NCBI GenBank assembly: GCA_964600615.1
Contig: CAZRJK010000008.1
Span: 32-64,031 of the forward strand
Source of the DNA: an uncultured Muribaculaceae bacterium
Lineage (GTDB): Bacteria; Bacillota_I; Bacilli_A; RF39; UBA660
Direction: 5' to 3'
Length of the DNA: 64,000 nucleotides
In this document: positions 1-64,000 of the stretch, piece by piece
Numbering within the stretch: position 1 is the first letter of the stretch
Layout of the letters: every line of letters begins with the position of its first letter
The notes under the pieces: generated by a model
What the model was told of the DNA's origin: nothing
What the model saw: the letters and a program-made list of their open reading frames with translations, nothing else
Databases searched by the model: none
Program-made: the position numbers and the translations under genes

Positions 1-1
1 T

Positions 2-562
2 GGTTTAAAGAAGGAATATGATAAATTAAATAAGAATTTATGTGGTATTCGTGAAATGACTAAGTTACCTCAAGCAGTTATTATTGTTGATTCTATTAAG
101 GAAGAAAATGCTATTAAGGAAGCACATAAGTTAGGTATTCCTGTATTTGGTATTATTGATACTAATTGTGATCCTGATTTAGTAGATTATGTTATTCCTG
201 GTAATGATGATGCTGTTAGAGCTATTAAAGTTGTTTTAGGATCTTTAACTAATGCTATTGTTGAAGTTAATGGTGGTACTATCGTTGATTATGTTACAGA
301 AGATGATAGTAAAAAGAGTGCTAGATTTGAAAAGAAAGAATCTAAGAAGGAAGTAAAGAAAGAAATTAAAGCTACTGAAAAAGTAGAAAAGAAAGTTAAA
401 AAAGAAGAAAAAATTGAAGAGCCAGTAATTGATGATGTCGTTGAAGCTAAGTTAGATTTAAGTATTTTAACTGTAGTTGAATTAAGAGATTTAGCTAAGA
501 AAAAAGGTATCAAAGGTTATTCTAAAATGAAAAAAGATGAATTAATTGAAAGTTTGAAATAG
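2..562 (+). CDS. rpsB: 30S ribosomal protein S2 (5' end outside window) with a long K/E-rich C-terminal tail ending in a Rho_N/SAP-like helix-extended-helix motif
   Basis: Frame is open from nt 2 ([30 protein letters not shown]...[26 protein letters not shown], conserved S2 core). It is followed by tsf as in the canonical rpsB-tsf pair. Confidence 0.93.
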
Positions 563-578
563 AAAGTGGGTAATATGT

Positions 579-1451
579 ATGATTAGTGCAAGTATGGTTA
601 AAGAATTAAGAGAATCTACTGGTGCTGGAATGCTTGATTGTAAGAAGGCATTAGAGGCTTGTGATGGTAATTTTGAAGAAGCAGTTAATTGGTTAAGAGA
701 AAAAGGTATTTCTAAAGCACAAAAGAAGGCTTCTAGAATAGCTGCTGAAGGTTTAGCTTATGCTAAAATAGATGGTAATAAAGCAGTTATAGTTGAAGTT
801 AATTCAGAGACTGATTTTGTTGCTAAGAATGAAGAATTTAAAGGATTAGTTACTTTAATTGCTGATACTTTAATTGATAGTGATGCTAAGAGTGTAGAAG
901 ATGCTTTAAAAATAGAAGTAGATGGTAAGAGTATTGAAGATATTATTACAGAAAAAACTGCTACTATTGGAGAAAAAATTACTTTAAGAAGATTTGAAAT
1001 TGTTAATAAAGAAGATTCACAAATATTTGGTACATATTCTCATATGGGTGGTAAGATTGTTACTTTAACTGTTATGGAAGGTGATGATGCTGAACTTGCT
1101 AAGGATATTGCAATGCAAGCTGCAGCTATGAGACCTGAATATTTAGATAAAGATTCTGTTCCTGAAGAAAGAGTTGAAAAGGAAAGAGAAATTCTTACTG
1201 AACAAGCTAATAATGAAGGAAAAGATTCAAATAAGATTCCTATGATAGTAGAAGGAAGAATAAATAAATTTTATGAAGAAGTATGTTTAGTTGATCAAGC
1301 ATTTATTAAAGAGAACAAAATGAAAGTATCTAAATATGTAGAATCTAAAAATAGTAAAATAATTAGTTTTGTTCGTTATGAAGTTGGTGAAGGAATGGAA
1401 AAAAGAGAAGAAAACTTTGCTGATGAAGTAATGAAACAAATTAATGGATAA
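579..1451 (+). CDS. tsf: Elongation factor Ts
   Basis: N-terminal MVKELRESTGAGMLDCKKAL UBA-like motif, EF-Ts core and typical length of 290 aa; position after rpsB. Confidence 0.95.
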   Translation: MISASMVKELRESTGAGMLDCKKALEACDGNFEEAVNWLREKGISKAQKKASRIAAEGLAYAKIDGNKAVIVEVNSETDFVAKNEEFKGLVTLIADTLIDSDAKSVEDALKIEVDGKSIEDIITEKTATIGEKITLRRFEIVNKEDSQIFGTYSHMGGKIVTLTVMEGDDAELAKDIAMQAAAMRPEYLDKDSVPEERVEKEREILTEQANNEGKDSNKIPMIVEGRINKFYEEVCLVDQAFIKENKMKVSKYVESKNSKIISFVRYEVGEGMEKREENFADEVMKQING

Positions 1452-1456
1452 TTAAA

Positions 1457-1480
1457 AGGACGATTAATCGTCTTTTTATT
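1457..1480 (+). terminator. Rho-independent terminator after tsf
   Basis: Stem gacga/tcgtc (extendable by A-U and G-U pairs) with ttaa loop, followed by a T run. Confidence 0.6.
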
Positions 1481-1559
1481 ATATAAAAAATGATGAAACA
1501 ATTAATTTATATATATTTCAATCAACCATTAATATGTTACTTATTAGTTAAAAAACGTC

Positions 1560-1577
1560 TTTTTTTTTTTTTTTTTT
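1560..1577. repeat. Homopolymeric poly(T)18 tract in the promoter region of the 1621 gene
   Basis: 18 consecutive T counted directly (1560-1577). It ends 3 nt upstream of a perfect TATAAT. Confidence 0.95.
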
Positions 1578-1580
1578 CAG

Positions 1581-1586
1581 TATAAT
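1581..1586 (+). promoter_or_regulatory. Candidate -10 box (TATAAT) for the 1621 surface-protein gene
   Basis: Perfect TATAAT 35 nt upstream of the ATG. The -35/spacer region is occupied by the poly(T) tract. Confidence 0.45.
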
Positions 1587-1620
1587 TAAGTTAACATAGA
1601 TTATAGTAGGTAGGTGTAAT

Positions 1621-2814
1621 ATGAAGGATAGTAAGAAAATATTATATATAGTAGTATCTATAATAACTCTAATAATAACAATAACAGGTTCTACCTATGC
1701 ATACTTTGCCTTATCAACAAGTAATAATAATGCTATAACAGGTACAACTGCCGATGTAGGACTTACATTAACAGTAACTAAACTAAAACCCAATACTAAT
1801 ACTACTGATTACTTAGTACCCCAATTAGAAAGTGCTTTAGGAACTGCTATTAATAATACTAATAATTGTAAAGATGCTAATACCAATACAGTATGCCAAG
1901 TATATAAAGCAACACTAACTAATACAGGTACAGCTAATGCTAAACTAAAAGGAACTATAACATTTAATAACGTAAATAATCTTCCTAACTTAAAATGGAA
2001 ATTAATAACAGATGCTACAACACTAGGAAGTAATCCCACTAATAATGCTACATCTTCTAGTTCAACCTTTGTAGCAGAAGCTAATCTAAATCCTAACCAA
2101 TCTATAGATTATTACTTTGTCGTATGGATAAATGAAACAGGATCAGAACAATCAGATAATGGTTCTTATACAGGATCAATTACCTTCACCTCAGCCAATG
2201 GTACAGGAATAACCTCAACAATAGGAGCGGCTTATTCAGGAACCAAGTATACAGTAAACGTTCCAGATGATTGGGATAACTGGACAACATCAAATCTAAA
2301 ATTAGTATGGATAGGTAGTACTATACCAAGTGGAGTAACACAATATGATACACCAGCCCTAGCAATGTCAGCATTTAGTAATAAACCATTCTATTTAAAA
2401 CATACAATAGCAAACGATATAGTAACAGAAAGTTATGTAGAGTTTGTAGTAACACCAGAGATGGCATCAGCCAACTCAGGAATGACTGCCGGAACATACA
2501 CATTAAGAGGAGATAATATGTACGAATATGATGCTAACCAAGATGATTGGGTATGTAAAAGTGAATATGTTGATTCCAATACTGGAGATTGTATGACAAG
2601 TGCTTATTATACAAGCAATGTAAATGTATTAAAACAAGCCTTTGGAGAAAATAGTGGATATTGTACTGGTTTTACTAGTTCTTCCTACGTGAACTGCGAC
2701 GTGTCGGGGCTTAGCACGGGCGCCGATTCGTTTGGCAGCGTGGGCGCACACGATGACTCTGCGAACTGCTACGTGGAGAGTGATGGCGGTTCGTATTGCG
2801 GCAAGGAGGGGTAG
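1621..2814 (+). CDS. Secreted/surface protein with a TasA/camelysin-style (SipW-type) signal-anchor, an S/T/N/G-rich body and a Cys-paired C-terminal region
   Basis: N-terminus is K-rich, then a hydrophobic helix, then GSTYAYF (resembles the GGT(Y/F)AYF SipW-cognate signal motif). SD taggtaggtg lies upstream. The last 42 codons lie in the GC-rich island. Confidence 0.8.
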   Translation: MKDSKKILYIVVSIITLIITITGSTYAYFALSTSNNNAITGTTADVGLTLTVTKLKPNTNTTDYLVPQLESALGTAINNTNNCKDANTNTVCQVYKATLTNTGTANAKLKGTITFNNVNNLPNLKWKLITDATTLGSNPTNNATSSSSTFVAEANLNPNQSIDYYFVVWINETGSEQSDNGSYTGSITFTSANGTGITSTIGAAYSGTKYTVNVPDDWDNWTTSNLKLVWIGSTIPSGVTQYDTPALAMSAFSNKPFYLKHTIANDIVTESYVEFVVTPEMASANSGMTAGTYTLRGDNMYEYDANQDDWVCKSEYVDSNTGDCMTSAYYTSNVNVLKQAFGENSGYCTGFTSSSYVNCDVSGLSTGADSFGSVGAHDDSANCYVESDGGSYCGKEG

Positions 2815-2945
2815 CCCCGCTCTCGTGCTGTTGGGTCACCCAGCGAGGACCGGTGGGTCCATCTAGAAGTCTCAAGTCCTCATCCACTTGACGGAAGTCA
2901 AGTGGTAATGGTGCCGAACGAGTGACTACGAGTGTAGGCACGAGA
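2686..2945 (+). other. Abrupt GC-rich island (~60% G+C by hand count) covering the 3' end of the 1621 CDS plus ~130 nt of structured non-coding sequence
   Basis: 149 G+C in 2691-2940 versus 9/60 in 2941-3000. The coding part lacks Arg/Pro and keeps the Cys pattern, so it is recoded rather than random. The non-coding part contains strong helices. Confidence 0.9.
2884..2905 (+). other. Perfect 9-bp hairpin with GGAA (GNRA-type) tetraloop inside the GC-rich island
   Basis: ccacttgac-GGAA-gtcaagtgg read directly. It is enclosed by an 8-bp helix, tctcgtgc (2821-2828) / gcacgaga (2938-2945). Confidence 0.85.
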
Positions 2946-3160
2946 AAAGATATTACAATTTAAATTATTGCTTTACATAATAATATGTAAAATTATAATT
3001 TGTGATTATTTTATATAAATTTTTAGTTTGGTAATAAAAAGTATACAGAAATTTTTCTTTTGCAGATATATTGTATCTAAATGCTATGGTTTGGGTACTT
3101 TTTGGTATGTTAATTAATGCAGAAATTAAATTTTGGTAATTTGTTTTAATAATAGTTATT

Positions 3161-3194
3161 TGATAATATCACCTTGAGGGAGGTGATATTATCA
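3161..3194 (+). promoter_or_regulatory. Perfect 13-bp inverted repeat (hairpin) spanning the SD and possible non-ATG start of the Rpn-family gene
   Basis: tgataatatcacc (3161-3173) / ggtgatattatca (3182-3194), loop ttgaggga. The SD-like gagggagg overlaps the loop and right arm. Confidence 0.7.
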
Positions 3195-3226
3195 GAACTG
3201 AAATACCAAGTTTATCTTATAATGCT

Positions 3227-4114
3227 ATGTTTAAAGCTGTATTTTCTAATAATAAATATATATTATCTAAATTAGTAGAAGCTATACTTGATTATTATAA
3301 AATAGATTTAGATATTAAAGATAAGGAATTAATTATTAAGAATAATGAATTACCACTTGATAATTATCAAGATAAACAACTAATATGTGATTATATTATT
3401 AAGATTGATAAAAATACTGAAATAAATATAGAAGTTAATAGATCTAAATATATTGGAGTAACTGAAAGAAATTTAACTTATAGTTTTAAAATTTTTTATG
3501 ATCATTTTAAAAGTGGTGATAAATATGATAAGTTTAATAGATATACTTTATTGCAAATAAATTTTAATAATTATAGTAATCCTAATGGTAAAAATATAAA
3601 TAGATATTATATGATTGATATAGATGATATAGAAAATATGTTATCTAATAGTTATAGTTTAATGAATATAGATATTGCAAGTTGTTATAAATTAGTATAT
3701 AATAATGATAATTTGAAAGAAATATCTGATCTAGAGAAATGGTCTGCAATAATTGGTTGTGAATATTTAGAAGATATATCTTTTATATTAGAAAAAGGAT
3801 TGATATCTATGAATAAAGAAGAAAAAGAAAAGTTAATAAAAGAAATTAAAGAAAAAGCAAAAGATAAGGAAATATTAGAAGCTGTTAAATTAGAAAATAC
3901 TATGGAAGATCGCTTTAAAATGATTGAAGATTTGGCATTAGAAACTGGTTTACAGCAAGGAATTGAACAAGGAATTAAGCAAGGAATTGAACAAAAAACT
4001 GTTGAATTAATAATGAATATGATTGTAAACAATATAGATTATGATACTATATCTAAAATAACTTCTAAATCTATTGAAGAAATAAAAGAGATAGAAAAAT
4101 CTATTAAAGATTAA
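3227..4114 (+). CDS. Rpn/YhgA-like PD-(D/E)XK recombination-promoting nuclease (putative transposase family)
   Basis: (LSYNA)MFKAVFSNNKYILSKLVEAIL N-terminal motif, DYIIKIDKNTEINIEVNRS nuclease-core-like motif, and C-terminal GLQQGIEQGIKQGIEQ repeats typical of this family. The frame is open upstream to 3167, so an ATT/ATC start at 3188/3191 after the SD is possible. Confidence 0.75.
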   Translation: MFKAVFSNNKYILSKLVEAILDYYKIDLDIKDKELIIKNNELPLDNYQDKQLICDYIIKIDKNTEINIEVNRSKYIGVTERNLTYSFKIFYDHFKSGDKYDKFNRYTLLQINFNNYSNPNGKNINRYYMIDIDDIENMLSNSYSLMNIDIASCYKLVYNNDNLKEISDLEKWSAIIGCEYLEDISFILEKGLISMNKEEKEKLIKEIKEKAKDKEILEAVKLENTMEDRFKMIEDLALETGLQQGIEQGIKQGIEQKTVELIMNMIVNNIDYDTISKITSKSIEEIKEIEKSIKD

Positions 4115-4192
4115 TTTATCTTTTTTTATTTATGTCTTTAAAAATATTTGATTTTGTTATAAACTATATATTATATGTAAGGAGAGTGAGTT

Positions 4193-7100
4193 ATGATACC
4201 TGTTAAGCCTAAGGATGTTACTTGGACAGATGAACAATGGGAAGTTATATATGAGGATGGTAAAAATATTATTGTATCTGCTGGGGCAGGTTCTGGTAAA
4301 ACTGCTGTTCTTACGGAGAGAGTTATTCGTAAATTGAGAGATGGTGTTCATGTAAATGAATTATTAATTCTTACTTTTACTAAGGCTGCTGCTTCTGAGA
4401 TGGAAGATAGGATTAGGAAAAAAATAAAGAAGATTCCTGAATTAAAGAATGAACTTAATTTACTTAATTCTGCTTATATTACTACTTTTGATAGTTTTGC
4501 TTTATCTGTTGTTAAGAAATATAATTATTTACTTAATGTTAGTGATAATATTTCTATTATTGATAATGGGGTTATTAATATAGAGAAGAATAAGATAATG
4601 GATGAATTGTTTTTAGAGTTATATAAGAGTAAAGATGATAAGTTTCTTAATATGATTAAGTCTTTTTGTGTTAAGGATGATAATGATATTAGGAATTATA
4701 TTATGAATATTAGTGATAAGTTAGATTTGTTATCTAATAAATATGAATATTTAAATAATTATATGGGTAATTATTATTGTGATGAATATGTAGATGATTG
4801 TGTTAATAAATATATATCTATTATAGATAATAAGATTAATTTAATTCGGGATATTGTTACTGATATTAGTTATATTGATAGTGATTTTAGTTCTAAATTA
4901 AATGATAGTTTATTAGTGTTATATAATTATTCTAATTATGATGATTTGGTTACGAGACTTAATGTTAAATTACCTATAGTTCCTAGGGGTAGTAGTGATG
5001 AATTAAAAGAATTAAAGGCTTCTATTAGTGATTGTATTAAAGATATTAAATCTTTATGTTGCTATGATAGTGTTTCTGAGATTAAAGATTATATATATAA
5101 TACTAAGGATATAGTGGAAGTTATTGTTAAGATAATTTTAGAGTTTAGTAAGAGAGTTTATAGTTATAAGAAAAGATATAATAGTTATGAATTTAATGAT
5201 ATTGCTATTATGGCTATTGATGTTGTTAAGAATAATAAAGATGTTAGAGAAGAGTTGTTAAATAATTTTAAAGAGATAATGATTGATGAATATCAGGATA
5301 CTAATGATTTGCAAGAAGAATTTATTTCAATGATTAGTAATCATAATGTATATATGGTTGGTGATATTAAGCAGTCTATTTATAGATTTAGAAATGCTAA
5401 TCCTTATATATTTAAAAATAAATATGATAAATATAGTGTTAGTGATATTGATAGAAAGATAGATTTGAATAAGAATTTTAGGTCTAGAAGTGAAGTAATT
5501 AATAATATTAATACGATGTTTAATTTAATTATGAGTGATAATATAGGGGGAGCTGATTATTTAGCTAGTCATCAGATGATATTTGGAAATAATGCTTATA
5601 ATAAAGAGTCTGTTAAACATTCTAATGATATGGATATATATTGCTATAATTATGATAAGGATAGTATTTATAGTAAGGAAGAGATAGAAGCTTTTATTAT
5701 AGCACGTGATATATTAGATAAATATAATAATAAGTATCAGGTATTTGATAAAGATGAGGGTGTTTTAAGAGATATTAAATATAGTGATTTTTCTATAATA
5801 ATGGATAGATCTAGTAGTTTTGATTTATATAAGAGAGTATTTTCTTATTTTGGTATTCCGGTTAGTATCTTTAAATCTGAAAAGATGAATGATAATGATG
5901 ATGTTAATGTTATTAGGAATTTAATTAGATTTATTATTAAGATTAGAGATAAGGAATATGATGTAGAATTTAGATATTTGTTTATTAGTATTATGAGAAG
6001 TTTTTTATATGATATAGATGATGATGTTATATTTGATTATTTTGTTAATAATAATTTTTATGATAGTAATTTATATAATAAATGTTTAAATATAAGTAAG
6101 AAAATAGATTATATTACTGTTCATGAGCTATTAGATGTTATTGTTAATGAATTTAATTATTATGAGTGTTTAATTACTATAGGTAATATTAATAATAATA
6201 TTATTAAGTTAGATAAGATATATGATTTAATATATAATTTAGAGGGATTAGGATATGATATTAGAGCTTTTTCTTCTTATTTAATGGAAGTTACTAGTAA
6301 TGATTATTCTATGGAATATGATGCTAGTTCTTTAGATAATGATGCGGTTAAGATTATGACTATTCATAAGTCTAAAGGATTAGAATATCCTATATGTTAT
6401 TTTAGTGGTTTATATAAGAAATTTAATATTAGTGATTTAAAAGAAAAGTTTTTATATGATAAAGAGTATGGTATAGTAGTTCCTTATTTTAAAGAAAATA
6501 TGGGGATAGGTGAGACTATATATAAAGATTTAGTTAGAGATAGATATTTAAATGATGAGATAAGTGAGAAGATAAGATTGTTTTATGTGGCTTTAACTAG
6601 AGCTAGAGAAAAGATAATTATGGTTAAACCTTATAGTGATAAGGTTAATGATAATTGTAATTTATCTGATAATATAAAGAGTAATTATAGGTCTTTTGAT
6701 GATATATTAAATTCTATATATTTTAGTATAAAAGATAATTATGTTAATGTAGATATAAATAAATTGGGTTTAACTTATGATTATAAATTAATTAAAGTGG
6801 GTAATTATAAAGATAGTATTGATAAGTGTGATATTAAGTTAGATGTTAAGGAATTAGATATTGATAATGAGATTATTAATTCTAATAAGTTTTCTAAGAA
6901 TGTTAATAAGCTTATTGATAGAGATGAATATAATAATATGTTATTAGGTACTAAGATGCATGAGATATTAGAATTAATAGATTTTAAGAATCCTAATTAT
7001 GATTTAATTGATAATGAGTTTTATAAAGATATTGTGAAAGATTTTTTAAAACAAGATATTGTTAAAGATATAGATAAAGCTAAAATATATAAAGAGTATG

Positions 7101-7327
7101 AATTTATATATGAAGAAGATAATAATAAATATCATGGTATTATTGACTTAATGTTAGAGTATGATAAATATATAGATATTATTGATTATAAGTTAAAGGA
7201 TACTACTGATGATAATTATATTAAACAATTAAATGGATATAAGAATTATATTAAATCTATTAGTAATAAGAAAGTTAATATATATTTATATTCTTTACTA
7301 GATAGAAAAGTAGTTAAGTTAGATTAA
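4193..7327 (+). CDS. addA: ATP-dependent helicase/nuclease subunit A (AddA/RexA-like UvrD-family helicase with C-terminal PD-(D/E)XK nuclease)
   Basis: The N-terminus MIPVKPKDVTWTDEQWEVI...AGAGSGKTAVLTERVI closely parallels Bacillus AddA. It has Walker A, DEYQDT, and the C-terminal GIIDLM...IIDYK nuclease motif. A strong SD aaggagag lies upstream. Confidence 0.85.
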   Translation: MIPVKPKDVTWTDEQWEVIYEDGKNIIVSAGAGSGKTAVLTERVIRKLRDGVHVNELLILTFTKAAASEMEDRIRKKIKKIPELKNELNLLNSAYITTFDSFALSVVKKYNYLLNVSDNISIIDNGVINIEKNKIMDELFLELYKSKDDKFLNMIKSFCVKDDNDIRNYIMNISDKLDLLSNKYEYLNNYMGNYYCDEYVDDCVNKYISIIDNKINLIRDIVTDISYIDSDFSSKLNDSLLVLYNYSNYDDLVTRLNVKLPIVPRGSSDELKELKASISDCIKDIKSLCCYDSVSEIKDYIYNTKDIVEVIVKIILEFSKRVYSYKKRYNSYEFNDIAIMAIDVVKNNKDVREELLNNFKEIMIDEYQDTNDLQEEFISMISNHNVYMVGDIKQSIYRFRNANPYIFKNKYDKYSVSDIDRKIDLNKNFRSRSEVINNINTMFNLIMSDNIGGADYLASHQMIFGNNAYNKESVKHSNDMDIYCYNYDKDSIYSKEEIEAFIIARDILDKYNNKYQVFDKDEGVLRDIKYSDFSIIMDRSSSFDLYKRVFSYFGIPVSIFKSEKMNDNDDVNVIRNLIRFIIKIRDKEYDVEFRYLFISIMRSFLYDIDDDVIFDYFVNNNFYDSNLYNKCLNISKKIDYITVHELLDVIVNEFNYYECLITIGNINNNIIKLDKIYDLIYNLEGLGYDIRAFSSYLMEVTSNDYSMEYDASSLDNDAVKIMTIHKSKGLEYPICYFSGLYKKFNISDLKEKFLYDKEYGIVVPYFKENMGIGETIYKDLVRDRYLNDEISEKIRLFYVALTRAREKIIMVKPYSDKVNDNCNLSDNIKSNYRSFDDILNSIYFSIKDNYVNVDINKLGLTYDYKLIKVGNYKDSIDKCDIKLDVKELDIDNEIINSNKFSKNVNKLIDRDEYNNMLLGTKMHEILELIDFKNPNYDLIDNEFYKDIVKDFLKQDIVKDIDKAKIYKEYEFIYEEDNNKYHGIIDLMLEYDKYIDIIDYKLKDTTDDNYIKQLNGYKNYIKSISNKKVNIYLYSLLDRKVVKLD

Positions 7328-7330
7328 AAA

Positions 7331-7354
7331 AAGATAATGTTTATTATCTTTTTT
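7331..7354. terminator. Bidirectional terminator between addA and the convergent RhuM/Doc gene
   Basis: aagataat-gttt-attatctt hairpin flanked by an A run and a T run. Confidence 0.7.
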
Positions 7355-8297
7355 ATTTTGTTAAGAAATTCATTACTAAATCTATTAGTATTTCTTTTTC
7401 TTTAGGATTAGATTGAGCTATTAATAAGGTTATTGCTACTAATGTATTATTATCAATTATTTGTTTATTATCTTTATATAGAATATTATAATAATTTAGA
7501 AAGTATATAAATAAAGTTGCTGCTATTCTTTTGTTACCATCTATAAAGACGTGGTTTTTAGTTATTAAATATAGAAAATTAGCTGCTTTTTCTTCTATAG
7601 TAGGGTATAAATCTTTGCTATCAAATGATTGATAGATAGTTTCTATTATTTCTTTTAATCCTTCATTTCTTTCTAGGGCAAATAATTTGCTTTGATTATT
7701 AAATTTTAATTTATTAATTATATTTAGACAATCTTCATATTTTATTTTGTTATCATTTTTTGTTCCTTTGGGATTAGTAATTATTTTGTGATCATAGTTA
7801 TCTAATAAATTTAGAGCATCTTTATAATTATTTATTACTTTAATTATATCTTGGGCTTCATTATTATTTAATTCGTTATCTATTCTTCCTGCTATATCTA
7901 TTAATTTAACTGTTTTTTCTAAATAATCTAATCTTTTTTGATTAATTGCATATCCTTTTAATAAGTAATCTTTTAGTACTTTGTTAGCCCATTTTCTAAA
8001 GACTATTCCATTTTTCGATTTAACACGGTAACCAATAGAAATAATCATATCTAAATTATAATATTCTATATTACGTTTTATCTCTCTTTTTCCTTCTTTT
8101 TGAACTGTTGCAAAAAATGCAACAGTTGAATTATCTAATTCTTCTTCTAATGCATTTTTAATATGTCTTGAGATTACTGATTTATCTCTATTAAATAGAT
8201 TACTCATTTGTTCTAATGATAACCATACTGTTTCATCTTTCATATTTACTTCTAATTTGATATTTTGATTTTCAAATAATATTATTTCATTTTTCAT
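7353..8297 (-). CDS. RhuM-like N-terminal domain fused to a Fic/Doc (death-on-curing) domain
   Basis: The N-terminal ~125 aa match the RhuM pattern (VWLSLEQMSNLF...YYNLDMIISIGYRVKS...FRKWANKVLKDYLLKGY). The C-terminus has the Fic/Doc motif HVFIDGNKRIAA. Confidence 0.8.
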   Translation of the reverse strand: MKNEIILFENQNIKLEVNMKDETVWLSLEQMSNLFNRDKSVISRHIKNALEEELDNSTVAFFATVQKEGKREIKRNIEYYNLDMIISIGYRVKSKNGIVFRKWANKVLKDYLLKGYAINQKRLDYLEKTVKLIDIAGRIDNELNNNEAQDIIKVINNYKDALNLLDNYDHKIITNPKGTKNDNKIKYEDCLNIINKLKFNNQSKLFALERNEGLKEIIETIYQSFDSKDLYPTIEEKAANFLYLITKNHVFIDGNKRIAATLFIYFLNYYNILYKDNKQIIDNNTLVAITLLIAQSNPKEKEILIDLVMNFLTK

Positions 8298-8516
8298 ATT
8301 TTTTTCTCCTTGTTATTAATTTATTATTTTACAATAGCTTGTCCTTAGATTTTAAGAAACCTATAATTAACTAATGTGTAATTAATATATATTATTTTGA
8401 CTCTTATTAATAAGTAGTTCTTTATTTTAGTAATTCATATTTACCTCCTTTAATATTATTATTCGACATTAATATAAGAAATCCTTTTTATTTTGGAAAA
8501 TATTTTTATTTTTTGC

Positions 8517-8568
8517 GAACAAATGTATTTATTAATTAATTTAGTGTTAATTAACTATACATTTGTTT
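8517..8568. promoter_or_regulatory. 11-bp perfect inverted repeat (possible operator) just upstream of a TATAAT (8578-8583) preceding the ABC transporter genes
   Basis: aacaaatgtat (8518-8528) / atacatttgtt (8557-8567), with internal ttaattaa palindromes between the arms. Confidence 0.35.
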
Positions 8569-8621
8569 TTATATGGTTATAATGATATTGATATTTAAAG
8601 CAATGCAACTTGGGAGGAAAT

Positions 8622-9512
8622 ATGTCTAAAGTTGTATTAGAATGTGAAAATTTATGTAAAAGATTTAAAGGTAAGGAATTGGTTAGTGATGTATCTTTTT
8701 CTTTAAGAGAGGGAGATATTATGGGATTTATTGGACCTAATGGTGCTGGGAAGACTAGTACTATTAAGCTTATATTAGGATTATATAGACTTAATTCTGG
8801 TAGTGTTAAGATATATGGTTATGATTTGTCTAAAGAGTATGTTAAGGCTATTAGGAATGTAGGTGCTATTATAGAGAATCCTGATATGTATATGTATTTA
8901 TCTGGTTATGAGAATTTAATGATTAGTGCTAAGTTATATAATATTAGTAAGGATAGAGTAGATGAAGTAGTTAGGTTAGTTAATTTAGAAAAGAGAATTC
9001 ATGATAAGGTAAGTAAGTATTCTCTTGGTATGAGGCAAAGATTAGGTATTGCTCAAGCAATACTTCATAATCCTAAAATACTTATTTTAGATGAACCTAC
9101 TAATGGGTTAGATCCTGAAGGTATTATAGAATTAAAGCTATTATTAAAGAATCTTGCTAGTAAGGGTATGGCTATTATGGTATCTAGTCATATATTAAGT
9201 GAATTAGAATCTTTTTGTAATATTGTTTGTATTATTAATAAAGGAAAAGTTATTAATTGTGGAGATATTAATAAATTAGTTAATATTTCTAATAATAGTT
9301 ATTTAATAGAGGTTAATAATACTTTAGTTGATTTAGATAATTATAGTGTTGTTGATGATAAGCATATTAGGGTTAATGTTAATGGTAAATATTTAAATAG
9401 AATAATTAAGAAGCTTATTAAGAATAATATTCATATTTATGAAATAAAAAAAGAAGTATTATCTTTAGAGGAGATATTTATGTCTTTGGTGGGAGGTAAT
9501 ACTATTGATTAG
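8622..9512 (+). CDS. ABC transporter ATP-binding protein (ABC-2/bacitracin-lantibiotic export type)
   Basis: Walker A GPNGAGKTS, signature YSLGMRQRL, Walker B ILILDEP. ATG 8622 lies behind SD gggagg (the ORF track starts at TTG 8610). Confidence 0.9.
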   Translation: MSKVVLECENLCKRFKGKELVSDVSFSLREGDIMGFIGPNGAGKTSTIKLILGLYRLNSGSVKIYGYDLSKEYVKAIRNVGAIIENPDMYMYLSGYENLMISAKLYNISKDRVDEVVRLVNLEKRIHDKVSKYSLGMRQRLGIAQAILHNPKILILDEPTNGLDPEGIIELKLLLKNLASKGMAIMVSSHILSELESFCNIVCIINKGKVINCGDINKLVNISNNSYLIEVNNTLVDLDNYSVVDDKHIRVNVNGKYLNRIIKKLIKNNIHIYEIKKEVLSLEEIFMSLVGGNTID

Positions 9513-10971
9513 GTTAATTTTAATTGAATTAAAGAAGATATTTATGCATAAGAGTATATATTTTATATATGGAATAATATTTGTTTTTTGTTTATTTAAT
9601 AATATATTTTTTAGTTTAGATTATGATAGTGATGGTAGATATAAGTATGAAGAAGGTATTGATATTAATAATACTATTAGTGATTTAAAGAAGGAGTTAA
9701 AGAAATATAATGTTAATAATAAAGATGATTTAAATATATATGTTACTACTAAAAGTAAGTTAGATATGTATAATGATATGGTTAAATATGATAAGAATTC
9801 ATGGCAGTATATTAAATATAATGATTATATGTATGATGTTATATATAATGTTAATTATTATACTTATATAGATAAAAATAGTGATAAATTAAGGGAAGAG
9901 AAGGATAAGTATAATAAGTATGTTAATTATTTTAAGGATAATAATTATAAGTATTTTATTGATAAAGAGAAGAAGGATATAGAAGATAAGATAAAAGAAA
10001 TAGAGAATAGTATTAACGATACTAAGGATAAGGAATTAATTAATAATCTAAATGAAGAATTAACTAATTATAAGAATAATTTATTAATTATTAATTATAG
10101 AATTAATGAAGATATTAATTATGGTAATAATTATTTAAATAGGGCTTTAATTAGTTATGGAGATAGTATTAATAAGAAATATAATTATGATAAGAAGAAG
10201 TTAAGTTATGATGAAAAGTTAGAATATAATAGAATTATTAATGATATATATGTTAATAAATATATTGTAGATAATAAGGTTAATATTAATAAAGAAAATA
10301 GTCTTTATAGTGGGCTTAAGAATATTAGTTTGGATTATGAATTATTTATAGTTATTATTATTCTTATGATATCTGTTATGATGGTAGGAGATGAGTTTAA
10401 TAAGGGGACAATTAAATTATTGTTAGTTAAGCCTTATAAGAGAAATACTATACTTGTTAGTAAGATATTTAGTGGTGTTGTTGTAATTATTATGACTTTA
10501 TTATTTCTGATTATATGTGAATTTATACTGGGAGGAATGATTAATTCTTTTGATAGTGTGAAGATGCCTGTAGTTATATATGATTTTAATATTGATAAGT
10601 TATTTACATATAATATATATAAATATATATTTATTAAGATATTAGTTAGGTTACCTATGTTTATATTTATATTGTTATTTAGTATTTTACTTAGTGTTAT
10701 TAATGGTAATAATATTTTTAGTTTTGCTGTAGGAATGATTATTTATTCGTTTTCTTCTGTTATTAATAATTTGATTATATATAATAATATTAAGATACTT
10801 AAATATGTATTTACTTTGAATTGGGATTTTAGTAATTATTTATTTGGGGGTATTAGTAATTTTAAGTATCTTTCTTTAAAAAGTTCTATCTTTATATATG
10901 TTATTTATGTTATAATAATATTAATTATGATGTTAATTAATTTTAATAAAAAAGATATAAAAAACATTTAG
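9505..10971 (+). CDS. ABC-2-type permease with a ~260-aa K/N/D/Y-rich loop between TM1 and the remaining TM helices
   Basis: Translationally coupled (8-nt overlap) to the ATPase. It has an N-terminal TM, a long low-complexity coiled region, then 5 or more hydrophobic helices. Confidence 0.75.
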   Translation: MIRLILIELKKIFMHKSIYFIYGIIFVFCLFNNIFFSLDYDSDGRYKYEEGIDINNTISDLKKELKKYNVNNKDDLNIYVTTKSKLDMYNDMVKYDKNSWQYIKYNDYMYDVIYNVNYYTYIDKNSDKLREEKDKYNKYVNYFKDNNYKYFIDKEKKDIEDKIKEIENSINDTKDKELINNLNEELTNYKNNLLIINYRINEDINYGNNYLNRALISYGDSINKKYNYDKKKLSYDEKLEYNRIINDIYVNKYIVDNKVNINKENSLYSGLKNISLDYELFIVIIILMISVMMVGDEFNKGTIKLLLVKPYKRNTILVSKIFSGVVVIIMTLLFLIICEFILGGMINSFDSVKMPVVIYDFNIDKLFTYNIYKYIFIKILVRLPMFIFILLFSILLSVINGNNIFSFAVGMIIYSFSSVINNLIIYNNIKILKYVFTLNWDFSNYLFGGISNFKYLSLKSSIFIYVIYVIIILIMMLINFNKKDIKNI

Positions 10972-10983
10972 AAGGGGTGTATT

Positions 10984-11610
10984 ATGTTAAATACTATTAG
11001 ACTTATGATTACAGGAGTACTTCCTGATGTTTGGCCTATTATAATTATTATTACTGTTATAGCGTGTTCACTTCGTATAGCGTATCTTGTTAATAATAAT
11101 AAGGATTTTTGTTTTTATAAAGAATTATTTATGTTAGTATTTATTCTTTATGTTATGTGTTTATTTGAGGTTGTTACGGTTCAAGATTATAATTATGGTT
11201 TATCTAATTTTATTCCCTTTCATGAGATATTTAGATATGAGATAGGGTCTAGATTATTTGTTAAGAATATTTTTGGTAATATATTACTATTTTTACCTTA
11301 TGGTTATTTTACTACTAGTTATGTTAATAATAAGAAGGTTTGGCCTACGATTTTACTTACAGTTATAATATCTATTACTATTGAAATAGTACAGTTAAAT
11401 ATTGGAAGAACTTTTGATATTGATGATGTTATTTTAAATACTTGTGGTGGTATGCTTGGCTTTTATTTATATAGGCTTATGGATACTATTAGTGATCATT
11501 TACCTAAGATATTTAAGACGGAAGGTTTTATTAATTTTTTTGTAGTAGTTGTATTAATAATTGTAATTATATTTTTATTTAATATTAATTTAGTAAATCT
11601 TATTCAATAG
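10984..11610 (+). CDS. VanZ-family membrane protein
   Basis: Multi-TM protein with the FGNILLFLPYGYF and DIDDVILNTCGG motifs characteristic of VanZ-like proteins. Confidence 0.7.
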   Translation: MLNTIRLMITGVLPDVWPIIIIITVIACSLRIAYLVNNNKDFCFYKELFMLVFILYVMCLFEVVTVQDYNYGLSNFIPFHEIFRYEIGSRLFVKNIFGNILLFLPYGYFTTSYVNNKKVWPTILLTVIISITIEIVQLNIGRTFDIDDVILNTCGGMLGFYLYRLMDTISDHLPKIFKTEGFINFFVVVVLIIVIIFLFNINLVNLIQ

Positions 11611-11622
11611 AAGGGAGTATAT

Positions 11623-12063
11623 ATGTTTGAAATAATTAATAATACTGATAATGAAATATCTGAGCTAGAATTTTTAGATGGTTATGTTAAATATGTGTGT
11701 AAGAAGTTAAAAATAGAAGAAGCTATATTTAATATTATTTTTGTTAGCAATGAAGAGATACATAGGATAAATAAGGAATATCGTGGTGTTGATAGGGAGA
11801 CTGATGTTATTAGTTTTGCTTTGGAGGATGGAGAGGATGTTAGTAAGAATCCTATTAGAGTATTAGGTGATATTTATATTGCTATAGATGTAGCTTATAA
11901 TCAGGCTTTAGAATATGGTCATTCTAGAAAGAGAGAAGTTTGTTTTTTGGTAACACATGGTATTTTACATTTACTTGGATATGATCATATGAATGAGGAT
12001 GATGAAAAAATAATGTTTGATAAACAAAAGGAGATATTAGAGGGATATGAAGTTTTTAGATAA
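11623..12063 (+). CDS. ybeY: rRNA maturation endoribonuclease YbeY
   Basis: HGILHLLGYDH zinc-binding motif; 146 aa. Confidence 0.92.
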   Translation: MFEIINNTDNEISELEFLDGYVKYVCKKLKIEEAIFNIIFVSNEEIHRINKEYRGVDRETDVISFALEDGEDVSKNPIRVLGDIYIAIDVAYNQALEYGHSRKREVCFLVTHGILHLLGYDHMNEDDEKIMFDKQKEILEGYEVFR

Positions 12064-12466
12064 GATATTTAGAAGAAGAAAGAATATATTTTTGGCTACA
12101 CAAGGTAAGTCAAAGTTTTCTGTTAGTGTAGGACATGCTCTTGCTGGTATTGATTATGCTATAGATCATGAGAGAAATGTTAAGATAGAGATATTATTTG
12201 GAATAATGGTATCTATTGCTGGTTTTTTATTTCATATTTCTATTTTTGAATGGTTAATTATATTACTTACTATTGCGATGGTTATTACTTTAGAATTTGT
12301 TAATACGGCAATAGAGAGAGTTGTGGATTTAGTTACTACTGATTATAAGGAATTAGCTAAAGCTGCTAAGGATGTAGCTGCTGGTGCTGTTCTTGTTATG
12401 AGTTTATTTTCAGTTATAATTGGTATTGTTATATTTTTGCCTAAGATATTGGCACTATTTATTTAG
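12047..12466 (+). CDS. dgkA: Diacylglycerol/undecaprenol kinase (DgkA family)
   Basis: Small 3-TM protein with the EFVNTAIERVVD motif. It overlaps the ybeY 3' end, as in the conserved phoH-ybeY-dgkA-cdd-era cluster. Confidence 0.85.
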   Translation: MKFLDKIFRRRKNIFLATQGKSKFSVSVGHALAGIDYAIDHERNVKIEILFGIMVSIAGFLFHISIFEWLIILLTIAMVITLEFVNTAIERVVDLVTTDYKELAKAAKDVAAGAVLVMSLFSVIIGIVIFLPKILALFI

Positions 12467-12474
12467 GAGGTATT

Positions 12475-12861
12475 ATGAAGGATAGATTGATTAAGTTATT
12501 AAATAATAGTTATGCACCTATTTCACATTTTAATGTTAGTTCTGTGGTAGTTCTTAAGGATGGTAATTCTTTTGAAGGTGTTAATGTGGAGGATGCATCT
12601 ACTAGGGCTGGTACTTGTGCGGAGAGGAATGCTTTGTTTGCTATGATAACTGCTGGATATAAAAAAGGCGATGTTAAGGAAATAAATTTAATGCTTTCTT
12701 CTGGTGAGTTTGGGACTCCTTGTTTTGTATGTAGGCAAATGATTAGTGAATTATGTGATAAAGATGTTATAATCAATTGTTATAATTCTATGGGTGAAGT
12801 TAAGAGTTTTACTGTTGAAGAATTATGCCCTTATCCTTTTTCAGAGGATGATTTAAAATGA
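12475..12861 (+). CDS. cdd: Cytidine deaminase
   Basis: CAERNA and PCFVCRQ zinc-ligand motifs; 128 aa. Confidence 0.9.
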   Translation: MKDRLIKLLNNSYAPISHFNVSSVVVLKDGNSFEGVNVEDASTRAGTCAERNALFAMITAGYKKGDVKEINLMLSSGEFGTPCFVCRQMISELCDKDVIINCYNSMGEVKSFTVEELCPYPFSEDDLK

Positions 12862-13748
12862 GAAGTGGTTTTGTTAGTATAATAGGTAGACCTAATGTTG
12901 GTAAGAGTACCTTACTTAATAGTATTATTGGTAAGAAGATAGCTATTACTTCTGAAACAGCACAGACTACTCGTAATATGATTCAGGGTATATATAATGA
13001 TAAGGATATGCAAATTGTATTTGTTGATACTCCTGGTATTCATAAACCTAAGCATAAATTAGGTACTATTTTAAATGAACAGGCATATTATTCTATCAAT
13101 GATGTTGATGTTATATTATTTTTAGTATCTGCTAATGAAAAGTTTGGTACTGGTGATAAGTTTATTTTAGATAAGTTGAAAGATATAGATAAACCTGTTA
13201 TATTGGTAATTAATAAGATAGATAAGATTAGGTATGAGGAATTACTTCCAATGATTGATAGTTATAAGGGATATTATCCTTTTAAGGAGATTGTTCCCAT
13301 ATCTGCTATTAATAATAAGAATATAGATGAACTTATTAAGTGTATTAGTAATTATTTAACTGATGATGTTAAATATTATGATGATGATACTGTTACTAAT
13401 GTTAGTGATTCTTTTATTATTTCAGAGTTAATTAGGGAGAAAGTATTATATTTAACGCATGAAGAGATACCTCATTCTGTTACTTGTGTTGTTGATTTAA
13501 TAGAAGAGGATAAAAATAATGTTAGTATTAGTGCTTCTTTAATTGTAGATAGAGAAAATCTTAAAAAGATACTTATTGGTAAGAATGGATCAATGATTAA
13601 GAAGATAGGTACTAATGCTAGGCATGATATTGAAGAATTATTAAATAAAAAAGTTTATTTGGATTTAAGGGTAAAGGTTATAGATAATTGGCGAGATAAA
13701 GAATCTTTTTTAAATAAGGAATTGGGTTTAAATAATTTTAATGAATAA
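12858..13748 (+). CDS. era: GTPase Era
   Basis: G1 GRPNVGKST, G3 DTPG, G4 NKID, and a C-terminal KH domain. Confidence 0.95.
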   Translation: MRSGFVSIIGRPNVGKSTLLNSIIGKKIAITSETAQTTRNMIQGIYNDKDMQIVFVDTPGIHKPKHKLGTILNEQAYYSINDVDVILFLVSANEKFGTGDKFILDKLKDIDKPVILVINKIDKIRYEELLPMIDSYKGYYPFKEIVPISAINNKNIDELIKCISNYLTDDVKYYDDDTVTNVSDSFIISELIREKVLYLTHEEIPHSVTCVVDLIEEDKNNVSISASLIVDRENLKKILIGKNGSMIKKIGTNARHDIEELLNKKVYLDLRVKVIDNWRDKESFLNKELGLNNFNE

Positions 13749-13786
13749 ATAGTTTAAATCTAGTACAATATTTTATTGGTGATGTT

Positions 13787-13903
13787 ATGAATAAGAAAGA
13801 TATATGGTTATTATTTAAGCATACTGGTAAGATAGAGTATTATTTAAAATATAAGGAATTAAAAGATAAAGATGATAAAAAAAATAGAAGGAATAGTAGT
13901 TAG
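13787..13903 (+). CDS. YqzL-like small protein (38 aa), not in the ORF track
   Basis: MNKKDIWLLFKHTGKIEYYLKYKEL resembles the YqzL family motif (W..F..TG.I..YL.YKE). It sits between era and recO as in Bacillus and overlaps the recO start by 32 nt. Confidence 0.55.
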   Translation: MNKKDIWLLFKHTGKIEYYLKYKELKDKDDKKNRRNSS

Positions 13904-14603
13904 TACTGTTGATTATAAAGAGAGTAGTAAGATTCTTAATGTTTTTACTAAAGATGAAGGTATAATTGGTGTAATGGCTAGAGGGTGTAAGAAATTAAAG
14001 AGCAAGATTTCTGCTACTTCTAGTGTTCTTACTTATGGTACTTTTCATTTGAATGTTAATAATAAAGGGATACCTAATTTAATAGAGGTTGACGTTATAG
14101 ATAATTTTAAGGTAATTAGAAAAGATTTTATTAAGACTAATTATGCTATATTTTTGTTAGAGCTTACTAGTCAGGTATATAAGAATGATAAAGACAATTC
14201 TATTTATGATTTACTTATTAATGGTTTAATTAAGATTAATAATGGATATGATGAGAATATAATTACTTCTATTATTGAATTAAAGCTACTTAATTATTTA
14301 GGTATAATGCCAATTGTTGATAGGTGTGTTAGTTGTGGTTCTTGTGATGATATTGTTACTATTTCTAGTTATAAGGGTGGATATCTTTGTAAGAATTGTG
14401 TTGGTAATGAGAATATTTTTAATATAAAGACTTTGAAGCTTATTAGGATGTTTTATTATGTTGATATTAGTAAGATTAGTAAGTTAGATGTTAGTGATAA
14501 TATTAAGAGAGAAATAAATTTGTTTATAGATGATTATTATGATAGATATTCTGGTTTATATTTAAAGAGTAAGGATATGCTATATAATATTTCTGATAAT
14601 TAA
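13872..14603 (+). CDS. recO: DNA repair protein RecO
   Basis: N-terminal OB-fold pattern (IEGIVVSTVDYKESSKIL), CVSCGS...CKNC zinc motif, and synteny after era. Confidence 0.9.
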   Translation: MIKKIEGIVVSTVDYKESSKILNVFTKDEGIIGVMARGCKKLKSKISATSSVLTYGTFHLNVNNKGIPNLIEVDVIDNFKVIRKDFIKTNYAIFLLELTSQVYKNDKDNSIYDLLINGLIKINNGYDENIITSIIELKLLNYLGIMPIVDRCVSCGSCDDIVTISSYKGGYLCKNCVGNENIFNIKTLKLIRMFYYVDISKISKLDVSDNIKREINLFIDDYYDRYSGLYLKSKDMLYNISDN

Positions 14604-14604
14604 A

Positions 14605-14628
14605 ATAACCTTACTTATGTAAGGTTAT
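14605..14628. terminator. Bidirectional terminator after recO
   Basis: Perfect 10-bp stem ataaccttac / gtaaggttat with loop ttat. Confidence 0.75.
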
Positions 14629-14629
14629 A

Positions 14630-14833
14630 TTAGCAAAATAAGACAAAGAATATTAAACCTATAAATAATAGATATTCTATTAGTAATATCATTATGTTGT
14701 AGAAACATGGTATAAAGAGACTTATTATTAATTGATATAAAATAATTATAGGTATTACTATTGTAAAGGCGATAGCTGCTATTAGTTTTAAGCCAAAGTA
14801 ATTTCTTAAGAAGCGATAGAAATTATTACCCAT
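14630..14833 (-). CDS. Small hypothetical membrane protein (67 aa, 2 TM)
   Basis: SD aggtga lies 5 nt before the ATG on the minus strand. It has two clear hydrophobic helices and lies in an otherwise empty gap. Confidence 0.5.
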   Translation of the reverse strand: MGNNFYRFLRNYFGLKLIAAIAFTIVIPIIILYQLIISLFIPCFYNIMILLIEYLLFIGLIFFVLFC

Positions 14834-14947
14834 AAAATCACCTATAATAGTTTATGTTTTTGATAATTATTTGTTAATTATTAAAATGTTCTTTTAATTT
14901 TATTTTTTTTAGTTTATAATATTATTTAGTAGTGAAAAGGTGATAAA

Positions 14948-15796
14948 ATGAACAAGAAAAAGAAAAAAATTGAATTTAAATATGTTGTTTTAATCGGAGT
15001 TATTTCAGCTTTTGTTTTAATTATATTTTTGGCTTATACTTTAAAAACTGAAAAGAAATTAAATACTTTTGAATTAATTGTTAAGGATTCGTTTGTAGAG
15101 ATACAAAAGGTAGTTTATACTCCTTTTAATGGGTTAGGAAATTTAATTGGTGATTATACTAAGTTAAAGAATGTTTTAAAGGAAAATAAGATACTTAAAG
15201 CTAATGTTGATAAATATGAGTTGATTGAAGCTGAAAATGCAGAATTAAAGCAAGAGATAAATAGATTAAAGGGAGAATTAAATATTGAGCATGTTCTTAG
15301 TGATTATGATTATTTGAATGCTACTGTTATTAGTAGAAATGCTACTTCTTGGTATAATGTTTTAACTATTGATAAGGGTAGTAATAATGGTATTACTGAG
15401 GGTATGGTTGTTATTAATTCTAGTGGTGTTATTGGTAAAACTACTAATGTTTCTACTTTTTCTTGTGATGTTAGGTTAATTACTACTACAGATACAAATA
15501 ATAAAATATCTGTTACTATTATTAGTGATGGTAAGAAACTTACGGGTGTTATTGATAAATATGATTATGATAGTGGTTATTTAGAGGTTGAAGGGATTAG
15601 TAATACTGATAAGGTTAATGTTGGTGATATGGTTTATACTTCTGGTTTAGGTGGAGTATTTCCTAGTGGCGTTCTTATTGGTAAGGTTAGTGAGATAACT
15701 ACTGATGTTTATGATTTGGCAAAGATTATTAATGTTACGCCTTCAGCTTCTTTTGAGGATATAAATTATGTAACGGTGTTAAAAAGGAAGGGATAA
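14948..15796 (+). CDS. mreC: Rod shape-determining protein MreC
   Basis: N-terminal TM, coiled coil (ENAELKQEINRLKGEL), and C-terminal beta domains with the GLGGVFPSGVLIGKV motif. Confidence 0.9.
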   Translation: MNKKKKKIEFKYVVLIGVISAFVLIIFLAYTLKTEKKLNTFELIVKDSFVEIQKVVYTPFNGLGNLIGDYTKLKNVLKENKILKANVDKYELIEAENAELKQEINRLKGELNIEHVLSDYDYLNATVISRNATSWYNVLTIDKGSNNGITEGMVVINSSGVIGKTTNVSTFSCDVRLITTTDTNNKISVTIISDGKKLTGVIDKYDYDSGYLEVEGISNTDKVNVGDMVYTSGLGGVFPSGVLIGKVSEITTDVYDLAKIINVTPSASFEDINYVTVLKRKG

Positions 15797-15798
15797 AT

Positions 15799-16308
15799 AT
15801 GATAGTTGTTAGTATAGTTAGTTTATTTCTTTCTTTTTTGTTACAAGGTTTAGTTTCTAATTTTTTGCCTTATACTATTAATAATTTATCTATTTTTAGT
15901 ACTGTTTTTGTATTAGTTAATTTGGTTATATTACAGGAATATTACGAAAATCATAAGAAATTTATATTATTAATTATAATATTTGGATTACTTATGGATA
16001 TTGTTTATAATGGTACAATGTTATTGTCTGTATTTATATTTTTGGTTATATTCTATGTAAATAAGGGTTTAAAGTTTTTACTTCCTTATAATATATTTAC
16101 GGTTAATTTATTTGCTTTTATATCAGTAATTATTTATCATGTTATGACTTTTTTGTTTTTAATTATACTTGGGTTTGATACTTATTCTGTTATTGTATTG
16201 TTAAAGATTATTGGTTGTAATATTTTAATGACGGTTATTTATGCTAGTTTGTTATATTTTGTTATTAGTAAAATTGTTAAGAAATTCGAATTAAGAGTTG
16301 TTAGATAA
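15799..16308 (+). CDS. mreD: Rod shape-determining protein MreD
   Basis: Polytopic 169-aa membrane protein immediately after mreC. Confidence 0.8.
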   Translation: MIVVSIVSLFLSFLLQGLVSNFLPYTINNLSIFSTVFVLVNLVILQEYYENHKKFILLIIIFGLLMDIVYNGTMLLSVFIFLVIFYVNKGLKFLLPYNIFTVNLFAFISVIIYHVMTFLFLIILGFDTYSVIVLLKIIGCNILMTVIYASLLYFVISKIVKKFELRVVR

Positions 16309-16355
16309 CTTTACTAATACTTTTATTTTTGGTATAATTTTTTTCGAGGTGTATT

Positions 16356-16916
16356 ATGGAATATATTAATAGGAATCCTTTAATTGTTTGTATTTGTGGT
16401 AAGGCTAGAAGTGGTAAGAATACTGTTTCTAATTATTTTGGTGATTTATTTATTAAAGATAATAAAAAAGTTATTGTTTCACCATATACTAAATATTTAA
16501 AAAAGTATATAGAAGATATTTTGGGAGAATCTATTACGGAAGAAAATAAGCCTCGTGATTTATTACAAAATTTAAGTAAAGATGTTATTAAGGGAATACT
16601 TAATGATGAAGATTTCTTTATAAGAAGACAAATAGAAGATATTAATTTTTATTCTTATTTTTGTGATGTTATCATTATTAATGATGTTAGATTTCCTAAA
16701 GAAATAGAAGTTTTGAGAGATAAATATGATAATGTTATTTCTATTGGTATAGAAAGAAATAATTTTGCTAGTGATTTAACAGAAGAAGAGAAAAATGATA
16801 TTACAGAGGTTTCTTTAGATAATTATACTGAATATGATTATGTTATAGAAAATAGTGATTTTGATAATTTGTATGATGCTGTTTTAGAGATATTTGAGGA
16901 TATTAGTAAGGAGTGA
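16356..16916 (+). CDS. P-loop kinase-like protein (dNMP-kinase-like)
   Basis: Walker A CGKARSGKNT; size and layout resemble small nucleotide/deoxynucleotide monophosphate kinases. It overlaps the cmk reading frame by 4 nt. Confidence 0.5.
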   Translation: MEYINRNPLIVCICGKARSGKNTVSNYFGDLFIKDNKKVIVSPYTKYLKKYIEDILGESITEENKPRDLLQNLSKDVIKGILNDEDFFIRRQIEDINFYSYFCDVIIINDVRFPKEIEVLRDKYDNVISIGIERNNFASDLTEEEKNDITEVSLDNYTEYDYVIENSDFDNLYDAVLEIFEDISKE

Positions 16917-16921
16917 TATTT

Positions 16922-17575
16922 ATGGGAATAGTTATTGCAATAGATGGCCCTGCTGGTGCTGGTAAGGGAACGTTAGCCAAGGAAGTTGCTAAGAGATTTA
17001 ATTTTGTTAATATAGATACGGGAGCTACTTATAGGTGTGTTGCTTTAAAGGTGTTAAGAGAGGGTATTTTACTTTCTGATGAAGATAAGATTATAGATAT
17101 TTCTGCTAATATTAAGATTGATTTAAAAAGTGATGGTACTGTTTTATTAGATGGTGAAGATGTTACTAAAGAGATTAGAAGTAAGGAAGTTACGGATATT
17201 GTTTCTCCTATATCTTCTATTGTTAAAGTTAGAGAAAATATGGTTAATATTCAAAGGGAAATTGCTCGAGGTAAGGACGTAGTTATGGAAGGTAGAGATA
17301 TAACTACTGTAGTATTTCCTGATGCTAAATATAAGTTTTATTTAGATGCTTCAGTTGAGGAGCGAGCGCGTAGGAGATTTCTTGAGAATCAAGAAAAGGG
17401 AATTGATACTACTTATGAAGAAGTATTAGATAATATTAAAAAACGTGATTATAATGATATGCATAAAGAAGTTGGTTCTTTGATGAGAACTGATGATCAG
17501 ATATATATTGATTGTACTAATTTAAGTATAGACGAGGAAATTAGTATTATTGAAAAAGAAATAAATAGAAGATGA
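16922..17575 (+). CDS. cmk: Cytidylate kinase
   Basis: IAIDGPAGAGKGT P-loop and DTGATYR motif. ATG 16922 lies 8 nt after SD aaggag (the track starts at GTG 16913). Confidence 0.93.
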   Translation: MGIVIAIDGPAGAGKGTLAKEVAKRFNFVNIDTGATYRCVALKVLREGILLSDEDKIIDISANIKIDLKSDGTVLLDGEDVTKEIRSKEVTDIVSPISSIVKVRENMVNIQREIARGKDVVMEGRDITTVVFPDAKYKFYLDASVEERARRRFLENQEKGIDTTYEEVLDNIKKRDYNDMHKEVGSLMRTDDQIYIDCTNLSIDEEISIIEKEINRR

Positions 17576-17585
17576 TGGTGATAGT

Positions 17586-20282
17586 ATGAAAAAAATGACA
17601 GGTGAAGAGATAATAAATACATATATAGATTTTTTTGTAGAAAGAGGTCATTTAAAGGTAGAAAGTGCTTCTTTGATTCCACAAGATGATCCTAGTGTTT
17701 TATGGATAAATGCTGGAGTTACTCCTTTAAAGAAATATTTTGATGGTAGTGAAGTACCTAAATGTAGAAGGCTTACTAGTTGTCAGAAATGTATTAGAAC
17801 TGGGGATATTGAGAGTGTTGGTATTACAGCTAGGCATCATACTTTCTTTCAGATGTTAGGTAATTTTTCTATTGGTGATTATTTTAAGACTGAAGCTTTA
17901 ACTTGGGCTTATGAATTACTTACTTCAGAAAAGTATTTTGGTATACCTAAGGATAAATTATATGTTACTGTATATACTACTGATGATGAAGCTTATAATT
18001 TATGGCTTAAGTTAGGTGTTGATAAGAGTCATATTGTTAGATTAGAGGGTAATTACTGGGAAATTGGTGAAGGACCAAGTGGACCTGATAGTGAGATATT
18101 TTTTGATAGGGGAGAAAAATACGATAAAGAGAAACAGGGAATTAAATTATTAGAGCAAGAAATAGAAAATGATAGATATATTGAAATATGGAATAATGTT
18201 TTTAGTCAATATAATGCTAAAGATGGTGTTGATAGAAAAGATTATGAAGAGTTACCTAGTAAGAATATAGATACTGGTATGGGTGTAGAGAGAATGGCTT
18301 GTATTATGCAAGGGACAGAAACTAATTATGAGACTGATTTGTTTATGCCTATTATTGAAGAGTTATCTAATATTTGTAATTTAGGTTATGTTGGTCAAAA
18401 AGAGTTTAAGGTTATTGTTGATCATGTTAGGAGTTTAACTTTTGCTTTAGCAGATGGAGCTACTTTTGAGAATTATGGTAGAGGTTATGTTCTTAGAAGA
18501 TTACTTAGAAGATCTGTTATGATGGGAAGAAAATTAGGTATTAATCATCCTTTTATGTCAGATTTAGTTGATGTAGTTATTTCTAAGTATGGTAGTATTT
18601 ATCCTAATATTGTTACTAATAAAGAATTAGTTAAGGAATTAATTTTAAAAGAAGAAGAATTATTTGAAAAGACTTTAATTTCTGGTGAAAAGCGATTAGA
18701 GGAAATATTTAATAGTAATATTAAAATTATAAGTGGAGAAGAAGCTTTTAAGTTATATGATACTTATGGTTTTCCTGTAGAACTTACGATGGAATATGCT
18801 AGTGAGAGAGGTATAGATGTAGATAGAGATGGTTTTGATAAGTATATGTCTATGCAAAAGGAGATGGCTAGAAATAATCGTAAGAATGTAAATAGTATGA
18901 ATTTACAGAATGAATTACTTATTAATTATAAGGAAGAGAGTAATTTTGTTGGTTATGATACTTTGGGTAATAAGACTATAGTTATGGATATTATTCATGA
19001 TGATAAGTTTGTTGATAGTATAAATGATGAAGGTTATATATTTATTAAAGATAATCCTTTCTATGCAGAATCTGGTGGACAAATATATGATACGGGTTAT
19101 ATTAAAAATGATGAATGCAAGTTAGAAGTAATTGATGTAATTAAAGCTCCTAATGGTCAACATTTATTGCATGTTAAGGTTTTATCAGGAGTTTTAAAGA
19201 AAAATAGTGAAATTTTAACTCATGTTTTGGAAGATAGGAGAAATTCTATAGCACGTAATCATAGTTCTACTCATTTATTGCAAAAGACTTTACAAGATTT
19301 GTTAGGTGATAAAGTACATCAAGCTGGTAGTAGGGTTGATGATAAGAGTTTTAGATTTGATTTTACTTATCATGGTAGACTTAACGATGAGGTTATTACT
19401 AAGTTAGAAGAGGATGTTAATAAGAGAGTAGAGGCTTCTTATGATACTAAGATAGAGTTTTTATCTTTGGATGAAGCTAAAAAAAGAGGTGCTATGGCAT
19501 TATTCTCTGAAAAATATGGTGATGTTGTAAGAATGGTTACGATGGGGGACTCTGTTGAATTATGTGCTGGTACGCATGTAAAAAATACTAAGGATATTGA
19601 TAAAATTGCTATTATAGCTTTGGAGAATAAGGGTGCTGATACTTATAGAATTGAAGGAGCTACTAAAAATAATATTAATCATATGTTACATGATGCTGTT
19701 AGTCCTTATGTTTTAGAAATGAAGAAATTATTGGAGAAAGCTCGTAATATTGTTGATGAAGCTATTAATTGTGATATAAAGCTTAAATTTGACTTTAAAT
19801 TTGATTTTGATGGGGTACTAGATAGTTATAATGATGTTATATCTTATAAGCATGATTTAGCTTTGTTAAAAGATAAGTTGAAAATGTTAGAGAAAGAATA
19901 TAAAGAAGAGAAAACTAAAAAATCTCTTAGTGATTTAACTGCTTTTACGGCTAATATGGAAGTTATTAATGGTATTAAGAGTTGTGTGGTAATTCTTAAT
20001 GACTATGAAATTGATATTATGAAGCAAATAGCTGATGTTATATGTAATAAATATGAAAATTGTTTTGTAATGTTAGCTAATGTTACAGATAATAATGTTA
20101 ATGTTATTGCTAAGAGTAATTGTGATAAGATTAATTGTGGGGCTATTGTAAAAGAATTCTCTATTGCTTGTAGTGGTAATGGTGGTGGTAGTAAGACTTT
20201 TGCTCAAGGTGGTGGAAGTGATGCTACAAATATTTCTAAATATTTAGATGAGGTAAAGGTTAAAATAGCGGATATTAATTAA
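17586..20282 (+). CDS. alaS: Alanine--tRNA ligase
   Basis: FFQMLGNFSIGDYFK class II motif, editing-domain HSSTHLL...CAGTH, and a C-terminal DHHA1-like GGGS region; 898 aa. Confidence 0.96.
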   Translation: MKKMTGEEIINTYIDFFVERGHLKVESASLIPQDDPSVLWINAGVTPLKKYFDGSEVPKCRRLTSCQKCIRTGDIESVGITARHHTFFQMLGNFSIGDYFKTEALTWAYELLTSEKYFGIPKDKLYVTVYTTDDEAYNLWLKLGVDKSHIVRLEGNYWEIGEGPSGPDSEIFFDRGEKYDKEKQGIKLLEQEIENDRYIEIWNNVFSQYNAKDGVDRKDYEELPSKNIDTGMGVERMACIMQGTETNYETDLFMPIIEELSNICNLGYVGQKEFKVIVDHVRSLTFALADGATFENYGRGYVLRRLLRRSVMMGRKLGINHPFMSDLVDVVISKYGSIYPNIVTNKELVKELILKEEELFEKTLISGEKRLEEIFNSNIKIISGEEAFKLYDTYGFPVELTMEYASERGIDVDRDGFDKYMSMQKEMARNNRKNVNSMNLQNELLINYKEESNFVGYDTLGNKTIVMDIIHDDKFVDSINDEGYIFIKDNPFYAESGGQIYDTGYIKNDECKLEVIDVIKAPNGQHLLHVKVLSGVLKKNSEILTHVLEDRRNSIARNHSSTHLLQKTLQDLLGDKVHQAGSRVDDKSFRFDFTYHGRLNDEVITKLEEDVNKRVEASYDTKIEFLSLDEAKKRGAMALFSEKYGDVVRMVTMGDSVELCAGTHVKNTKDIDKIAIIALENKGADTYRIEGATKNNINHMLHDAVSPYVLEMKKLLEKARNIVDEAINCDIKLKFDFKFDFDGVLDSYNDVISYKHDLALLKDKLKMLEKEYKEEKTKKSLSDLTAFTANMEVINGIKSCVVILNDYEIDIMKQIADVICNKYENCFVMLANVTDNNVNVIAKSNCDKINCGAIVKEFSIACSGNGGGSKTFAQGGGSDATNISKYLDEVKVKIADIN

Positions 20283-20292
20283 GGATGTTATT

Positions 20293-20760
20293 ATGAAAAG
20301 AATTTATATTGTATTAATAATTATTGTTTTGTTATTTACAGGTTGTAATAATGAAAAGGAAGAAGTTAAGAGTGAATACTTAACTATGAAAAGTAAATTA
20401 TTAAAAGTAAAAGAGTTTAATTCAAATGAGGATATTAATTTTGATATTTTAGTTAGTGTTGATAGGGTTGATGAAGAAAATGTTTCTTACAAGATGGTTT
20501 TAAGTAATCCTATGGAGAATATGCATGATATAAAGGCTATTTTAATTCATAATTATTATACGGAAGATGTTTTTCCTAGTATTGGCCTTTTTGATAAGGT
20601 TAAGAGTATGCATATAAATAGTAATGATAGTATTGATTTAGAAGGGGTTATTAAAACTGATAAGAGTATTGATAATTTAGGTTTGATACTTAAGTTGTAT
20701 GTTAAATATTTAGATGATTATGGTAATGAAAAGAGTATTTATTATAAAACGACAAAATAA
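20293..20760 (+). CDS. Hypothetical lipoprotein
   Basis: Lipobox LLFTGC after a K/R-containing N-terminus. Confidence 0.7.
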   Translation: MKRIYIVLIIIVLLFTGCNNEKEEVKSEYLTMKSKLLKVKEFNSNEDINFDILVSVDRVDEENVSYKMVLSNPMENMHDIKAILIHNYYTEDVFPSIGLFDKVKSMHINSNDSIDLEGVIKTDKSIDNLGLILKLYVKYLDDYGNEKSIYYKTTK

Positions 20761-20796
20761 ATACTCTTTTTTAATTATTATAATTATGGTGATATA

Positions 20797-20973
20797 ATGA
20801 AAGTTAAAATTTTTGATGAGTCTCATGAGGCTGATTTGGAGGATGATATTAATAAGTTTATTAAAGAAGAAGATCCGGAAATTATAGATATTAAATTTTG
20901 TGTTTCTAATAGTGTTTATTCTGAAGAGCAATTATATTGCTTTAGTTCAATGATTATTTATAATGATAATTAA
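20797..20973 (+). CDS. cse60: Sporulation protein Cse60-like (58 aa), not in the ORF track
   Basis: MKVKIFDESHEADLEDDINKFIKEE resembles the Cse60/YteV N-terminus (VK.FDEEHEKDLE..VN.FL). Translated by hand with no internal stops. Confidence 0.6.
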   Translation: MKVKIFDESHEADLEDDINKFIKEEDPEIIDIKFCVSNSVYSEEQLYCFSSMIIYNDN

Positions 20974-20974
20974 A

Positions 20975-20992
20975 AGACCACTTTAGTGGTCT
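20975..20992. terminator. Bidirectional hairpin shared by cse60 and the convergent DUF378 gene
   Basis: agaccac-ttta-gtggtct. Confidence 0.6.
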
Positions 20993-21180
20993 AAGTCTTT
21001 TGTTAAGATACCTAATTGTATTATTCCTGAGATGGCAACTATTATATATACTAGTCTTGTTATAATAGTGGAGTTTCCAAATAAGAATTCTACTAGATTA
21101 AAATTTAATAATCCTACTAATCCCCAATTTATACAGCCTATAGTTGCTACTACTAGGCATGTTTTATATAGCATATTCAT
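20983..21180 (-). CDS. DUF378-family small membrane protein
   Basis: IGCINWGLVGLLNFNLVEFLFG motif. The start is placed at the ATG 6 nt after SD aaggagga (the track's TTG start at 21216 is less likely). Confidence 0.75.
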   Translation of the reverse strand: MNMLYKTCLVVATIGCINWGLVGLLNFNLVEFLFGNSTIITRLVYIIVAISGIIQLGILTKDLDH

Positions 21181-21278
21181 TAATATTCCTCCTTTATCTA
21201 GTAATACTTTATCCAAAAATAGATAAATTATTCATATTATATAAATATTTATATATAATTTATTGAAGGAGATGTGAA

Positions 21279-22334
21279 ATGAAAAAAATTTTAAAACTTT
21301 ATTTGGGATTATTTGTTTTTTCTTTAATTTTATCTGGTTGTGGTGGTGATAGTTCTAAAGATATTATTACAAAAATGGATAATAAGATTAAGAATGCTAA
21401 TAGTTATTTTGTTACTGGTACTATGGAAATTATTAATAATGAAGATACTTATACTTATGATGTTTCTGTTTCTTATAAAAAAGATAGTTATTATAAGGTA
21501 GATTTAATAAATACTTTAAATAATCATGAACAGGTTATTTTGAGAAATGATGAAGGTGTTTATGTGGTTACTCCTTCTTTAAATAAGAGTTTTAAATTTC
21601 AAAGTGATTGGCCTTATAACAATTCACAAATTTATTTATTAGATTCTATTATTGAAGATTTAAAGTCTGATAAAAAAATGGAATTTAAAAGTGATAATAA
21701 AAAATATATTCTTTCTTCTTTGGTTAATTATCCAAATAATAAATCTTTATATAAGCAAAATGTTTATGTAGATAAGAATAATAATATTACTAATGTAGAA
21801 ATAGTTGATAAGAATAATAAAGTTCAAATATCTATGAAATTTAATAAAGTAAAGTATAATAAAAAATTTAATGATGATTATTTTAATTTATCTAGTTTAA
21901 TTAAAGTTAATAATAAGGTTAATGATAATAATTCTGAAAGTAGTGATAATAATACTGATGGTAATGAAGATAAAAAGACTAAGGAAACTACTAAAATAGA
22001 TGATGTAATATATCCTATGTATTTACCTGATAATACAACTTTAGCTAATAAAGAAGTTATTGATACTGAGGATGGCCAGAGATTAATACTTACTTTTGAT
22101 GGTGATAATCCATTTGTTTTGGTTGAAGAGACTTCTAAATATTATGATGAAGGATTGGTAGTTCCTGTTAGTGGAGATTTAGATTTTACTAATGATGTTA
22201 TAGGTGTTGTTAGTGATAATTCTCTTACTTGGGAGAGTAATGGTATAGAGTATTATTTGGTTAGTAAAACAATGGAGACTTCTGAACTTATGAATATAGC
22301 TAGATCTATTAATATTTTACCTGTTAGTAAATAA
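21279..22334 (+). CDS. Lipoprotein, possibly LolA-fold (YdcC-like)
   Basis: Lipobox LILSGC. The function assignment is only by overall resemblance. Confidence 0.55.
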   Translation: MKKILKLYLGLFVFSLILSGCGGDSSKDIITKMDNKIKNANSYFVTGTMEIINNEDTYTYDVSVSYKKDSYYKVDLINTLNNHEQVILRNDEGVYVVTPSLNKSFKFQSDWPYNNSQIYLLDSIIEDLKSDKKMEFKSDNKKYILSSLVNYPNNKSLYKQNVYVDKNNNITNVEIVDKNNKVQISMKFNKVKYNKKFNDDYFNLSSLIKVNNKVNDNNSESSDNNTDGNEDKKTKETTKIDDVIYPMYLPDNTTLANKEVIDTEDGQRLILTFDGDNPFVLVEETSKYYDEGLVVPVSGDLDFTNDVIGVVSDNSLTWESNGIEYYLVSKTMETSELMNIARSINILPVSK

Positions 22335-22360
22335 AGATAACTTATGTTATCTTTTTTCTT
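22334..22360 (+). terminator. Rho-independent terminator
   Basis: aagataac-ttat-gttatctt followed by a T run. Confidence 0.7.
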
Positions 22361-22412
22361 GTTTTTTTATTTTTTTAGTGTTATACTATTTGTAGTATAG
22401 GAGGAGAGTAAT

Positions 22413-22838
22413 ATGGGGAATAGTGTTAAAGAAAAATTACATTTGCCTACAATGATTTTTTGTATTATTGGTTGTGTATTATTAGTTTTGGGAATTTTAT
22501 TATGTATTAATGGTAAATTTAAGATGCAGATAATTGGTAGTGAGGCGGTAGTATCTGGTGTACAAACTGCTACTGATAGTGATGGTGTTGTTATTTCTAC
22601 TACATATACTTTGACTTATAATGCTAATAAAAGTGATTATAATGCTTCTATTGTTTCGAATGATTCTGATTTAGAATTGGGCGATAAAATGATTTTATAT
22701 TATGATTTTTTTGATCCTACTAGTGTTAGTCAAAAGAGGGGTGGCTATTATGGATATATTGCTTTATTATTGGGCCTTATATTGGTTTTAAAGACTGGTC
22801 CTAGATTTATTAGGATTATAAGAGATAATTATCTATGA
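22413..22838 (+). CDS. Hypothetical membrane protein (two TM helices flanking a beta-rich domain, DUF3592-like layout)
   Basis: TM at both ends; SD ggaggag upstream. Confidence 0.6.
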   Translation: MGNSVKEKLHLPTMIFCIIGCVLLVLGILLCINGKFKMQIIGSEAVVSGVQTATDSDGVVISTTYTLTYNANKSDYNASIVSNDSDLELGDKMILYYDFFDPTSVSQKRGGYYGYIALLLGLILVLKTGPRFIRIIRDNYL

Positions 22839-22900
22839 GCTTTTAGCTCTTTTATTTTGGTTTATTATTTAGTATAATATTTTTGTTTTGAGGTGATAAA

Positions 22901-24124
22901 ATGATTAATGATATTTTTAAGGAAGCTTCTAATAAAGTTAGTGATGTTTTTAAATCTATTGAAGAAATTGAGAGATTGAATAGTATTAAGGTTTTAAATG
23001 CTTTTAGGGAATGTAATGTTACTGAAGATTGTTTTAATATGACTACAGGATATGGATATAATGATATTGGTAGAGATACTATTGAAAGGGTATATGCTAA
23101 GATATTTAAGTGTGATGATGCTTTAGTTAGGTGTCAATTTATATCTGGTACGCATGCTATATCTACTTGTTTATGGGCTTGTTTAAGACCTAGAGATATA
23201 ATGTTATCTATTACTGGTAAACCTTATGATACTTTAGATGAAGTTATTGGTATTGTTCCTAATGATAGTTCTTTAATTTCTTTTGGGATTAAGTATATGC
23301 AAGTTGATTTAATTAATGATAAATTTGATTATGATGGTATTAAGGATATTATTACTAATAATAAGATTAAATTAATTGAAATTCAGAGAAGTAAGGGATA
23401 TTCTACTAGAAAAAGTATTGATATTGATGAATTAGAAAAAGTTATTAAATTTATTAAAGGTATTGATAAAGATATAATAATTATGATTGATAATTGTTAT
23501 TGTGAATTTGTTTGTGATAAGGAACCTAATGAAGTAGGTGCTGATATTGTTGTTGGTTCTTTGATTAAAAATTTAGGTGGCGGTCTTGCACCTAATGGGG
23601 GATATATTGTTGGTAAGAGTGATTTAATTGAATTGTGTGCTTCTCGTATTAATGTTGCTGGGGAAGGCAGAGCTGTTGGGCCATCTTTAGGTATTAATAA
23701 GGCTATTTTACAAGGTTTGTTTATGGCTCCTAGTGTAGTGGCTAGTTCTTTAAAAGTGGCTGTTATTACTAGTTATGTGTTAGAGAAGATTGGTTATGAA
23801 GTTGAACCTAGATATGATGATAAGAGGGCTGATATTGTTCAAAATATTATATTTAATGATAAAGATAAGTTAATTAAATATTGTCAGGCTATTCAAGAAT
23901 ATAGTCCTATTGATTCTAATGTTAAGCCTATTCCTTGGGATATGCCTGGATATTCTGATCAGGTTATTATGGCGGCTGGTACTTTTGTACAGGGATCTTC
24001 TATAGAGTTATCTTGTGATGGTCCTTTAAGGAAACCTTATATTGCATATCAACAGGGATCTCTTACTTATAATTATGGTTTAATTGCTGTTATGCATGCG
24101 GTTGAAGAATTGTTGGATAAATAG
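22901..24124 (+). CDS. Methionine gamma-lyase family PLP protein (YnbB / aluminium-resistance family)
   Basis: The overall pattern is typical of the YnbB family (TGYGYNDIGRD, SGTHAI, IQRSKGY). Confidence 0.7.
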   Translation: MINDIFKEASNKVSDVFKSIEEIERLNSIKVLNAFRECNVTEDCFNMTTGYGYNDIGRDTIERVYAKIFKCDDALVRCQFISGTHAISTCLWACLRPRDIMLSITGKPYDTLDEVIGIVPNDSSLISFGIKYMQVDLINDKFDYDGIKDIITNNKIKLIEIQRSKGYSTRKSIDIDELEKVIKFIKGIDKDIIIMIDNCYCEFVCDKEPNEVGADIVVGSLIKNLGGGLAPNGGYIVGKSDLIELCASRINVAGEGRAVGPSLGINKAILQGLFMAPSVVASSLKVAVITSYVLEKIGYEVEPRYDDKRADIVQNIIFNDKDKLIKYCQAIQEYSPIDSNVKPIPWDMPGYSDQVIMAAGTFVQGSSIELSCDGPLRKPYIAYQQGSLTYNYGLIAVMHAVEELLDK

Positions 24125-24194
24125 TTTTTTGTATTGCAATTAATTAATTTATATTATAAAATATATTTATAATAGTTATTAAGGTGGTGGTGAG

Positions 24195-25334
24195 GTGAAT
24201 TTGTTTTTTTTGAATTTACTATCTGATGCGTGTAATGATGTTGGTGTTTTAAGAGTAATTTTATTTTTAAAGACGTTGTTACAGTATGTTTTTACTCTTG
24301 TTCCTGTTGCTGCAGTATTATGGTTGACTATTGATATGACTAAAAATGTTTTTTCGCAGGATGCGGATACACAAAGAAAAAATCTTGGAATGTTTGTAAG
24401 AAGATGTATTTATTTAATTATTGTTTTTTTAATTCCTACTATTGTTAATTTGACTTTATCTTTATTTGCTGAAGATATTGATACTAGTGAATATTCTAAA
24501 TGTATGAATGTTACTTCTGAGAGTATAAAAGTTTTATTAAAAAAGAATAAAGATGAGTGCAATCTTGATAATTACGAATGGGATGAAATTAATGGGCATT
24601 GTGTTTTTGTTGGTGAGAGTAGTGTGTTGCCTGAAGATTTTACGGTTATTGATGTAAATCCTAAAGCGGATGTTACTGAAAGTCCTGGTGGTATAAGGAG
24701 ATTAAATAGATCTTTTCCTAATTCTAAGTCTTCAACAATGATGGAATATACTCAAGGTGATGAAAGATGGGCTTATGATGGTTTTTGTGATGATAATGTA
24801 ACTAATATGGCTAGTTCTGGCTGTGGAGCTGCTGCATTTGCAATGATTGTTACAGGTTATGGTAATGATCCTAATGCGACTCCTAAGACAATTAGGGATT
24901 ATGTATGTAATAATGGTTTACATAGAAATTATGGTTTAGGTACAGATCCAATTCATAGTGAAAAACTTGTTGGCCATTTTGGTATGAAGGCAGAAGTATT
25001 ATGGGAAAGAGTTTATTCGAAAAATTATAGTCAGGAAAGAGCAAATCTAATCAAAGAAGCTGTTGATCAAGGTTATGGTGTTATTATAGATATTCCTAAC
25101 CATTGGGTTGCAGTTGATAAAGGTGGTTGTCCTGCTGATAAGGTTTATTACTATAATCCTAATGAAAAGTGGGAGAATGGTTGTGTTACTATGGAGAAGT
25201 TATGGGATATGACTTGGGATAGGAGAGAAAGATGTACTAATCCTAAACCACCACTTTATAATCCTAATAATTTGGAACAATATTGTGGTTGGAAGTATGC
25301 TTATAAATATTGGCCTGCTGATGATACTTATTAA
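24195..25334 (+). CDS. Membrane protein: conserved N-terminal 2-TM module + C39-like (papain-fold) cysteine peptidase domain
   Basis: The N-terminal ~105 aa align with the N-termini of the 35474 and 36657 products. C39_2-like motifs are QGDERW...SSGCGAAAFAMIV (Cys) and NHWVAVD (His). Confidence 0.75.
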   Translation: MNLFFLNLLSDACNDVGVLRVILFLKTLLQYVFTLVPVAAVLWLTIDMTKNVFSQDADTQRKNLGMFVRRCIYLIIVFLIPTIVNLTLSLFAEDIDTSEYSKCMNVTSESIKVLLKKNKDECNLDNYEWDEINGHCVFVGESSVLPEDFTVIDVNPKADVTESPGGIRRLNRSFPNSKSSTMMEYTQGDERWAYDGFCDDNVTNMASSGCGAAAFAMIVTGYGNDPNATPKTIRDYVCNNGLHRNYGLGTDPIHSEKLVGHFGMKAEVLWERVYSKNYSQERANLIKEAVDQGYGVIIDIPNHWVAVDKGGCPADKVYYYNPNEKWENGCVTMEKLWDMTWDRRERCTNPKPPLYNPNNLEQYCGWKYAYKYWPADDTY

Positions 25335-25355
25335 AATATATAATTGGAGGTATTT

Positions 25356-26090
25356 ATGAAAAAAAATATTTTATTATTGGTAATTTTAGCATTTTTTGTG
25401 ACTGGGTGTGGTTCATCTAAAATGGATGAATATGAGGTTGATTATAATTTAAAGATTAATGATGTTTTTTATGAGAGTATTACTGTAGCTTTACCTAAGG
25501 ATGCTTATGATATTGCTGGTAAGGATTCTAAGAAAAACGAGAATTATAATTCTTTGGAATATTCTTTATTAAAATCAGATATTAATCCTATTTTTTCTAA
25601 TTATGATGAATTATATAGAAAAGAAATAAATAAGTATAATAATATGGTAGAGGTTAATTTAAAATATAATTATCCTGAAAAATATTATGTTTATAATAAT
25701 TTTATTACATCTTGTTTTTCTAATTATGATTTAATAAGTAGTGATGATAATTTTGAGATAAAATTAAGTGGAGCCTTTATATGTGGTAACAAGATAGAAA
25801 AATTGAATATAAGTGTAACTAGTAATTATGATGTTTTAGAATCAAATGGTAAAAAAGATGGTAAAACTTATACTTGGTCTATTGGTAAAAAGGATTTTGA
25901 AAAGATTGATATTGATTATAAGATTTCTAGAAAATATAGTAAGATGGCTAAGGAAGCAGTTAATGGTAAAGGAAATGATAAACGTGCTACTACTATTAGG
26001 AATTTAAGAATTGTGACTTTTGTTATTATGATTATTGTTATTATTGCTTTTTCAGTTAGGTTTTATTTTATGAAAAAAGATTTAGAATAA
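25356..26090 (+). CDS. Lipoprotein with an additional C-terminal TM anchor
   Basis: MKKNILLLVILAFFVTGC lipobox; C-terminal hydrophobic helix VTFVIMIIVIIAFSV. ATG 25356 follows SD ggagg. Confidence 0.75.
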   Translation: MKKNILLLVILAFFVTGCGSSKMDEYEVDYNLKINDVFYESITVALPKDAYDIAGKDSKKNENYNSLEYSLLKSDINPIFSNYDELYRKEINKYNNMVEVNLKYNYPEKYYVYNNFITSCFSNYDLISSDDNFEIKLSGAFICGNKIEKLNISVTSNYDVLESNGKKDGKTYTWSIGKKDFEKIDIDYKISRKYSKMAKEAVNGKGNDKRATTIRNLRIVTFVIMIIVIIAFSVRFYFMKKDLE

Positions 26091-26112
26091 GTTTATGCTT
26101 ATTCTTTTTTCT
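26084..26112 (+). terminator. Rho-independent terminator
   Basis: agaataag / cttattct 8-bp stem followed by a T run. Confidence 0.7.
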
Positions 26113-26161
26113 TGATAATAAATATATAATGCTATATAATATTAATGGAAAAGGTGATATT

Positions 26162-27790
26162 ATGACTGATATAGAAATTCAAAATAGATGTAATAAATTA
26201 GATATTGTTAATGTTGCTAAGAAAATTAATATTTCTGATAATATAGAATTATTTGGTAATGATAAAGCTAAAATTAGATTTAATGAGATTAATGGTAATA
26301 ATAATGGCAAATTAATACTTGTTACTTCTATTAATCCTACTCCTTATGGTGAAGGTAAGACTACTGTTAGTATAGGATTAAATGATGGATTAAATAAGAT
26401 TGGTAAGAGGAGTATAGCAGTGTTAAGAGAACCTTCTTTAGGTCCTGTGTTTGGTGTTAAAGGAGGAGCTACTGGTGGAGGTTATTCACAGGTAATGCCT
26501 ATGGAAGATATTAATCTTCATTTTACTGGAGATTTACACGCTATTACTAGTGCGAATGATTTAATTAGTGCGGCTATAGATAATCATATTTATTATGGTA
26601 ATAATTTAGATATAGATATTAATAATATTTGTTTTAGAAGATGTTTAGATGTTAATGATAGGGCATTAAGAAATGTTAATCTTGGTAATAGAGAAGAGCA
26701 TTTTAATATTACTGCTGCTTGTGAAGTAATGAGTGTTTTATGTTTAAGTAATGATTTAATGGATTTAAAGAAGAGACTTGGTAATATATTAATTGCTTAT
26801 AATACTAAGAGTGAACCTATATATGCCTCTGATTTGAAATTAGAAGGAGCTCTTTCTGTATTACTTAAGGATGCTATTAAACCTAATTTGGTTCAATCTT
26901 TAGAAAATAATCCTGTTATTATTCATGGTGGTCCTTTTGCAAATATAGCACATGGATGTAATAGTATTATTGCTACTAAATTAGGATTGAAGATAGCAGA
27001 TTATGTTGTTACAGAAGCTGGTTTTGGTTCTGATTTAGGGGCTTCTAAATTTTTTGATATTAAGTGTAGATATGCTAATATAAAACCTAATTGTGTTGTT
27101 ATAGTGGCTACTACTAAGGCATTAAAATATAATGCTGGTGTATCTAAAGAAGATATATTAAAACCTAATGTTAAGGCTATAGAAAGTGGGATATGTAATT
27201 TAGATGCTCATATTGATAATATGTTAAATTATACTAATAATATAATTGTTACTTTAAATAAGTATGATACTGATACTGAAGAAGAAATTAATTATATTCG
27301 TGACTATGTTTTAAAGAAAAATATATTATTTGAAGTAAATGATTCATATTTATTAGGTGGTGAAGGATCTATTGATCTTGCTAAGAAAGTAGTAGAAGTA
27401 TGTGATAGAGATATTGATTTTAAATTATTATATGATGAATCATTAGATATAAAAGAAAAAATAGATATTGTTTGTAAGAAAGTATTTCATGCTAGTAAGA
27501 TTAATTATACTGATGAAGTTAATAAGAAAATAGAAATGATTAATGGTATTGGTAAGGATAAATTACCTATATGTGTTGCTAAAACTCAGTATTCTTTATC
27601 TGATGATCCTAAGAAATTAGGATATCCTAAGGATTATGAAGTAACTGTTAAAGATATAAATGTTTATACGGGAGCAGGTTTTATTGTTGTATATTTAGGT
27701 GATATTATGACAATGCCTGGATTATCTAGACATTCTAATTATGAAAATATTGATATAGATAATAACTACAATATAAAAGGAATATTCTAA
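26162..27790 (+). CDS. fhs: Formate--tetrahydrofolate ligase
   Basis: NPTPYGEGKTT P-loop-like motif; FTHFS length and pattern. ATG 26162 is preferred over the track start. Confidence 0.93.
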   Translation: MTDIEIQNRCNKLDIVNVAKKINISDNIELFGNDKAKIRFNEINGNNNGKLILVTSINPTPYGEGKTTVSIGLNDGLNKIGKRSIAVLREPSLGPVFGVKGGATGGGYSQVMPMEDINLHFTGDLHAITSANDLISAAIDNHIYYGNNLDIDINNICFRRCLDVNDRALRNVNLGNREEHFNITAACEVMSVLCLSNDLMDLKKRLGNILIAYNTKSEPIYASDLKLEGALSVLLKDAIKPNLVQSLENNPVIIHGGPFANIAHGCNSIIATKLGLKIADYVVTEAGFGSDLGASKFFDIKCRYANIKPNCVVIVATTKALKYNAGVSKEDILKPNVKAIESGICNLDAHIDNMLNYTNNIIVTLNKYDTDTEEEINYIRDYVLKKNILFEVNDSYLLGGEGSIDLAKKVVEVCDRDIDFKLLYDESLDIKEKIDIVCKKVFHASKINYTDEVNKKIEMINGIGKDKLPICVAKTQYSLSDDPKKLGYPKDYEVTVKDINVYTGAGFIVVYLGDIMTMPGLSRHSNYENIDIDNNYNIKGIF

Positions 27791-28866
27791 TGTATATATA
27801 CATTCATATTCCTTTTTGTTCTTCTATATGTTCTTATTGTGATTTTCCTAAGGTGTTATATTGTAGTAAGTATATTAATAAATATTTAGATTGTTTAGAA
27901 AAAGAAATAAATGATAGATATAAGGGTGAATTAGTTAAATCTATTTATGTAGGTGGTGGTACTCCTACTAGTTTAAGTTATAAAGAATTAGAGAGATTAT
28001 TTAAGATAATTAATATTTTTAATACTGGTAAAAATATTGAATATACAATTGAATCTAATGTAGAGAGTTTAGATATAGATAAGATTAAATTATTAAAAAA
28101 ATATAATATTAATAGGGTTAGTTTAGGAGTACAATCTTTTGATAATGGTATTTTAAAAGAATTAAATAGACATCATACTAAAGATGATGTTTTTAGAGTT
28201 GTTAATGATTTAAAGAGTAATAATATTATTAATATTAATATTGATTTAATATATGGGGTTAATAATAATATAGATATTATTAAGAAAGATATAGATTATT
28301 ATTTAGAGTTAAATATTCCTCATATATCTTGCTATAGTTTAATTATAGAAGATAATACTATGTTTGGTATTAATAAGAGAGATTATATAGATAGTAATAT
28401 AGATTATGAAATATATAAATATATTGAAGATAAATTAACTAGTAATGATTATATTCATTATGAAGTTAGTAATTATTGTAAGGAAGGATATCAATCTATT
28501 CATAATTTAAATTATTGGGATAATGGATATTATTATGGATTTGGTATGGGTAGTGTTAGTTATATAGATAATTATAGAATTAGTAATACTAAGAATTTAT
28601 CTAAATATTTAGATAATAAATATGTAGATAGTAATATTTATGAGGATATAGATACTAGAATATCTAATACTTTAATACTTGGATTAAGAAAAGTTAAGGG
28701 TATTAATATATTAGATTTTAAGAAAAAATATAATAGAGATATAATAGATTTATATAATATTAAAGAATTAATTGATGATAATAAATTAATATTAGATAAT
28801 AATTATTTATATATTAATCCTAAATATTTTTATTTATCTAATGAAATATTAATTAATTTTATTTAA
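27790..28866 (+). CDS. hemW: Radical SAM heme chaperone HemW (oxygen-independent coproporphyrinogen oxidase-like)
   Basis: HIPFCSSICSYCDF CxxxCxxC motif and GGGTP motif. Confidence 0.88.
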   Translation: MYIYIHIPFCSSICSYCDFPKVLYCSKYINKYLDCLEKEINDRYKGELVKSIYVGGGTPTSLSYKELERLFKIINIFNTGKNIEYTIESNVESLDIDKIKLLKKYNINRVSLGVQSFDNGILKELNRHHTKDDVFRVVNDLKSNNIININIDLIYGVNNNIDIIKKDIDYYLELNIPHISCYSLIIEDNTMFGINKRDYIDSNIDYEIYKYIEDKLTSNDYIHYEVSNYCKEGYQSIHNLNYWDNGYYYGFGMGSVSYIDNYRISNTKNLSKYLDNKYVDSNIYEDIDTRISNTLILGLRKVKGINILDFKKKYNRDIIDLYNIKELIDDNKLILDNNYLYINPKYFYLSNEILINFI

Positions 28867-28902
28867 TTTATGGTATAATTTATATTTGAGAGGTGAGATA
28901 TT

Positions 28903-30552
28903 ATGACTAATAAAGATTTAGCTGAATTAATATTTCCAGATATTAAAAAGAGTATAGATGATTTGAGAAAAGAGTATCCTAAGAGAGATTTGAAAGAGGG
29001 AGCTTTAGTTACAAGGTTTGCTCCATCACCTACAGGATTTGTTCATATAGGTAATTTTCAACAGGCTGTTACTGATTATATTTTAGCGCGTGGTTCTAAT
29101 GGTGTTTTTATATTACGAAATGAAGATACTGATGGAAAGAGAGAAAAAGAAGGTGCTTATGAGTTAATAATGGAGACTCTTAAGAATTATGATATGATGC
29201 CTGATGAATATCAAGATGGAGATAAGATTGTTGGAGATTATGGCCCTTACAAACAAAGTGAGAGACGTAAAATATATCAAACTTTTATTAAACATTTAAT
29301 TGAGATAGATAGAGCTTATCCTTGTTTTTGTAGTAAAGAAAAATTAGATGAGGTTAGGGAAAGACAAGAGAGGTATAAACAAAGAACTGGTTATTATGGT
29401 CCATATTCTACTTGTAGAAAATTATCTATTGATGAAGCTTATGAGAGAATTAAAAATGGAGAAGATTATATAATTAGATTTAAATCTAAAGGTAATTTTG
29501 ATGAAAAATTTAGATTTGATGATTTAGTCAAGGGAAGATTATTACTTCCTTATAATGATGAGGATTTAATTATTATGAAAGCTGATGGACTTCCAACATA
29601 TCATTTTGCTCATGTTGTTGATGATTATTTAATGGGGACTACTCATGTTGTTAGAGGTGAAGAGTGGTTAAGTTCTGTACCCAAACATATTGAGATGTTT
29701 AATGCTTTTGGTTTTGAACCACCTAAGTATATTCATGCTCCTTTAATTATGAAGAAGGATGAAGAAACTGGCAAATTAAGGAAAATTAGTAAGAGAAAAG
29801 ATCCTGAGGCTATTATGACTTATTATAGTGAACATGGTTATCCTACACTTGCTATTATAGAGTCTTTGATGACTATTATTAATACTAATTATGAGGAATG
29901 GCATACTCAGAATCCGGGATTGAGTTATTTAGAGTTTGTATATGATCCTAAGAAGATGAGTGCTTCTGGTGGTTTATATGATTTGGATAAGTTGATTAAT
30001 ATATCTAAGACTATTATATCTCGTATGACTAAGGAAGAGCTATGTGATAAGGCTTATAATTGGGCTTGTACTTATAGTTCTGAATTAAAAGAATTAATTG
30101 ATAGAGATAAAGAATATTTTATGGATATTATTAATATTGAGAGGGAACAAAAGAAACCTCGTAAAGATATAGCTAAATATGAGGATATTATTTCTAATAT
30201 TTGGTTTATGTATGATGATTTATATGAAGAAAAAGATAAAGAATTTGATTGGCAAAGTATTAATGATAAGGAAGAGATTAAAAAGATATTAGATACATAT
30301 ATGGATAAATACTTTAATATAGATGATAAGGATAGTTGGTTTAATGGAGTTAGAGAATTAACTATCGAATTAGGATATTGTGCTAATATGAAGGAATATA
30401 AGGAAGATCCTTCTAAGTATAAGGGTAGTGTAGCAGATATTTCTACTGTACTTAGAGTAGCTTTAACTAGTAAATCTATGACTCCTGATTTATATGAGAT
30501 TATGAGATTATTAGGTAAAGAAAGAATAGAAAAAAGATATAAGAATATTTAG
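28903..30552 (+). CDS. gltX: Glutamate--tRNA ligase (long form)
   Basis: RFAPSPTGFVHIGN (HIGH) and KISKRK (KMSKS) class I motifs. Discrimination between GluRS and GlnRS was not verified. Confidence 0.85.
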   Translation: MTNKDLAELIFPDIKKSIDDLRKEYPKRDLKEGALVTRFAPSPTGFVHIGNFQQAVTDYILARGSNGVFILRNEDTDGKREKEGAYELIMETLKNYDMMPDEYQDGDKIVGDYGPYKQSERRKIYQTFIKHLIEIDRAYPCFCSKEKLDEVRERQERYKQRTGYYGPYSTCRKLSIDEAYERIKNGEDYIIRFKSKGNFDEKFRFDDLVKGRLLLPYNDEDLIIMKADGLPTYHFAHVVDDYLMGTTHVVRGEEWLSSVPKHIEMFNAFGFEPPKYIHAPLIMKKDEETGKLRKISKRKDPEAIMTYYSEHGYPTLAIIESLMTIINTNYEEWHTQNPGLSYLEFVYDPKKMSASGGLYDLDKLINISKTIISRMTKEELCDKAYNWACTYSSELKELIDRDKEYFMDIINIEREQKKPRKDIAKYEDIISNIWFMYDDLYEEKDKEFDWQSINDKEEIKKILDTYMDKYFNIDDKDSWFNGVRELTIELGYCANMKEYKEDPSKYKGSVADISTVLRVALTSKSMTPDLYEIMRLLGKERIEKRYKNI

Positions 30553-30560
30553 GAGGTATT

Positions 30561-31673
30561 ATGAAAAAGAATATACCTATTACTTTACTTACAGGATATT
30601 TAGGTAGTGGTAAGACTACTTTAATTAATCATATTTTAAAGAATAATAATGATAAAAAGATTGCTATTATAGTTAATGATATTGGCACTGTTAATATAGA
30701 TGCTTCTTTAATTGAAAAAGATGGTATTGTTTCTAAGAAAGATGAATCTTTAGTAGCTTTATCTAATGGATGTATTTGTTGTAATCTTAAGATGGATTTA
30801 GTAGAACAAATATTTGAAATTATTAAGCAAGATAAATTTGATCATATAATAATAGAAGCTAGTGGAATATGTGAACCTATTCCTATCGCGCAGACTATTT
30901 CGATGATTAACGAGATGTATAATATGAATTTGTGTTATATTGATAGTATTGTTACTGTTACGGATGCTTTAAGACTTGCTTCGGAATTTAATTGTGGAGA
31001 ATATTTAATTAAAGATGATATTAAGGATGATGATTTAGAAAAGTTAATTATTGAACAATTAGAGTTTTGTAATATAATTATTTTAAATAAAGTTAGTGAA
31101 TTAGATGATGATTCTCGTAATGAGGTTAAGGGTATTATTAGGGAGATACAACCTAAGGCTAAATTAATTGAAGCTAATTATGCAGAAGTTGATGTTGATG
31201 AAATATTAGATACACATTTGTTTGATTTTGGAGAAGCTTCTATGTCTGCAGGATGGATTAAAGCTTTAGATAATGTAGAAGAGGAAGAAGATTCTTCTGA
31301 AGTATTAGAATATGGAATAGAAACTTTTGTATATTATAGAAGGAAACCTTTTGATAGAAGTAAGTTTTATAATTTTTTAGATAGTATATGGGATAAATCT
31401 ATTATTAGGACTAAAGGGGTAGTTTATTTTAGTGATGAAGTAAATATGGCTTATATGTTTGAATCTGCAGGTAATAGTAAGAATTTAGTACCTACTGGTC
31501 CTTGGATATCTGATTTAAGTAAAGAAGAACAACAATCTATTATTATAGCTAATCCTGATATTATGGATGAATGGGATCCAGAGTATGGTGATAAGATGAT
31601 TAAGATTGTTATTATTGGTAAAAATATTGATAAGGAAAATCTTATTAATAAATTAGATAGTTTTATGATATAA
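30561..31673 (+). CDS. COG0523-family GTPase metallochaperone (CobW/ZigA/YciC-like)
   Basis: P-loop GYLGSGKTT, GCICCN (CxCC) metal motif, and a CobW C-terminal domain. Confidence 0.85.
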   Translation: MKKNIPITLLTGYLGSGKTTLINHILKNNNDKKIAIIVNDIGTVNIDASLIEKDGIVSKKDESLVALSNGCICCNLKMDLVEQIFEIIKQDKFDHIIIEASGICEPIPIAQTISMINEMYNMNLCYIDSIVTVTDALRLASEFNCGEYLIKDDIKDDDLEKLIIEQLEFCNIIILNKVSELDDDSRNEVKGIIREIQPKAKLIEANYAEVDVDEILDTHLFDFGEASMSAGWIKALDNVEEEEDSSEVLEYGIETFVYYRRKPFDRSKFYNFLDSIWDKSIIRTKGVVYFSDEVNMAYMFESAGNSKNLVPTGPWISDLSKEEQQSIIIANPDIMDEWDPEYGDKMIKIVIIGKNIDKENLINKLDSFMI

Positions 31674-31696
31674 TTAAATGGATTAATCCATTTAAT

Positions 31697-31773
<77 letters not shown>

Positions 31774-31782
31774 TAAAAAAAT

Positions 31783-31807
31783 AAATGACTTATTTAATAA
31801 GTCATTT
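31783..31807. terminator. Bidirectional terminator between the tRNA and the convergent sigma factor gene
   Basis: Perfect 11-bp stem aaatgacttat / ataagtcattt, loop tta, flanked by A and T runs. Confidence 0.8.
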
Positions 31808-31809
31808 TT

Positions 31810-33024
31810 TTATTTTATATAATTTTTTAGTTCTTTTATACTTTTATTATTTCTTGCTTGGTTTTTTATTTTTCTTAAAGCTTTTTTTTCTATTGCGTTT
31901 ATTCTTTGGTGACTAATATTATATATTTTACTAATTTCTTTAGTAGTGTATTGCTTGTTATTCTCAGTTCCTATACCAAATCTTAATTTTAGTATATTGA
32001 TTTCTCTTTCTGATAAATAATCAAAGACTATTTTTATTTCGTCCTTTAATTCATTTTTTATTATATAATCTTCTATATTAGTATTTTTATCTTCTATAAA
32101 ATCTTCTAGAGTAGTATTTTCTCCTGGTTCATTTTTTTCTTTTATATTTGCGTTTAGTGATAGAGTTTTATTATATTGTAAATATTTTGTTATTGTATTA
32201 TAATTCATATTAAATATTTGAATTAGTTCTAATGCAGTATATTTTTTGTTGTTTTCTTTTTCTAATTGTTCTACTTGTTTTCTAAATTTTTTAATATTAT
32301 ATATTTCATTTTGGTTGACTGTTATATTATCATTATATTTATATGTATATACTGTTATTGCTTGTCTTATCCAGTGAGTGGCATAAGTAGAAAATTTGTA
32401 TCCTTTTTTTATATCAAATTTTTCTATTGCACGCATTAATGCTATATTTCCTTCATTTATTAAATCCATAATATCATTTTCTTTAGTTTTATATTTTTTG
32501 GCTATATATACTACTAATTTAAGATTGGCATTAATTAATTCTTTTCTAGCATTTAGATATTCTAAATATAGTTTAAGGTTTTCAAGTAATAATTTTTTTT
32601 CTATTATTGGTTCATCTTCATAATTAATTTTATATTTATCTATTAATACTTTTTTATCATCATTGTTTTCAATATTTAGAATGTATTCATTTATATTTAT
32701 TTTTGTTTGATAATTTAAGGCATTTTTTACTAATTTTATTAATTCTTTATCGTTTCTATATGTAATTAAATTCTTTGTTAGTAATGGTATATTTAGTGGT
32801 TTTATATTTTGTCCTTTTAAGGCTATTATACAGTCATTACTTTTTAATATTGTTTTAGCTAATTCTTGTTCTTCTTCTATTGTTAATAAAGGTATTGGTT
32901 TTATTTCTGCTATGTATGATTTAAAATTATCTTTAATAAAATCATTATCTTCTTTTATATTATTTGAGAAGTATTCTATTATTTCTTCTTTTTTTATTTC
33001 TTCTTCTAGTATTTCTTGTTTCAT
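31810..33024 (-). CDS. Sigma-70 family sigma factor, RpoD-like architecture with a divergent region 2.4-3 and an insertion between regions 1.2 and 2
   Basis: DLINEGNIALMRAIEKFDIKKGYKFSTYATHWIRQAIT (region 2); region 4 ISKIYNISHQRINAIEKKALRKIK. Confidence 0.85.
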   Translation of the reverse strand: MKQEILEEEIKKEEIIEYFSNNIKEDNDFIKDNFKSYIAEIKPIPLLTIEEEQELAKTILKSNDCIIALKGQNIKPLNIPLLTKNLITYRNDKELIKLVKNALNYQTKININEYILNIENNDDKKVLIDKYKINYEDEPIIEKKLLLENLKLYLEYLNARKELINANLKLVVYIAKKYKTKENDIMDLINEGNIALMRAIEKFDIKKGYKFSTYATHWIRQAITVYTYKYNDNITVNQNEIYNIKKFRKQVEQLEKENNKKYTALELIQIFNMNYNTITKYLQYNKTLSLNANIKEKNEPGENTTLEDFIEDKNTNIEDYIIKNELKDEIKIVFDYLSEREINILKLRFGIGTENNKQYTTKEISKIYNISHQRINAIEKKALRKIKNQARNNKSIKELKNYIK

Positions 33025-33164
33025 AGTTTTCCCCCTTTAAACGTTTTAATATTTTAACATATATGTAACAATTTTGCAAGTGGTGTATTATTTTGACCTT
33101 TATGTTGTAAGTTTGTTTAAACTATGGTATACTAATCAATGGTAATATGGTAGGAGGTATGTAT

Positions 33165-34142
33165 ATGTTTTGTCCTAAATGTGGTGAGCATAATGCTGAG
33201 GGGTCTGGTTTTTGTACTAAGTGTGGCAATAATCTTAGTAATGTTTTAAATAATGAATCTGTTCAAAATGTAGATTCTACTAATTTGGCAACTGATAATG
33301 ATAATTCTAGTGTTAGTAGTGAACCTATACAAAGTAATGTTAATCATGATATGAATGATAACAAGAAATCTAATCTTATACCAATTATTGTTATAGTTTT
33401 AGTTGTTGCTGCTGGTATTTTTTTTGGTATTAGTAAATTAGTGAAAAAAGATAATTCTAGTACTAACAGTGATATGAAGCAAAATACTAGTAGTGAGGTT
33501 GATACTAATGTAGATAATGATAGTTCTAATAGTAATCAATCTACTATTGATGGTTCTACTGATACGACTTATGATAAAAATGGTGACTTTTTAATGTCTG
33601 TTGAGGATGTTTTTTCTATTTCTGGAAAAGGAACTGTTGCTACTGGTAGAGTTTTGAGGGGAACTGTTAAGGTTGGCGATAAGGTTCAAGTTATTGGGCT
33701 TGATCATGAAATTATAACTACTGAAGTTGTAGATATACAAGCTTTTAGGCAATCTATGGAATATGCGGATGCTGGTAATGATGCTGGTTTATATTTGAAA
33801 GATGTTGAAAGAGATGATGTTGTAAGAGGGCAAGTTCTTGCTAAACCTAATTCGATTAAAGCTTATAAAAAGTTTGATGCAGATATATATTTTTATTCTA
33901 CTAAGGAAGGTGGTAGGGCTACAGCATTTTTTGCTAATTATAGACCACAATTTTGTTTTAGAACGGCTGTGATTGCTGGTGGCATTACTTTACCTAGTGG
34001 TGTTGAAATGGTAAATCCTGGAACTAATATAAAATTAACAGTAGAATTAGAAGTTGATGTTGCTATGGAAGTTGGAGATATATTTGATGTTAGAGATACT
34101 GGTAGAACCGCTGGCAAAGGTACTGTTACAAAGATATATTAA
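33165..34142 (+). CDS. Zinc-ribbon + single TM + EF-Tu domain II/III protein (no GTPase domain)
   Basis: N-terminal CPKCG...CTKCG, [20 protein letters not shown], and an S/N/D-rich linker. The C-terminal ~185 aa are collinear with EF-Tu domains II-III ([22 protein letters not shown]...RGQVLAKP...YRPQFCFRT...[12 protein letters not shown]). Start is at ATG 33165, 7 nt after AGGAGG. Confidence 0.85.
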   Translation: [325 protein letters not shown]

Positions 34143-34148
34143 ATTTTT

Positions 34149-34178
34149 AGATAAGTATTGATTTACTTATCTTTTTTG
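34149..34178 (+). terminator. Rho-independent terminator
   Basis: agataagta / tacttatct 9-bp stem followed by a T run. Confidence 0.75.
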
Positions 34179-34210
34179 TTGTATAATTTTATTGGAATAG
34201 GAGGTATCTT

Positions 34211-35398
34211 ATGAGATGTGTAGGTACTGTTGTTAGGGGTATTAGAACTCCTATAGTTAAAGAGGGGGATGATTTAGCTTCTATTGTTGTTGATTCAGTT
34301 ATGAAAGCTAAAGAGAGTGAAGGGTTTGAATTTAGGGATAGAGATATAGTTGCTATTACGGAAGCTGTAGTTGGTATTAGTGAGGGTAATTATGTTACGG
34401 TTGATGATATTGCTACTGATTTAAAGAATAAATTTCCTAGTGGTGATATTGGAGTAGTTTTTCCAATATTAAGTCGTAATAGATTTTCTATGATATTAAA
34501 GGGAATTGCTAGGGGAATGAAGAAAGTTACTATGTTATTATCTTTTCCTTCTGATGAGGTTGGTAATGGTATCTTAGATGAGGACAAATTACGTAGTAGT
34601 AAGTTTAATTTATCTAGTGTTATTAGTGAAGATGAGTATAAGGAATATTTTGGAGATTATTTACATCCTTTTACTGGTATAAATATGGTTGATTTTTATA
34701 GAGAATTAATTAAAAATGAGGATTGTGAAGTAGAATTTGTATTTGCTAATGATCCTACAGTTATTCTTAATTATACTAAGGATGTTCTTAGTTGTGATAT
34801 TCATACTAGATTACATACTAAGAGTGTCTTAGAAGAAGCAGGAGCTAATAGTGTATATGGTTTATATGAAGTAATGACTGAGAGTATTAATGGTAGTGGA
34901 TGTAATCCTAGTTATGGACTTTTGGGTTCTAATAAATCTACTGAAGAGAGATTAAAATTATTTCCTAAGACTGGTGATAAGTTAGTTTTAGATATTCAAA
35001 ATAGATTAAAGGAAGCTACTGGTAAGACTATTGAGGTTATGGTATATGGTGATGGAGCGTTTAAGGATCCTGTTGGTCATATTTGGGAGCTTGCTGATCC
35101 TGTTGTAAGTCCTGCTCATACTAGTGGATTAGATGGTACTCCTAATGAAATAAAATTAAAATATGTTTCTGATAATAAGTTTGCTGATTTATCTGGTGAT
35201 GAGTTAAAAGAAGCTATTAAGGATGAAATTAGAAATAAAGATGCTGATTTAAAAGGAAAGATGATTACACAAGGAACTACTCCTAGAAGACTTACTGATT
35301 TGATTGGTTCTTTATGTGATTTAACTAGTGGTAGTGGAGATAAGGGAACACCAGTAGTATTTATTCAAGGATATTTTGATAATTTAGCTGATGATTAA
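34211..35398 (+). CDS. CofE-like (F420-0:gamma-glutamyl ligase family) protein
   Basis: The N-terminal RTPIVKEGDDLASIV and DRDIVAITEAVVGISEG parallel the CofE pattern (PLIK.GDDLAELI / GD.LVV..T..SKAEGR). Confidence 0.6.
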   Translation: MRCVGTVVRGIRTPIVKEGDDLASIVVDSVMKAKESEGFEFRDRDIVAITEAVVGISEGNYVTVDDIATDLKNKFPSGDIGVVFPILSRNRFSMILKGIARGMKKVTMLLSFPSDEVGNGILDEDKLRSSKFNLSSVISEDEYKEYFGDYLHPFTGINMVDFYRELIKNEDCEVEFVFANDPTVILNYTKDVLSCDIHTRLHTKSVLEEAGANSVYGLYEVMTESINGSGCNPSYGLLGSNKSTEERLKLFPKTGDKLVLDIQNRLKEATGKTIEVMVYGDGAFKDPVGHIWELADPVVSPAHTSGLDGTPNEIKLKYVSDNKFADLSGDELKEAIKDEIRNKDADLKGKMITQGTTPRRLTDLIGSLCDLTSGSGDKGTPVVFIQGYFDNLADD

Positions 35399-35422
35399 AA
35401 GAGAGGTTCTCTCTTTTTTTCT
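35398..35422 (+). terminator. Rho-independent terminator
   Basis: aagagag-gtt-ctctctt followed by a T run. Confidence 0.65.
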
Positions 35423-35473
35423 TGTTTTATTTTATTTGTGATGGTATAATTTATTTAGATATGAGGGATATAG

Positions 35474-36592
35474 ATGTTAGTTGGTATTTGTGAGAATCCT
35501 TTTGTTTTGAAAATTTTATTATTTATTGGGAAGCTTGTTAAGATTTGTTATTTGGTTATTCCTATTGGATTAGTAATTTTTTTTAGTTTTGATTTTTTTA
35601 AAGGAATTATTAATCAGGAAGAAGCTGATAAACAAATTGTTTTTTCATTGAAAAAAATAATTAATGTTGTTGCTTTGTTTTTGGTTCCTACATTTGTTAG
35701 TATTTTTATGAAATTTATTAGTAATATAGAATTTTTAGATATTAATTATAAAACTTGTTTAGCTAATACTTCTAATATTACTTATTATGAGGAAAAGTAT
35801 GAATCTTTAATTAAATTAGAAGAAGAAAAAAGAGCAGAAGAAATAGAAAAGCAATTAGCCGATTATGAGTATTATAAAACACTTGATAGAAGGAAAAAAA
35901 TGTTTGTTAAATATAATGAGAAGAAAGATAACAATGGTGGAAATAATACTGGAGGCAATACTTATGATCCTAGTGCTGTTTTTACTGGACAAACATATAG
36001 TTTAAGTGCTGATGAATTAAAAAACATAACTGCTGTATGTATTGGTGAACAGGGAGCATATGTTGATGGTGTTTCTTCGGAAGCTTCTTTTATGGCTAAT
36101 ACTTATGAAGCTAAATATTCTAATAAATTTTCAACGATTTCAAGCTGGGTACTTGATACTGGGGATGGACATTATTTTGATACTCGTTCTTATGAAAATG
36201 GTTTACCCCAAGTTACTGATGAGTTGATTAATGCGGTTAAAGAAGTTTTAGTTAATGGTAATAGGACTTTACCTTTATATGTTGATGATCATGATTGTTG
36301 GTTTTGTTCTGATCATTATGATAGGAATCATAATCCACTTTATTGCCATAATGGTAATAAGGGTGATATATGTTATTTAAATAATGGTGGTTCTGATTTA
36401 TCTAGTAAGGATGAGATTACTAATAGAGATAATTATATAAAGGATAAGACTAAAATATATACTTATTATAAGCAAGATCATAGTGATGATTTGGATAAGT
36501 ACTTTATTTTTTATGCTTGGGCTAGACCTACTACGAAGGGTGGGGATCCTTTTGGGTATACTGAAGATACTTATAAGCGTATAAATGGTTAG
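35474..36592 (+). CDS. Membrane protein: conserved N-terminal 2-TM module + coiled linker + Cys/His-rich C-terminal domain (paralog A)
   Basis: Same N-terminal module as the 24195 product. The C-terminal domain has GEQG...EASFMANTYE and LVNGNRTLPLYVDDHDCWFC motifs shared with paralog B. Confidence 0.8.
   Translation: MLVGICENPFVLKILLFIGKLVKICYLVIPIGLVIFFSFDFFKGIINQEEADKQIVFSLKKIINVVALFLVPTFVSIFMKFISNIEFLDINYKTCLANTSNITYYEEKYESLIKLEEEKRAEEIEKQLADYEYYKTLDRRKKMFVKYNEKKDNNGGNNTGGNTYDPSAVFTGQTYSLSADELKNITAVCIGEQGAYVDGVSSEASFMANTYEAKYSNKFSTISSWVLDTGDGHYFDTRSYENGLPQVTDELINAVKEVLVNGNRTLPLYVDDHDCWFCSDHYDRNHNPLYCHNGNKGDICYLNNGGSDLSSKDEITNRDNYIKDKTKIYTYYKQDHSDDLDKYFIFYAWARPTTKGGDPFGYTEDTYKRING
35822..35986 (+). 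repeat. Near-identical block shared with 37009-37173 (linker region of the tandem paralogs)
   Basis: Hand alignment gives roughly 155/165 identical, including a 68-nt perfect run (gattatgagtattataaaacacttgatagaaggaaaaaaatgtttgttaaatataatgagaagaaaga). The flanking parts of the genes are clearly more diverged. Confidence 0.85.
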
Positions 36593-36656
36593 TATAGTTT
36601 TTGTTTAAATTTTTTTAATTGTGTGTTATAATTTTTTTGGATAGTGAGGGATAAAT

Positions 36657-37757
36657 ATGATTGTTGGTGCTTGTGAAAATCCTTTTGTTTTAAAGATTTT
36701 GTTATTTATGGGAAAAATTGTTGAGGTTTGTTATTTGATTATTCCTATTGGTTTGATTCTTTTTATGAGTATTGATTTTTTTAAGGCAATTATTAATAAA
36801 GAAGAAGAAGGAACTAAGAATGTTATTTTTTCTTTTAAGAGAATTGTTAACGTTGTTGCTTTATTTTTGGTTCCTACTTTTATAAGCTTTTTTATGGATT
36901 TTGTTAGTAATTTAGATTTGTTTAATGGAGATTATGCTTCTTGTTTAGCTAATACTTCTAGTGTTACTTATTATCAAGAGAAGTATGATGCCTTGGTTAA
37001 ACAAGAGGAAGAAAAAAGAGCAAAAGAGATAGAAAAGCAATTAGCTGATTATGAGTATTATAAAACACTTGATAGAAGGAAAAAAATGTTTGTTAAATAT
37101 AATGAGAAGAAAGACAACGATGGTGGCAATAATACTGGAGGCAATACTTATAATCCTGATGCTGTTTTTACGGGCCAAACTTATAATTTAACTGATGAAC
37201 AGGTAAAGAGATTAGCTGCTATATGTTATGGTGAAAAAGGAAATAATGTAAAGGCAGTAGCTGCAGAGGCTACAATGATGGCCAATATATACGAGGATCG
37301 TGGGAATAAGAATTATTCTTTATATGATTGGGCTCTTCTACCAGTTGGCGATGGTGGTTGGTATGCTTCAAGCAGTAGGGATAGTAGTAATATAGCTAAA
37401 GTTACTGATGAGTTATTTAATGCGGTTAAAGATGTTTTAGTTAATGGTAATAGGACTTTGCCTTTATATATAGATGATCATGATTGTTTGTTTTGCGATG
37501 ATTCCACTTGTTCAAATGGTAATAGGGGCGATGTATGTTATTTAGATACTAATGGGACTATTTTTTCTGATGAATCTCAATTAAAGGATAGATATAATTC
37601 AACTATCTATATTCCTAATAAGACAAAAGTATATACTCTTAGTAAGTTGAGAAATAGTGTTGCTAGTGAGCGATATTTTGTATTTTATACTTTTGTATCT
37701 GATAATAGTGGTCCTGTTGGGTATACTGAGAAGAGTTATAAAAGAGTAAATGGTTAG
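36657..37757 (+). CDS. Membrane protein, tandem paralog B of the 35474 gene
   Basis: Collinear with paralog A over its whole length; similar promoter/SD context (tataat...gtgagggata). Confidence 0.8.
   Translation: MIVGACENPFVLKILLFMGKIVEVCYLIIPIGLILFMSIDFFKAIINKEEEGTKNVIFSFKRIVNVVALFLVPTFISFFMDFVSNLDLFNGDYASCLANTSSVTYYQEKYDALVKQEEEKRAKEIEKQLADYEYYKTLDRRKKMFVKYNEKKDNDGGNNTGGNTYNPDAVFTGQTYNLTDEQVKRLAAICYGEKGNNVKAVAAEATMMANIYEDRGNKNYSLYDWALLPVGDGGWYASSSRDSSNIAKVTDELFNAVKDVLVNGNRTLPLYIDDHDCLFCDDSTCSNGNRGDVCYLDTNGTIFSDESQLKDRYNSTIYIPNKTKVYTLSKLRNSVASERYFVFYTFVSDNSGPVGYTEKSYKRVNG
37009..37173 (+). repeat. Second copy of the near-identical paralog block (see 35822-35986)
   Basis: Direct comparison of the two gene sequences. 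Confidence 0.85.
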
Positions 37758-37766
37758 AGGTGTGTT

Positions 37767-38375
37767 ATGATACAGAATATAAAAGAAAAGTTATATAGAT
37801 TTACTTCTAGTAATAAATTATTTGTTGTTTCTATTATTTTATTTATTTTATTAATTGTTTTTTCAATTTATAATAATAAAAGGTCTAATGAGAGATTTGT
37901 GGATTATATTACTAAATTAGGTTATTATAATGAAGATGGTGGTAATTTATATTATTATAATGTTGGAGGTATTTCTTTAGAAGATTTTAATGATGATGTT
38001 GCTAATGGTCTTGATTCTCATTATGAGATTAATTATTTTGATGTTAACGAGGTTTTATTTAAAAAGAATTTTAGAGATTATACTGATAAGATGAATACGC
38101 TTTTAAATTTTACTTATGATTATAAGAGTGGCGTTGTTACTTACTCTTATAGAGGTGTTTCTAATAATGAAGCTGTTTTAATGTTTAGTGGAGAGTATTC
38201 ATATAAGGATGATGCTTTTGATTTTTCTTGTAATAAGGATTATAGATATCAATATGATGTAGATTCTAATGATGATTTGGTTTGTACTTTTCTTAAGGGA
38301 AAGGTTGAAAATTTTTATGTTGAGGCTATTAATGTTATAGAGAAGTATTCTGTTGTTGATAATGTAATTAAATAA
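37767..38375 (+). CDS. Hypothetical N-terminally anchored membrane protein, translationally close to paralog B
   Basis: One TM (LFVVSIILFILLIVFSIY) and a 9-nt gap after the 36657 gene. No recognisable motif. Confidence 0.65.
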   Translation: MIQNIKEKLYRFTSSNKLFVVSIILFILLIVFSIYNNKRSNERFVDYITKLGYYNEDGGNLYYYNVGGISLEDFNDDVANGLDSHYEINYFDVNEVLFKKNFRDYTDKMNTLLNFTYDYKSGVVTYSYRGVSNNEAVLMFSGEYSYKDDAFDFSCNKDYRYQYDVDSNDDLVCTFLKGKVENFYVEAINVIEKYSVVDNVIK

Positions 38376-38391
38376 TATATATGGTGGTTTT

Positions 38392-38817
38392 ATGGATGAT
38401 ATTTATTATATGGAAGAAGCTTTAAAACTTGCTAAGAAGGCTTATGAGGTAGATGAGATCCCTGTTGGTTGTGTTATTGTTTGTGATAATAAGATTATAG
38501 CTAGGGGATATAATAGAAAAGAATTAGATAAAATAGCCACTTATCATGCTGAAATTATGGCTATTAATGTGGCGTGTAAAGAGTTAGGTAGTTGGCGATT
38601 AGATAATTGTGTATTGTATACTACTATGGAACCTTGTATGATGTGTACAGGTGCTATTTTGCAGGCTAGAATACCTAGAGTTGTATATGGAATAAAAAAT
38701 GAGGCTTTTGGATTTCTTAGTGAAATTAAGAATGCTAAGATTGAAATTAATGATGGTGTTTTGGAAAATAGATGTTTAGAGTTGTTAACTGATTTTTTTA
38801 GAGAAAAGCGAAAATAA
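38392..38817 (+). CDS. tadA: tRNA-specific adenosine deaminase
   Basis: HAEIMAI and PCMMCTGAI zinc motifs. Confidence 0.92.
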   Translation: MDDIYYMEEALKLAKKAYEVDEIPVGCVIVCDNKIIARGYNRKELDKIATYHAEIMAINVACKELGSWRLDNCVLYTTMEPCMMCTGAILQARIPRVVYGIKNEAFGFLSEIKNAKIEINDGVLENRCLELLTDFFREKRK

Positions 38818-38872
38818 TTGCTTTTTTTCTTTATTTGTGCTATTATATAAGTCGTTTTGGGGAGGTAATATT

Positions 38873-39454
38873 ATGAGTTGTCCATATTATTCATTTAAGA
38901 GTGGTTTATTGTTCGGTGGAGATTACTTTTGTGATGTAAAAAAAATAAGTGTTGATTCTTCACAATACAATACATATTGTAGGGGATATAATTACTCTAA
39001 TTGTGTAATATATAAATCAAAAAATGGATCTTCTAGTGGTTGTTTTATTACAACTGTAGTTCGTGATATTTTAGGAAAAGAAGATAATGATGTTTTACTT
39101 AATAATTTTAGATGTTTTAGAGATAATATTTTACATTGTGATGAAAAATATAATGAATTATTACAGGATTATGATAATATTGGTCCTAGAATAGCTGATG
39201 CTATATGGACTGATAAGGATGCTGTAAAGATGGCTAATGGTATTTATAATATTTCTTTATTACCAATTAATGAAATGATTAAGAATAAGGAATATGATAA
39301 AGCTTGTGAAAAATACTATTTACTTACTCTTTCATTAATTAATTATTATGGTTTAAAACATGATTATAATTTTGATAAAGATAATGGTTTATATGAAAAA
39401 GATTTTGATGCTAAAGTATCTGGACATGGAAGAAGATTAATTAAAGAATGTTAA
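38873..39454 (+). CDS. Cysteine-rich hypothetical protein (CPYY...C...C...C N-terminus, then the SGCFITT...FRCFRDN motif)
   Basis: ATG 38873 follows SD ggggagg. The motif layout recalls a conserved uncharacterised family, but I cannot name it. Confidence 0.6.
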   Translation: MSCPYYSFKSGLLFGGDYFCDVKKISVDSSQYNTYCRGYNYSNCVIYKSKNGSSSGCFITTVVRDILGKEDNDVLLNNFRCFRDNILHCDEKYNELLQDYDNIGPRIADAIWTDKDAVKMANGIYNISLLPINEMIKNKEYDKACEKYYLLTLSLINYYGLKHDYNFDKDNGLYEKDFDAKVSGHGRRLIKEC

Positions 39455-39496
39455 TATAAAAAGCTATGTTTATTCATATATTTAATTGGTGATATT

Positions 39497-40219
39497 ATGA
39501 ATAATATAAATATAGCTTTTTTTCTTGCTTTTATTGCAGGTTTTTCTACTTTGGTGGGATTAGTTTTTATTTTTTTAAAAATTAAAGAAGAACATATAAT
39601 AATATGCTCTTCTTTAGCTTTTGCTAGTGGGGTAATGCTATCTATTTCTATTTTTGATTTAATTCCTTCGGCTATAAGATTATTATATAATTATAATATT
39701 TTATATGTTTTTTTATTTATGGTTATAGGTATTTGTTTATCTAGTGCTATTGATTATTTTATTGGTAGTGATGATTCTCTATACAAAGTAGGTATTATTT
39801 CAATGATTGGTATTATTATGCATAATATACCTGAGGGTATTCTTACTTTTATTACTTGTACTAAGGATATTAAATTGGGGGTATCTTTAGCTATTGTTAT
39901 TGCTATTCATAATATACCTGAAGGTATATCTATTGGTATACCTATATTTTATTCTACTAATAGTAAGATAAAGACTTTCTCTTATACTTTTATTGCAGCT
40001 TTTTCTGAATTGTTGGGGGCAATTATTACTTATTTATTTTTAATTAATTATATTAATAATTTTATATTAGGAATATTATTTTCTGTTATAGCAGGTATTA
40101 TGATACAAATATCTTTGTTAGAATTATTACCTGTTGCTAATAGTTATAATAATAAATTATTAGTAAGAATATTTTTTATATTTGGTTTTGTATTAATGAT
40201 TATTAATTTGTTATTTTAA
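39497..40219 (+). CDS. zupT: ZIP-family zinc transporter ZupT
   Basis: Two HNIPEG motifs; ~8 TM helices. Confidence 0.88.
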   Translation: MNNINIAFFLAFIAGFSTLVGLVFIFLKIKEEHIIICSSLAFASGVMLSISIFDLIPSAIRLLYNYNILYVFLFMVIGICLSSAIDYFIGSDDSLYKVGIISMIGIIMHNIPEGILTFITCTKDIKLGVSLAIVIAIHNIPEGISIGIPIFYSTNSKIKTFSYTFIAAFSELLGAIITYLFLINYINNFILGILFSVIAGIMIQISLLELLPVANSYNNKLLVRIFFIFGFVLMIINLLF

Positions 40220-40248
40220 TAATTTGTGTTATAATTATTAGAGTTAGG

Positions 40249-41496
40249 ATGTGCATAATGAGGAAGATTTATTTTGTGTTTATATTGATATTATATTTTT
40301 TTAATATAAGTATTATTAATGCTGTTGATATTAGTAAGGCATATGATTATAGTTATGAAGAAGTTAATGTTGATATTACTAGTAAACATGTTATGTTATA
40401 TAATTTAACGGATAATTATAAGCTATTAGATATAAATGGTAATGAGAAGGTACAGATAGCTAGTTTAACTAAGATTATGACTAGTATAGTTGCAATTGAA
40501 AATATTAAGAATTTGGATGATAAAGTAACTATTAAGAGTAATGTATTTAATGGTATTAGTGAATATTCTAAAGCAGGTTTTAATGTAGGTAATAAAGTTA
40601 GTTATAGGGATTTATTATATGGAATAATGCTTCCTAGTGGTGCTGATGCTGTTAGGGCGATAATTCTTAATATTAGTGATAGTGAAGATAAGTTTATAGA
40701 ACTTATGAATAATAAAGCTAAGGAATTAGGGCTTACTAATACTCATTTTGATAATGGAATTGGAATGGATTCTAAAGATAATTATTCTACTGCTAGTGAT
40801 ATGGCTGTTATATTAAATTATGCTTTGGAAAATGAAGAGTTTAAGAAAATATTTACAACTAAGAAATATACTGTTGATTCTGTTGGTTTAAAATTTGAGA
40901 GTACTCTTAGTTTATATGGTGGTAATATGGATACTAGTTTTATTAATGGTTCTAAGAGTGGTTTTACTGATGGTGCTGGAGTATGTTTAGCTTCTATTGC
41001 TAGTGTTAATGATGTTGATTATTTGCTTATAGTATTAGGGTCTAATGCTAAGAATAGGTCAAATGCTGTTAGGGATAGTGTTGATATATATAATTATTTT
41101 GGTAAGAATTATAGTTATAAGGTATTGTTGGATAAAAATCATGTTATTAAGAAAATTAAGGTTAAATGGGGTAAGAAGAAAACTTATGATATAAAAGTAT
41201 CTAATGATATTAAGAAATATGTTAAGAATAATGTTAGTGATGATGATTTAAAATATGTTTATGATGGTATTGAGGAATTAAAATATAGTATAAAGAAGGG
41301 CAGTAAGTTGGGTAAGGTTGATGTTATATATAAGGGTAAAGTTATTGGTAGTGAGGATATTTATTTAAATGAGGAACTTAAATATTATCATCCTGTTGTA
41401 TATGGAATTATGATTCTCTCTTTTGTTGCTATGATTAGTTCTTTAGTTAGTATAAAGAAGCAAAAGAGAAAGAAAAGAAAGAAAAAGAAGAAATAG
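40249..41496 (+). CDS. Serine-type D-Ala-D-Ala carboxypeptidase (PBP5/DacB-like) with a C-terminal TM and poly-Lys tail
   Basis: SLTKIMT (SxxK) active-site motif, signal sequence, and a C-terminal anchor followed by KKQKRKKRKKKKK. The start could also be the ATG at 40258. Confidence 0.85.
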   Translation: MCIMRKIYFVFILILYFFNISIINAVDISKAYDYSYEEVNVDITSKHVMLYNLTDNYKLLDINGNEKVQIASLTKIMTSIVAIENIKNLDDKVTIKSNVFNGISEYSKAGFNVGNKVSYRDLLYGIMLPSGADAVRAIILNISDSEDKFIELMNNKAKELGLTNTHFDNGIGMDSKDNYSTASDMAVILNYALENEEFKKIFTTKKYTVDSVGLKFESTLSLYGGNMDTSFINGSKSGFTDGAGVCLASIASVNDVDYLLIVLGSNAKNRSNAVRDSVDIYNYFGKNYSYKVLLDKNHVIKKIKVKWGKKKTYDIKVSNDIKKYVKNNVSDDDLKYVYDGIEELKYSIKKGSKLGKVDVIYKGKVIGSEDIYLNEELKYYHPVVYGIMILSFVAMISSLVSIKKQKRKKRKKKKK

Positions 41497-41525
41497 TTGA
41501 CTAATAATATTAATTATAATATAAT
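41497..41525 (+). promoter_or_regulatory. Sigma-A-type promoter of the pheST leader
   Basis: TTGACT (41497-41502), 17-nt spacer, TATAAT (41520-41525). Confidence 0.7.
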
Positions 41526-41526
41526 T

Positions 41527-41745
41527 ATTGTGTTGTGAGATATAAGATTATGATGAGGAAATAGTAATACTTGGATATTAATATGAGAGAGTTAGTGTAA
41601 GGTGAGAGACTAATTATTAATAGAGTATGAATTCACCCTTTAGTTTTATCGTGTAATTACGTTACAAATAGAGAGTATAACATTGTTATAAAGAAAGGTG
41701 GTACCGCGGCTTGAGTCGTCCTTTTGTACCATCTTTTTTTGTGTT
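41527..41745 (+). promoter_or_regulatory. T-box riboswitch leader, Phe-specific (UUC specifier)
   Basis: AGAGA/GGUGAGAGA stem I distal elements, GAAUUCA specifier context (UUC at 41632-41634), and the conserved T-box aaaggtggtaccgcg (about 41695-41709). A terminator helix ggtggtac/gtaccatc and a T run follow. Confidence 0.85.
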
Positions 41746-41755
41746 TGGAGGTATT

Positions 41756-42031
41756 ATGGAATATTTACTTAAATATGTATCTAATGATTGTTATAAAAAG
41801 ATACTTAATAGTGGTAATGATTATCTTTTAGATAGTTTAGTTCATTATCGGGTTAATGTTGATTTAAATATTAGGTATTTGATTGATATTGGTATTAGTA
41901 ATTTGGATAGTGTAATATATGATAGATTAGAGGATTTGATAAAACCACATAGTGATTTTATGAAAATGATTGATAATTATATTGATAAAATGGGTAAAGA
42001 TAATTTTATTAGTATGATAGAAAATATGTGA
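41756..42031 (+). CDS. Small hypothetical protein (91 aa), first gene of the T-box-controlled pheST operon
   Basis: ATG 41756 follows SD ggaggt. The track's TTG start at 41711 would lie inside the T-box terminator. Confidence 0.6.
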   Translation: MEYLLKYVSNDCYKKILNSGNDYLLDSLVHYRVNVDLNIRYLIDIGISNLDSVIYDRLEDLIKPHSDFMKMIDNYIDKMGKDNFISMIENM

Positions 42032-42040
42032 GGTGAGATT

Positions 42041-43084
42041 ATGAAGGATGTAGAGAATTTATTAGGAGAGGTTAAGAGTATTTTTGATAATGTTAAAACT
42101 CTTGAAGAATTAAACGATTTAAGAGTTGAGTATATGGGTAAGAAGGGTAAGATTACTGAGGTTAATAGTCATATTAAAGATGTAGATAATGATAAGAAAA
42201 AAGAATTTGGTATGAAGGTTAATGAAGTGAAAACATTATTTAATTCTAAATATGAAGAAAAGAAAGAATTGTTTGAGAGAGAAATATTAAATAAGAGATT
42301 AGAGAGTGAAAAAATAGATATTTCTTTACCTAGTACTTGTGTTAGTGTGGGAGCTCCTAATATATTAGAGAAGTTAATTGAAGAAGTAGAAGATGTATTT
42401 ATGTCTATGGGATATGATGTTGTTGATGGCCCTGAGATAGAGGAAGATAAATATAATTTTGAGATGTTAAATATTCCTAAGGGCCATCCGGCTAGAGATG
42501 CTCAAGATACTTTTTATATAGATGGTGAAGAGATTCTTCTTCGTAGTCAGACTAGTCCTGTTCAGGTTAGGACAATGTTAAAGGGAGAAGGTAAAGTACC
42601 TATTAGAATGATATGTCCTGGTAAAACTTATCGTAGGGATGATGATGATGCTAGTCATTCTCATCAGTTTATGCAAATTGAAGGATTACTTGTAGATAAG
42701 GATATTAGTTTAAGTGATTTAAAAGGAACTATGGATGTATTATTTAAGAGATTATTTGGTAAGGATGTAGAGACTAGATTTAGACCTAGTTATTATCAAT
42801 TTACTGAGCCTTCAGTTGAAGTGGATATTACATGTGTTAATTGTCATGGTAAGGGATGTCCTGTATGTAAGAAAACTGGTTGGGTTACTGTTGTTGGAGC
42901 AGGAGTAGTTCATCCTAATGTTCTTCGTATGAGTGGATATGATCCTTCTATTTGGAGTGGTTTTGCTTTTGGATTTGGGGCTGAGAGACTTGCGATGATG
43001 AAATATGATATTAATGATATTAGAGTTTTTTATAATCCAGATTTGAGAGAAGCAAGTGTATTTGATAGGGAGGATGAGGAATAA
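42041..43084 (+). CDS. pheS: Phenylalanine--tRNA ligase alpha subunit
   Basis: Class II motifs (GHPARD, FRPSYYQFTEPSVEVD, GFGFGAERLAM). Confidence 0.96.
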   Translation: MKDVENLLGEVKSIFDNVKTLEELNDLRVEYMGKKGKITEVNSHIKDVDNDKKKEFGMKVNEVKTLFNSKYEEKKELFEREILNKRLESEKIDISLPSTCVSVGAPNILEKLIEEVEDVFMSMGYDVVDGPEIEEDKYNFEMLNIPKGHPARDAQDTFYIDGEEILLRSQTSPVQVRTMLKGEGKVPIRMICPGKTYRRDDDDASHSHQFMQIEGLLVDKDISLSDLKGTMDVLFKRLFGKDVETRFRPSYYQFTEPSVEVDITCVNCHGKGCPVCKKTGWVTVVGAGVVHPNVLRMSGYDPSIWSGFAFGFGAERLAMMKYDINDIRVFYNPDLREASVFDREDEE

Positions 43085-45453
43085 TGATTAGTTTAAATTG
43101 GGTAGGAGATTATATTGATATTAAGGATCAAGATGTATATGAACTTGCTACTAAGATAACTAAGGCGGGTATTAATATTGAATCTGTTGTTACTCATCAT
43201 ATTGATAATTTAGTTATTGGTAAAATAAAATCTGTTAAAGATCATCCTGATAGTGATCATTTACATGTTTGTGAAGTTGATGTAGGAGAGGAAGTTTTAC
43301 AAATAGTATGTGGAGCTCCTAATGTTAAAGAAGGTTTAAAAGTTATTGTAGCTAAGGTGGGAGCTATTCTTCCTGGTGATTTTGAAATAAAGAAAAGTAA
43401 GATTCGTGGAGTAGAATCTTGTGGTATGATGTGTGCTTTATTTGAATTAGGAGTAGAAGAAAAGACTGAAGAAAATTATGCTAAGGGAATATGTGAATTA
43501 GATAAAGATGCTCCTCTAGGAGAAGATCCTTTGGTATATTTAGGACTTGATGATACATTATATGAATTAGATATTCACAAGCATCGTAATAATGATTGTT
43601 ATTATCATATTGGTTTTGCTTATGAGATAGCATGTATTTTAAATCGTAAGGTTAAATTACCTTCTTTAGATTTTAAAGTTGTTAAGGATAAAGTTACTGA
43701 TAATTTTAAATTAAAAGTAGATAGTAAAAAGTGTACTTATTATATGGCTAGAGAGGTTAGAGATGTTAAGATAGGAGAGAGTCCAGAGTTTATTAAGAGA
43801 AGATTAATAGCTGCTGGGATGAGACCTATTAATAATGTTGTAGATATTTCTAATTATGTTATGCTTGAATTTGGGCAACCTTTACATTTCTTTGATAAGG
43901 ATAAATTAGGTAATAATATTGTTGTTAGAGATGCTAAAGATGGGGAAGAGATTATTACATTAGATGGTAATAAGAGAGTACTTGATAGTAATGATATTGT
44001 TATTACTAATGGTAAGAAGTCTGTTTGTATTGCTGGTGTTATGGGGGGAGAAAATACTGAAGTAGATAATAATACTAAAAATATATTAATAGAATCTGCT
44101 ATATTTGATGCTGTTAGTATTAGAAATACTTCTCGTAAGTTAGATCTTCCTAGTGAGGCTAGTATTAGATATGGTAAAGGATTATCATATGAGTATACAG
44201 AGATGGCTTCTCGTAGGGCTTGTCATTTATTAGAAAAATATGCAGGTGCTACTATATTAGATGGCTATGTGCTTGTAGATAATGAAAATCATGAAGATAA
44301 GAAATTATCTTTTAAAGCCAATGATGTTAACAAAATATTAGGTATAGATATATCTATTGATGATATGAAGAAAGAATTAGAAAGATTAGATTTTCCTTAT
44401 ACTTTAGATAATGATATATTTAATGTTACTATTCCTAAGAGAAGATTAGATATAGATGCTAATGTTAATGATATAGCAGAAGAAATTGGGAGATTATATG
44501 GATATAATAATTTAGTTTCTTCTTTACCTTCTGTTGAAGTTAGAAGAGGAGAGTATATAGGTGATGTTAAGTATCGTAAACTTGTATCTAGGAGGTTAAG
44601 GGCTTTGGGATTAAATGAAGTAAAGACTTATACTTTAGTTAGTCCAGATATGGCCAATAAGTTTAGATATGAAAATATTAAGAATGTTATTTTACCTAAT
44701 CCGATGAGTGTTGATAAGAGTGTGGTTAGAACTACTTTAATACCTTCTTTATTGAATGTTTATAATTATAATAAAGCTAGGGGAGTTAAAGATATTAATA
44801 TTTATGAGATTGCTAAGACTTATGATATTGATTATAATGAAACATCTAAAATATGTGGCTTAATGACAGGTAGTTATATTTATAGTAGTTGGAAGAGAGA
44901 TTTAGAAGTAGATTTTTATGTAGTTAAGGGTATAGTTGAGAATTTAATTAACTATATGGGATATGCTAATAGATATTCTTTTGTAAGAAGTAGTTGTGAT
45001 GATTTACATCCTGGTGTTCAAGCTAATATTGTTTTAGATGGTAAAAATATTGGTGTTATAGGAAAGATTCATCCTAGTATTTGTAAGAAAGATGTATATG
45101 TATTTGAACTTAATTTGAATAATTTATTTGGAAAAACTTCTAAGTTAAAATATAAAGAAGCATTTAAATATCCTTCTATTACTAAAGATATGGCATTTAT
45201 TATGGATAAAGATATAGATGTAAGTGAAGTTATTAAAACTATTAAAAAAGCTTCTGATAAAACATTACAAGAGGTAAATATATTTGATGTATATATTGGA
45301 GATAATATAGAAGATAATAAGAAGAGTGTTGCTTTTTCACTTGTATTTAATGGTATAGATCATACTTTAAAAGATGAAGATGTTATGAAGGTATTTAATA
45401 AAGTAATAGAGAATGTTAAGGATAAGCATAAAGCTATTTTAAGGGATAATTAA
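43084..45453 (+). CDS. pheT: Phenylalanine--tRNA ligase beta subunit
   Basis: N-terminal tRNA-binding domain (HPDSDHLHVCEVDVG), B3/4, B5 and FDX-ACB domains; coupled to pheS. Confidence 0.96.
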   Translation: MISLNWVGDYIDIKDQDVYELATKITKAGINIESVVTHHIDNLVIGKIKSVKDHPDSDHLHVCEVDVGEEVLQIVCGAPNVKEGLKVIVAKVGAILPGDFEIKKSKIRGVESCGMMCALFELGVEEKTEENYAKGICELDKDAPLGEDPLVYLGLDDTLYELDIHKHRNNDCYYHIGFAYEIACILNRKVKLPSLDFKVVKDKVTDNFKLKVDSKKCTYYMAREVRDVKIGESPEFIKRRLIAAGMRPINNVVDISNYVMLEFGQPLHFFDKDKLGNNIVVRDAKDGEEIITLDGNKRVLDSNDIVITNGKKSVCIAGVMGGENTEVDNNTKNILIESAIFDAVSIRNTSRKLDLPSEASIRYGKGLSYEYTEMASRRACHLLEKYAGATILDGYVLVDNENHEDKKLSFKANDVNKILGIDISIDDMKKELERLDFPYTLDNDIFNVTIPKRRLDIDANVNDIAEEIGRLYGYNNLVSSLPSVEVRRGEYIGDVKYRKLVSRRLRALGLNEVKTYTLVSPDMANKFRYENIKNVILPNPMSVDKSVVRTTLIPSLLNVYNYNKARGVKDINIYEIAKTYDIDYNETSKICGLMTGSYIYSSWKRDLEVDFYVVKGIVENLINYMGYANRYSFVRSSCDDLHPGVQANIVLDGKNIGVIGKIHPSICKKDVYVFELNLNNLFGKTSKLKYKEAFKYPSITKDMAFIMDKDIDVSEVIKTIKKASDKTLQEVNIFDVYIGDNIEDNKKSVAFSLVFNGIDHTLKDEDVMKVFNKVIENVKDKHKAILRDN

Positions 45454-45457
45454 AAAA

Positions 45458-45481
45458 AATAACTCAAGAAATTGAGTTATT
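45458..45481. terminator. Bidirectional terminator after pheT
   Basis: Perfect 10-bp stem aataactcaa / ttgagttatt with gaaa loop, flanked by A and T runs. Confidence 0.8.
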
Positions 45482-46604
45482 TTACTTTGTATGGATTTTC
45501 TTTTGTTCCATTACCTTCTACATATATAGTATCTTTTGCTAAGGCTATTACTGGTTTTAAATATGCGCCAGTATTTGCTTTTGAACTGGTAATATTGTTT
45601 CCACTTTCTATTTTATATACTTCGTCAGTATTCAAACTGTTTCCTGTTCCTAACCACCAACTTTTTTCTTTGCCAATTAGATAATTGTAGTTATTACATG
45701 ATTTTGTACTTAATGATTTACAATTTGTATCTACGCTTGCGTTTATATAATCATATGCTGGTAATAAACCAATATATTCATTTTCTAATATTACTTTCTT
45801 TTCAGTTAATCCACTTTTATCTTCATCTGTTGGAGTTCTTTTTCCAATATATACATTATAATTTGTTATTAGAAGTTTATCATCATTACTAAATAATTTG
45901 TTATCTTTATATATTTCGTTTAAATATTCTCTTGCTCTTGATACTTTATAATCGTTAATTCCTAATCTTAATTTTTTTTGTTCGTTATATCTATTATCCC
46001 ACATTCTAATTGTATCATTTTTAATTGTGTTGTTTAAGATAATATAAGTTTTGTCTTCAGATATTTTTATAATTCTCCATATTTCATTAGCAAATTCTAA
46101 GTAATTATTAATTAATTCACCACGGTATACAAGTTCATTATTATATTCGTATAATCCTTCTTTATCGGTTACTATTTCAACATTGTTTTTTATGTATTCG
46201 GTTAGTATTTTTGTTTTATAATCTTTATCACAATCTAGAATTGGTGTATATCTATATTTTTTGTTTAAATTGGTTACGTTTATTGATCCAGAACATTTTA
46301 TTTTTTCATCTTTTAAGTATTCACTTATTGGTTTCATATATTCCTTTTTTACTAGTTCTTTAACTTCTATTGTTAATGTTTGACCTTCTTCTTTAGGAAG
46401 TTTCTTTTCATTTTTTTCATAATATTTTTGAGTTGCTTTAGTCATTATTTCTTCTATTTCGTTATAACTCTTTTTATAAAAGAATTTGTTATATATTAAT
46501 GCTCCTCCTATAAAAAGTATAATTATACCTACTAATATACAGATTGATGTAATTATTTTTTTTAGTCCAATTTTATTAATTATTTCTTTCATATTATCCC
46601 TCAC
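45477..46604 (-). CDS. N-terminally anchored hypothetical extracytoplasmic protein
   Basis: It has one TM. The C-terminal WWLGTG...KPVIALAKD...GNGTKENPYKV resembles the common WWLRS...RPAL...GTG..NPY surface-domain pattern. Confidence 0.7.
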   Translation of the reverse strand: MRDNMKEIINKIGLKKIITSICILVGIIILFIGGALIYNKFFYKKSYNEIEEIMTKATQKYYEKNEKKLPKEEGQTLTIEVKELVKKEYMKPISEYLKDEKIKCSGSINVTNLNKKYRYTPILDCDKDYKTKILTEYIKNNVEIVTDKEGLYEYNNELVYRGELINNYLEFANEIWRIIKISEDKTYIILNNTIKNDTIRMWDNRYNEQKKLRLGINDYKVSRAREYLNEIYKDNKLFSNDDKLLITNYNVYIGKRTPTDEDKSGLTEKKVILENEYIGLLPAYDYINASVDTNCKSLSTKSCNNYNYLIGKEKSWWLGTGNSLNTDEVYKIESGNNITSSKANTGAYLKPVIALAKDTIYVEGNGTKENPYKVK

Positions 46605-46666
46605 TTAATTTATAAAAATTATATCAAATTTTATTTTTGTTTTCAATAGTATTTTATAATTTGATG

Positions 46667-46694
46667 GTATATTTTACCTTGTTTTCCATATAAT
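46667..46694 (+). promoter_or_regulatory. Candidate mother-cell (sigma-E-like) promoter upstream of the spoVID-like gene
   Basis: gtATAtt, then 13 nt, then CATAtAAT, compared from memory with the sigma-E consensus (kmATAww / CATACAnT). Confidence 0.3.
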
Positions 46695-46714
46695 TATGTG
46701 AAAGGATTGATATA

Positions 46715-47371
46715 ATGAAACAAATAATACCATTTCAAAAAGAATTGTTGTTTAAGACTAAGATAAATGATATTACTTCTATATCTTTGGAACATAATAT
46801 AACATATAAAGATGATAATATTTTATCAGGAGTATTTTTAATAACTGGTGATTATAAAATGACTGAAGGGTCTATTAGTAGAGAAAAATTTGATTTTGAG
46901 ATTCCTTTTGATATTTCTTTAAATGAAAATTATAATATTGATACTTTAAAACTAGATATAGATAATTTTTATTATGAGGTTATTAATAATGAAATATTAA
47001 AAGTTAATATTGATGTTTATATAATAGGTGAAAAACTAGATAAAGAAGAGTCTGTTGAAGAAGATATTATTAAGGAAAATGAATTAAGGGAAGATAAAGA
47101 AAATGATTTTGAAAATGGAGTATCTGTTAAATATGAGGAGATTGATAAAGTTGATAGTTTGAATGATGATGTTACAGATAATAATATTTTTAATAATATA
47201 GATTCAAATGATACATATATTACTTATTATGTATATATTGTTAAAGAGGATGATAGTTTAGATAAGATATTAGATAAATTTAATGTAACAAGGGAAGAAT
47301 TAGAAAAATATAATGATTTATCTAATATACATGAAAAAGCTAAATTAATTATTCCAAGTAATAATGAATAA
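46715..47371 (+). CDS. spoVID: SpoVID-like spore coat morphogenetic protein (N-terminal SPOCS-like domain + C-terminal LysM)
   Basis: N-terminal pattern IPFQKELLFKTKINDITSISLEH...GDYKM, an acidic middle, and C-terminal LysM YYVYIVKEDDSLDKILDKFNVTREELEKYNDL. It is followed by a ysxE-like gene as in Bacillus. Confidence 0.65.
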   Translation: MKQIIPFQKELLFKTKINDITSISLEHNITYKDDNILSGVFLITGDYKMTEGSISREKFDFEIPFDISLNENYNIDTLKLDIDNFYYEVINNEILKVNIDVYIIGEKLDKEESVEEDIIKENELREDKENDFENGVSVKYEEIDKVDSLNDDVTDNNIFNNIDSNDTYITYYVYIVKEDDSLDKILDKFNVTREELEKYNDLSNIHEKAKLIIPSNNE

Positions 47372-48272
47372 GGAATTAAGAGATTTATTTGATGAGAATA
47401 ATATTATTGTTAAGAAGATTACTATAATACGTGGGGTTATAATAATAGATACTTTAGATAATAGATATGTTATAAAAAAGAAAAATACTAGGATTTCTTC
47501 TTTATATAAGTATTTATCTAGTAGAGGTTTTAATTCTTTTCCTAGTTTACTGTTTAAGACTAATAATTATGATATATTTGAATATATTGAGGAAGTTAAT
47601 CTTCCTATAGAAGAGAAAGCTATTGATATTATGAAATTAATTTCATTACTTCATAATAAGACTACTTTTTATAGAGATATAGATCAAGATACATTTAAAG
47701 GTATTTATGAAGAAGTTATTGATAGAGTAAATTATTTATATAATTATTATGATGATATTGCTAATGTAATAGATAAGGAGAAATATATGTCTCCTTCTAG
47801 TTATTTATTTGTAAGAAATATTTCTTTATTATTTAATATTTTAAATTTTTGCCGAGAGAGTATTAATAAATGGTATGAAATAATTAAAGAGAAGAAAAGA
47901 ATTAGAGTAGTAAATTTACATAATAATTTATCTTTAGATCATTATTTATTATCTAATAAACCATATTTAATTAGTTGGAATAAAAGTAAGAAAGATATGC
48001 CTATATATGATATTATTAATTTTTATAAAATATATTATAAAGATTTTGATTTTAATGATTTAATTAGAGTTTATGAATCTTATTATCCTTTATTAAAAGA
48101 AGAAAAAATACTTTTATTATGTTTAATTTCTATACCTAGTAAGTTAGAATTTAATAATGATAGTTATAATATGTGCTTAAAAATAGATTCTTTTTATAAA
48201 TATATAAATAATTCCTTAAGTTTAATAGATGATTATAAAGAAAATATGAATATTTCTATTATTAAAAAGTAG
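47364..48272 (+). CDS. ysxE: CotS/YsxE-family spore coat protein (kinase-like fold)
   Basis: Size and pattern (VVNLHNNLSLDHYL, HxD-like) and synteny with spoVID; 8-nt overlap with the upstream gene. Confidence 0.6.
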   Translation: MNKELRDLFDENNIIVKKITIIRGVIIIDTLDNRYVIKKKNTRISSLYKYLSSRGFNSFPSLLFKTNNYDIFEYIEEVNLPIEEKAIDIMKLISLLHNKTTFYRDIDQDTFKGIYEEVIDRVNYLYNYYDDIANVIDKEKYMSPSSYLFVRNISLLFNILNFCRESINKWYEIIKEKKRIRVVNLHNNLSLDHYLLSNKPYLISWNKSKKDMPIYDIINFYKIYYKDFDFNDLIRVYESYYPLLKEEKILLLCLISIPSKLEFNNDSYNMCLKIDSFYKYINNSLSLIDDYKENMNISIIKK

Positions 48273-48368
48273 TAATAAAGAGCTATTAATAGAGAAACTT
48301 TTTTTGTTAATTTCGTTGATTTTTGTTTTGGCGTGTGTTAAATTAATATTAGTTAATAAGATGGTGAT

Positions 48369-50765
48369 ATGATGAGTGATATAAAACAAATTAAAAATAT
48401 TGATGTTAAACAAATTGCTTTGAGTGAAGATGCTGTGGCAAAAGGAGACTTTGTTAAAAGTGAAAAAGTTAAAACGAAATTTTGGGGCGATAACGGTACT
48501 ATATTAGAAGCTGTTCCTAAAGAAGTTAATGGTAAAACTGTATATAGAGTAGATGAAATTTTATTTGATGATAATGGGCGAGAAGTAAAGAGAGTTGGAA
48601 TGGGATTTACTACTAAGGAAGCAGTAGAGGCTAATATGGTAACAGATGGTAATAAGTCTAATAAGGGAAATTCTCCTAAAATTGAAATGTATACTGATAG
48701 TGGAACAGGGATTAAAAATAAAGAAAGTTCTAATGATGATGCTGCTGGTGGTGTTTCTAATTCTCCTACTGCTATTCCAGACGCTTCTACTGTAGAAGAG
48801 AAGAGTTCAGGTAGTATTTCTTCAGATGTTTTTCCTAAGCAAATTGGTGATAGACACTTTGTTGCTGCTTATGCTGGAGAAAGTGGTGAATTGGTTGGTT
48901 GTTATGATGATGGTTCTATGATAACTTATGTAGATGGAAAACTTCATAATATTTCCTTTGCTGAAAAAGAGCCTGATTCTACTAAATCTTCTGAACTTGA
49001 ATATGGACCAATGTTTGAAACTGCTGATCCTTTTTCTAATGTTGCTAACATGAATAATTTTTGGAAATTGGATGTAAATTCAACTATTAATTCTACATCA
49101 AATGCTGCTTCTAGTTCTGATGTTTTGTCTAATGCTTCTGATGAATTTAGCCAAAATATGGATTCAACTTCTGCAACTGCTTTAGGTATTGGTACTGCAG
49201 ATGCTTTAGATTTTGCTGCTACTACTGGTAAGGCGGCAGCAGATGCTGCAATGAATAAAATCAGCGGCTTAAAAGATGATATTGTTAGAGCGGCAGCTGA
49301 AGCTGCAATAGATGAAACTAGTGGGGTAAAAGATGTTATTGCTTTGTCTGATTATTTTAAGGATGAGCCGGTAAAAAGTGGCAATGTATTTAATTTCGCA
49401 TCTACTGATTTTCCAAAACCTAATGAGCAGACAGTTGAAGATGTAGCTAGGTATAATAAATATATGTCTGATATATATTTTGCTTTAAAGAATACAAACT
49501 TATTTAGTCCTGCTCAAATAGCTGGAATAATGGCCAATATGAAGGATGAAACTAATTCATATTTTAATCCTGGTACTAATTATGAACGAGTAGGTAGTGA
49601 TGATCCAGCATATAAAGATTTGTATTTTTATGATGCTAAGACTGGTAAAAAAATTGATTTAGATTTATCTTCTTCTGGTGCTGTGTCTAGAGCGCTTGCA
49701 AGTCGTGGTATACCTTCTAAAGGGGGAATAGGAATAATACAATGGACTGGTGATAGAAAAGATAAATATGTAGCTTGGTGTAATGAAAATGGTTACGAAT
49801 GGGATGATATTAATCATCAAGTTGAATATTTTGCTAAGGAATATACTTCTGATGAATGGAGTGAATTTAGAAAAAAATTTGAAAAAACACGATCTTCAAA
49901 AGAAGCAGCTAGAGTTTTTTGCGCTGATTTTGAAAAACCTAAAAATTCAAGTGGTGTTGGAGAAGAAAGAGCTGCTGATAGTGATAAATTTTATGATGCT
50001 ATTCTTGCATTTGAAGAAAAGGAAGGTTCGGGAAGAGCAGTGTTAAAGCCTGGTGCTGCTAAGGGATTAAGAGATAATACTAGTGCTGCAGTTGATAAGG
50101 TTTCTCATATACCTGATAATTGTGGAATAGCAGATGTAGAAAATTCTTCTAGTGATTATTATTTTCCAGATAATGGTGGAAATAATAAAGTGCCTCAATT
50201 TTTTCAAGGTCATGATTCTTCATGGGCTAATGTGCGATTTGGGGACCATACTTTGGCTAAGTCTGGTTGCTCAGTTGTTTCGTTTGCGATGAATCTTTCA
50301 TTTTGGGGAATAGGTAATAAGGGTTTTACTTTTCCTGATGATGTTGTACAAAAAATAATTGATGAAACTAGTTCACGATTTACGTATCATGTAAAGGATG
50401 TTGGTGCTGATTCAGCTAGTTTATTTCCTAAGCTTGCTGAATGGTATAATATGGATTATGCGGTATTATCTAAAAATAATGGTGATTCTGTAGTGAAATC
50501 TTTAAAAGATGGAAAACCTATTGTAGCACATTGTAGCCGTGGTTCATTTACTACTAAGGGTCATTTTATTGTTTTAACTGGTGTTACTGATGATGGTAAG
50601 ATTGTTATTAATGATCCTAATTATAATAATTATACTGGTAACAGAGATTATGTATCAACTAAAGATTATACATTTGATGAGTTAGTTAATATGGGTGTTG
50701 ATAAATTTTGGCAATTTACACCTAAAAATATGGATAGGAAAGGAGTAGCAGATTATGAACAATAA
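48369..50765 (+). CDS. Large signal-less protein: S/A-rich N-terminal half + phage-tail-lysozyme-like domain + C39-like cysteine peptidase domain
   Basis: AGIMANMKDETNSYFNP...GIGIIQWTGDRKDKYVAWC...QVEYFAKEY (lysozyme-like). QGHDSSWANVRFG...KSGCSVVSFAMNL...GHFIVLTGV...INDPN (C39_2-like). No signal peptide or TM. Confidence 0.8.
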   Translation: MMSDIKQIKNIDVKQIALSEDAVAKGDFVKSEKVKTKFWGDNGTILEAVPKEVNGKTVYRVDEILFDDNGREVKRVGMGFTTKEAVEANMVTDGNKSNKGNSPKIEMYTDSGTGIKNKESSNDDAAGGVSNSPTAIPDASTVEEKSSGSISSDVFPKQIGDRHFVAAYAGESGELVGCYDDGSMITYVDGKLHNISFAEKEPDSTKSSELEYGPMFETADPFSNVANMNNFWKLDVNSTINSTSNAASSSDVLSNASDEFSQNMDSTSATALGIGTADALDFAATTGKAAADAAMNKISGLKDDIVRAAAEAAIDETSGVKDVIALSDYFKDEPVKSGNVFNFASTDFPKPNEQTVEDVARYNKYMSDIYFALKNTNLFSPAQIAGIMANMKDETNSYFNPGTNYERVGSDDPAYKDLYFYDAKTGKKIDLDLSSSGAVSRALASRGIPSKGGIGIIQWTGDRKDKYVAWCNENGYEWDDINHQVEYFAKEYTSDEWSEFRKKFEKTRSSKEAARVFCADFEKPKNSSGVGEERAADSDKFYDAILAFEEKEGSGRAVLKPGAAKGLRDNTSAAVDKVSHIPDNCGIADVENSSSDYYFPDNGGNNKVPQFFQGHDSSWANVRFGDHTLAKSGCSVVSFAMNLSFWGIGNKGFTFPDDVVQKIIDETSSRFTYHVKDVGADSASLFPKLAEWYNMDYAVLSKNNGDSVVKSLKDGKPIVAHCSRGSFTTKGHFIVLTGVTDDGKIVINDPNYNNYTGNRDYVSTKDYTFDELVNMGVDKFWQFTPKNMDRKGVADYEQ

Positions 50766-50925
50766 TGAAATTGAGAATAATGATTTGAATACTTCTGCTT
50801 TTAATCGTTTATTGAAAATAGGTGAATTGGATATTTATGGTAATCCTATGGATTGGGATACTACTGAGCCTTGTTTTTCGGAAACTCAAGATGATGATAT
50901 GGAAAAAGAAGAAGATAATAAATAA
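50755..50925 (+). CDS. Small acidic protein (56 aa) overlapping the 3' end of the 48369 gene by 11 nt; not in the ORF track
   Basis: ATG follows SD aaggag (about 9 nt). Hand translation gives MNNNEIENNDLNTSAFNRLLKIGELDIYGNPMDWDTTEPCFSETQDDDMEKEEDNK. A strong terminator follows. Confidence 0.5.
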   Translation: MNNNEIENNDLNTSAFNRLLKIGELDIYGNPMDWDTTEPCFSETQDDDMEKEEDNK

Positions 50926-50943
50926 TAGTTAATTTATATAAAA

Positions 50944-50998
50944 ATGTAAAGAAAATTTATTTGTATAGATGTTATAAATTTCTTTACATTTTTTATTT
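50944..50998 (+). terminator. Rho-independent terminator (long hairpin)
   Basis: atgtaaagaaaattta / taaatttctttacat (one bulge) followed by a T run. Confidence 0.75.
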
Positions 50999-51030
50999 TG
51001 AAAAAAAGTTAAAAAAGTGGTAAAAAAGGC

Positions 51031-51059
51031 TTGCAAATGCTTAAAATATATAGTACAAT
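51031..51059 (+). promoter_or_regulatory. Sigma-A-type promoter of the S10 operon
   Basis: TTGCAA (51031-51036), 17-nt spacer, TACAAT (51054-51059). Confidence 0.7.
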
Positions 51060-51193
51060 AACATTCGTGTAGATGGCGAAGATGTGCAAAGTTGCTGATA
51101 CGCCCGGTTAAGTTGTAAAATATTTATAAGGGCTTATCAGGTAATTTGTTCGGAGCAAGTCTATACTTAGATATAGGCGAAAGGAGGAATAAT
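51060..51193 (+). promoter_or_regulatory. S10-operon 5' leader (possible r-protein autoregulatory leader)
   Basis: A ~130-nt untranslated leader, relatively GC-richer than typical intergenic DNA here. No specific motif recognised. Confidence 0.35.
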
Positions 51194-51502
51194 ATGTCAA
51201 CTACTAAAGTTAGAATCAAATTAAAGGCATATGAACACCAAATTGTTGATGATGCTTGTGCTAAGATAGTTGCTACTGTTAAAAGAACTGGTGGAGAAGT
51301 TAGTGGTCCTGTTCCACTACCTACTAAGGTTGAAAAGTTTACTATTTTAAGAGCTGTACACAAATATAAAGATTCAAGAGAACAATTTGAAATGCGTACA
51401 CACAAGAGATTAATTGATATTAATAACCCTAGTAAAGAGACTATAGATGCTTTAAGTCATCTTGATTTACCTAGTGGTGTTGATATACAAATTAAGTATT
51501 AG
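51194..51502 (+). CDS. rpsJ: 30S ribosomal protein S10
   Basis: [15 protein letters not shown]...; ATG after SD aaggagg (the track's upstream start is rejected). Confidence 0.97.
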
Positions 51503-51513
51503 GAGGGAAAATA

Positions 51514-52314
51514 ATGAAAGGAATCTTAGGTCGTAAGATTGGGATGACTCAGGTTTTTGCTACTAATGGTAAGTTAGTACCTGTTACAGTTATTGAAGTT
51601 GAACCTAATGTTGTTAGTCAAATTAAGACTGTTGAACATGATGGTTATGACGCTATTCAACTAGCTGCTGTAGAAAAGAAAGAAAAGCATAGTAATAAAC
51701 CTGAAATGGGTCATCTAAAGAAGGCTAATACAACACCTAAGCGCTTCTTAAAAGAACTTAGAGGTGTTGATGTTAGTGAATACAGCCTTGGTCAAGAGTT
51801 AAAGGCTGATGTATTTAGTTTAGGAGAAATGGTTGATGTAACTGGCACTTCTAAAGGAAAAGGAACACAGGGTGTTATTAAGAGATGGAATCAATCTCGT
51901 GGTCCTATGGGACATGGTAGTCAATATCACCGTGGTGTTGGTTCATTAGGTACAATGTTACCAATGAGAGTTTTACCAGGAAAGAAAATGCCTGGTCGTA
52001 TGGGTGGAGAACAAGTTACTGTTCAAAACTTAGAAATTATTCAAATTGATTTAGAGAATAATGTTATCTTAATTAAGGGTAATGTTCCTGGTCCTAAAAT
52101 GTCATTAGTATTTATTAGATCTTCTGTTAAACATGAAGGTAAGATTAATCCTGAGACTGTTCTTGTTACTTATGTAACTGAGGAAGAAGTTAAGGAAGAA
52201 CCTAAAGAAGAAGTTGTAGAAGAAACTAATGATGAAACTCCTGTAGAAGAAGAAGTTACTGAAGAGGTTAAAGAAGAACCTGTTGAAGAAGAAACTGACA
52301 AGGAGGAAAAATAA
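51514..52314 (+). CDS. rplC: 50S ribosomal protein L3 with a ~45-aa acidic C-terminal tail
   Basis: [15 protein letters not shown]...; conserved operon order. Confidence 0.97.
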
Positions 52315-52952
52315 TGGCTAATAAAATTTCAATTGTAAATTTAAATGGTGAAAAGGTAAAGGACAGAAATTTAAAGGATAACATTTGGGGGATTACTCCT
52401 AATGATGCTGTACTTCATAATGCTGTTGTATTAAATATGGCTAATGCAAGACAAGCATCTGCTTCAACTAAGACAAGAAGTGAAGTTTCTGGTGGTGGAA
52501 GAAAGCCATGGAGACAAAAAGGAACTGGTAATGCTCGTCAAGGATCAATAAGAGCACCGCATTGGCGTGGTGGTGGAATTGTATTTGGACCTAACCCAAA
52601 TAGAAATTACACTAAGAAAATGAATAAGAAGGAAAGAAAGTTAGCTCTTAAGAGTGCTTTAGCTTATAAAGTTATTGATAAAGAGTTAATCGTAGTTGAA
52701 GATATTAAATTTAAAACTAATAAAACTCGTGAAATGGTTGAATTGTTAAGTAAACTTAATGTTCGCGATAATAAAGTATTAGTAGTAGTTAGTGAACTAA
52801 CTGAAAACGTATGTTTAGCTGCTAGAAATTTAGCTAATGTTAAGTTAGTTACTTTTGAAAAAGTAAATGCTTATGATTTAGTTAGTGCAGATAATATGTT
52901 AATTGAAGTTAGTGCACTTGATAAATTAGAGGAGGTGCTATCTCGTGAATAA
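52314..52952 (+). CDS. rplD: 50S ribosomal protein L4
   Basis: GGGRKPWRQKGTGNARQGSIRAPHWRGGG motif. Confidence 0.97.
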   Translation: MANKISIVNLNGEKVKDRNLKDNIWGITPNDAVLHNAVVLNMANARQASASTKTRSEVSGGGRKPWRQKGTGNARQGSIRAPHWRGGGIVFGPNPNRNYTKKMNKKERKLALKSALAYKVIDKELIVVEDIKFKTNKTREMVELLSKLNVRDNKVLVVVSELTENVCLAARNLANVKLVTFEKVNAYDLVSADNMLIEVSALDKLEEVLSRE

Positions 52953-53220
52953 TTATGATATTATTTTTGCACCTGTTATTACAGAGAAGAGTGCTTCTAT
53001 GGAAGCAGAAGGTAAATATGTTTTTAAGGTAGATGTTAGAGCTAATAAAATGCAAATTAAACAAGCTATCGAAAAATTATTTAATGTTAAAGTAGAAAGT
53101 GTTAATACTATGAATACTCATCCTAAGGATCGTAGAGTGGGTAAATATAGTGGTAAAACAAATAGATATAAGAAAGCTATTGTTAAATTAGCTAACGGTA
53201 GTACTATTAGTTTTGATTAA
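52945..53220 (+). CDS. rplW: 50S ribosomal protein L23
   Basis: DIIFAPVITEKS...FKVD pattern; operon order. Confidence 0.95.
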   Translation: MNNYDIIFAPVITEKSASMEAEGKYVFKVDVRANKMQIKQAIEKLFNVKVESVNTMNTHPKDRRVGKYSGKTNRYKKAIVKLANGSTISFD

Positions 53221-53235
53221 TAAGGAGGAAATGAC

Positions 53236-54069
53236 ATGGCAATAAGAGTATTAAAACCAAATACAAATGCTCAAAGAAATATGAGCTATTTGAAAAGTGA
53301 TGAAATTACTAAGACTACTCCTGAAAAAAGTTTAGTTGTAACTACTAATAAGACTAATGGTCGTAATAACCAAGGTAGAATTACTGTTAGACATCGTGGT
53401 GGCGGTGTTAAGAGAAAATATCGTTTGGTTGATTTCAAGAGAGTTAAGGATGGCGTAACTGCTGTTGTTAAGGGTATTGAGTATGATCCTAATAGAAGTG
53501 CTAATATTGCATTAATATATTATAAGGATGGTACTAAATCTTATATTCTTGCTCCAAAAGAATTGAGTGTTGGAGCTGTTGTTGAATCTGGTACTAAAAC
53601 TGATGTTAAAGTTGGTAATGCTATGGAAATTATGAATATTCCAGTTGGTACTGTAATTCACAATATTGAACTTAGACCTGGTAAAGGTGGTCAACTTGCT
53701 AGAAGTGCTGGAAATAGTGCTCAAATATTGGGACGTGAAGGTAAGTATGTTTTAGTTAGACTTGCTAGTGGAGAAACTAGAAAAATCTTAGGTACTTGTC
53801 GTGCTACTATTGGTACTGTAGGTAATGAAGATTATTCGTTAGTTAAAGTTGGTAAAGCTGGTCGTAAGAGACATATGGGTATTAGACCAACTGTTCGTGG
53901 TTCTGTTATGAATCCTAATGATCACCCTCATGGTGGTGGTGAAGGTAGAGCTCCAGTTGGTAGAAGTGGACCAATGACTCCATGGGGTAAACCTGCTTTG
54001 GGATATAAGACTAGAAAGAATAAGAAAGAATCAGATAAATATATCTTGACTCGTCGTAATAAAAAATAA
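53236..54069 (+). CDS. rplB: 50S ribosomal protein L2
   Basis: [19 protein letters not shown] motif. Confidence 0.98.
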
Positions 54070-54088
54070 AGAAAGGATTGAATTTTAA

Positions 54089-54361
54089 ATGGCAAGAAGT
54101 TTAAAGAAAGGACCTTTTGTAGAAGGTAGTTTAATGAAAAAGGTTCAAATGTTAAATGAATCTGGAAAAAAAGAAGTTGTAAAAACTTGGTCTCGTCGTT
54201 CAACAATTTATCCTGATTTTATTGGACACACTTTTGCAGTACATAATGGTAAAGAATTTATTCCAGTTTATGTTACTGAAGATATGGTAGGACATAAATT
54301 AGGTGAGTTCTCTATGACTCGTAAATTTGGTGGACACGGCGCATCAAAGACTGAGGATTAA
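54089..54361 (+). CDS. rpsS: 30S ribosomal protein S19
   Basis: [11 protein letters not shown]...[23 protein letters not shown]. Confidence 0.98.
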
Positions 54362-54378
54362 ATTAAGGAGGCGTGATG

Positions 54379-54723
54379 ATGGAGAAGACTGAAGTTAGAG
54401 CAGTATTAAAAACTGTTAGAATAGCTCCTCGTAAAACAAGATTAATTATTGATTTAATCAGAGGAAAAAATGTTGATGAAGCTAAAGCTATTTTAGCTAA
54501 TCAACCACAAAGAGCTGCTAGAGTAATTGAGAAGGTATTAAATTCTGCAATTGCTAATGCAGTTAATAATCATGAATTTGAAGAAGAAAAATTATATGTA
54601 AAGACTTGTTATGTTGATGAATCTATTGTAATGAAAAGAGCAAAGATGGATTCTCGTGGACATGTTGGTAGAAATGACCATAAGACTAGTCATATTACAA
54701 TAATTGTTGGTAGTAGAGAATAA
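54379..54723 (+). CDS. rplV: 50S ribosomal protein L22
   Basis: [18 protein letters not shown]. The start is ambiguous among GTG 54373, ATG 54376 and ATG 54379. Confidence 0.95.
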
Positions 54724-54743
54724 TTAGTAAAGGAGGATTAGTT

Positions 54744-55412
54744 ATGGGACAAAAAGTTAGTCCAGTGGGACTTAGAATTGGCATAAATAAAGACTGGGAA
54801 AGTAAATGGTATGCTGATAAGAAAGAATTTTCTAAGTATCTTAATAATGATGTTAAGGTTCGTAAGTATTTAGAAAAGAAATTTGCTTCTAGTGGTATTT
54901 CTTCAGTTGTTATTGAGAGAAAAAACTCTAGATGTGAAGTTATTATGTATGTTGCTAAACCTGGTTTAGTTATTGGCCAAAATGGTAGCGAAATTGAAAA
55001 TGTTAAGAAATATCTTTCTAAGTTAGTTAAAGAAGATGTTCAAATTTCTGTAATAGAAGTTAAGAATCCTGATTTAAATGCTAAGTTAGTTGCTGAAAGT
55101 ATTGCTCATAATATTGAAAATCGTGTATCATTTAGAGTAGCACAAAAGAAAGCTATTAGAAATACTATGAAGGCTGGAGCTATGGGTATTAAAACTTTAG
55201 TTTCTGGTCGTTTAGGTGGAGCAGATATAGCTAGAAGTGAAGGTTATTCTGACGGAACAACTCCACTACATACTTTGAGAGCTGATATTGATTATGCTCA
55301 CAGTGAAGCTAATACTACTTATGGTAAGATTGGTGTAAAAGTATGGATATATAAGGGTGAAATTTTAGACAAAAAGGGAGGTAATTCTCATGTTGATGCC
55401 AAAAAGAACTAA
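54744..55412 (+). CDS. rpsC: 30S ribosomal protein S3
   Basis: [13 protein letters not shown]...; KH and S3-C domains. Confidence 0.98.
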
Positions 55413-55821
55413 ACATAGAAAAACTTTCCGTATTAGATATGATGGAAGAGCACGTGGTAATACTGAGCTTCACTTTGGTTCATATGGTCTTATGGCTAAA
55501 GAGGGAGCTTGGATTACAGCAAATCAAATCGAAGCTGCTCGTGTTGCTATGACTAGATTTATGAAACGTGGTGGAAAGGTATGGGTTAATATTTTCCCTC
55601 AACTTTCATTAACTAAAAAACCTTTGGAAACTCGTCAAGGTAAAGGTAAAGGTGAACCTGAAGTATGGGTTGCTGTTGTTAAAAAAGGTAAAATTTTATT
55701 TGAATTAGATGAAGTAACTGAGGATGTAGCTAGAGAAGCTTTAAGACTTGCATCTCATAAGTTACCAATTAAATGTTCTTTTGTAAAAAAAGAGGAAAGT
55801 GGTGATAAGAATGAAAACTAA
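55390..55821 (+). CDS. rplP: 50S ribosomal protein L16
   Basis: [11 protein letters not shown]... Confidence 0.98.
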
Positions 55822-56005
55822 AGATATTAGAGAGTTAACCACTGAAGAAATTAATAAGAAAATAGTTGAATCTAAGGAAGAGATACTAAAGTTAAGATTT
55901 AAACAAGCTACTGGTAGTTTGGAAAATCCAGCTCGTATTCATGAACTTAGAAAGTTTGTTGCAAGACTTAAGACTGTTCTTAGAGAAAGAGAATTAGAAG
56001 GTTAA
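55811..56005 (+). CDS. rpmC: 50S ribosomal protein L29
   Basis: [18 protein letters not shown]...; internal ATG preferred over the track's GTG start. Confidence 0.93.
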
Positions 56006-56019
56006 AGGAGGACTTGCTT

Positions 56020-56280
56020 ATGAATGAGAATAAAAAACGTGAATTAATTGGTGTTGTTGTAAGTGATAAAGCTGATAAAACAATAACTGTTAAGGTAGAA
56101 ACTTATAAAATGAATCCAATTTATAAAAAGAGAGTAAAATATTCTAAAAAATATGCTGCTCACGATCCTGAAAATAAGGCTCATGTTGGTGACAAGGTTA
56201 AACTTGTTATGTCTAGACCTTTGTCTAAAACAAAAAGATATGAGTTAGTTGAGGTTGTTGAAAAGGCTGTTATTTTATAA
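56020..56280 (+). CDS. rpsQ: 30S ribosomal protein S17
   Basis: [17 protein letters not shown]...; ATG 56020 lies 9 nt after aaggagg. Confidence 0.95.
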
Positions 56281-56310
56281 TATCTCTTTATATTGGAAGG
56301 AGGAAATTAA

Positions 56311-56679
56311 ATGATACAACAGGAAAGTCGTTTAAAAGTTGCTGATAACTGTGGAGCTCGTGAATTATTAGTAATTAGAGTTCTTGGTGGAAGTAAAGTT
56401 AGAACTGCAAACATTGGTGATGTTGTAGTTGGTACTGTAAAGAAAGCTACTCCTAATGGTACTGTTGAAAAAGGTAAAGTTGTTAAGGCAGTTATCGTTA
56501 GAAGTAAGTATGGTGTAAGAAGAGAAGATGGAAGTTATATCAAATTTGATGATAATGCATGTGTATTAATTAGAGATGATAAAACTCCAGTCGGAACTCG
56601 TGTTTTGGGACCTGTAGCACGTGAACTTAGAGATAAAGGATATATGAAAATAGTTAGCTTGGCTAAAGATGTGTTATAG
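56311..56679 (+). CDS. rplN: 50S ribosomal protein L14
   Basis: [16 protein letters not shown]... Confidence 0.98.
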
Positions 56680-56706
56680 TTTCTGAATGTTAAAGGAGGA
56701 ATACTT

Positions 56707-57036
56707 ATGAAAATTAAAACTGGTGATAAAGTTACTGTTATAGCTGGTGCTAATAAAGGTAAAGACGGTAAAGTTATCAAGGTATTAGGTGATAAAGTTA
56801 TTATTGAGGGCGTTAATATTGTTACTAAGCATATTAAACCTAAGAATAATAATGGTAATGGAGAAATAGTTAAGACTGAAGCTCCTATACATAGATCTAA
56901 TGTTAAAGTAGTTGAAAGTGTTAAGGCTAAGACTACTACTAAGAAAAAAGAAACTAAAAAAGTTGAAAAAACAGAAAAAAAAGAAGTAAAGAAAAGTACA
57001 AAGAAAAGTACTAAGAAAGCTAAAGAAGAAAAGTAA
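56707..57036 (+). CDS. rplX: 50S ribosomal protein L24 with a lysine-rich low-complexity C-terminus
   Basis: MKIKTGDKVTVIAGANKGKDGKV (KOW motif). Confidence 0.95.
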   Translation: MKIKTGDKVTVIAGANKGKDGKVIKVLGDKVIIEGVNIVTKHIKPKNNNGNGEIVKTEAPIHRSNVKVVESVKAKTTTKKKETKKVEKTEKKEVKKSTKKSTKKAKEEK

Positions 57037-57075
57037 TTAGATAGCTAATTGATTTGGAAGGAGGGTGGATTATTT

Positions 57076-57615
57076 ATGAACCGCCTAGAAGAAAAATATA
57101 AAACTAAAGTTGTTCCAAGTTTAAAATCTAAATATAACTATAGTACAGTTATGATGGTTCCAAGAATTGAAAAAATAGTTGTTAATATGGGAGTAGGAGA
57201 TGCTACTTTGAATTCTAAGTTATTAGATGCAGCTATTTCTGATTTGGAAAAGATTACTGGATTAAAACCTGTTGCTACAACAGCTAAAAAATCTATTGCT
57301 GGATTTAAGTTAAGAGCAGGTAATAAGATTGGTTGTAAGGTAACTTTAAGAGGAGAAAGAATGTATACTTTCTTAGATAAGTTAATTTCTGTATCTTTAC
57401 CTAATGTTAGGGATTTTAGAGGATTATCTCCAAGAAGTTTTGATGGTAGAGGTAATTATACTATTGGTATTAAAGAACAATTAATATTCCCTGAAATAAA
57501 CTTTGATGAAGTTGTTAAGGTAAGAGGTATGGATATTGTTATTGTAACAAGTGCTAAAAATAATGAGGAAGCTTATGATTTATTAAAAGAACTTGGAGTT
57601 CCTTTTAGGAAATAG
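57076..57615 (+). CDS. rplE: 50S ribosomal protein L5
   Basis: [14 protein letters not shown]...; internal ATG after SD ggaaggaggg. Confidence 0.97.
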
Positions 57616-57626
57616 GGAGGAATATA

Positions 57627-57812
57627 ATGGCAAAAAAGTCAATGATTGTTAAATCACAAAGAAAACCTAAATTTAAGGTTAGAGAATATACTAGATGTCA
57701 AAGATGTGGTAGACCACATGCTGTTATGAGTAAATTTGGTATTTGTCGTATTTGTTTTAGAGAATTAGCATATAAGGGACAAATTCCAGGTGTTAAAAAG
57801 TCAAGCTGGTAA
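57627..57812 (+). CDS. rpsZ: 30S ribosomal protein S14 type Z (zinc-binding, 61 aa)
   Basis: [10 protein letters not shown]...CRICFRE (CxxC...CxxC). Confidence 0.97.
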
Positions 57813-57832
57813 TTTAATTTTGGGGGATTAGA

Positions 57833-58333
57833 ATGAATTCAAAAGAGAAAGAGTTACTAAATGGAGTTTTATTTACTCCAAGCGGTGCTGCTAAAGTAAT
57901 AGTTTATTTGTATGATGCTCTTAAAGGAGAAAAAATAAATATAACTTATGAAGAGTATCAGGAACATCTTATTTTTAGTTCTATTCCTGAAGAAAGAAAG
58001 CAATTATTCTTTTTCGCAGGAGATTATGATAGTGAATTAATATGTGATATTCCTAAAAATGTTAGTTTTAATGAAAGAATATTGGCATTTGATTTTGTTT
58101 GTTGGGAATATGATCTTAAGGGTCCTATCGTTAAGAATTTAAATAAGATAACTCATAACAAGTTATTTTATAGTCGTACTACTTTTGATTATTTTAAAGA
58201 GATTGCTGAATGTTTTAATTATTTGGCAGGGATTCAAATTGAAAATAAACTATTAACTGATGAAGAATTAGTTGAATATGCTAAAGCTTTTGTTAATCAA
58301 AAAGGATATAAGAAAGCTTTAAAAAATAATTAG
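57833..58333 (+). CDS. Hypothetical 166-aa cytoplasmic protein inserted between S14 and S8 genes of the spc operon
   Basis: Clean ORF with SD-like ggggga 7 nt upstream. There is no terminator on either side, and it is visibly more AT-rich than the flanking r-protein genes. No motif recognised with confidence. Confidence 0.7.
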   Translation: MNSKEKELLNGVLFTPSGAAKVIVYLYDALKGEKINITYEEYQEHLIFSSIPEERKQLFFFAGDYDSELICDIPKNVSFNERILAFDFVCWEYDLKGPIVKNLNKITHNKLFYSRTTFDYFKEIAECFNYLAGIQIENKLLTDEELVEYAKAFVNQKGYKKALKNN

Positions 58334-58359
58334 TTTAAAACTAAAGAAGGAGGGATTTT

Positions 58360-58752
58360 ATGACAGATCCAATCGCAGATATGCTTACTAGAATTCGTAA
58401 TGCTAATCGTAATCGTGCAAAGACTGTAACTATGCCATCTTCTAAAATGAAAGAGCAGATAGCTACTATTTTAAAGGATGAAGGTTATATTACTAATTTT
58501 AGTGTAAAGAAAAATGATGTTCAAAATATCTTAACATTAACTTTAAAATATGCTGATAATAAAGAAAGAGTTATTACTGGACTTAAGAGAATTTCTAAAC
58601 CAGGTTTAAGAGTTTATGCTACGGCTTCAGAAATTCCTTATGTATTAAATGGATTAGGAATAGCTATTATTTCAACACCAAAAGGAGTTATGACTGATAA
58701 GTTAGCTCGTAAGAATAATGTTGGTGGAGAAGTTATAGCATATATCTGGTAA
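58360..58752 (+). CDS. rpsH: 30S ribosomal protein S8
   Basis: [15 protein letters not shown]... Confidence 0.98.
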
Positions 58753-58764
58753 TGGAGGAACAAT

Positions 58765-59304
58765 ATGAGTCGTATAGGTAAAAGAGTTTTGACAATACCA
58801 GCAGGTGTTAATGTTAATTTTGATGAACATGTATTGACAGTTAAGGGACCTAAGGGAGAATTAACTTTAAATATTATTCCTGATTTAGATATTAAAATTG
58901 ATGGAACTGAATTAACTGTTGTTAAATTAAATGAAAATAGTCATACTAGTGTAATGCAAGGAACTACTAATTCTAATATTGAGAATATGATAGTTGGTGT
59001 TACAGATGGTTATAAAAAAGAATTAGAAATTATTGGTGTAGGTTATCGTTTTAATGTAAAAGGTAAAGTTTTACAAGTACAAGATGGTAAATCTCACCTA
59101 GATACTTTAGATATTCCTGAAGGTATTTCTGTTAAGGCAACTAGTAATACAGAAATTGAATTATCAGGAATTGATAAGTGTGCGTTAGGTCAATTTGCGG
59201 CTGAAATTAGATCTTTAAGAAAGCCTGAACCTTATAAGGGTAAAGGAATTCGTTATAAAGGTGAATTTGTTCGTCGTAAAGAAGGAAAGAAAGCATCTAA
59301 ATAA
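58765..59304 (+). CDS. rplF: 50S ribosomal protein L6
   Basis: MSRIGKRVLTIPAGV... Confidence 0.98.
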   Translation: MSRIGKRVLTIPAGVNVNFDEHVLTVKGPKGELTLNIIPDLDIKIDGTELTVVKLNENSHTSVMQGTTNSNIENMIVGVTDGYKKELEIIGVGYRFNVKGKVLQVQDGKSHLDTLDIPEGISVKATSNTEIELSGIDKCALGQFAAEIRSLRKPEPYKGKGIRYKGEFVRRKEGKKASK

Positions 59305-59320
59305 AGGAGTGTGAAAATTT

Positions 59321-59683
59321 ATGATTAATAAAGTTTCAAGAAATGCTATGCGTTTAGAAAGACACAAAAGAATTAGAACTGATTTAAGTGGTACTACTAC
59401 TAGACCTAGACTTAGTGTGTTTAGATCAAACGCTAATATTACAGCTCAAATAATTGATGATACTAAGGGTGTTACTTTAGTTAGTGCTTCTACTTTAGAG
59501 AAAGAATTAAAGATAAAGAATGGTGGTAATGTAGAGGCTGCTAAGGTAATAGGTGCTGAAATTGCTAAGAGAGCTAAAAAAGCTAAAATTAAGGAAGTTG
59601 TTTTTGATAGAGGTGGATATTTATATCACGGTCGTGTTAAAGCTTTGGCAGAAGCTGCACGTGAAAACGGCTTAGAATTCTAA
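59321..59683 (+). CDS. rplR: 50S ribosomal protein L18
   Basis: [18 protein letters not shown]...[22 protein letters not shown]. Confidence 0.98.
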
Positions 59684-59698
59684 TAAGGAGGAAAACTT

Positions 59699-60307
59699 AT
59701 GAGCGAAGAAAATATTAAGAACGAGGTTGCTAACGAAACTAAAGATACTTCAGTTAAAACTAATAAAACTGATAAGAAAGTTAATAATAGAAAACCTCGT
59801 CGTAATAATAATTTTTCTAGACAAAAAAGTGATCTAGAAGATAAAGTAATCGATATTAATCGTGTTACTAAGGTTGTTAAGGGTGGTCGTCAATTTCGTT
59901 TTTCTGCTACTGTTGTTGTTGGTAACAGAAAGGGTAAAGTTGGTTTAGGTACTGGTAAAGCTAAAGAGATGCCAGATGCTGTTAAAAAGGCTACTCAAGC
60001 AGCTAGTAAAAACCTAATCAATATTGAATTAATAGATAATCGTACTATTTCTCATGAAATTATTTCTAAAGAAGGTGCGGTAAGAGTAATGTTAAAGCCT
60101 GCTGCTGAAGGTACTGGTGTTAAAGCTGGTGGACCTGTTAGAGATGTTTTAGAGCTTGCAGGTGTTAAAGATGTCCTTTCAAAGAGTCTTGGTTCAAGTA
60201 CTAAGATTAATACTGCTAGAGCTACATTAAAAGCTTTAAAAGAGCAAAAGAGTCCATCTCATGTTGCAGCTTTAAGAGGAAAAACTATAGAGGAGATTAG
60301 AGGATAA
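59699..60307 (+). CDS. rpsE: 30S ribosomal protein S5 with a ~40-aa K/N-rich N-terminal extension
   Basis: [24 protein letters not shown]... Confidence 0.97.
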
Positions 60308-60744
60308 TGAAGTTACATGAATTAAAACCGGCTTATGGTTCTACACAATCTAAGAAAAGAGTAGGTCGTGGAGGAAAATATAGTAAGACAGCTGGTAAAG
60401 GTGAAAAAGGACAAAATGCTAGATCTGGTGGCGGAGTAAGACCAGGTTTTGAAGGTGGACAATTACCATTATTTAGAAGATTAGGTAAAAGAGGATTTTC
60501 TAACGCAAGATTTAAAACTGTATTTGCTTGTGTTAATGTATCTGATTTAAATAGATTTGATGAAAATACAGTAGTAACTCCAGAATTATTAATTGAATCT
60601 GGATTAATTGGTAAAGAATTAAATGGAATAAAAATTTTAGGAAATGGGGAATTATCTAAGAAGCTTACTGTTCGTGCTAATAAATTTTCAACTAGTGCTA
60701 AGGCTAAGATAGAAAAAATTGGTGGAAAAACAGAGGTGATTTAG
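60307..60744 (+). CDS. rplO: 50S ribosomal protein L15
   Basis: [12 protein letters not shown]...[17 protein letters not shown]. It starts on the rpsE stop codon, so there is no rpmD in between. Confidence 0.97.
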
Positions 60745-62001
60745 ATGTTTAAGAATCTTAAACTTATTTTTAGTCCAAAGAATAAAGATATAAGAAAGAG
60801 ATTAGGATTTACATTATTTTGTTTATTTATATTTATAGTAGGTACTACAATACCTGTACCTGGTATTACATCTTTAAAGAATGTTGATTTTGGTGATTTA
60901 GCTAATGCTATTACTGGTGGATCTTTAAGAAGATTTTCTATATTTGCGTTAGGGGTTATGCCTTATATTTCTGCAACTATTATTACTAGTTTGTTGCAGA
61001 TGGATATTTTACCTTATTTTACAGAACTTAAGGAAAGTGGTGCTCAAGGTAGACAAAAGATAAATACTATAAATAGATATTTAGGAATTGGAATTGCCTT
61101 TATAGAGGGCTTTGGTATGTCATTTGCTCTTGTTAATGATGCAACTGCTATAGATTATTTAAGAATTACTATTATATTAGTGGCTGGTACAGCATTCTTA
61201 TTATGGTTAGGTGATCAAATGACACAGAAGGGTATTGGTAATGGAATATCTTTAATCATAATGGCTGGTATACTTGCTACGATACCTAAATCTTTTGTTG
61301 ATACTTTTAATGTATTGATATTAGATAATAAATCATTATTTTTAGGAATAGTAGAATTTGCTGTATTTGTATTAATATATTTAGCTATAATTGTTTTAGT
61401 TGTATTTGTACAAGAGTCTGAAAGACGTATTCCAATTCAATATTCTAATCAAACTGCTACATCTTATGGAGCTAAACAAAACTATATACCATTTAAACTT
61501 AATAGTGCTAATGTTATGCCAGTAATATTTGCTTCTGTTGTGTTTACGGTTCCTACTTTTATTGCTAGTCTTATAAAGAGTGAGAATGGTTTTGTTACTT
61601 TTGTAAATAAGTATGTTAATTATACTACTCCTACAGGATTTGCTGTATATATGGTATTGATTATTGCATTTAGTTTCTTATATACATTTATTCAGGTAAA
61701 TCCTTCAGAATTATCTAAGAATTTATCTAGACAAGGGGGATATATCCCAGGGGTAAGACCTGGTAAGGAAACTATTAAATATATTAAGACTGTTTTAGGA
61801 AGAATAACTTTAATTGGTTCATTATTTATTGCTGTTATAGCGGGTCTTCCTATTGTTGTATCTAGTTTCTTATCTACTAATTTACCAACTAGTGTTAGTA
61901 TTGGTGGTACTAGTATTTTAATCGTTGTTGGTGTAGCTTTAGAGACTTGTAGACAATTAGAAAGTAGTCTAATTAATAGAAATTATGGAAGAAGGGGATA
62001 A
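60745..62001 (+). CDS. secY: Preprotein translocase subunit SecY
   Basis: 10-TM pattern; GIGNGISLIIMAGI motif. Confidence 0.97.
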   Translation: MFKNLKLIFSPKNKDIRKRLGFTLFCLFIFIVGTTIPVPGITSLKNVDFGDLANAITGGSLRRFSIFALGVMPYISATIITSLLQMDILPYFTELKESGAQGRQKINTINRYLGIGIAFIEGFGMSFALVNDATAIDYLRITIILVAGTAFLLWLGDQMTQKGIGNGISLIIMAGILATIPKSFVDTFNVLILDNKSLFLGIVEFAVFVLIYLAIIVLVVFVQESERRIPIQYSNQTATSYGAKQNYIPFKLNSANVMPVIFASVVFTVPTFIASLIKSENGFVTFVNKYVNYTTPTGFAVYMVLIIAFSFLYTFIQVNPSELSKNLSRQGGYIPGVRPGKETIKYIKTVLGRITLIGSLFIAVIAGLPIVVSSFLSTNLPTSVSIGGTSILIVVGVALETCRQLESSLINRNYGRRG

Positions 62002-62004
62002 ATT

Positions 62005-62664
62005 ATGAAGAATATTATTTTTATAGCACCTCCGGGTGCTGGTAAAGGTACTCAAGCTAAGTTAATTAGTGATACTTATAATATTCCTCATATTTCTACT
62101 GGTGATTTACTTCGTGATGAGAGGAATTCTGGTAGTGAGCTTAGTGAGATGCTTAAAGCGGAAATGGATAAAGGTAATTTAATAGATAATAGTATTATTG
62201 TTAAATTATTAAGAGCTAGACTTAATAAGGTTGATTGTAATAATGGTTATATATTAGATGGTTATCCTAGAAGTATAGAACAATCTAAAATATATGAAGA
62301 TTTGTTATCTGAACTTAATAAAGATATGGGCGTTGTTATCTATATGGATATTGATAAGGATTTGGCACTTGAGAGAACATTAAGTAGATTAATTTGTTCT
62401 TCTTGTGGAGCTTCTTATAGTAGTGCTTCAGCTGAGTTAAAACCTAAGATAGATGGTATTTGTGATAGATGTGGTCATGCTCTTAGGTTAAGAGGAGATG
62501 ATACTCCAGAAGTTTTTTCTAATAGGTTTGATACTTATTTAAAAGAAACTAAACCTTTGATTGATTATTATAATTCTTTAGGAGTTTTAAAGACTATTAA
62601 GGTTGAAGCTAAGGATACAGCGCAAGATGTTTTTGATAAGATAATAAAAATAATAGGTGAATAA
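62005..62664 (+). CDS. adk: Adenylate kinase (zinc-lid type)
   Basis: GAGKGT P-loop; CSSCG...CDRCG lid. Confidence 0.97.
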
Positions 62665-62683
62665 TAACGAGGAGATGATTAGA

Positions 62684-62902
62684 TTGAGTAAAAATGATGT
62701 TATTGAAACCGAGGGTAAAGTAATTGATATTATTCCTGGTGGTAAATTCAAAGTTCTACTTGATGGTGGTCACATAGTAGAAGCCCATGTTTCTGGTAAA
62801 ATGCGCGTAAATAATATACGTATTTTACCAGGTGATAAAGTTATTATAGAAATGTCACCTTATGATTTAACACATGGGCGTATAGTATATAATAAGAAAT
62901 AG
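62684..62902 (+). CDS. infA: Translation initiation factor IF-1
   Basis: (L)[23 protein letters not shown]... A TTG start at 62684, 9 nt after gaggag, is preferred. The track's GTG 62657 overlaps adk. Confidence 0.93.
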
Positions 62903-62913
62903 GAGGAATTAGA

Positions 62914-63027
62914 GTGAAAAGAAGAGCGTCAGTTAAACCTATTTGTGATAAATGCAAAGTAATAAAAAGAAATGGTAAAGTTATGGTTATTTGTGATAAT
63001 CCAAAACATAAGCAAACACAAGGTTAA
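62914..63027 (+). CDS. rpmJ: 50S ribosomal protein L36 (37 aa, zinc type); not in the ORF track
   Basis: GTG start after aggagg. Hand translation gives [37 protein letters not shown]. Confidence 0.95.
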
Positions 63028-63044
63028 TAAGGAGGAATTAATTT

Positions 63045-63410
63045 ATGGCACGTATAAAAGGTGTTGATATACCTGATAATAAAAGAATTGAGATTTCTTT
63101 AACTTATATTCATGGTGTTGGTAGAAGTTTATCTAATACTATTTTAAAGAATGCTAAGGTTGATATAAATAAGAAAACTAAAGATTTGACTGAAGATGAG
63201 CTTGCTAATATTAGAGCAGAATTAGATAAGCATACAGTTGAAGGTGATTTAAGAAGAGAAGTTGCTCTATCTATTAAAACTTTAAAAGAAATTGGCTGCT
63301 ATAGAGGTAAGAGACATATAAAAGGTTTACCAGTTAGAGGTCAAAGAACTAATAGAAATGCTAGAACTCGTAAGGGTAAAGGTAAGACTATTGCTAATAA
63401 GAAAAAATAA
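63045..63410 (+). CDS. rpsM: 30S ribosomal protein S13
   Basis: [14 protein letters not shown]... Confidence 0.98.
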
Positions 63411-63435
63411 TAAGTAACTAAGGAGGTTAACTTGT

Positions 63436-63828
63436 ATGGCTAATGGAAAGTATAATGCAAGAAAACGTAAAGTAAAAAAGAATGTACCTAATGGTGTAGT
63501 ACATATTAAATCTACTTTTAATAATACTGTTGTTACAGTTACTGATACTGAAGGTAATACATTATGTTGGGCTTCTTCTGGTACTCAAGGTATAAAGGGT
63601 AGTAAGAAGTCTACACCATTTGCTGCTAGTAAAAGTGCTGAACTTGCTGGTGCTAAGGCAGTTGAAATGGGAATGAAGAAAGTTGAAGTTGAGGTAAAAG
63701 GATTGGGTGCTGGTCGTGAATCTGCGATCAGAGCATTACAAGCTACAGGATTAGAAGTAACAAAAATAACTGATAATACACCAATCCCACATAACGGATG
63801 TCGTCCACCAAAGAAACGTCGTGGATAA
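63436..63828 (+). CDS. rpsK: 30S ribosomal protein S11
   Basis: [18 protein letters not shown]... Confidence 0.98.
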
Positions 63829-63850
63829 AAAAAGGAAAGGGAGTGTTAAG

Positions 63851-64000
63851 ATGTTAAAATTTGAAAAACCTAATTATAAAGTAAAAGAATATATTGAAAG
63901 CGATAATTATGGTAAATTTGAGATTGAACCCTTAGAGAGAGGTTTTGGTACTACTTTAGGGAATGCTTTAAGAAGAACTATGTTATCTTCTTTACCAGGG
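63851..64000 (+). CDS. rpoA: DNA-directed RNA polymerase alpha subunit (3' end outside window)
   Basis: [11 protein letters not shown]...[25 protein letters not shown]. Confidence 0.95.

Follow-up and report, generated by a model that had tools for sequence, protein, structure and literature searches.

A diversity-generating retroelement (DGR) cassette comprises a template repeat (TR) RNA, a bAvd protein, a reverse transcriptase (RT) and sometimes a MutS-like protein. In the DGR of the Bordetella phage BPP-1, which has the order avd-TR-brt, the target ORF (mtd) carries the variable repeat (VR) at its 3' end, the changes relative to the TR are adenine-specific, and the homology ends in a G+C-rich segment (IMH), followed by a downstream inverted repeat with a 4-nt GRNA loop that marks the recipient copy (PMC3240598). 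The published DGR target hairpin, or cruciform, has a stem of 7-10 bp and a GRNA loop (PMC3240598), and the BPP-1 recognition region measures 24-35 bp. Mtd of BPP-1 and TvpA of the Treponema denticola DGR have a C-type-lectin fold, as do the DGR variable proteins AvpA and TaqVP, and large surveys find annotated VRs in C-type-lectin folds (PMC8144416). In the T. denticola system and in those described by Wu et al. (PMC5758913), one cassette serves several scattered paralogous secreted or surface targets, and remote targets are associated with DGRs that are not phage-borne (PMC5758913).

Here we analyse a G+C-rich island at the end of a secreted-protein gene in an A+T-rich 64-kb stretch of DNA (the whole stretch is called the window), and conclude that it is very probably the recipient end of a DGR, i.e. 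the variable region and target-recognition hairpins of this gene. The locus and its relatives share with BPP-1 the position of the VR, the G+C-rich end of homology and the downstream inverted repeat with a 4-nt GRNA loop, and the relatives share the adenine-specific changes as well. They differ in gene order (target-VR-TR-avd-RT in the relatives), in being chromosomal without a match in phage or viral collections, in a recognition region of about 100 nt with two or three hairpins, in a hairpin stem of no particular G+C richness (that of the L010 type is even A+T-rich), and in a variable domain that matches the C-type-lectin fold of neither Mtd nor TvpA.

Results

The island at positions 2686-2945 has a measured G+C content of 59.2%, against a window mean of 27.1% over 64 kb. 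The original prediction of about 60% was thus sound, and its count of 149 G+C in 2691-2940 was exact. The borders are as sharp as had been claimed, the 60 nt before the island having 33% G+C and the 60 nt after it 13%, and the island is unique in the window, where no other 100-nt stretch exceeds 49%. An ORF at 1621-2814 (+ strand) extends 129 nt into the island and closes with VNCDVSGLSTGADSFGSVGAHDDSANCYVESDGGSYCGKEG and the stop codon, without Arg or Pro; the codon repeat gNg-aac-tgc-Nac-gtg is present at 2689-2703 and 2761-2775, and the proposed G+C-rich recoding is seen in the third codon position, where A makes up 2% in 2686-2811 versus 45% in the remaining gene. The non-coding tail, also predicted to be structured, contains hairpins at 2847-2860, 2884-2905 and 2911-2941, and folding of the entire island (+ strand) gave z = -2.7. 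Four independent assemblies (L025, L026, L027 and L029) contain this gene with the same island, bordered at the same positions, and many relatives carry homologous islands. An Rfam search with the island matched no family, either at gathering thresholds or with E values of up to 10. According to a repeat search and BLAST, the 64-kb window has no second copy of the island, and phage records gave no match.

The codon signature, the hypervariability of homologues and the TR pairing of homologous VRs place the VR at about 2679-2814 (+ strand), that is, in the last 45 codons of the ORF, at the 3' end of the gene, with the TAG stop at 2812-2814. Its codons alternate between an A-free scaffold (GTG, TGC, TCG, GGG, GGC and GCC) and variable NNY codons. 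In 14 homologues the scaffold C..V.SGL.A.A..G.V.A..SA.C.V..G.S.C is invariant, while the alternating positions are hypervariable and encoded by NNY. This alternation holds across the window, L028, L001, L005 and L007, the exceptions at variable positions being GAG in the window and GAA and TTT in L007. The divergent paralogues P0002, P0003, P0004 and P0009, whose gene bodies have 82-88% nucleotide identity, have common VR scaffolds, as is expected if one TR serves several targets. The scaffold and IMH of the window differ from those of these paralogues by about 10 non-adenine differences plus a 20-nt insertion, so the TR serving them cannot be the donor for the window. Six near-identical sources (the window, the assemblies L025, L026, L027 and L029, and the cluster member P0249) have the same VR sequence, which gives no direct sign of ongoing diversification, although this identity is a weak test and says little because the compared assemblies are almost the same strain, differing by one small patch and a homopolymer length. 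Relatives that lack the downstream module have an eroded G+C content (33% in L020, which has a plain terminator, and 41-43% in L015-L017).

The stop codon is followed by a G+C-rich, IMH-like segment (2815-2843, + strand) ending in CCCAG, which from the limits of TR/VR identity in relatives is predicted to be the 3' limit of TR homology in the window; the segment is about 20 nt longer than in L001, L005 and L007. Downstream of it lies a conserved structured module (2844-2945). Its first element on the + strand is hairpin A (2847-2860, GGACC-GGTG-GGTCC), which also occurs in L001, L004, L005 and L007, is restricted to the clade of the window and is missing from L021 and the L010 type. A spacer with the motifs ATCT..(A/G)TCT..ATCC (2860-2883, + strand) forms invariant alignment columns and is also present in L030, L032 and L034.

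Hairpin B (2884-2905, + strand; CCACTTGAC-GGAA-GTCAAGTGG) consists of 9 bp closed by a GRNA loop of 4 nt; its pairing is supported by covariation, with compensatory changes at four pairs and at least five different stem sequences across loci. Stem length and loop agree with the published 7-10 bp stem and GRNA loop (PMC3240598), and judged by these sequence features hairpin B is the counterpart of the DGR target hairpin/cruciform. It starts 41 nt past the predicted end of homology, slightly beyond the published distance of 4-34 bp (PMC3240598), because hairpin A is inserted between them. The loop of hairpin B is inverted between L001 and L004 (GTAA to TTAC).

The module ends with hairpin T (2911-2941, + strand; GUGCC-GA-AC-GA-GU-loop-AC-GA-GU-GUA-GGCAC), which has conserved purine-rich internal loops. 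Its closing helix is 96% paired with one covarying pair (CG, UA, GC), and compensatory changes occur in its inner pairs. Hairpin T is found at every VR that has a downstream module and is missing after TRs. The module as a whole directly follows VRs, at no fewer than 12 distinct loci whose neighbours differ, and never a TR.

Four relatives (L021, L030, L032 and L034) contain the homologous gene in the order target-VR-module-TR-bAvd-RT. Their RT (RVT_1, E 5e-13) has a YMDD motif, and bAvd is recognised with E 2.5e-8. An ORF for MutS_I overlaps the RT stop codon in L030 and L034, a feature shared with the MSL/MutS_I DGRs (Architecture D of Wu et al.; the Legionella DGR); it is missing from L021 and L032, as it is from the window. 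Some RT homologues are fused to MutS_I. In the three of the four complete cassettes in which mismatches between TR and VR were counted, they fall on TR adenines in 22 of 24 cases (L021), 29 of 29 (L030) and 24 of 27 (L032). The TRs of the relatives read ...NVSGLNANANTNGNVNAN..., the 5' limit of TR homology in L021 is ATTCTTCC, and in L021, L030, L032 and L034 the TR/VR identity extends beyond the stop codon and ends with ..CCCAG, ..GGCCC or ..CCCAGC. From TR to VR the G+C content of the relatives rises from 43-50% to 55-60%, compared with 59% in the island of the window. Paralogues encoding PDDEXK_2 flank the target genes in the window, L004, L005, L007 and L028, and no PDDEXK_2 gene is present in the complete cassettes. 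At the sister locus L001/L004 a probable TR relic is left without an RT, and a PDDEXK_2 gene takes the place of Avd-RT.

Neither an RT, an Avd nor a MutS-like gene was found in the 64-kb window by motif scan and by tblastn with the proteins of the relatives, and the window contains no TR. Scans of viral, metagenome and genome collections for the core of the module, for a 21-mer from the IMH and for degenerate patterns of the VR and TR were all empty and gave no cognate TR. A profile of the predicted TR peptide retrieved the TR-encoded ORFs P0241-P0247, none of which has the scaffold of the window, and in three complete cassettes reached via RT homologues no TR fits the window. A VR-like non-coding copy beside P0003 (L001 11398-11591) was considered as a TR and rejected, as it differs at positions beyond its adenines and is not followed by an RT; because its 5' flank is of the TR type, the copy is most likely a TR relic.

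The target gene (1621-2814, + strand) encodes 397 aa, as supported by the ORF, the full-length homologues P0001-P0011, P0080 and P0103, and an AlphaFold model. The protein starts with a hydrophobic signal containing GSTYAYF, continues as a beta-sandwich in its middle part and carries the VR in a C-terminal domain. It has no match in Pfam or NCBIfam. The GSTYAYF signal may resemble signal peptides of the SipW/TasA type; NCBIfam gave nothing for this part. With the whole protein, Foldseek matched only generic beta-sandwiches, for the N-terminal part. The C-terminal domain (171 aa, 2299-2814, + strand) belongs to a family of 221 representative clusters and was modelled with AF2 at a pLDDT of 92.5 and a pTM of 0.86. 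In the model the VR encodes the last five beta-strands of the domain and sits among its four invariant cysteines, three of which are inside the VR. The best Foldseek match of the domain in the PDB was not significant (E 0.09, probability 0.14), and none of the top 50 entries has a lectin fold, in a search that can miss very divergent variants. No fold match in BFVD and no sequence match in the PDB were found. In these searches the model of the VR domain thus has no match to a C-type-lectin or FGE-type fold, and the diversified domain may not have the usual DGR fold.

Discussion

It is directly observed how the gene end is built, which codon signature it has, that it is homologous to the VRs of complete cassettes, and that the module is conserved and covaries. 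These observations bear out the original prediction that the island could be the VR and target-recognition end of a DGR with its TR and RT elsewhere, which turned out to be correct in nearly every detail: four relatives carry TR-bAvd-RT, the mismatches are adenine-biased in the three that were measured, the CCCAG segment and the GGAA hairpin are in place, and the absence of RT, Avd and TR from the window agrees with a cassette that is not local. A DGR copies its TR into cDNA, misincorporating opposite template adenines, and the cDNA then takes the place of the VR at the end of the target; according to this interpretation, the gene in the window would have been rewritten in this way. The stretch up to CCCAG (2843) would represent the IMH-type end of TR homology, and the structured tail at 2844-2945 would mark the copy in the window as recipient and not donor. 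The foreign composition would arise because the sequence is inherited from the TR and is not shaped by the A+T mutational bias of the host. Adenine would be kept out of the scaffold codons because it would be mutagenised wherever it occurred, and would be confined to the first two positions of AAY codons; the replacement of A by N would raise the G+C content by about 10 points. The sharp 5' border would then correspond to the 5' limit of TR homology and the 3' border to the end of the recognition module. Since the cognate TR was not identified, we infer trans-targeting, i.e. that the VR in the window was written by a TR outside it; it would be a non-adjacent copy like the remote targets in T. 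denticola and those of Wu et al.

A special case of the DGR reading is that the VR is a frozen relic, written by a DGR whose cassette has since been lost or is out of reach. There is no cassette within 61 kb downstream or 2.6 kb upstream, the six near-identical sources of the gene do not differ in the VR, the scaffold and IMH differ from those of co-occurring paralogues, and the sister locus L001/L004 keeps only the probable TR relic, with PDDEXK_2 where Avd-RT would be and no RT. However, the G+C content is still 59% in a 27% genome, equal to that of VRs in complete cassettes, whereas clearly decayed copies fell to 33-43% and lost the module, and hairpin B keeps the consensus GGAA loop. Furthermore, the near-single-strain assemblies give the VR identity little weight, and there are documented cases of remote targets at distances of over 100 kb from the RT (PMC5758913). 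We therefore regard a fossil VR as a serious but somewhat doubtful possibility.

It is improbable that the tail at 2815-2945 is an independent structured RNA, for instance a stability or regulatory element of the 3'-UTR, unrelated to DGR targeting. In L005 and L007 the tail lies upstream of intrinsic terminators and is therefore transcribed with the mRNA, its helices covary, one G-U pair is seen on the + strand in L007, and the purine-rich internal loops have a putative likeness to RNA motifs. Against this, the tail occurs only directly after VRs and is lost upon VR decay, almost every helix pair is of the Watson-Crick type whichever strand is read and would fit a DNA hairpin or cruciform equally well, the loop inversion between L001 and L004 points to hairpin behaviour at the DNA level, and there is no Rfam match, while hairpin B fits the published DGR DNA hairpin. 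The suggestion of a structured tail thus stands, and that of a separate RNA gives way to a recognition module flanking VRs and not TRs. More improbable still is a patch from a high-G+C source, or gene conversion in which the neighbouring PDDEXK_2 (Rpn-like) nuclease would promote transfer from silent cassettes, even though PDDEXK_2 paralogues stand beside target genes in the window, L004, L005, L007 and L028, the paralogues are mosaic in their N-terminal parts, and a non-coding VR-like copy adjoins P0003. Variable codons of NNY only and an A-free scaffold are the signature of adenine mutagenesis and not of cassette shuffling, and phage records gave no match. Conversion of TR to VR by retrohoming and adenine mutagenesis accounts quantitatively for the composition, so a foreign patch is not needed. 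The proposed link to the Rpn nuclease holds in so far as this neighbour recurs in the clade of the window, but it fails in the complete cassettes, none of which has the gene. An assembly chimera, finally, has the sharp borders as its sole support and can practically be discounted, since identical junctions occur in contigs independently assembled from four other samples, and in many genomes homologous genes run in frame into homologous islands.

Returning to the DGR reading, the recognition module exceeds the described one in length and is possibly new, and novelty is likewise possible for the variable domain, for which a confident model matched no C-type-lectin or other solved fold. As a tentative and rather uncertain proposal, this lineage of chromosomal DGRs in uncultured ruminant-gut Bacilli would combine a new non-C-type-lectin scaffold with a two-hairpin recognition module of about 100 nt, compared with a shorter, single hairpin in phage BPP-1. 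The scaffold may be a cysteine-containing five-strand beta-meander in which, as the model suggests, alternating residues form one hypervariable face, and the GRNA hairpin together with the conserved GUGCC..GA/GA..GUA..GGCAC hairpin may recognise the targets. The loop inversion in hairpin B and the flanking PDDEXK_2 nucleases could be modulators of the system. A variable domain without a C-type-lectin match contrasts with the surveys (PMC8144416) and merits follow-up.

Overall, a compositional anomaly is explained here without foreign DNA or a new RNA gene. In an A+T-rich genome, a gene end that is G+C-rich within sharp borders, has no A in third codon positions and precedes a GRNA hairpin indicates a DGR VR, and this simple rule works even when the reverse transcriptase is far away. 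For the step in which the cDNA finds and enters the DGR target, a conserved, covarying 100-nt module that lies beside every VR and never beside a TR provides a defined object of study.

Results

The island spanning 2686-2945 has a G+C content of 59.2%, compared with a mean of 27.1% for the window; the flanking 60-nt segments have 33% on the 5' side and 13% on the 3' side, and elsewhere in the window G+C stays at or below 49% in any 100-nt stretch. This confirms the compositional anomaly of the original prediction, and a recount of 2691-2940 gave the same 149 G+C that had been counted by hand. No second copy of the island was present in the window, and no Rfam family matched it at E-values up to 10. 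An assembly chimera, which had also been considered, is excluded since the island recurs, with identical sequence and borders, in contigs of four further samples (L025, L026, L027 and L029).

The island's first part is the end of a target gene ORF of 397 aa (1621-2814), with its TAG stop at 2812-2814. Third codon positions within the island hold 2% A, 43% C, 33% G and 21% T; in the remainder of the ORF, 45% are A. A database search gave 402 relatives of the encoded protein, 13 of which were full-length enough to be aligned with it. The last ~45 residues of these have an invariant scaffold, C..V.SGL.A.A..G.V.A..SA.C.V..G.S.C, with a hypervariable residue (N, D, S, Y, H, R, G, F, L, I and others) at each alternate position in between. 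Both in the window and in the related loci L028, L001, L005 and L007 the variable codons are NNC or NNT and adenine is absent from the scaffold codons, which is the pattern expected if AAY codons of a template had been randomised at adenines, as in the variable repeat (VR) of a diversity-generating retroelement (DGR). The promoter region of the target gene (TATAAT) carries a run of 18 T (1560-1577) directly upstream of CAGTATAAT, which is T17 in L026 and T16 in L029, loci otherwise near-identical to the window, and a comparable long T tract lies upstream of the target gene in L030. The tract is a candidate phase-variable promoter, while its length differences between assemblies may be homopolymer assembly errors.

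Scanning of species-representative genomes yielded related loci from MAGs of uncultured Bacilli and Erysipelotrichaceae of ruminant guts. The order in L021 is a target gene homologue (701-1876) with the VR at its end, the conserved non-coding module, a template repeat (TR, 2123-2269, reading NFECNVSGLNANANTNGNVNANDDASANCNVNNDGNSNCNE), a bAvd-like ORF (Pfam E 2.5e-8) and a reverse transcriptase (RT; RVT_1 E 5e-13, with YMDD and GNQTSQ motifs). Three further cassettes with this same layout (L030, L032 and L034) were obtained by look-ups of RT homologues. Mismatches between TR and VR fall at TR adenines in 22 of 24 cases in L021, 29 of 29 in L030 and 24 of 27 in L032, and in these three the TR/VR identity extends beyond the stop codon and ends at a G+C-rich ..CCCAG. 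The cassettes of the relatives are canonical DGRs of the TR-avd-RT type. A MutS_I ORF overlaps the RT stop codon in L030 (5143-5544) and L034 (5145-5561), as the counterpart of the MutS-like accessory gene already described in DGRs (Wu et al., PMC5758913); in part of the lineage the MutS_I domain overlaps the RT stop or is fused to the RT (P0172, P0207, P0231). L010 (6489-9749) has three or more paralogous target genes in tandem, the contig ending within the third, and each of the two complete copies has its own diversified VR and recognition module.

In three measured cassettes the TR has 43-50% G+C and its non-adenine bases 61-71%, and the VR reaches 55-60% after A-to-N replacement, a value like that of the window island. 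Replacement of the adenines of such a TR by any base would thus give a VR as G+C-rich as that of the window. The 5' border of the island (~2679-2686) corresponds to the start of TR homology, ATTCTTCC in L021, and on the 3' side the island stops where the conserved module stops. G+C is progressively eroded in relatives that have lost the module, to 41-43% in L015-L017 and 33% in L020, which has an ordinary terminator at its end.

The non-coding tail (2815-2945) recurs in conserved form behind the VR at no fewer than 12 different loci whose neighbours are unrelated (the window, L001/L004, L005, L007, L010 twice, L011, L013, L018, L019, L021, L030, L032 and L034), and was never found after a TR among the loci compared. 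It comprises an IMH-like segment (2815-2843), hairpin A (2847-2860), which is restricted to the window's clade, a spacer ATCT..TCT..ATCC, hairpin B (2884-2905) with a 9-bp stem and a GGAA loop, and hairpin T (2911-2941), GUGCC-GA-AC-GA-GU-loop-AC-GA-GU-GUA-GGCAC. The module may act as DNA or as RNA: almost every pair of these helices is Watson-Crick, and in L005 and L007 terminators sit downstream of the module. Pairing in the closing helix of hairpin T is 96%, and one of its pairs occurs as CG, UA and GC; the inner pairs also show compensatory changes, and the GA/GA and GUA segments are invariant. To our knowledge this second hairpin is not described. The stem of hairpin B has at least five different sequences across the loci, with compensatory changes at four pairs (RNAalifold), and this hairpin agrees with the description of the target hairpin/cruciform of DGRs as a stem of 7-10 bp with a GRNA loop of 4 nt on the sense strand, 4-34 bp away from the VR (PMC3240598). 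Two perfectly complementary segments, TCTCGTGC (2821-2828), within a 20-nt insertion unique to the window's IMH region, and GCACGAGA (2938-2945), overlapping the closing helix of hairpin T, bracket the whole module.

Hairpin B carries the loop GTAA in L001-L003, and the reverse complement, TTAC, in L004 and L007. Between L001 (11199-11202) and L004 (1315-1318) the stem and the compared 154-nt stretch, which is the module plus the last VR codons, are otherwise unchanged. The difference resembles an inversion of the loop of a DNA hairpin or cruciform, and points to hairpin behaviour of the module at the DNA level. Changing the loop from GAAA to CTTT nearly abolished homing in BPP-1 (PMC3240598), so that the inversion, if real, might switch a target off.

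Discussion

The codon signature, the cassettes of the relatives, the composition and hairpin B all bear out the first of the proposed explanations, that the island is a DGR variable end. As read from these comparisons, it is a DGR variable repeat with a putative recognition module, located apart from its cassette. No RT, Avd, MutS-like gene, TR or target paralogue is present in the 64-kb window, and the cognate TR was found neither by DNA pattern scans of three collections nor among TR-encoded peptides in the protein database. The TR serving the related proteins P0002, P0003, P0004 and P0009, whose genes in some cases co-occur with the window's gene in the same samples, is excluded as donor because the window scaffold and IMH differ from theirs by ~10 non-adenine differences and the 20-nt insertion. 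One and the same VR is shared by the window, by four further assemblies and by the cluster member P0249, sources distinguished only by a small patch in the N-domain, by a different signal peptide or by homopolymer length; there is consequently no direct sign of current diversification among these six sources, a comparison almost within one strain. That the VR is a frozen relic is the less likely reading, and we favour a VR still or recently served by a DGR, based on its undecayed composition and intact GGAA hairpin.

PDDEXK_2 (Rpn/YhgA-like) paralogues, 32-49% identical to each other, directly adjoin each target gene of the window's clade, either upstream or downstream of it (window 3227-4114, L004 1816-2736, L005 3-644, L007 2-733, L028 3-287), whereas the complete cassettes lack them. 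Gene calling split the gene into two shorter ORFs in L025. A further copy resembling the VR, non-coding, is found 190 nt beyond the P0003 VR (L001 11398-11591, L004 1514-1707), with a TR-type 5' flank (attgggttattctg..aagg) and most adenine codons replaced; it is followed by a PDDEXK_2 gene, with no Avd or RT downstream, and is probably a TR relic without RT. P0249, P0250, P0251 and L029 are near-identical variants whose differences from window 1621-2300 are whole patches within the signal peptide or N-terminal domain (in L029, 1960-1983) and whose VRs are identical, and P0005 and P0008 share a VR with different middle domains, which indicates that paralogues exchange segments by recombination. 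In L017 (10511-10640) and L014 (~7577-7690) a homologous gene is followed by a 3' flank of the TR/spacer type (cccagattttcctaaatactag...) and not by the VR-type module, and in L017 no Avd or RT is present downstream; this suggests exchange of donor- and recipient-type flanks during evolution of the family. Two neighbouring paralogues, 35474-36592 and 36657-37757, share 79-90% identity along extended stretches (35462-37568) and are unrelated to the target family.

The C-terminal 171 residues were modelled with a pLDDT of 92.5 and a pTM of 0.86, and the VR forms the last five beta-strands of this domain. Foldseek gave no significant match in PDB (best E 0.09) or BFVD, and PDB sequences (profile search), Pfam and NCBIfam gave none. 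The family comprises 221 of 1.84 billion representative clusters, and the domain extends to the C-terminal end in full-length matches. Large surveys place annotated VRs in C-type-lectin folds (PMC8144416), with some exceptions suggested later (PMC11661182); the window domain has no lectin-fold match and may be a non-lectin exception or a very divergent lectin variant. The island belongs to a known kind of system. The variable domain without a lectin-fold match and the extra hairpin of the putative recognition module could prove to be new.

Follow-up and report, generated by a model that had tools for sequence, protein, structure and literature searches.

The T4SSs of Gram-positive bacteria are commonly described as devoid of VirB2 pilins. 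In Patescibacteria, arrays of proteins of the T4SS_pilin family (PF18895) adjoin virB4 and virB6 (PMC12102498; PMC12857230), and a review published in 2025 called the T4SS of these organisms unique among monoderms for its pilus-making potential (PMC12857230). VirB1-type wall hydrolases have been described from the Gram-positive systems, including PrgK of pCF10, CwlT of ICEBs1 and TcpG of pCW3 (PMC12102498), while LppM of Mycobacterium tuberculosis (Rv2171, PF21946, 2NC8) exemplifies a lipoprotein that combines a lipobox with a TM helix at its C-terminus (PMC5217060). Further points of comparison are the mobile ICEs of Mycoplasma, with the Mbov_0395 family and its neighbours (NF045849, NF045848, NF045889, NF045975), and the papain-like peptidases of the C39 and C39_2 families (PF03412, PF13529), represented by ComA and PCAT1. 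We know of no enzyme fusions among the pilin-like proteins of the Mycoplasma ICEs, and enzymes of the PrgK/CwlT/TcpG type possess a single TM or lipid anchor and no pilin hairpin.

The DNA studied here belongs to the 1.39-Mb genome of an uncultured member of a Bacilli family. The window, that is, the whole stretch of DNA analysed, spans 64,000 nucleotides and contains two adjacent genes, the first encoding a hairpin module joined to a peptidase and the second a lipoprotein, with the following features.

24134..24162, + strand: candidate sigma-70-type promoter, TTGCAA-17-TAAAAT, 9/12 consensus matches, in the 70-nt gap 5' of the 24195 gene; weak evidence, as the AT-rich DNA here has many such sites
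24195..25334, + strand: gene for the pilin-hairpin/C39-like peptidase fusion, 379 aa, GTG start, SD GGTGGTG
25356..26090, + strand: gene for the LppM-like lipoprotein, 244 aa, SD GGAGG, signal peptide
26112..26140, + strand: strong promoter-like site, TTGATA-17-TATAAT, 11/12 consensus matches, belonging to the downstream formate-tetrahydrofolate ligase gene

The N-terminus of the 24195 product (MNLFFL..) agrees with those of orthologs P0007 and P0009, and the orthologs, 43-52% identical, have this N-terminus in common. For the lipoprotein, the true start is the ATG at 25356 that follows GGAGG, not the TTG at 25344. The two genes constitute a small operon, the end of which is marked by the promoter-like site at 26112..26140; no terminator-like sites were found between 23900 and 26300. 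The pair is surrounded by housekeeping genes, away from the T4SS operon described below.

The Hairpin Module and Its Family

The sequence-only reading had proposed that the 24195 product begins with a two-TM module that recurs in the products of two further genes of the window, and that the domains attached to it differ from one protein to the next. Formal comparison upheld both proposals. The relevant features are these.

24195..24509, + strand, residues 1-105: VirB2-like (T4SS_pilin-type) hairpin module, assigned from BLASTP, HMM, family conservation and Pfam matches on relatives
24231-24233, + strand: Cys13, in the acidic N-tail at the start of the module
Residues ~17-45, 46-70 and 71-92, + strand: helix/TM1, basic loop (5 K/R) and TM2, respectively
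24501-24503, + strand: Cys103, in the acidic segment at the end of the module
35474..36592, + strand: paralog, hairpin module with a different domain (SleB-like, Cys/His-rich)
36657..37757, + strand: paralog, tandem copy of the 35474 gene, 58% identical

By BLASTP, the 24195 product matched the 35474 product with an E value of 8e-11 and the 36657 product with one of 6e-13, the match being limited to residues 8-108. An HMM built solely from 17 foreign, free-standing members of the family and searched against the 3,792 six-frame ORFs of the genome recovered exactly eight paralogs (E<=1e-16), comprising the three genes of the window and five others; the 24195 product was found at E 1.9e-29, and the next ORF scored E 0.16. 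TM segments in AT-rich genomes can yield spurious low-complexity matches, and a chance or compositional likeness of hydrophobic segments, with no true family behind it, would have been one way to account for the similarity. This explanation is already refuted by the separation of the eight paralogs from the next ORF, by the invariance of polar and Cys positions, and by the size of the family, for which metagenomic searches returned 9168 cluster representatives at E<=1e-3 and 3363 at E<=1e-10. Across 149 representatives, Cys13, Pro37 and Asp47 are invariant and Lys50, Arg70, Phe78 and Cys103 nearly so, and the motif positions listed from the three window proteins likewise hold.

Some members of the family stand alone and others are fused, for the most part to domains of cell-wall hydrolases; the fused domains seen include CHAP, M23, glucosaminidase, amidases, VanY, SpoIIP and SleB-like domains; a pretoxin-HINT domain is carried by one relative. 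Wall-hydrolase domains are found on most of the eight paralogs as well as on most of the metagenomic relatives. The number of copies per genome varies from 1 to 16, and in some relatives the hairpin is preceded by a signal peptide with a cleavage site or by an entire ectodomain, as would be expected if its N-terminal end lies outside.

Relationship of the Module to VirB2-Like Pilins

The module had initially been left unrecognized, a view that would have given way had it matched a described family. Such a match was obtained with PF18895, albeit at the level of remote homology, together with a genomic tie to a VirB4/VirB6 operon. PF18895 is the sole recurrent Pfam match on the module, found in 24 of the 149 representatives (E<=1e-3) and in 7 of 18 free-standing members; the best of these matches (E 7.3e-8) extrapolates to ~33 bits, above the gathering score of 26.6 bits. 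Within the genome itself, a free 105-aa copy scored 22.3 bits (E 1.4e-4) and the hairpin copy of the T4SS operon 21.9 bits (E 1.9e-4), so that no copy in the genome reaches the cut-off. The 24195 product itself gave no PF18895 match, and its membership therefore comes through transitive homology. Profile comparisons of the free hairpins with the 'pilin-like conjugal transfer protein' family of Mycoplasma ICEs and the adjacent TM families gave weak matches (E 7e-4 to 5e-3), far under the cut-offs; these NCBIfam matches are sub-threshold hints only. As judged from these profile matches, the hairpin module appears to be a divergent branch of T4SS_pilin, the VirB2-like family.

The predicted architecture agrees with this assignment. 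Proteins of the PF18895 type have two hydrophobic helices and a short positive loop, and the module has a loop with five K/R residues between acidic flanks and, in the AF2 model of the 24195 product, helices at residues 16-53 and 57-91; both of its ends are predicted to lie outside. A 126-aa protein of B. thuringiensis pBMB67, with a signal peptide and two TM segments and likewise encoded before VirB6, was considered as a homolog and rejected (hhalign E 0.15, prob 0.4, not significant). A holin was ruled out by the length of 379 aa, the chromosomal housekeeping surroundings and the absence of phage genes nearby, and a T7SS component or a plain signal anchor was dropped on size, context and the strict conservation of the hairpin sequence. 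PDB sequence searches with profiles of the 24195 product and of the lipoprotein gave nothing useful.

Like the T4SS_pilin proteins of Patescibacteria, the module is a hydrophobic hairpin, its two helices joined by a short basic loop, that occurs as several divergent paralogs in a small genome, with free copies or arrays beside VirB6, VirB3 and VirB4 of the monoderm (FATA-like) type. Unlike those proteins, it is found in a Bacilli family, in a genome of which the own copies fall below the Pfam cut-off; most copies are fused to extracellular enzyme domains of 100-400 aa and are scattered away from the T4SS operon, and the hairpin is flanked by two invariant Cys residues.

Linkage of the Family to a Chromosomal T4SS

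On contig C14 of the genome, an operon encodes, in order, a hairpin protein, VirB6, a VirB3-like protein, a protein of 194 aa, VirB4, an NlpC/P60 hydrolase and an LppM-like lipoprotein. The 194-aa protein matches the N-terminal part of the Mycoplasma-type VirB4 (E 1.1e-15), and the hydrolase, with NlpC/P60 and CHAP domains, is VirB1-like. VirB4 orthologs, 60-92% identical, are present in 24 of the 25 genomes of the family, and outside the family they were found in exactly two genomes, both of which bear the module. Conversely, when 201 genomes sampled across the class were searched, the module turned up in 21 members of this family and in the same two outside genomes. In 17 genomes VirB4 is preceded, at a distance of no more than ~6 kb, by a module gene, and in genome G037 free-standing hairpin genes and VirB6 are contiguous. 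The hairpin family has thus been inherited together with a highly conserved chromosomal VirB6-VirB3-VirB4 operon.

No relaxase was found near the operon. The VirB4 shares no more than 29% identity with the VirB4s of plasmids, and hence no known conjugative plasmid carries this T4SS; a tblastn search with a free pilin against 72,556 plasmids returned no match at E<=1. In being chromosomal, relaxase-poor and highly conserved in a reduced genome, the system resembles the T4SS of Patescibacteria, and it differs from the mobile Mycoplasma ICEs in being chromosomal and vertically inherited. Genes for VirB4, VirB6 and VirB3 neighbour members of the hairpin family but not the 24195 gene itself. Only 3 of the 18 species in the genus possess the pair, which excludes it as a core component of the machine, and it is paralogy and co-distribution that suggest a functional link between the pair and the T4SS today.

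Stalk, Linker and Peptidase Domain

C-terminal to the hairpin, three further regions were distinguished.

24510..24614, + strand, residues 106-140: stalk, a helix and a Cys122-Cys136 beta-hairpin, with a YEWD motif
24615..24734, + strand, residues 141-180: linker, poorly conserved and of low confidence in the model
24735..25331, + strand, residues 181-379: papain-fold C39-like cysteine peptidase domain
24753-24755, 24822-24824 and 25101-25103, + strand: key peptidase residues Gln187, Cys210 and His303, respectively

Seven residues of the stalk are invariant (C122, Y127, E128, W129, D130, C136 and G140), with strands modelled at E127-130 and E135-138. The stalk is common to members of the family with M23, CHAP or C39 domains, its motif occurring in 7 of the 149 representatives, which differ in their C-terminal domains. 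Mean pairwise identity falls to 24% in the linker, compared to 52-58% elsewhere, and pLDDT is below 50 at residues 148-166.

The C-terminal domain had been named a papain-like C39_2-type domain from its Cys and His motifs, and this was sustained although the Pfam score of the 24195 product is sub-threshold (PF13529, 16.2 bits, E 0.017, against a gathering cut-off of 24 bits). Q187, C210 (in SGCG) and H303 are invariant in nine orthologs, orthologs P0003 and P0004 have precomputed PF13529 matches, and eight members of the hairpin family match C39_2, down to E 1.1e-11. In a Foldseek search, the C-terminal domain of the AlphaFold model matched the C39 domain of ComA (3k8u and 5xe8, prob 1.0, TMt 0.64-0.67), and the closest solved structures are the C39 domains of ComA and PCAT1. 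As in C39 peptidases, Gln, Cys, His and an acidic residue follow in the expected order on a papain-like fold, Asp315 or Asp308 being the candidate third catalytic residue. The domain departs from the classical C39 in being C-terminal, in not forming part of an ABC transporter, in its predicted extracellular location and in the several further conserved Cys residues that it contains. To our knowledge, C39_2-type domains are not established as wall hydrolases.

The similarity to ComA and PCAT1 would also fit a protease that cuts leaders of the double-glycine type, either from a secreted peptide or from the locus-less Tad/Flp-like pilins of the genome. This is very improbable: the peptidase is predicted to lie outside, whereas cleavage of prepilins and GG leaders takes place at the cytoplasmic face, no ABC transporter or peptide gene was found near 24195, and the gene is missing from most species that retain the Tad-like and T4SS genes. 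Comparable to the 24195 product in its proposed role are the VirB1-type hydrolases, membrane-anchored extracellular wall-cutting enzymes that serve a monoderm T4SS and of which the operon on C14 encodes one. The C39-like domain has no sequence relation to that hydrolase, and the 24195 gene lies elsewhere on the chromosome.

The Accompanying Lipoprotein

The lipoprotein encoded directly downstream has the following parts.

25407-25409, + strand: lipobox VTGC, Cys18
Residues ~25-200, + strand: beta-rich ectodomain
25992-26066, + strand, residues ~213-237: C-terminal TM helix

The lipobox and the C-terminal TM helix are conserved in 13 homologs, in accord with the second anchor that had been seen in the sequence. 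The AF2 model (pLDDT 81.5) gave M. tuberculosis LppM as its best Foldseek match (2NC8; E 1.3e-5, prob 1.0, TMt 0.59), with the next match more than 100-fold weaker. Pfam matches to LppM (PF21946) were weak, 14.1 and 17.1 bits (E 0.007-0.056) in two of the five orthologs scanned, against a gathering cut-off of 27 bits. On the basis of this model, the protein is predicted to have both the fold and the lipobox-plus-C-terminal-TM topology of LppM, for which such double anchoring has been described (PMC5217060); an arrangement first regarded as odd thus has a direct precedent. The two proteins share a signal peptide and lipobox, a beta-rich domain and a C-terminal TM helix, and LppM is the sole strong structural match; sequence similarity is marginal, the phyla differ, and a linkage to T4SS and hairpin-hydrolase genes is a context not described for LppM.

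The lipoprotein gene immediately follows hairpin-C39 genes, including those with different upstream neighbours. Its paralogs adjoin hairpin-DPBB proteins and, in 12 genomes, lie 2-3.4 kb downstream of VirB4; the terminal lipoprotein of the T4SS operon is itself a paralog of the 25356 product. Neighbours of the LppM-like lipoproteins accordingly span three enzyme folds (C39-like, DPBB and NlpC/P60). There is no relationship to the small membrane protein encoded after 36657.

The lipoprotein had been suggested to be a cognate partner, an inhibitor or an immunity protein. Its position directly after the peptidase gene agrees with the first of these roles, while a specific inhibitory or immunity function is weakened by the occurrence of homologs beside three enzyme folds. 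This bears on the proposal that the pair is a contact-dependent antibacterial effector with its immunity protein, in which polymorphic wall-degrading T4SS effectors would share the hairpin as their conserved means of delivery and the 25356 lipoprotein would protect the producer. Functionally, such a pair would resemble the bacteria-killing T4SS effectors of Xanthomonas, whose immunity partners are lipoproteins. The swapping of C-terminal enzyme domains on a conserved hairpin and stalk, the pretoxin-HINT domain of one relative, the variable copy number, the patchy occurrence of the C39 pair in the genus and a T4SS with no nearby relaxase would all be expected of such effectors, and repertoires of GDSL lipases and wall hydrolases are a usual mark of interbacterial effectors. 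Immunity proteins are specific to a fold, however, and the LppM-like fold accompanies three unrelated ones and ends the T4SS operon besides; 15 genomes of the genus that lack the peptidase were without orphan copies of the C39-type lipoprotein, and the two-TM hairpin is a membrane-integral segment rather than a known translocation signal. The proposal is consequently considered improbable.

Proposed Role of the Pair

The interpretation that we favour, with confidence only slightly better than even, is that of a peptidase tethered at the surface and linked to the T4SS, with an LppM-like protein as its partner; the two together would form an accessory module of this secretion or pilus system. 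The 24195 product joins four parts: a hairpin of the VirB2 pilin type (residues 1-105), the stalk with its Cys bridge, the flexible linker and the C39-like peptidase of papain fold. The hairpin is predicted to span the cytoplasmic membrane such that its two ends lie outside, thereby placing the peptidase on the wall side, and Cys13 and Cys103, which would flank the hairpin on the outer face, probably form a disulfide clamp. Tethered to the membrane and possibly incorporated into a pilus, the peptidase would cleave peptide bonds of the cell wall or of a surface protein. A pilin subunit burdened with a domain of 270 aa may not be able to pack into a VirB2-type filament. The LppM-like lipoprotein may position or restrain it, as the paralogs would for other hydrolases.

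Alternatively, the hairpin, although derived from a T4SS pilin, may now do no more than anchor (N-out/C-out) and export the ordinary autolysins of the lineage, the 24195 product then being a housekeeping or sporulation enzyme of wall remodelling with a regulatory lipoprotein and no present role in the T4SS. The fused domains are indeed the usual autolysin set of Firmicutes, the genes are dispersed among housekeeping genes with synteny kept in close relatives, and sporulation genes (Cse60 and a GerS/YdcC-like lipoprotein) are found nearby. A plain anchor, however, would not hold Pro37, Asp47, Lys50, Arg70, Phe78 and both Cys residues invariant across free and fused members, nor does it account for the strict co-occurrence of the module with one VirB4 lineage or for a partner lipoprotein paralogous to a gene of the T4SS operon, and a pair found so patchily among the species is ill-suited to housekeeping. 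This possibility is taken seriously but judged unlikely.

A bolder extension of the T4SS-linked reading, offered as a speculation and rather doubtful, concerns the whole family of small-genome (0.8-1.5 Mb) Bacilli. Their chromosomal, non-conjugative T4SS, ancestrally joined to a Tad-like module, would assemble a pilus of the VirB2 type within a Gram-positive envelope. Fusions of hairpin and enzyme would act as minor pilins, displayed on the filament or handed over by it, and would bring wall-cutting enzymes to breach the organism's own wall or that of a partner or prey, with the LppM-like lipoproteins as membrane docks.

Significance

A VirB2-like pilin family characterizes this whole family of Bacilli with reduced genomes, in which it has become the carrier of a varied set of extracellular enzymes. 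Should the hairpin still cooperate with the T4SS, these organisms would offer a model, open to testing, of the way in which the T4SS of a monoderm crosses peptidoglycan or acts on neighbouring cells, and they would represent a second, independent lineage for the non-conjugative T4SSs of host-dependent small bacteria; if it only anchors, they would still illustrate clearly how a pilin can be co-opted as an all-purpose device for export and anchoring. For the LppM-like proteins, the function of which is poorly understood, wall hydrolases and a T4SS now provide a conserved genomic setting. Should the pilus reading be true, a trait that the 2025 review calls unique to Patescibacteria among monoderms would be extended to the Firmicutes, and the fusions described here would be the first enzyme-bearing pilins of the conjugative type.

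The Gene Pair

The genome carrying the window as contig C8 (1.39 Mb in 54 contigs, ~88% complete, ~25-30% G+C) encodes the fusion protein and its neighboring lipoprotein as follows:

24195-25334 (+): fusion-protein ORF, 379 aa; GTG start behind GGTGGTG, with the N-terminus (MNLFFL..) in agreement with those of orthologs
ATG at 25356 (+): lipoprotein gene, 244 aa; GGAGG precedes the true start

The two genes are spaced by 21 nt, no terminator-like site was found between them, and the formate-tetrahydrofolate ligase (FTHFS) gene 3' of the pair has its own near-consensus promoter; hence, they look like a two-gene unit from their sequence layout. Close orthologs of the pair (43-53% identity for the peptidase and 56-65% for the lipoprotein) share the same context, viz. 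alaS ... Cse60, DUF378, YdcC/GerS-like, Met-gamma-lyase, the pair, FTHFS, HemN-like and gltX. Among 18 species of the genus, the pair was found only in this genome, G015 and G003, directly upstream of FTHFS each time, while unrelated genes occupy this site in the other species. With such a distribution (3/18), the pair is accessory and not a core component of a type IV secretion system (T4SS). A near-identical copy of the 24195 gene from another assembly, P0010 (153 aa, a metagenome protein), loses the reading frame beyond residue ~116, at the A-run encoding LLKKNK, owing to an assembly error or else to a homopolymer prone to slippage.

Elsewhere in the window, 33147-34142 (+) encodes 331 aa comprising an N-terminal zinc ribbon, a transmembrane (TM) segment, and domains 2 and 3 of EF-Tu (Pfam GTP_EFTU_D3, E 2.7e-24; D2, E 1.2e-13), the GTPase domain being missing. 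Its predicted features are those of an unusual, membrane-anchored EF-Tu fragment.

The N-Terminal Module

The sequence-only reading proposed that the 24195, 35474 and 36657 products share an N-terminal two-TM module, and this similarity withstood formal comparison. By BLASTP, the 24195 product matched the 35474 and 36657 products with E-values of 8e-11 and 6e-13, respectively, the alignment being confined to residues 8-108; full-length identity between the latter two products is 58%. A leave-out HMM, built from 17 free-standing module members, all of foreign organisms, and searched against all 3,792 six-frame ORFs, recovered the eight copies of the genome, three of them in the window, at E 1e-16 to 1e-31 (1.9e-29 for 24195); the next ORF scored only E 0.16. 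Across 149 module representatives, Cys13, Pro37 and Asp47 are invariant and Lys50, Arg70, Phe78 and Cys103 nearly so, and these positions correspond to the motifs originally listed.

Module copies on other contigs of the genome
C22: 182 aa, module and coiled coil
C3: 401 aa, module, coiled coil and glucosaminidase (Pfam E 5.2e-13)
C12: 179 aa, module and Cys-rich tail
C5: 105 aa, module by itself
C14: 402 aa, signal peptide, ectodomain and module at the C-terminus

A duplicated three-gene block (C22:12351-15734 and C3:52369-56482 (-)) encodes a hairpin protein, in which glucosaminidase is present or absent, and two TM proteins, of 414 aa and of 496-512 aa; by eye, the larger has the look of an Ig-like domain and a polysaccharide deacetylase. 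The middle gene of the C3 block lies in two ORFs, suggesting a probable pseudogene. In another genus of the family, the 1.2-Mb genome G192 has 16 module copies, several of which form tandem arrays of 330-555-aa fusions.

The HMM search of metagenomes that had been proposed was performed with a profile for the family of the eight paralogs. Among 1.84 billion cluster representatives, 9168 proteins matched it at E<=1e-3, of which 3363 reached E<=1e-10. The module is N-terminal in 143 of the top 149 matches, and ~18 of the 149 are module-only proteins of 97-137 aa. The single recurrent Pfam match on the module is PF18895 (T4SS_pilin), found with 24 of the 149 members (best E 7.3e-8) and 7 of the 18 free-standing ones; this profile is used alongside TrbC/VirB2 for finding VirB2-like pilins in Patescibacteria (PMC12102498). 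NCBIfam provided weak hints only, to a Mycoplasma ICE "pilin-like conjugal transfer protein" and its neighbors. The recurrent PF18895 matches place the module, at the level of sequence profiles, as a divergent branch of the already described T4SS_pilin family, with this genome's own copies sub-threshold for membership (22.3 bits for the free copy vs. a cut-off of 26.6). The earlier view of the module as unrecognized is thus abandoned, a match to a described family being what that reading had itself named as counting against it.

That the C-terminal domains differ on a shared module was borne out by a Pfam scan of the top 149 proteins.

C-terminal domains fused to the module (members of 149)
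CHAP: 11
GDSL lipase/esterase: 9 and 6
C39_2: 8
M23: 7
Glucosaminidase: 4
Lactamase_B: 2
Amidase_5: 2
VanY, Amidase_3, NlpC/P60, SpoIIP, endolysin-like, C70, PT-HINT, others: 1 each

In other organisms, the hairpin together with a stalk bearing a YEWD motif also occurs with M23 and CHAP domains, so catalytic domains have been exchanged on an invariable N-terminal unit.

The Peptidase and Its Predicted Topology

In the AlphaFold model of the 24195 product (9 sequences, mean pLDDT 76), residues 16-53 and 57-91 are the helices of a long hairpin. Next come a short stalk, also helical, a two-stranded hairpin carrying YEWD between the invariant Cys122 and Cys136, a linker (residues 141-180) of low confidence and little conservation (24% identity), and a confidently modeled alpha/beta domain (residues 181-379). 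A Foldseek search of the PDB identified papain-like peptidases, namely viral-tegument-like deubiquitinases (E 2.4e-4) and the C39 peptidase domain of ComA (prob 1.0, TMt 0.64-0.67). Invariant residues are Gln187, Cys210 (SGCG) and His303, and conservation at position 315 is of an acidic residue, consistent with the C39-type domain and its Cys and His as first read. A distant copy of this domain (SGCG..GGHY; hhalign E 1.6e-4 with the 24195 family) was observed in a 247-aa protein lacking the hairpin (C5:38926-39669 (-)), ~3 kb upstream of a Tad-like locus.

The hairpin loop has five K/R residues and both flanks are acidic, and in relatives the segment in front of the hairpin is a cleavable signal peptide or an entire ectodomain. 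From these features we infer that both hairpin ends lie outside and that the peptidase would be extracellular. Cys13 and Cys103 would then be together on the outer face, where they probably form a disulfide clamp.

The LppM-Like Lipoprotein

The lipobox Cys and C-terminal helix of the 25356 lipoprotein are kept in thirteen homologs. Its model (pLDDT 81.5) is a beta-rich domain whose sole strong PDB match is Mycobacterium tuberculosis LppM (2NC8; E 1.3e-5, prob 1.0); Pfam LppM scores are sub-threshold. As LppM likewise combines a signal peptide and lipobox with a TM segment at its C-terminus (PMC5217060), the topology first described as odd has a precedent.

Homologs were found 3' of hairpin-C39 genes, also where the genes upstream differ (loci L012, L013, L014), before or between hairpin-DPBB and hairpin-glucosaminidase-like genes (L015, L016), and at the end of a T4SS operon after an NlpC/P60 hydrolase; no orphan copies of the C39-type lipoprotein were found in the 15 genomes of the genus without the peptidase. 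Since a single lipoprotein fold accompanies enzymes of three folds, a general partner is favored, e.g., a dock, scaffold or regulator. Of the roles originally envisaged, that of partner is thus retained, and that of an immunity protein specific to one fold is disfavored.

Relationship to a Chromosomal T4SS

A T4SS operon with a split VirB4 is located at C14:12931-21139 (-), running from a hairpin protein to an LppM-like lipoprotein.

Products of the C14 operon
402 aa: hairpin-bearing protein (PF18895, E 1.9e-4)
726 aa: VirB6 (weak TrbL match)
107 aa: VirB3-like by size and position only, without Pfam or NCBIfam match
194 aa: N-part of Mycoplasma-type VirB4 (E 1.1e-15)
595 aa: VirB4 (P-loop_TraG, AAA_10)
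482 aa: VirB1-like hydrolase (NlpC/P60 and CHAP)
228 aa: lipoprotein with C-terminal TM (25356-family profile, E 2.2e-8)

On one side of the operon are asnS, a PBP gene and polC and on the other suf genes, with no relaxase or integrase nearby. Of 25 genomes in the family, 24 have a VirB4 ortholog (60-92% identity); in 16 other families, such orthologs occur only in G030 and G037, precisely the two outside genomes that have the module. When the class was sampled evenly (201 genomes), 23 genomes had the module: 21 in this family (20 genera, 1-16 copies each), plus G030 and G037. By coordinates, 17 genomes have a same-strand module gene no more than ~6 kb upstream of VirB4, and an LppM-like lipoprotein lies 2-3.4 kb downstream of VirB4 in 12 genomes of at least five genera. 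The VirB4 is at most 29% identical to known Gram-positive plasmid VirB4s, and the free pilin gave no match against plasmids. On Bacillus thuringiensis pBMB67, the site directly before the TrbL/VirB6, PrgI and VirB4 genes, where the pilin-like genes lie here, is occupied by a hypothetical gene (6661-7041) whose 126-aa product has two TM helices and a signal peptide; similarity of this protein to the module is non-significant. The same stretch holds a SAF-domain (CpaB-like) gene.

In G037 (C76:7000-20000), of another family, one contiguous cluster combines TadB/TadC/TadE/TadZ-like genes, two free pilins, VirB6, VirB3, VirB4, a hydrolase (M23+DPBB) and VirD4. Such an arrangement points to a composite Tad/T4SS locus in an ancestor, since split in the genome studied here, and accounts for the free 105-aa pilin at the end of the C5 Tad-like locus.

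The hairpin protein and the lipoprotein are both paralogs of the lineage's chromosomal T4SS components. The hairpin may still work with the T4SS, as a minor pilin or by presenting the enzyme on or beside the filament; alternatively, it may now be merely an anchor. Some members of the family may act on other cells. In the best-supported reading, the 24195 product is a C39-like peptidase tethered to the cell surface by a T4SS-pilin hairpin, and the LppM-like lipoprotein is its partner in the membrane.

Follow-up and report, generated by a model that had tools for sequence, protein, structure and literature searches.

Elongation factor Tu (EF-Tu) is a textbook moonlighting protein, which is repeatedly found on bacterial surfaces without an export signal, and it has been debated for two decades whether surface EF-Tu has a function or is there by accident. 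Firmicutes also possess proteins that combine a Zn_Ribbon_1 zinc ribbon, a transmembrane (TM) helix and an exported domain, such as S. aureus TcaA, and LanI-type immunity proteins (NisI, SpaI) that bind incoming bacteriocins at the membrane. Surface EF-Tu has been reviewed for Mycoplasma pneumoniae, M. hyopneumoniae and Lactobacillus; in M. pneumoniae, fibronectin binding maps to aa 192-292 and 314-394, and surface cleavage fragments without parts of EF-Tu have been reported to bind ligands (PMC6822514). CdiA-CT(NC101) binds EF-Tu domain 2 exclusively (PMC5737660), Avs7 binds via domains II and III, and the T4 MCP binds EF-Tu as well (PMC13581612). In the caspase-based 'System 4' of actinobacteria, an EF-Tu domain lies C-terminal to the caspase and is paired with an EACC1 gene (PMC7159879, Kaur et al. 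2020).

In the window, i.e., the whole 64-kb stretch of DNA analysed, we found a gene (33165-34142, forward strand) encoding a protein of 325 aa plus stop, labelled P0001 and composed, in this order, of a Cys4 zinc ribbon, a disordered spacer, one TM helix, an N/S/T/D-rich stalk, and EF-Tu domains II and III (D2-D3). This plan, drawn in the original prediction as zinc ribbon, TM helix, linker, and D2-D3, was recovered in agreement by Pfam, hydropathy and AlphaFold2. Like the Zn_Ribbon_1-TM proteins, P0001 exhibits a Cys4 ribbon, a low-complexity spacer, one TM helix and a C-terminal domain that is predicted to be extracytoplasmic; however, EF-Tu D2-D3 has not been reported as the exported domain in that class, which is exactly what P0001 has. 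As with moonlighting EF-Tu, EF-Tu sequence is predicted to lie outside the membrane, but the moonlighting protein is the ordinary, leaderless, full-length tuf product, whereas P0001 is a separate, anchored paralogue without a G domain. The features of the locus were as follows:

33105..33133, forward strand: promoter-like TTGTAA-17 nt-TATACT with TG upstream (9/12 consensus positions; candidate only)
33152-33157, forward strand: Shine-Dalgarno AGGAGG, 7 nt before ATG 33165, read from the sequence
33165..34142, forward strand: whole CDS of the tethered EF-Tu D2-D3 protein P0001 (ORF; Pfam, NCBIfam and PDB-sequence matches)
33165..33236, forward strand: Cys4 zinc ribbon, aa 1-24 (C3, C6, C17, C20), predicted cytoplasmic (Pfam; pLDDT ~80)
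33237..33374, forward strand: disordered N/S/D-rich spacer, aa 25-70, predicted cytoplasmic (pLDDT <50 at 31-71)
33375..33434, forward strand: single TM helix, aa 71-90 (hydropathy score 3.06; model helix 72-87)
33435..33572, forward strand: disordered N/S/T/D-rich stalk, aa 91-136, 46 aa (pLDDT <50 at 87-127)
33573..33851, forward strand: EF-Tu domain II beta-barrel, aa 137-229 (Pfam GTP_EFTU_D2; pLDDT ~95)
33852..34139, forward strand: EF-Tu domain III beta-barrel, aa 230-325, C-terminus GKGTVTKIY (Pfam GTP_EFTU_D3; Foldseek)
34149..34178, forward strand: intrinsic-terminator-like hairpin followed by U6 (9-bp stem AGAUAAGUA / UACUUAUCU, 6-nt loop)

The enclosing open frame begins at 33147 and the stop codon occupies 34140-34142; ATG 33165 was chosen as the start because it fits both the Shine-Dalgarno sequence and the N-termini of homologues (MFCP.C...). 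The original prediction had given the gene its own Shine-Dalgarno sequence, a terminator and a promoter-like TGgTATACT. The first two stood, the terminator hairpin (34149-34172) having a free energy of -9.2 kcal/mol and a z of -3.99; it was missed by a consensus terminator scan because its stem contains few G-C pairs. The promoter did not, since in this AT-rich region promoter-like matches were no more frequent than in shuffled DNA (10 found versus 7.4 expected), so that the candidate is not evidence. An Rfam scan of 32800-34400 gave no match to a leader RNA. The DNA of the gene was identical in 12 contigs from several metagenome samples, and the three peptide strings quoted in the original prediction were all present, letter for letter, in the translation.

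The C-terminal part of P0001, which had been proposed to be collinear with EF-Tu domains II and III, indeed matched the Pfam models GTP_EFTU_D2 (PF03144; aa 156-226, E 1.1e-13, 51.8 bits versus a cut-off of 30.3) and GTP_EFTU_D3 (PF03143; aa 230-324, E 2.6e-24, 86 bits versus a cut-off of 27), with a best EF-Tu match among PDB sequences of E 1.3e-58. It aligned without gaps to residues 216-403 of T. aquaticus EF-Tu (P0001 residue = T. aquaticus residue - 79), with a D2-D3 identity of about 52% to that protein and 56% to Bacillaceae tufs. The AlphaFold2 model, in which the zinc ribbon had a pLDDT of ~80 and D2-D3 of ~95, was superposed by Foldseek on EF-Tu structures with an rmsd of ~1.0 Å over 191 columns, and reached a TM of 0.95 relative to 5i4q_C, a D2-D3-only chain. 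At the N-terminus, Zn_Ribbon_1 (PF13240) matched aa 2-24 (28.1 bits versus a cut-off of 25), with the CxxC...CxxC knuckle pair present.

In contrast to canonical EF-Tu, the N-terminal 200 residues are replaced in P0001 by the zinc ribbon, the TM helix and the stalk, and the head is predicted to be extracytoplasmic. The NCBIfam EF-Tu models TIGR00485, NF000766 and NF009373 aligned only their positions ~205-394, and P0001 scored below their cut-offs (229.2 versus 449, 225.1 versus 452, and 221.7 versus 522.4, respectively). The G-domain model GTP_EFTU (PF00009) did not match P0001 in the Pfam scan, and no G-domain remnant was found in the window by tblastn with a tuf protein and tethered G domains. 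The claim that there is no GTPase domain at all thus holds for P0001 but not for its relatives, among which P0168, P0193, and P0437 are EF-Tu homologues of full length that are tethered and whose G motifs are in decay. Having no G domain, P0001 cannot bind GTP or deliver tRNA to ribosomes; that it is a non-enzymatic binding head on a single-pass membrane protein is strongly supported.

About 75 sequence clusters (90% identity) from uncultured gut Bacilli exhibited the same plan of membrane anchor, stalk and D2-D3. These clusters scored 325-520 bits against the family profile A2, versus at most 323 for canonical tuf proteins; P0001 scored 444 bits, a partly circular value since P0001 is itself in the profile. 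In a single-sequence search, anchored D2-D3-only members reached 217-347 bits and intact full-length tufs at most 217, while P0009 and P0027, EF-Tu entries with internally duplicated segments, both exceeded 217. An exhaustive search returned many further representatives beyond the ~75 clusters. Among GTDB representatives, the pattern GQV.A.KPNSI...F.A gave at least 120 matches; eight family loci were among the matches listed, most of which were ordinary tufs with KPNS (Pirellula, Magnetococcales, and others). All low-GC members with a source-revealing sample name came from gut or rumen metagenomes. Source records call the members 'hypothetical protein' or (JGI) 'translation elongation factor TU', and our literature search found no description of a membrane-anchored or G-domain-less EF-Tu, in line with the earlier remark that no such family was known. 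The tethered EF-Tu family, including P0001, is undescribed until now.

In virtually every complete low-GC member, D2 comes after one TM segment or a lipobox. The N-termini otherwise differ: zinc ribbon (missing from most), Q/N-rich tail, bare signal anchor, or lipoprotein signal. The spacer of P0001 (aa 25-70) was not conserved across the family. Stalks had a median length of 48 aa (range 24-233) and contained 23% Asn in the 61 scored members. One variant, L013 copy 2, has a linker of only ~10 aa, and the head also occurred as tandem (D2-D3)x2, D2-D3-D2, and D2-D2-D3 variants. The family signature comprises KPNSI (KPGSI in tuf), a G219/A220-type D2 start, Q254, T264, and a GxGT(V/I)TK(V/I)Y C-terminus; P0001 carries KPNSI, Q254, T264 and GKGTVTKIY, with D rather than A at position 220. 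Family-specific residues were highly conserved (N308 and Q254, 99%; T264, 97%; T401, 100%).

In a neighbour-joining tree, the family was monophyletic and emerged from Bacilli-type tufs. Firmicutes tufs are mutually at least ~75% identical over D2-D3, whereas the family, which evolves much faster than canonical tuf, was 45-71% identical to tuf over these domains. Residues changed with respect to tuf included K219, M223, P224, R241, K275, L277, R291/G292, H313, M363, D366/N367, and I375, several of which are inferred to face the missing G domain. The dN/dS ratio was 0.10 (L008/L069) and 0.17 (L032/L039) in unsaturated ortholog pairs and 0.13-0.39 among the other pairs listed; for the P0001 gene it was not computable, the 12 contigs being identical and dS to other members being 0.7-2.1, near saturation. 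Judged from these sequences, the tethered EF-Tu family is real and under purifying selection.

The motifs of the tethered G domains had decayed differently from lineage to lineage. P0168 and P0193 kept the P-loop and had lost the switch-I Thr and the DxxG Gly, a 410-aa protein at L140 kept DxxG and had lost NKxD and SAL, and P0437 had lost the P-loop. This lineage-specific loss was counted as evidence that the family started from an entire EF-Tu tethered where GTP is absent. Moreover, the tRNA T-stem motifs GGRHTPFF and REGG were destroyed in P0168, P0193, P0175, P0019, and P0029. Since relatives still carry a tethered G domain, it is strongly supported that the family began as a duplicated tuf, encoding a whole EF-Tu, fused to a membrane anchor; it is equally strongly supported that decay of the exported G domain followed, up to its loss in most lineages. 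The G-domain-bearing relatives offer a natural series of a GTPase turning into a pseudo-enzyme.

The original prediction placed the EF-Tu module outside the membrane, and signals in the family agree. The charge bias across the TM helix was N-in in 53 of 61 members (mean net charge of +2.9 N-terminal and +0.2 C-terminal to the helix), and lipoprotein signals were found in at least five cases (P0019, L052, P0334, P0348, and P0353); these features, together with similarly anchored operon partners, predict that the heads are outside. The TM-flanking charges of P0001 itself are ambiguous, with a net charge of 0 N-terminally and +2 C-terminally. The D2-D3 head of P0001 is nevertheless most likely extracytoplasmic, with the zinc ribbon and spacer predicted to be cytoplasmic. 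A literature search for TcaA as a topology comparator matched DNA strings only. The window encodes a PBP5-type D-Ala-D-Ala carboxypeptidase, from which it follows that the organism has a peptidoglycan wall. Given the wall and a stalk of only ~46 aa, the head is probably located beneath the wall, at the interface of membrane and wall, and not exposed at the surface of the cell; this membrane-proximal location is further favoured by the lipoprotein forms and the ~10-aa linker.

A tuf copy with a bona fide anchor or lipoprotein signal has thus shed its GTPase and been kept under purifying selection, which speaks for a function of D2-D3 outside the cell on which selection can act. Evolution has most likely hard-wired the export of a "cytoplasmic" translation factor, and the ~190-residue head provides a defined handle for finding the outside function of D2-D3.

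As to what this function might be, we tentatively favour the possibility that the P0001 head is a membrane-proximal mimic or decoy of EF-Tu. Hanging on its disordered stalk of ~46 aa on the outer side of the membrane and below the peptidoglycan wall, the head would present the domain-II/III ligand face of EF-Tu just outside the membrane, where it would bind, and so intercept or titrate, an incoming agent that recognises EF-Tu domain II. Interbacterial toxins, phage components, and antibiotics directed at EF-Tu are the candidates. The capture would be analogous to that of bacteriocins, which are bound on their way to the target by immunity proteins that are membrane-anchored or lipoproteins. 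LanI-type proteins are likewise small, non-enzymatic binders at the outer face of the Gram-positive membrane, with lipoprotein and TM-anchored versions; however, they have no sequence or fold kinship with P0001, which has no linked bacteriocin cluster, and the analogy concerns the mechanism only.

The conflict-type ligands of EF-Tu (CdiA-CT(NC101), Avs7, T4 MCP/Lit, and thiopeptides) dock onto the same two beta-barrels that form the P0001 head, mostly on the acceptor-end pocket face of D2, whose residues the tethered family keeps preferentially. Of 108 tuf-invariant positions, 74.5% were kept on average by the family, and P0001 kept 73 positions. By class, with 20 residues that we take to be the contacts in 1TTT, retention was 87.5% for the acceptor/aminoacyl pocket, 84% for 5'/T-stem contacts, and 68% for other non-Gly/Pro positions. 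This preferential retention was counted for mimicry, although the excess is modest and may reflect structural constraint. The conflict agents meet the real EF-Tu in the cytoplasm, whereas P0001 is a separate, exported copy with a remodelled pocket (G269D, E271Q, N285D, and L289Y in T. aquaticus numbering). P0001 also carries H331A, T350A, E390D, and G391T; given the remodelled pocket, the protein may not bind canonical EF-Tu ligands. To our knowledge, all known D2 binders are cytoplasmic, and we know of no extracellular EF-Tu-directed agent for Gram-positive bacteria.

The GE2270A and thiomuracin complexes 1d8t, 2c77 and 5jbq were among the Foldseek matches of the P0001 model, and a literature search on GE2270 and domain 2 gave no match. 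A role of P0001 as a thiopeptide sponge was weakened as, at what we take to be the drug-contact and resistance positions of the EF-Tu pocket, the G257 equivalent is Asp and three more residues differ.

Mimicry is also opposed by the neighbourhoods: no toxin, bacteriocin, thiopeptide cluster, prophage or known defence gene was linked to any low-GC member examined, the operon partners look more like surface-interaction proteins, and the family is only 45-71% identical to tuf D2-D3. PADLOC defence models did not match P0001, P0168 or the operon partners. Searches against PHROGs returned only N-terminal zinc-ribbon/TM matches of unknown function, and nothing for the neighbours of a lipoprotein variant. 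In phage records, tblastn gave matches to D2-D3 only, at tuf-level identity, the annotated ones being tuf genes, which is consistent with host tuf DNA; a BFVD search found giant-virus translation GTPases only. A phage or defence link was dropped.

Outside the low-GC family, exported EF-Tu D2-D3 also occurs in unrelated high-GC bacteria, within lipoproteins or secreted proteins that fuse it with C-terminal domains of ribosomal bL12 and with PASTA. PASTA is a cell-wall-binding domain (PMC7159879). One such exported protein, P0314, is encoded 15 nt downstream of a caspase-nSTAND-WD40 gene, which was counted for mimicry as a conflict-type context elsewhere. As in System 4, EF-Tu-derived domains are here found outside translation in a membrane-associated setting, with P0314 adjoining a caspase gene; P0001 differs from System 4 in its lineage (low-GC gut Bacilli) and its anchor, and a Pfam scan found no caspase domain in P0001 or 10 neighbouring genes. 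The bL12/PASTA fusions in other phyla hint at a theme beyond one lineage. It is conceivable, if on the unlikely side, that a class of envelope proteins has gone unrecognised, namely exported pseudo-translation factors of gut Bacilli and high-GC bacteria, which protect by target mimicry outside the membrane. Toxins, antibiotics and phage parts that target the translation apparatus would be captured by such proteins while still outside the membrane, the version in gut Bacilli being the tethered GTPase-less EF-Tu and the high-GC version D2-D3 with bL12 and PASTA. If true, the mimic reading would represent a new principle of resistance or immunity, in which a target of drugs or toxins inside the cell is copied by a decoy outside it; this would bear on antibiotics directed at EF-Tu and on interbacterial toxins.

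We favour a mimic or decoy over an adhesin, and disfavour a sensor/anti-sigma role and a pseudogene. An adhesin, which we consider unlikely, would be a dedicated, exported version of surface EF-Tu, whose anchored D2-D3 binds ligands of the host or of neighbouring cells (fibronectin, mucin, or plasminogen) together with co-encoded VWA, TSP3, and WG-repeat proteins. In at least five lineages, the tethered EF-Tu gene was the last of an operon comprising a zinc-ribbon-Yip1 gene, a gene for a WG-repeat or 581-586-aa protein, a gene for a zinc-ribbon-TSP3-VWA or 820-829-aa zinc-ribbon protein (with an HExxH motif in the L014 version), and, just before the tethered EF-Tu gene, one for a small membrane protein or lipoprotein. 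These Yip1, WG-repeat and TSP3-VWA partners suit an adhesin, as do the gut or rumen origin of every source-traceable low-GC member, an evolution faster than that of tuf, and the tandem and partly duplicated heads, which would give avidity. Moreover, the fibronectin-binding regions of M. pneumoniae EF-Tu fall in D2 and D3. However, EF-Tu has been proposed to adhere through positively charged motifs (PMC6822514), and a net charge of -5.7 makes the family more acidic than tuf (-3.9). The wall of the organism, the ~46-aa stalk, the ~10-aa linker, and the lipoprotein forms would keep the head below or inside the wall, where an adhesin would be badly placed, and there is neither an LPXTG motif nor a long stalk. 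An adhesin would also leave the preferential keeping of tRNA-contact residues unexplained; the high-GC homologues combine D2-D3 with bL12 and PASTA, not with adhesin domains, and the P0001 gene lies outside the VWA operon, as do those of L010, L016, L005, L052, and L087.

EF-Tu has shown chaperone-like activity in vitro, and PrsA is a lipoprotein foldase. By analogy, an improbable explanation is that the head acts as a PrsA-like extracytoplasmic holdase or assembly factor, which would help exported VWA, WG-repeat, and HExxH partners to fold or assemble. In its operons, the tethered EF-Tu gene comes last and is tightly spaced, with a gap of 12-25 nt; the partners encoded there, of 500-950 aa, are predicted to be exported and share its anchor cassette, the Zn_Ribbon_1-TM cassette being used by operon neighbours at related loci; the predicted membrane-proximal position of the head would fit as well. 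However, the P0001 gene and the five other loci named above are outside the operon, and chaperone activity of D2-D3 alone is an analogy.

A sigma-70-family gene (31810-33024, reverse strand) lies divergently, 140 nt upstream of the P0001 gene, and the plan of zinc ribbon, TM helix and exported domain resembles that of anti-sigma factors. A transmembrane sensor or anti-sigma factor, whose outside head would signal to a zinc ribbon holding this sigma-70-family protein, is nonetheless very improbable. The ribbon is absent from most members and lipoprotein forms leave no cytoplasmic domain, Pfam found no anti-sigma domain in P0001, and, among the family loci examined, the divergent sigma neighbour was seen only in the window's own strain; it has an RpoD/SigA-type look with region 1.2, rather than that of ECF or SigI, while scoring below every cut-off. 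The dispensable ribbon and unique sigma adjacency likewise disfavour the sensor for aminoacyl-tRNA-like or EF-Ts-like ligands that had been suggested.

With an inverted topology (N-out, C-in), which we regard as hardly probable, D2-D3 would bind aminoacyl-tRNA, EF-Ts, or ribosomes at the cytoplasmic face, just as doubtfully for a purpose such as localising or sequestering them. The flanking charges of P0001 slightly favour this orientation, tRNA-contact residues are fairly well kept in the family, and some G-domain-bearing relatives keep the P-loop. However, it would require export of a 70-aa N-terminus with a Cys4 zinc ribbon and no signal peptide, against the N-in bias in 53/61 members; at least five lipoprotein variants and the high-GC PASTA fusion put homologous heads outside, G motifs decay differently per lineage, and the T-stem motifs are destroyed in several members.

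Finally, that P0001 is a pseudogene or rearrangement fragment of tuf without a function of its own, as its partial EF-Tu content and the G-domain gene directly upstream in the relative L140 might suggest, has a practically negligible probability in view of an intact ORF with Shine-Dalgarno sequence and terminator, its identity in 12 contigs, the ~75 clusters with the same anchored plan, dN/dS of 0.10-0.17 in unsaturated ortholog pairs, and family-specific residues conserved at 97-100%. A neighbouring G-domain remnant had been named as a sign of such a fragment; in the nearest clade (P0166), a G-domain gene with a separate anchor is indeed adjacent, but such genes are intact and anchored, and the pseudogene reading was therefore rejected. 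The upstream gene of L140 is likewise intact and has its own zinc ribbon and TM helix.

As a side observation, Yip1-family genes share operons with tethered EF-Tu genes, and the Yip1-family protein YknW takes part in protection against the SDP toxin (PMC4887032).

The open reading frame named in the original prediction is present as described, with its stop codon at 34140-34142, and its frame opens at 33147. The ATG at 33165 is the start that fits the Shine-Dalgarno sequence, and it agrees with the N-termini of homologues.

Features of the window gene
33165-34142, + strand: coding sequence, 325 aa; start set by the Shine-Dalgarno sequence and homologue N-termini
33152-33157, + strand: Shine-Dalgarno sequence AGGAGG, upstream of the ATG at 33165

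The proposed terminator was recovered as a 9-bp hairpin with a trailing U6 (-9.2 kcal/mol, z = -4); the promoter-like match is also present (33105-33133), but it is no more than chance yields in such AT-rich DNA. Homology to EF-Tu domains II and III (D2 and D3) was borne out in Pfam, with GTP_EFTU_D3 at aa 230-324 (E 2.6e-24) and GTP_EFTU_D2 at aa 156-226 (E 1.1e-13), as was the zinc ribbon (Zn_Ribbon_1, aa 2-24; 28.1 bits versus a gathering score of 25); all three domain definitions apply to the protein. As had been claimed, the Pfam scan of the protein gave no GTP_EFTU match, and tblastn with a tuf (canonical EF-Tu) protein and diverged tethered G domains found no trace of a G domain in the whole 64-kb window. 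The NCBIfam EF-Tu models matched only from about model position 205, at 222-229 bits, far below their cut-offs of 449-522. With no G domain and scores below these cut-offs, the protein is not an EF-Tu proper; it is a non-GTPase D2-D3 unit on a membrane anchor.

Its best matches among PDB sequences were EF-Tu (E 1.3e-58), and it aligns without gaps with residues 216-403 of T. aquaticus EF-Tu, a window residue being the Taq residue minus 79. The AlphaFold2 model comprised a confident zinc ribbon, a helix at 72-87 and D2-D3 at a pLDDT of ~95, with disordered stretches at 31-71 and 87-127. In support of the proposed similarity, the model superposed on EF-Tu crystal structures at ~1.0 Å, with a TM of 0.95 relative to 5i4q_C, a chain consisting of D2-D3 only.

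A single-sequence search with the window protein returned about 30 clusters of 250-350 aa with D2 and D3 and no G domain. A profile built from 19 of these G-domain-less clusters set about 75 clusters, at 325-520 bits, apart from canonical tufs (at most 323 bits), and HMMER, run exhaustively over 1.84 billion representatives, yielded further members. Essentially all complete low-GC members carry a single hydrophobic helix or a lipobox ahead of D2. The region before the helix is a Cys4 zinc ribbon, as in the window protein, in about 20 clusters, and a Q/N-rich tail starting MNQNNNIIGYDSQTGQPI or ..YNFDPMTGQPI in about 45; it is reduced to a few residues in P0017 and P0152, and lipoprotein signals also occur. 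The sources name members only as "hypothetical protein", in MAGs labelled Bacilli or Firmicutes bacterium, or, in the case of JGI, as "translation elongation factor TU". Among the matches listed, loci in GTDB representatives came from MAGs labelled uncultured Bacilli, Bacillales, Tenericutes, Clostridia and, in one case, Lachnospiraceae; gut or rumen was the source wherever the sample name was informative. No account of a membrane-anchored EF-Tu paralogue lacking the G domain turned up in full-text literature searches, and the window protein is absent from the PADLOC defence families. It is neither a moonlighting tuf product, nor an anti-sigma factor, nor a member of the caspase-EF-Tu "System 4"; what is new is the architecture, an exported pseudo-factor assembled from familiar domains, and it defines a family.

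Purifying selection on the family is clear from a codon-level comparison, with a dN/dS of 0.10 for the locus pair L008/L069, 0.17 for L032/L039 and 0.13-0.39 for the other ortholog pairs listed; tuf itself is expected to be under stronger purifying selection. Because the anchored plan is shared, selection is purifying (dN/dS 0.10-0.17) and the window gene is DNA-identical in 12 contigs, the reading as a pseudogene fragment of tuf, raised in the original prediction, can be rejected with near certainty; the frame is intact and the family counts at least 75 clusters. Duplicated heads were observed behind the same anchors, as (D2-D3)x2, D2-D3-D2, D2-D3-D3 and D2-D2-D3, in P0312, P0357, P0322, P0438, P0399 and P0019. 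At L013 (6941-7618), a tandem second D2-D3 copy of 225 aa, with a linker of ~10 aa, showed a dN/dS of 0.58 versus copy 1; at L012 (6941-7685), the match to the second copy is split with a gap, which suggests a disruption there.

Some relatives bear a G domain. In P0168 (495 aa, two samples) and P0193 (529 aa), a complete EF-Tu stands behind the Q/N-rich anchor and stalk of the family, the NCBIfam EF-Tu model spanning positions 4-392 at 461 bits. In both, the G domain has degenerated. It still has the P-loop, SAL and NKCD (SKCD in P0193), but switch-I RGITI is replaced by VGVKY and DCPGH by DLSSH or DLLSH, and both the switch-I Thr and the DxxG Gly are missing. In P0437, the anchored G domain has no P-loop. 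At L140 (also L141), an intact 410-aa gene (215-1447) encodes a zinc ribbon, a TM helix and a G domain (Pfam 88 bits) without D2, in which DxxG is retained but not NKxD or SAL; by eye, the protein also has a D3-like tail, whose tblastn match to family D3 is marginal (E 0.01). After 16 nt follows the gene for P0166 (1463-2440; zinc ribbon-TM-D2-D3), which groups with the window protein and P0016 in a neighbor-joining (NJ) tree. A tRNA-like sequence was also read by eye at L140 1-75.

The G motifs lost thus differ from lineage to lineage, which has the look of neutral decay of nucleotide binding and would fit a compartment without GTP; these relatives form a natural series of GTPase decay. The D2-D3 NJ tree places all members, G-domain-bearing forms included, in one monophyletic group on long branches that arises from Bacilli-type tufs, with the branch order within the family unsettled. 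The states at I225, T230 and V238 (Taq numbering, as for residues below) are common to the family and to 389/394-aa metagenomic tufs, the best tuf matches of P0168. The most economical history would be that a duplicate of tuf was fused to an envelope anchor and that most lines then lost the G domain.

Five independent lipoprotein-signal variants (P0019 ...SFATGC, L052 ...GAVGC, P0334 ...LIGC, P0348 ...FSGC and P0353 ...MTGC) place homologous heads outside the membrane. Across the 61 TM-anchored members, net charge is +2.9 in the 12 residues ahead of the helix and +0.2 in the 12 that follow it, and the bias is N-in for 53 of the 61. The window protein is among four members with the opposite bias (0 before versus +2 after the helix), and its own orientation is deduced from homology and the zinc ribbon. 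Export of 70 N-terminal residues that include a Cys4 zinc ribbon and lack a signal peptide is implausible, and we consider an inverted topology very improbable. The organism is walled, since the window encodes a PBP5-type D-Ala-D-Ala carboxypeptidase (40249-41496). Given its 46-aa stalk (family median, 48 aa; only ~10 aa in one variant), the head should lie at the membrane-wall interface and is unlikely to reach beyond the wall.

Residue conservation was compared between 72 family members and 100 tufs. The family retains, on average, 74.5% of the 108 positions invariant in at least 97% of tufs. The tRNA contacts form a short list, which we take to be those of the 1TTT complex.

Retention of tuf-invariant residues in the family
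Acceptor-end/aminoacyl pocket (E226, D227, F229, I231, V237, T239, E271, F273, R274, N285, L289): 87.5%
5'-end and T-stem contacts, tuf-invariant: 84%
Other non-Gly/Pro tuf-invariant positions: 68%

The apparent preferential retention of contact residues is suggestive only. Positions changed in the family (K219, M223, P224, R241, E243, K275, L277, R291/G292 to K/D, H313, M363, D366/N367 and I375), several of them from hydrophobic to polar, may represent the former G-domain interface, now solvent-exposed. Newly conserved residues (N308, 99%; Q254, 99%; T264, 97%; T401, 100%; K402) point to constraints of the family's own; a C-terminal Tyr is also conserved in the family alignment. The family head is slightly more acidic than that of tuf (net -5.7 versus -3.9). 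The window protein is divergent, with average identities of 55% to tufs and 56% to the family, and carries the substitutions G269D, E271Q, N285D, L289Y, H331A, T350A, E390D and G391T; its pocket is altered from the tuf pattern, and canonical ligands may therefore not fit.

A recurrent operon with the EF-Tu-head gene last was found in at least five lineages (L008/9, L012/13, L014/L089, L032 and L138/9).

Genes of the recurrent envelope operon (L008 1-5983; L012 44-5988; L014 1-5976; L138 426-5681)
Zn-ribbon-Yip1
N-anchored WG-repeat protein, or an unannotated 581-586-aa protein
Zn-ribbon-TM-TSP3-VWA protein (~950 aa), or an 820-829-aa Zn-ribbon-TM protein (HExxH motif in that of L014)
190-aa multi-TM protein with a C-terminal zinc ribbon, or a lipoprotein

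This operon, which also houses the gene for P0168 (L138 5709-7196), is unannotated and conserved in gut Bacilli, and its proteins had no match in PADLOC. All its proteins are built on a TM cassette with an interchangeable cytoplasmic tail, either Zn-ribbon or Q/N-rich, and the N-terminus of the 581-aa protein of L014 is nearly identical to that of P0028. Because its neighbours share the tail and TM cassette, the EF-Tu head is one of several C-terminal exported domains on a common anchor. At L098 (72-4404, - strand), a D2-D3 gene lies upstream of genes for an SPFH/Band_7-SHOCT protein, a multi-zinc-ribbon protein and Zn-ribbon-Yip1, a cluster resembling the membrane-stress pspA-ydjGHI type.

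Exported relatives also occur in high-GC bacteria. A lipoprotein (P0314, L142 8001-10448) and a signal-peptide protein (P0329, L143 8001-10250) combine bL12 C-terminal domains (Ribosomal_L12, 174 and 84 bits, respectively) with two D2-D3 units, and P0314 has PASTA as well; P0439 is a lipoprotein with D2-D3 only. The P0314 gene starts 15 nt downstream of a 1822-aa caspase-nSTAND-WD40 gene (L142 2518-7986), and that of P0329 is flanked by a Peptidase_C25-PKD gene, with a Peptidase_C10 gene two genes downstream.

These comparisons show a family under selection whose homologous heads are almost certainly exported, and the window protein is probably a passive binding head. Our leading, still tentative, model makes it an EF-Tu mimic or decoy on the outside of the membrane. 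In favour of this, the family started out as a whole tethered EF-Tu, the ligand face of EF-Tu seems to have been preferentially kept, and the head should be membrane-proximal, as are lipoprotein immunity proteins. The D2/D2-D3 surface is used by CdiA-CT(NC101) (PMC5737660), by Avs7 and a T4 capsid protein (PMC13581612), and by thiopeptides (1d8t, 2c77, 5jbq). We also count in favour of mimicry the EF-Tu domains noted in a caspase conflict system (PMC7159879) and the export of D2-D3 with bL12 C-terminal domains and PASTA by unrelated high-GC bacteria. However, none of the low-GC members examined was linked to a toxin, an antibiotic cluster, a prophage or a known defence gene, and the pocket of the window protein itself is altered. 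To our knowledge, moreover, every D2 binder described so far works intracellularly.

The main rival, an adhesin or hard-wired moonlighting, is possible but doubtful: the gut and rumen sources, the VWA/TSP3/WG operon, the tandem-head variants and the mapping of M. pneumoniae fibronectin binding to D2/D3 (PMC6822514) all suit it, whereas the short stalk beneath the wall, the acidic shift of the head and the bL12/PASTA partners in other bacteria do not. A foldase or assembly factor for the large predicted exported proteins of the operon is unlikely, and a sensor or anti-sigma factor decidedly more so; the remaining probability falls to some other ligand. The family is genetic evidence for a selectable D2-D3 function outside the cytoplasm, and, if mimicry is right, may reveal an extracellular decoy of an intracellular target.

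The window gene stands alone, in a context that is not kept at the other family loci compared; no homologues of the recurrent-operon partners were found in the window. Upstream are gltX, a CobW-family gene and a divergent RpoD-like sigma gene, and downstream an F420-ligase-family gene, two paralogous unannotated membrane proteins, tadA and a ZIP transporter. The sigma-70-family protein (31810-33024, - strand; 404 aa; regions 1.2, 2 and 4) scores below every NCBIfam cut-off, its best matches being MzaA-type and RpoD models at ~188 bits, and is encoded by a lone minus-strand gene in a plus-strand region. Each of the tandem membrane paralogues (35474-36592 and 36657-37757; 372 and 366 aa) comprises an N-terminal TM region, a coiled coil and a Cys-rich C-terminal domain, and neither matched a Pfam or NCBIfam family; at L002, only a 160-aa gene was called in place of the second, which points to strain variation. 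A 798-aa protein with Phage_lysozyme2 and Peptidase_C39_2 is encoded at 48369-50765. The window has no canonical tuf gene; what is, by eye, apparently EF-Ts (tsf) lies at 579-1451, 32 kb from the tethered D2-D3 gene.
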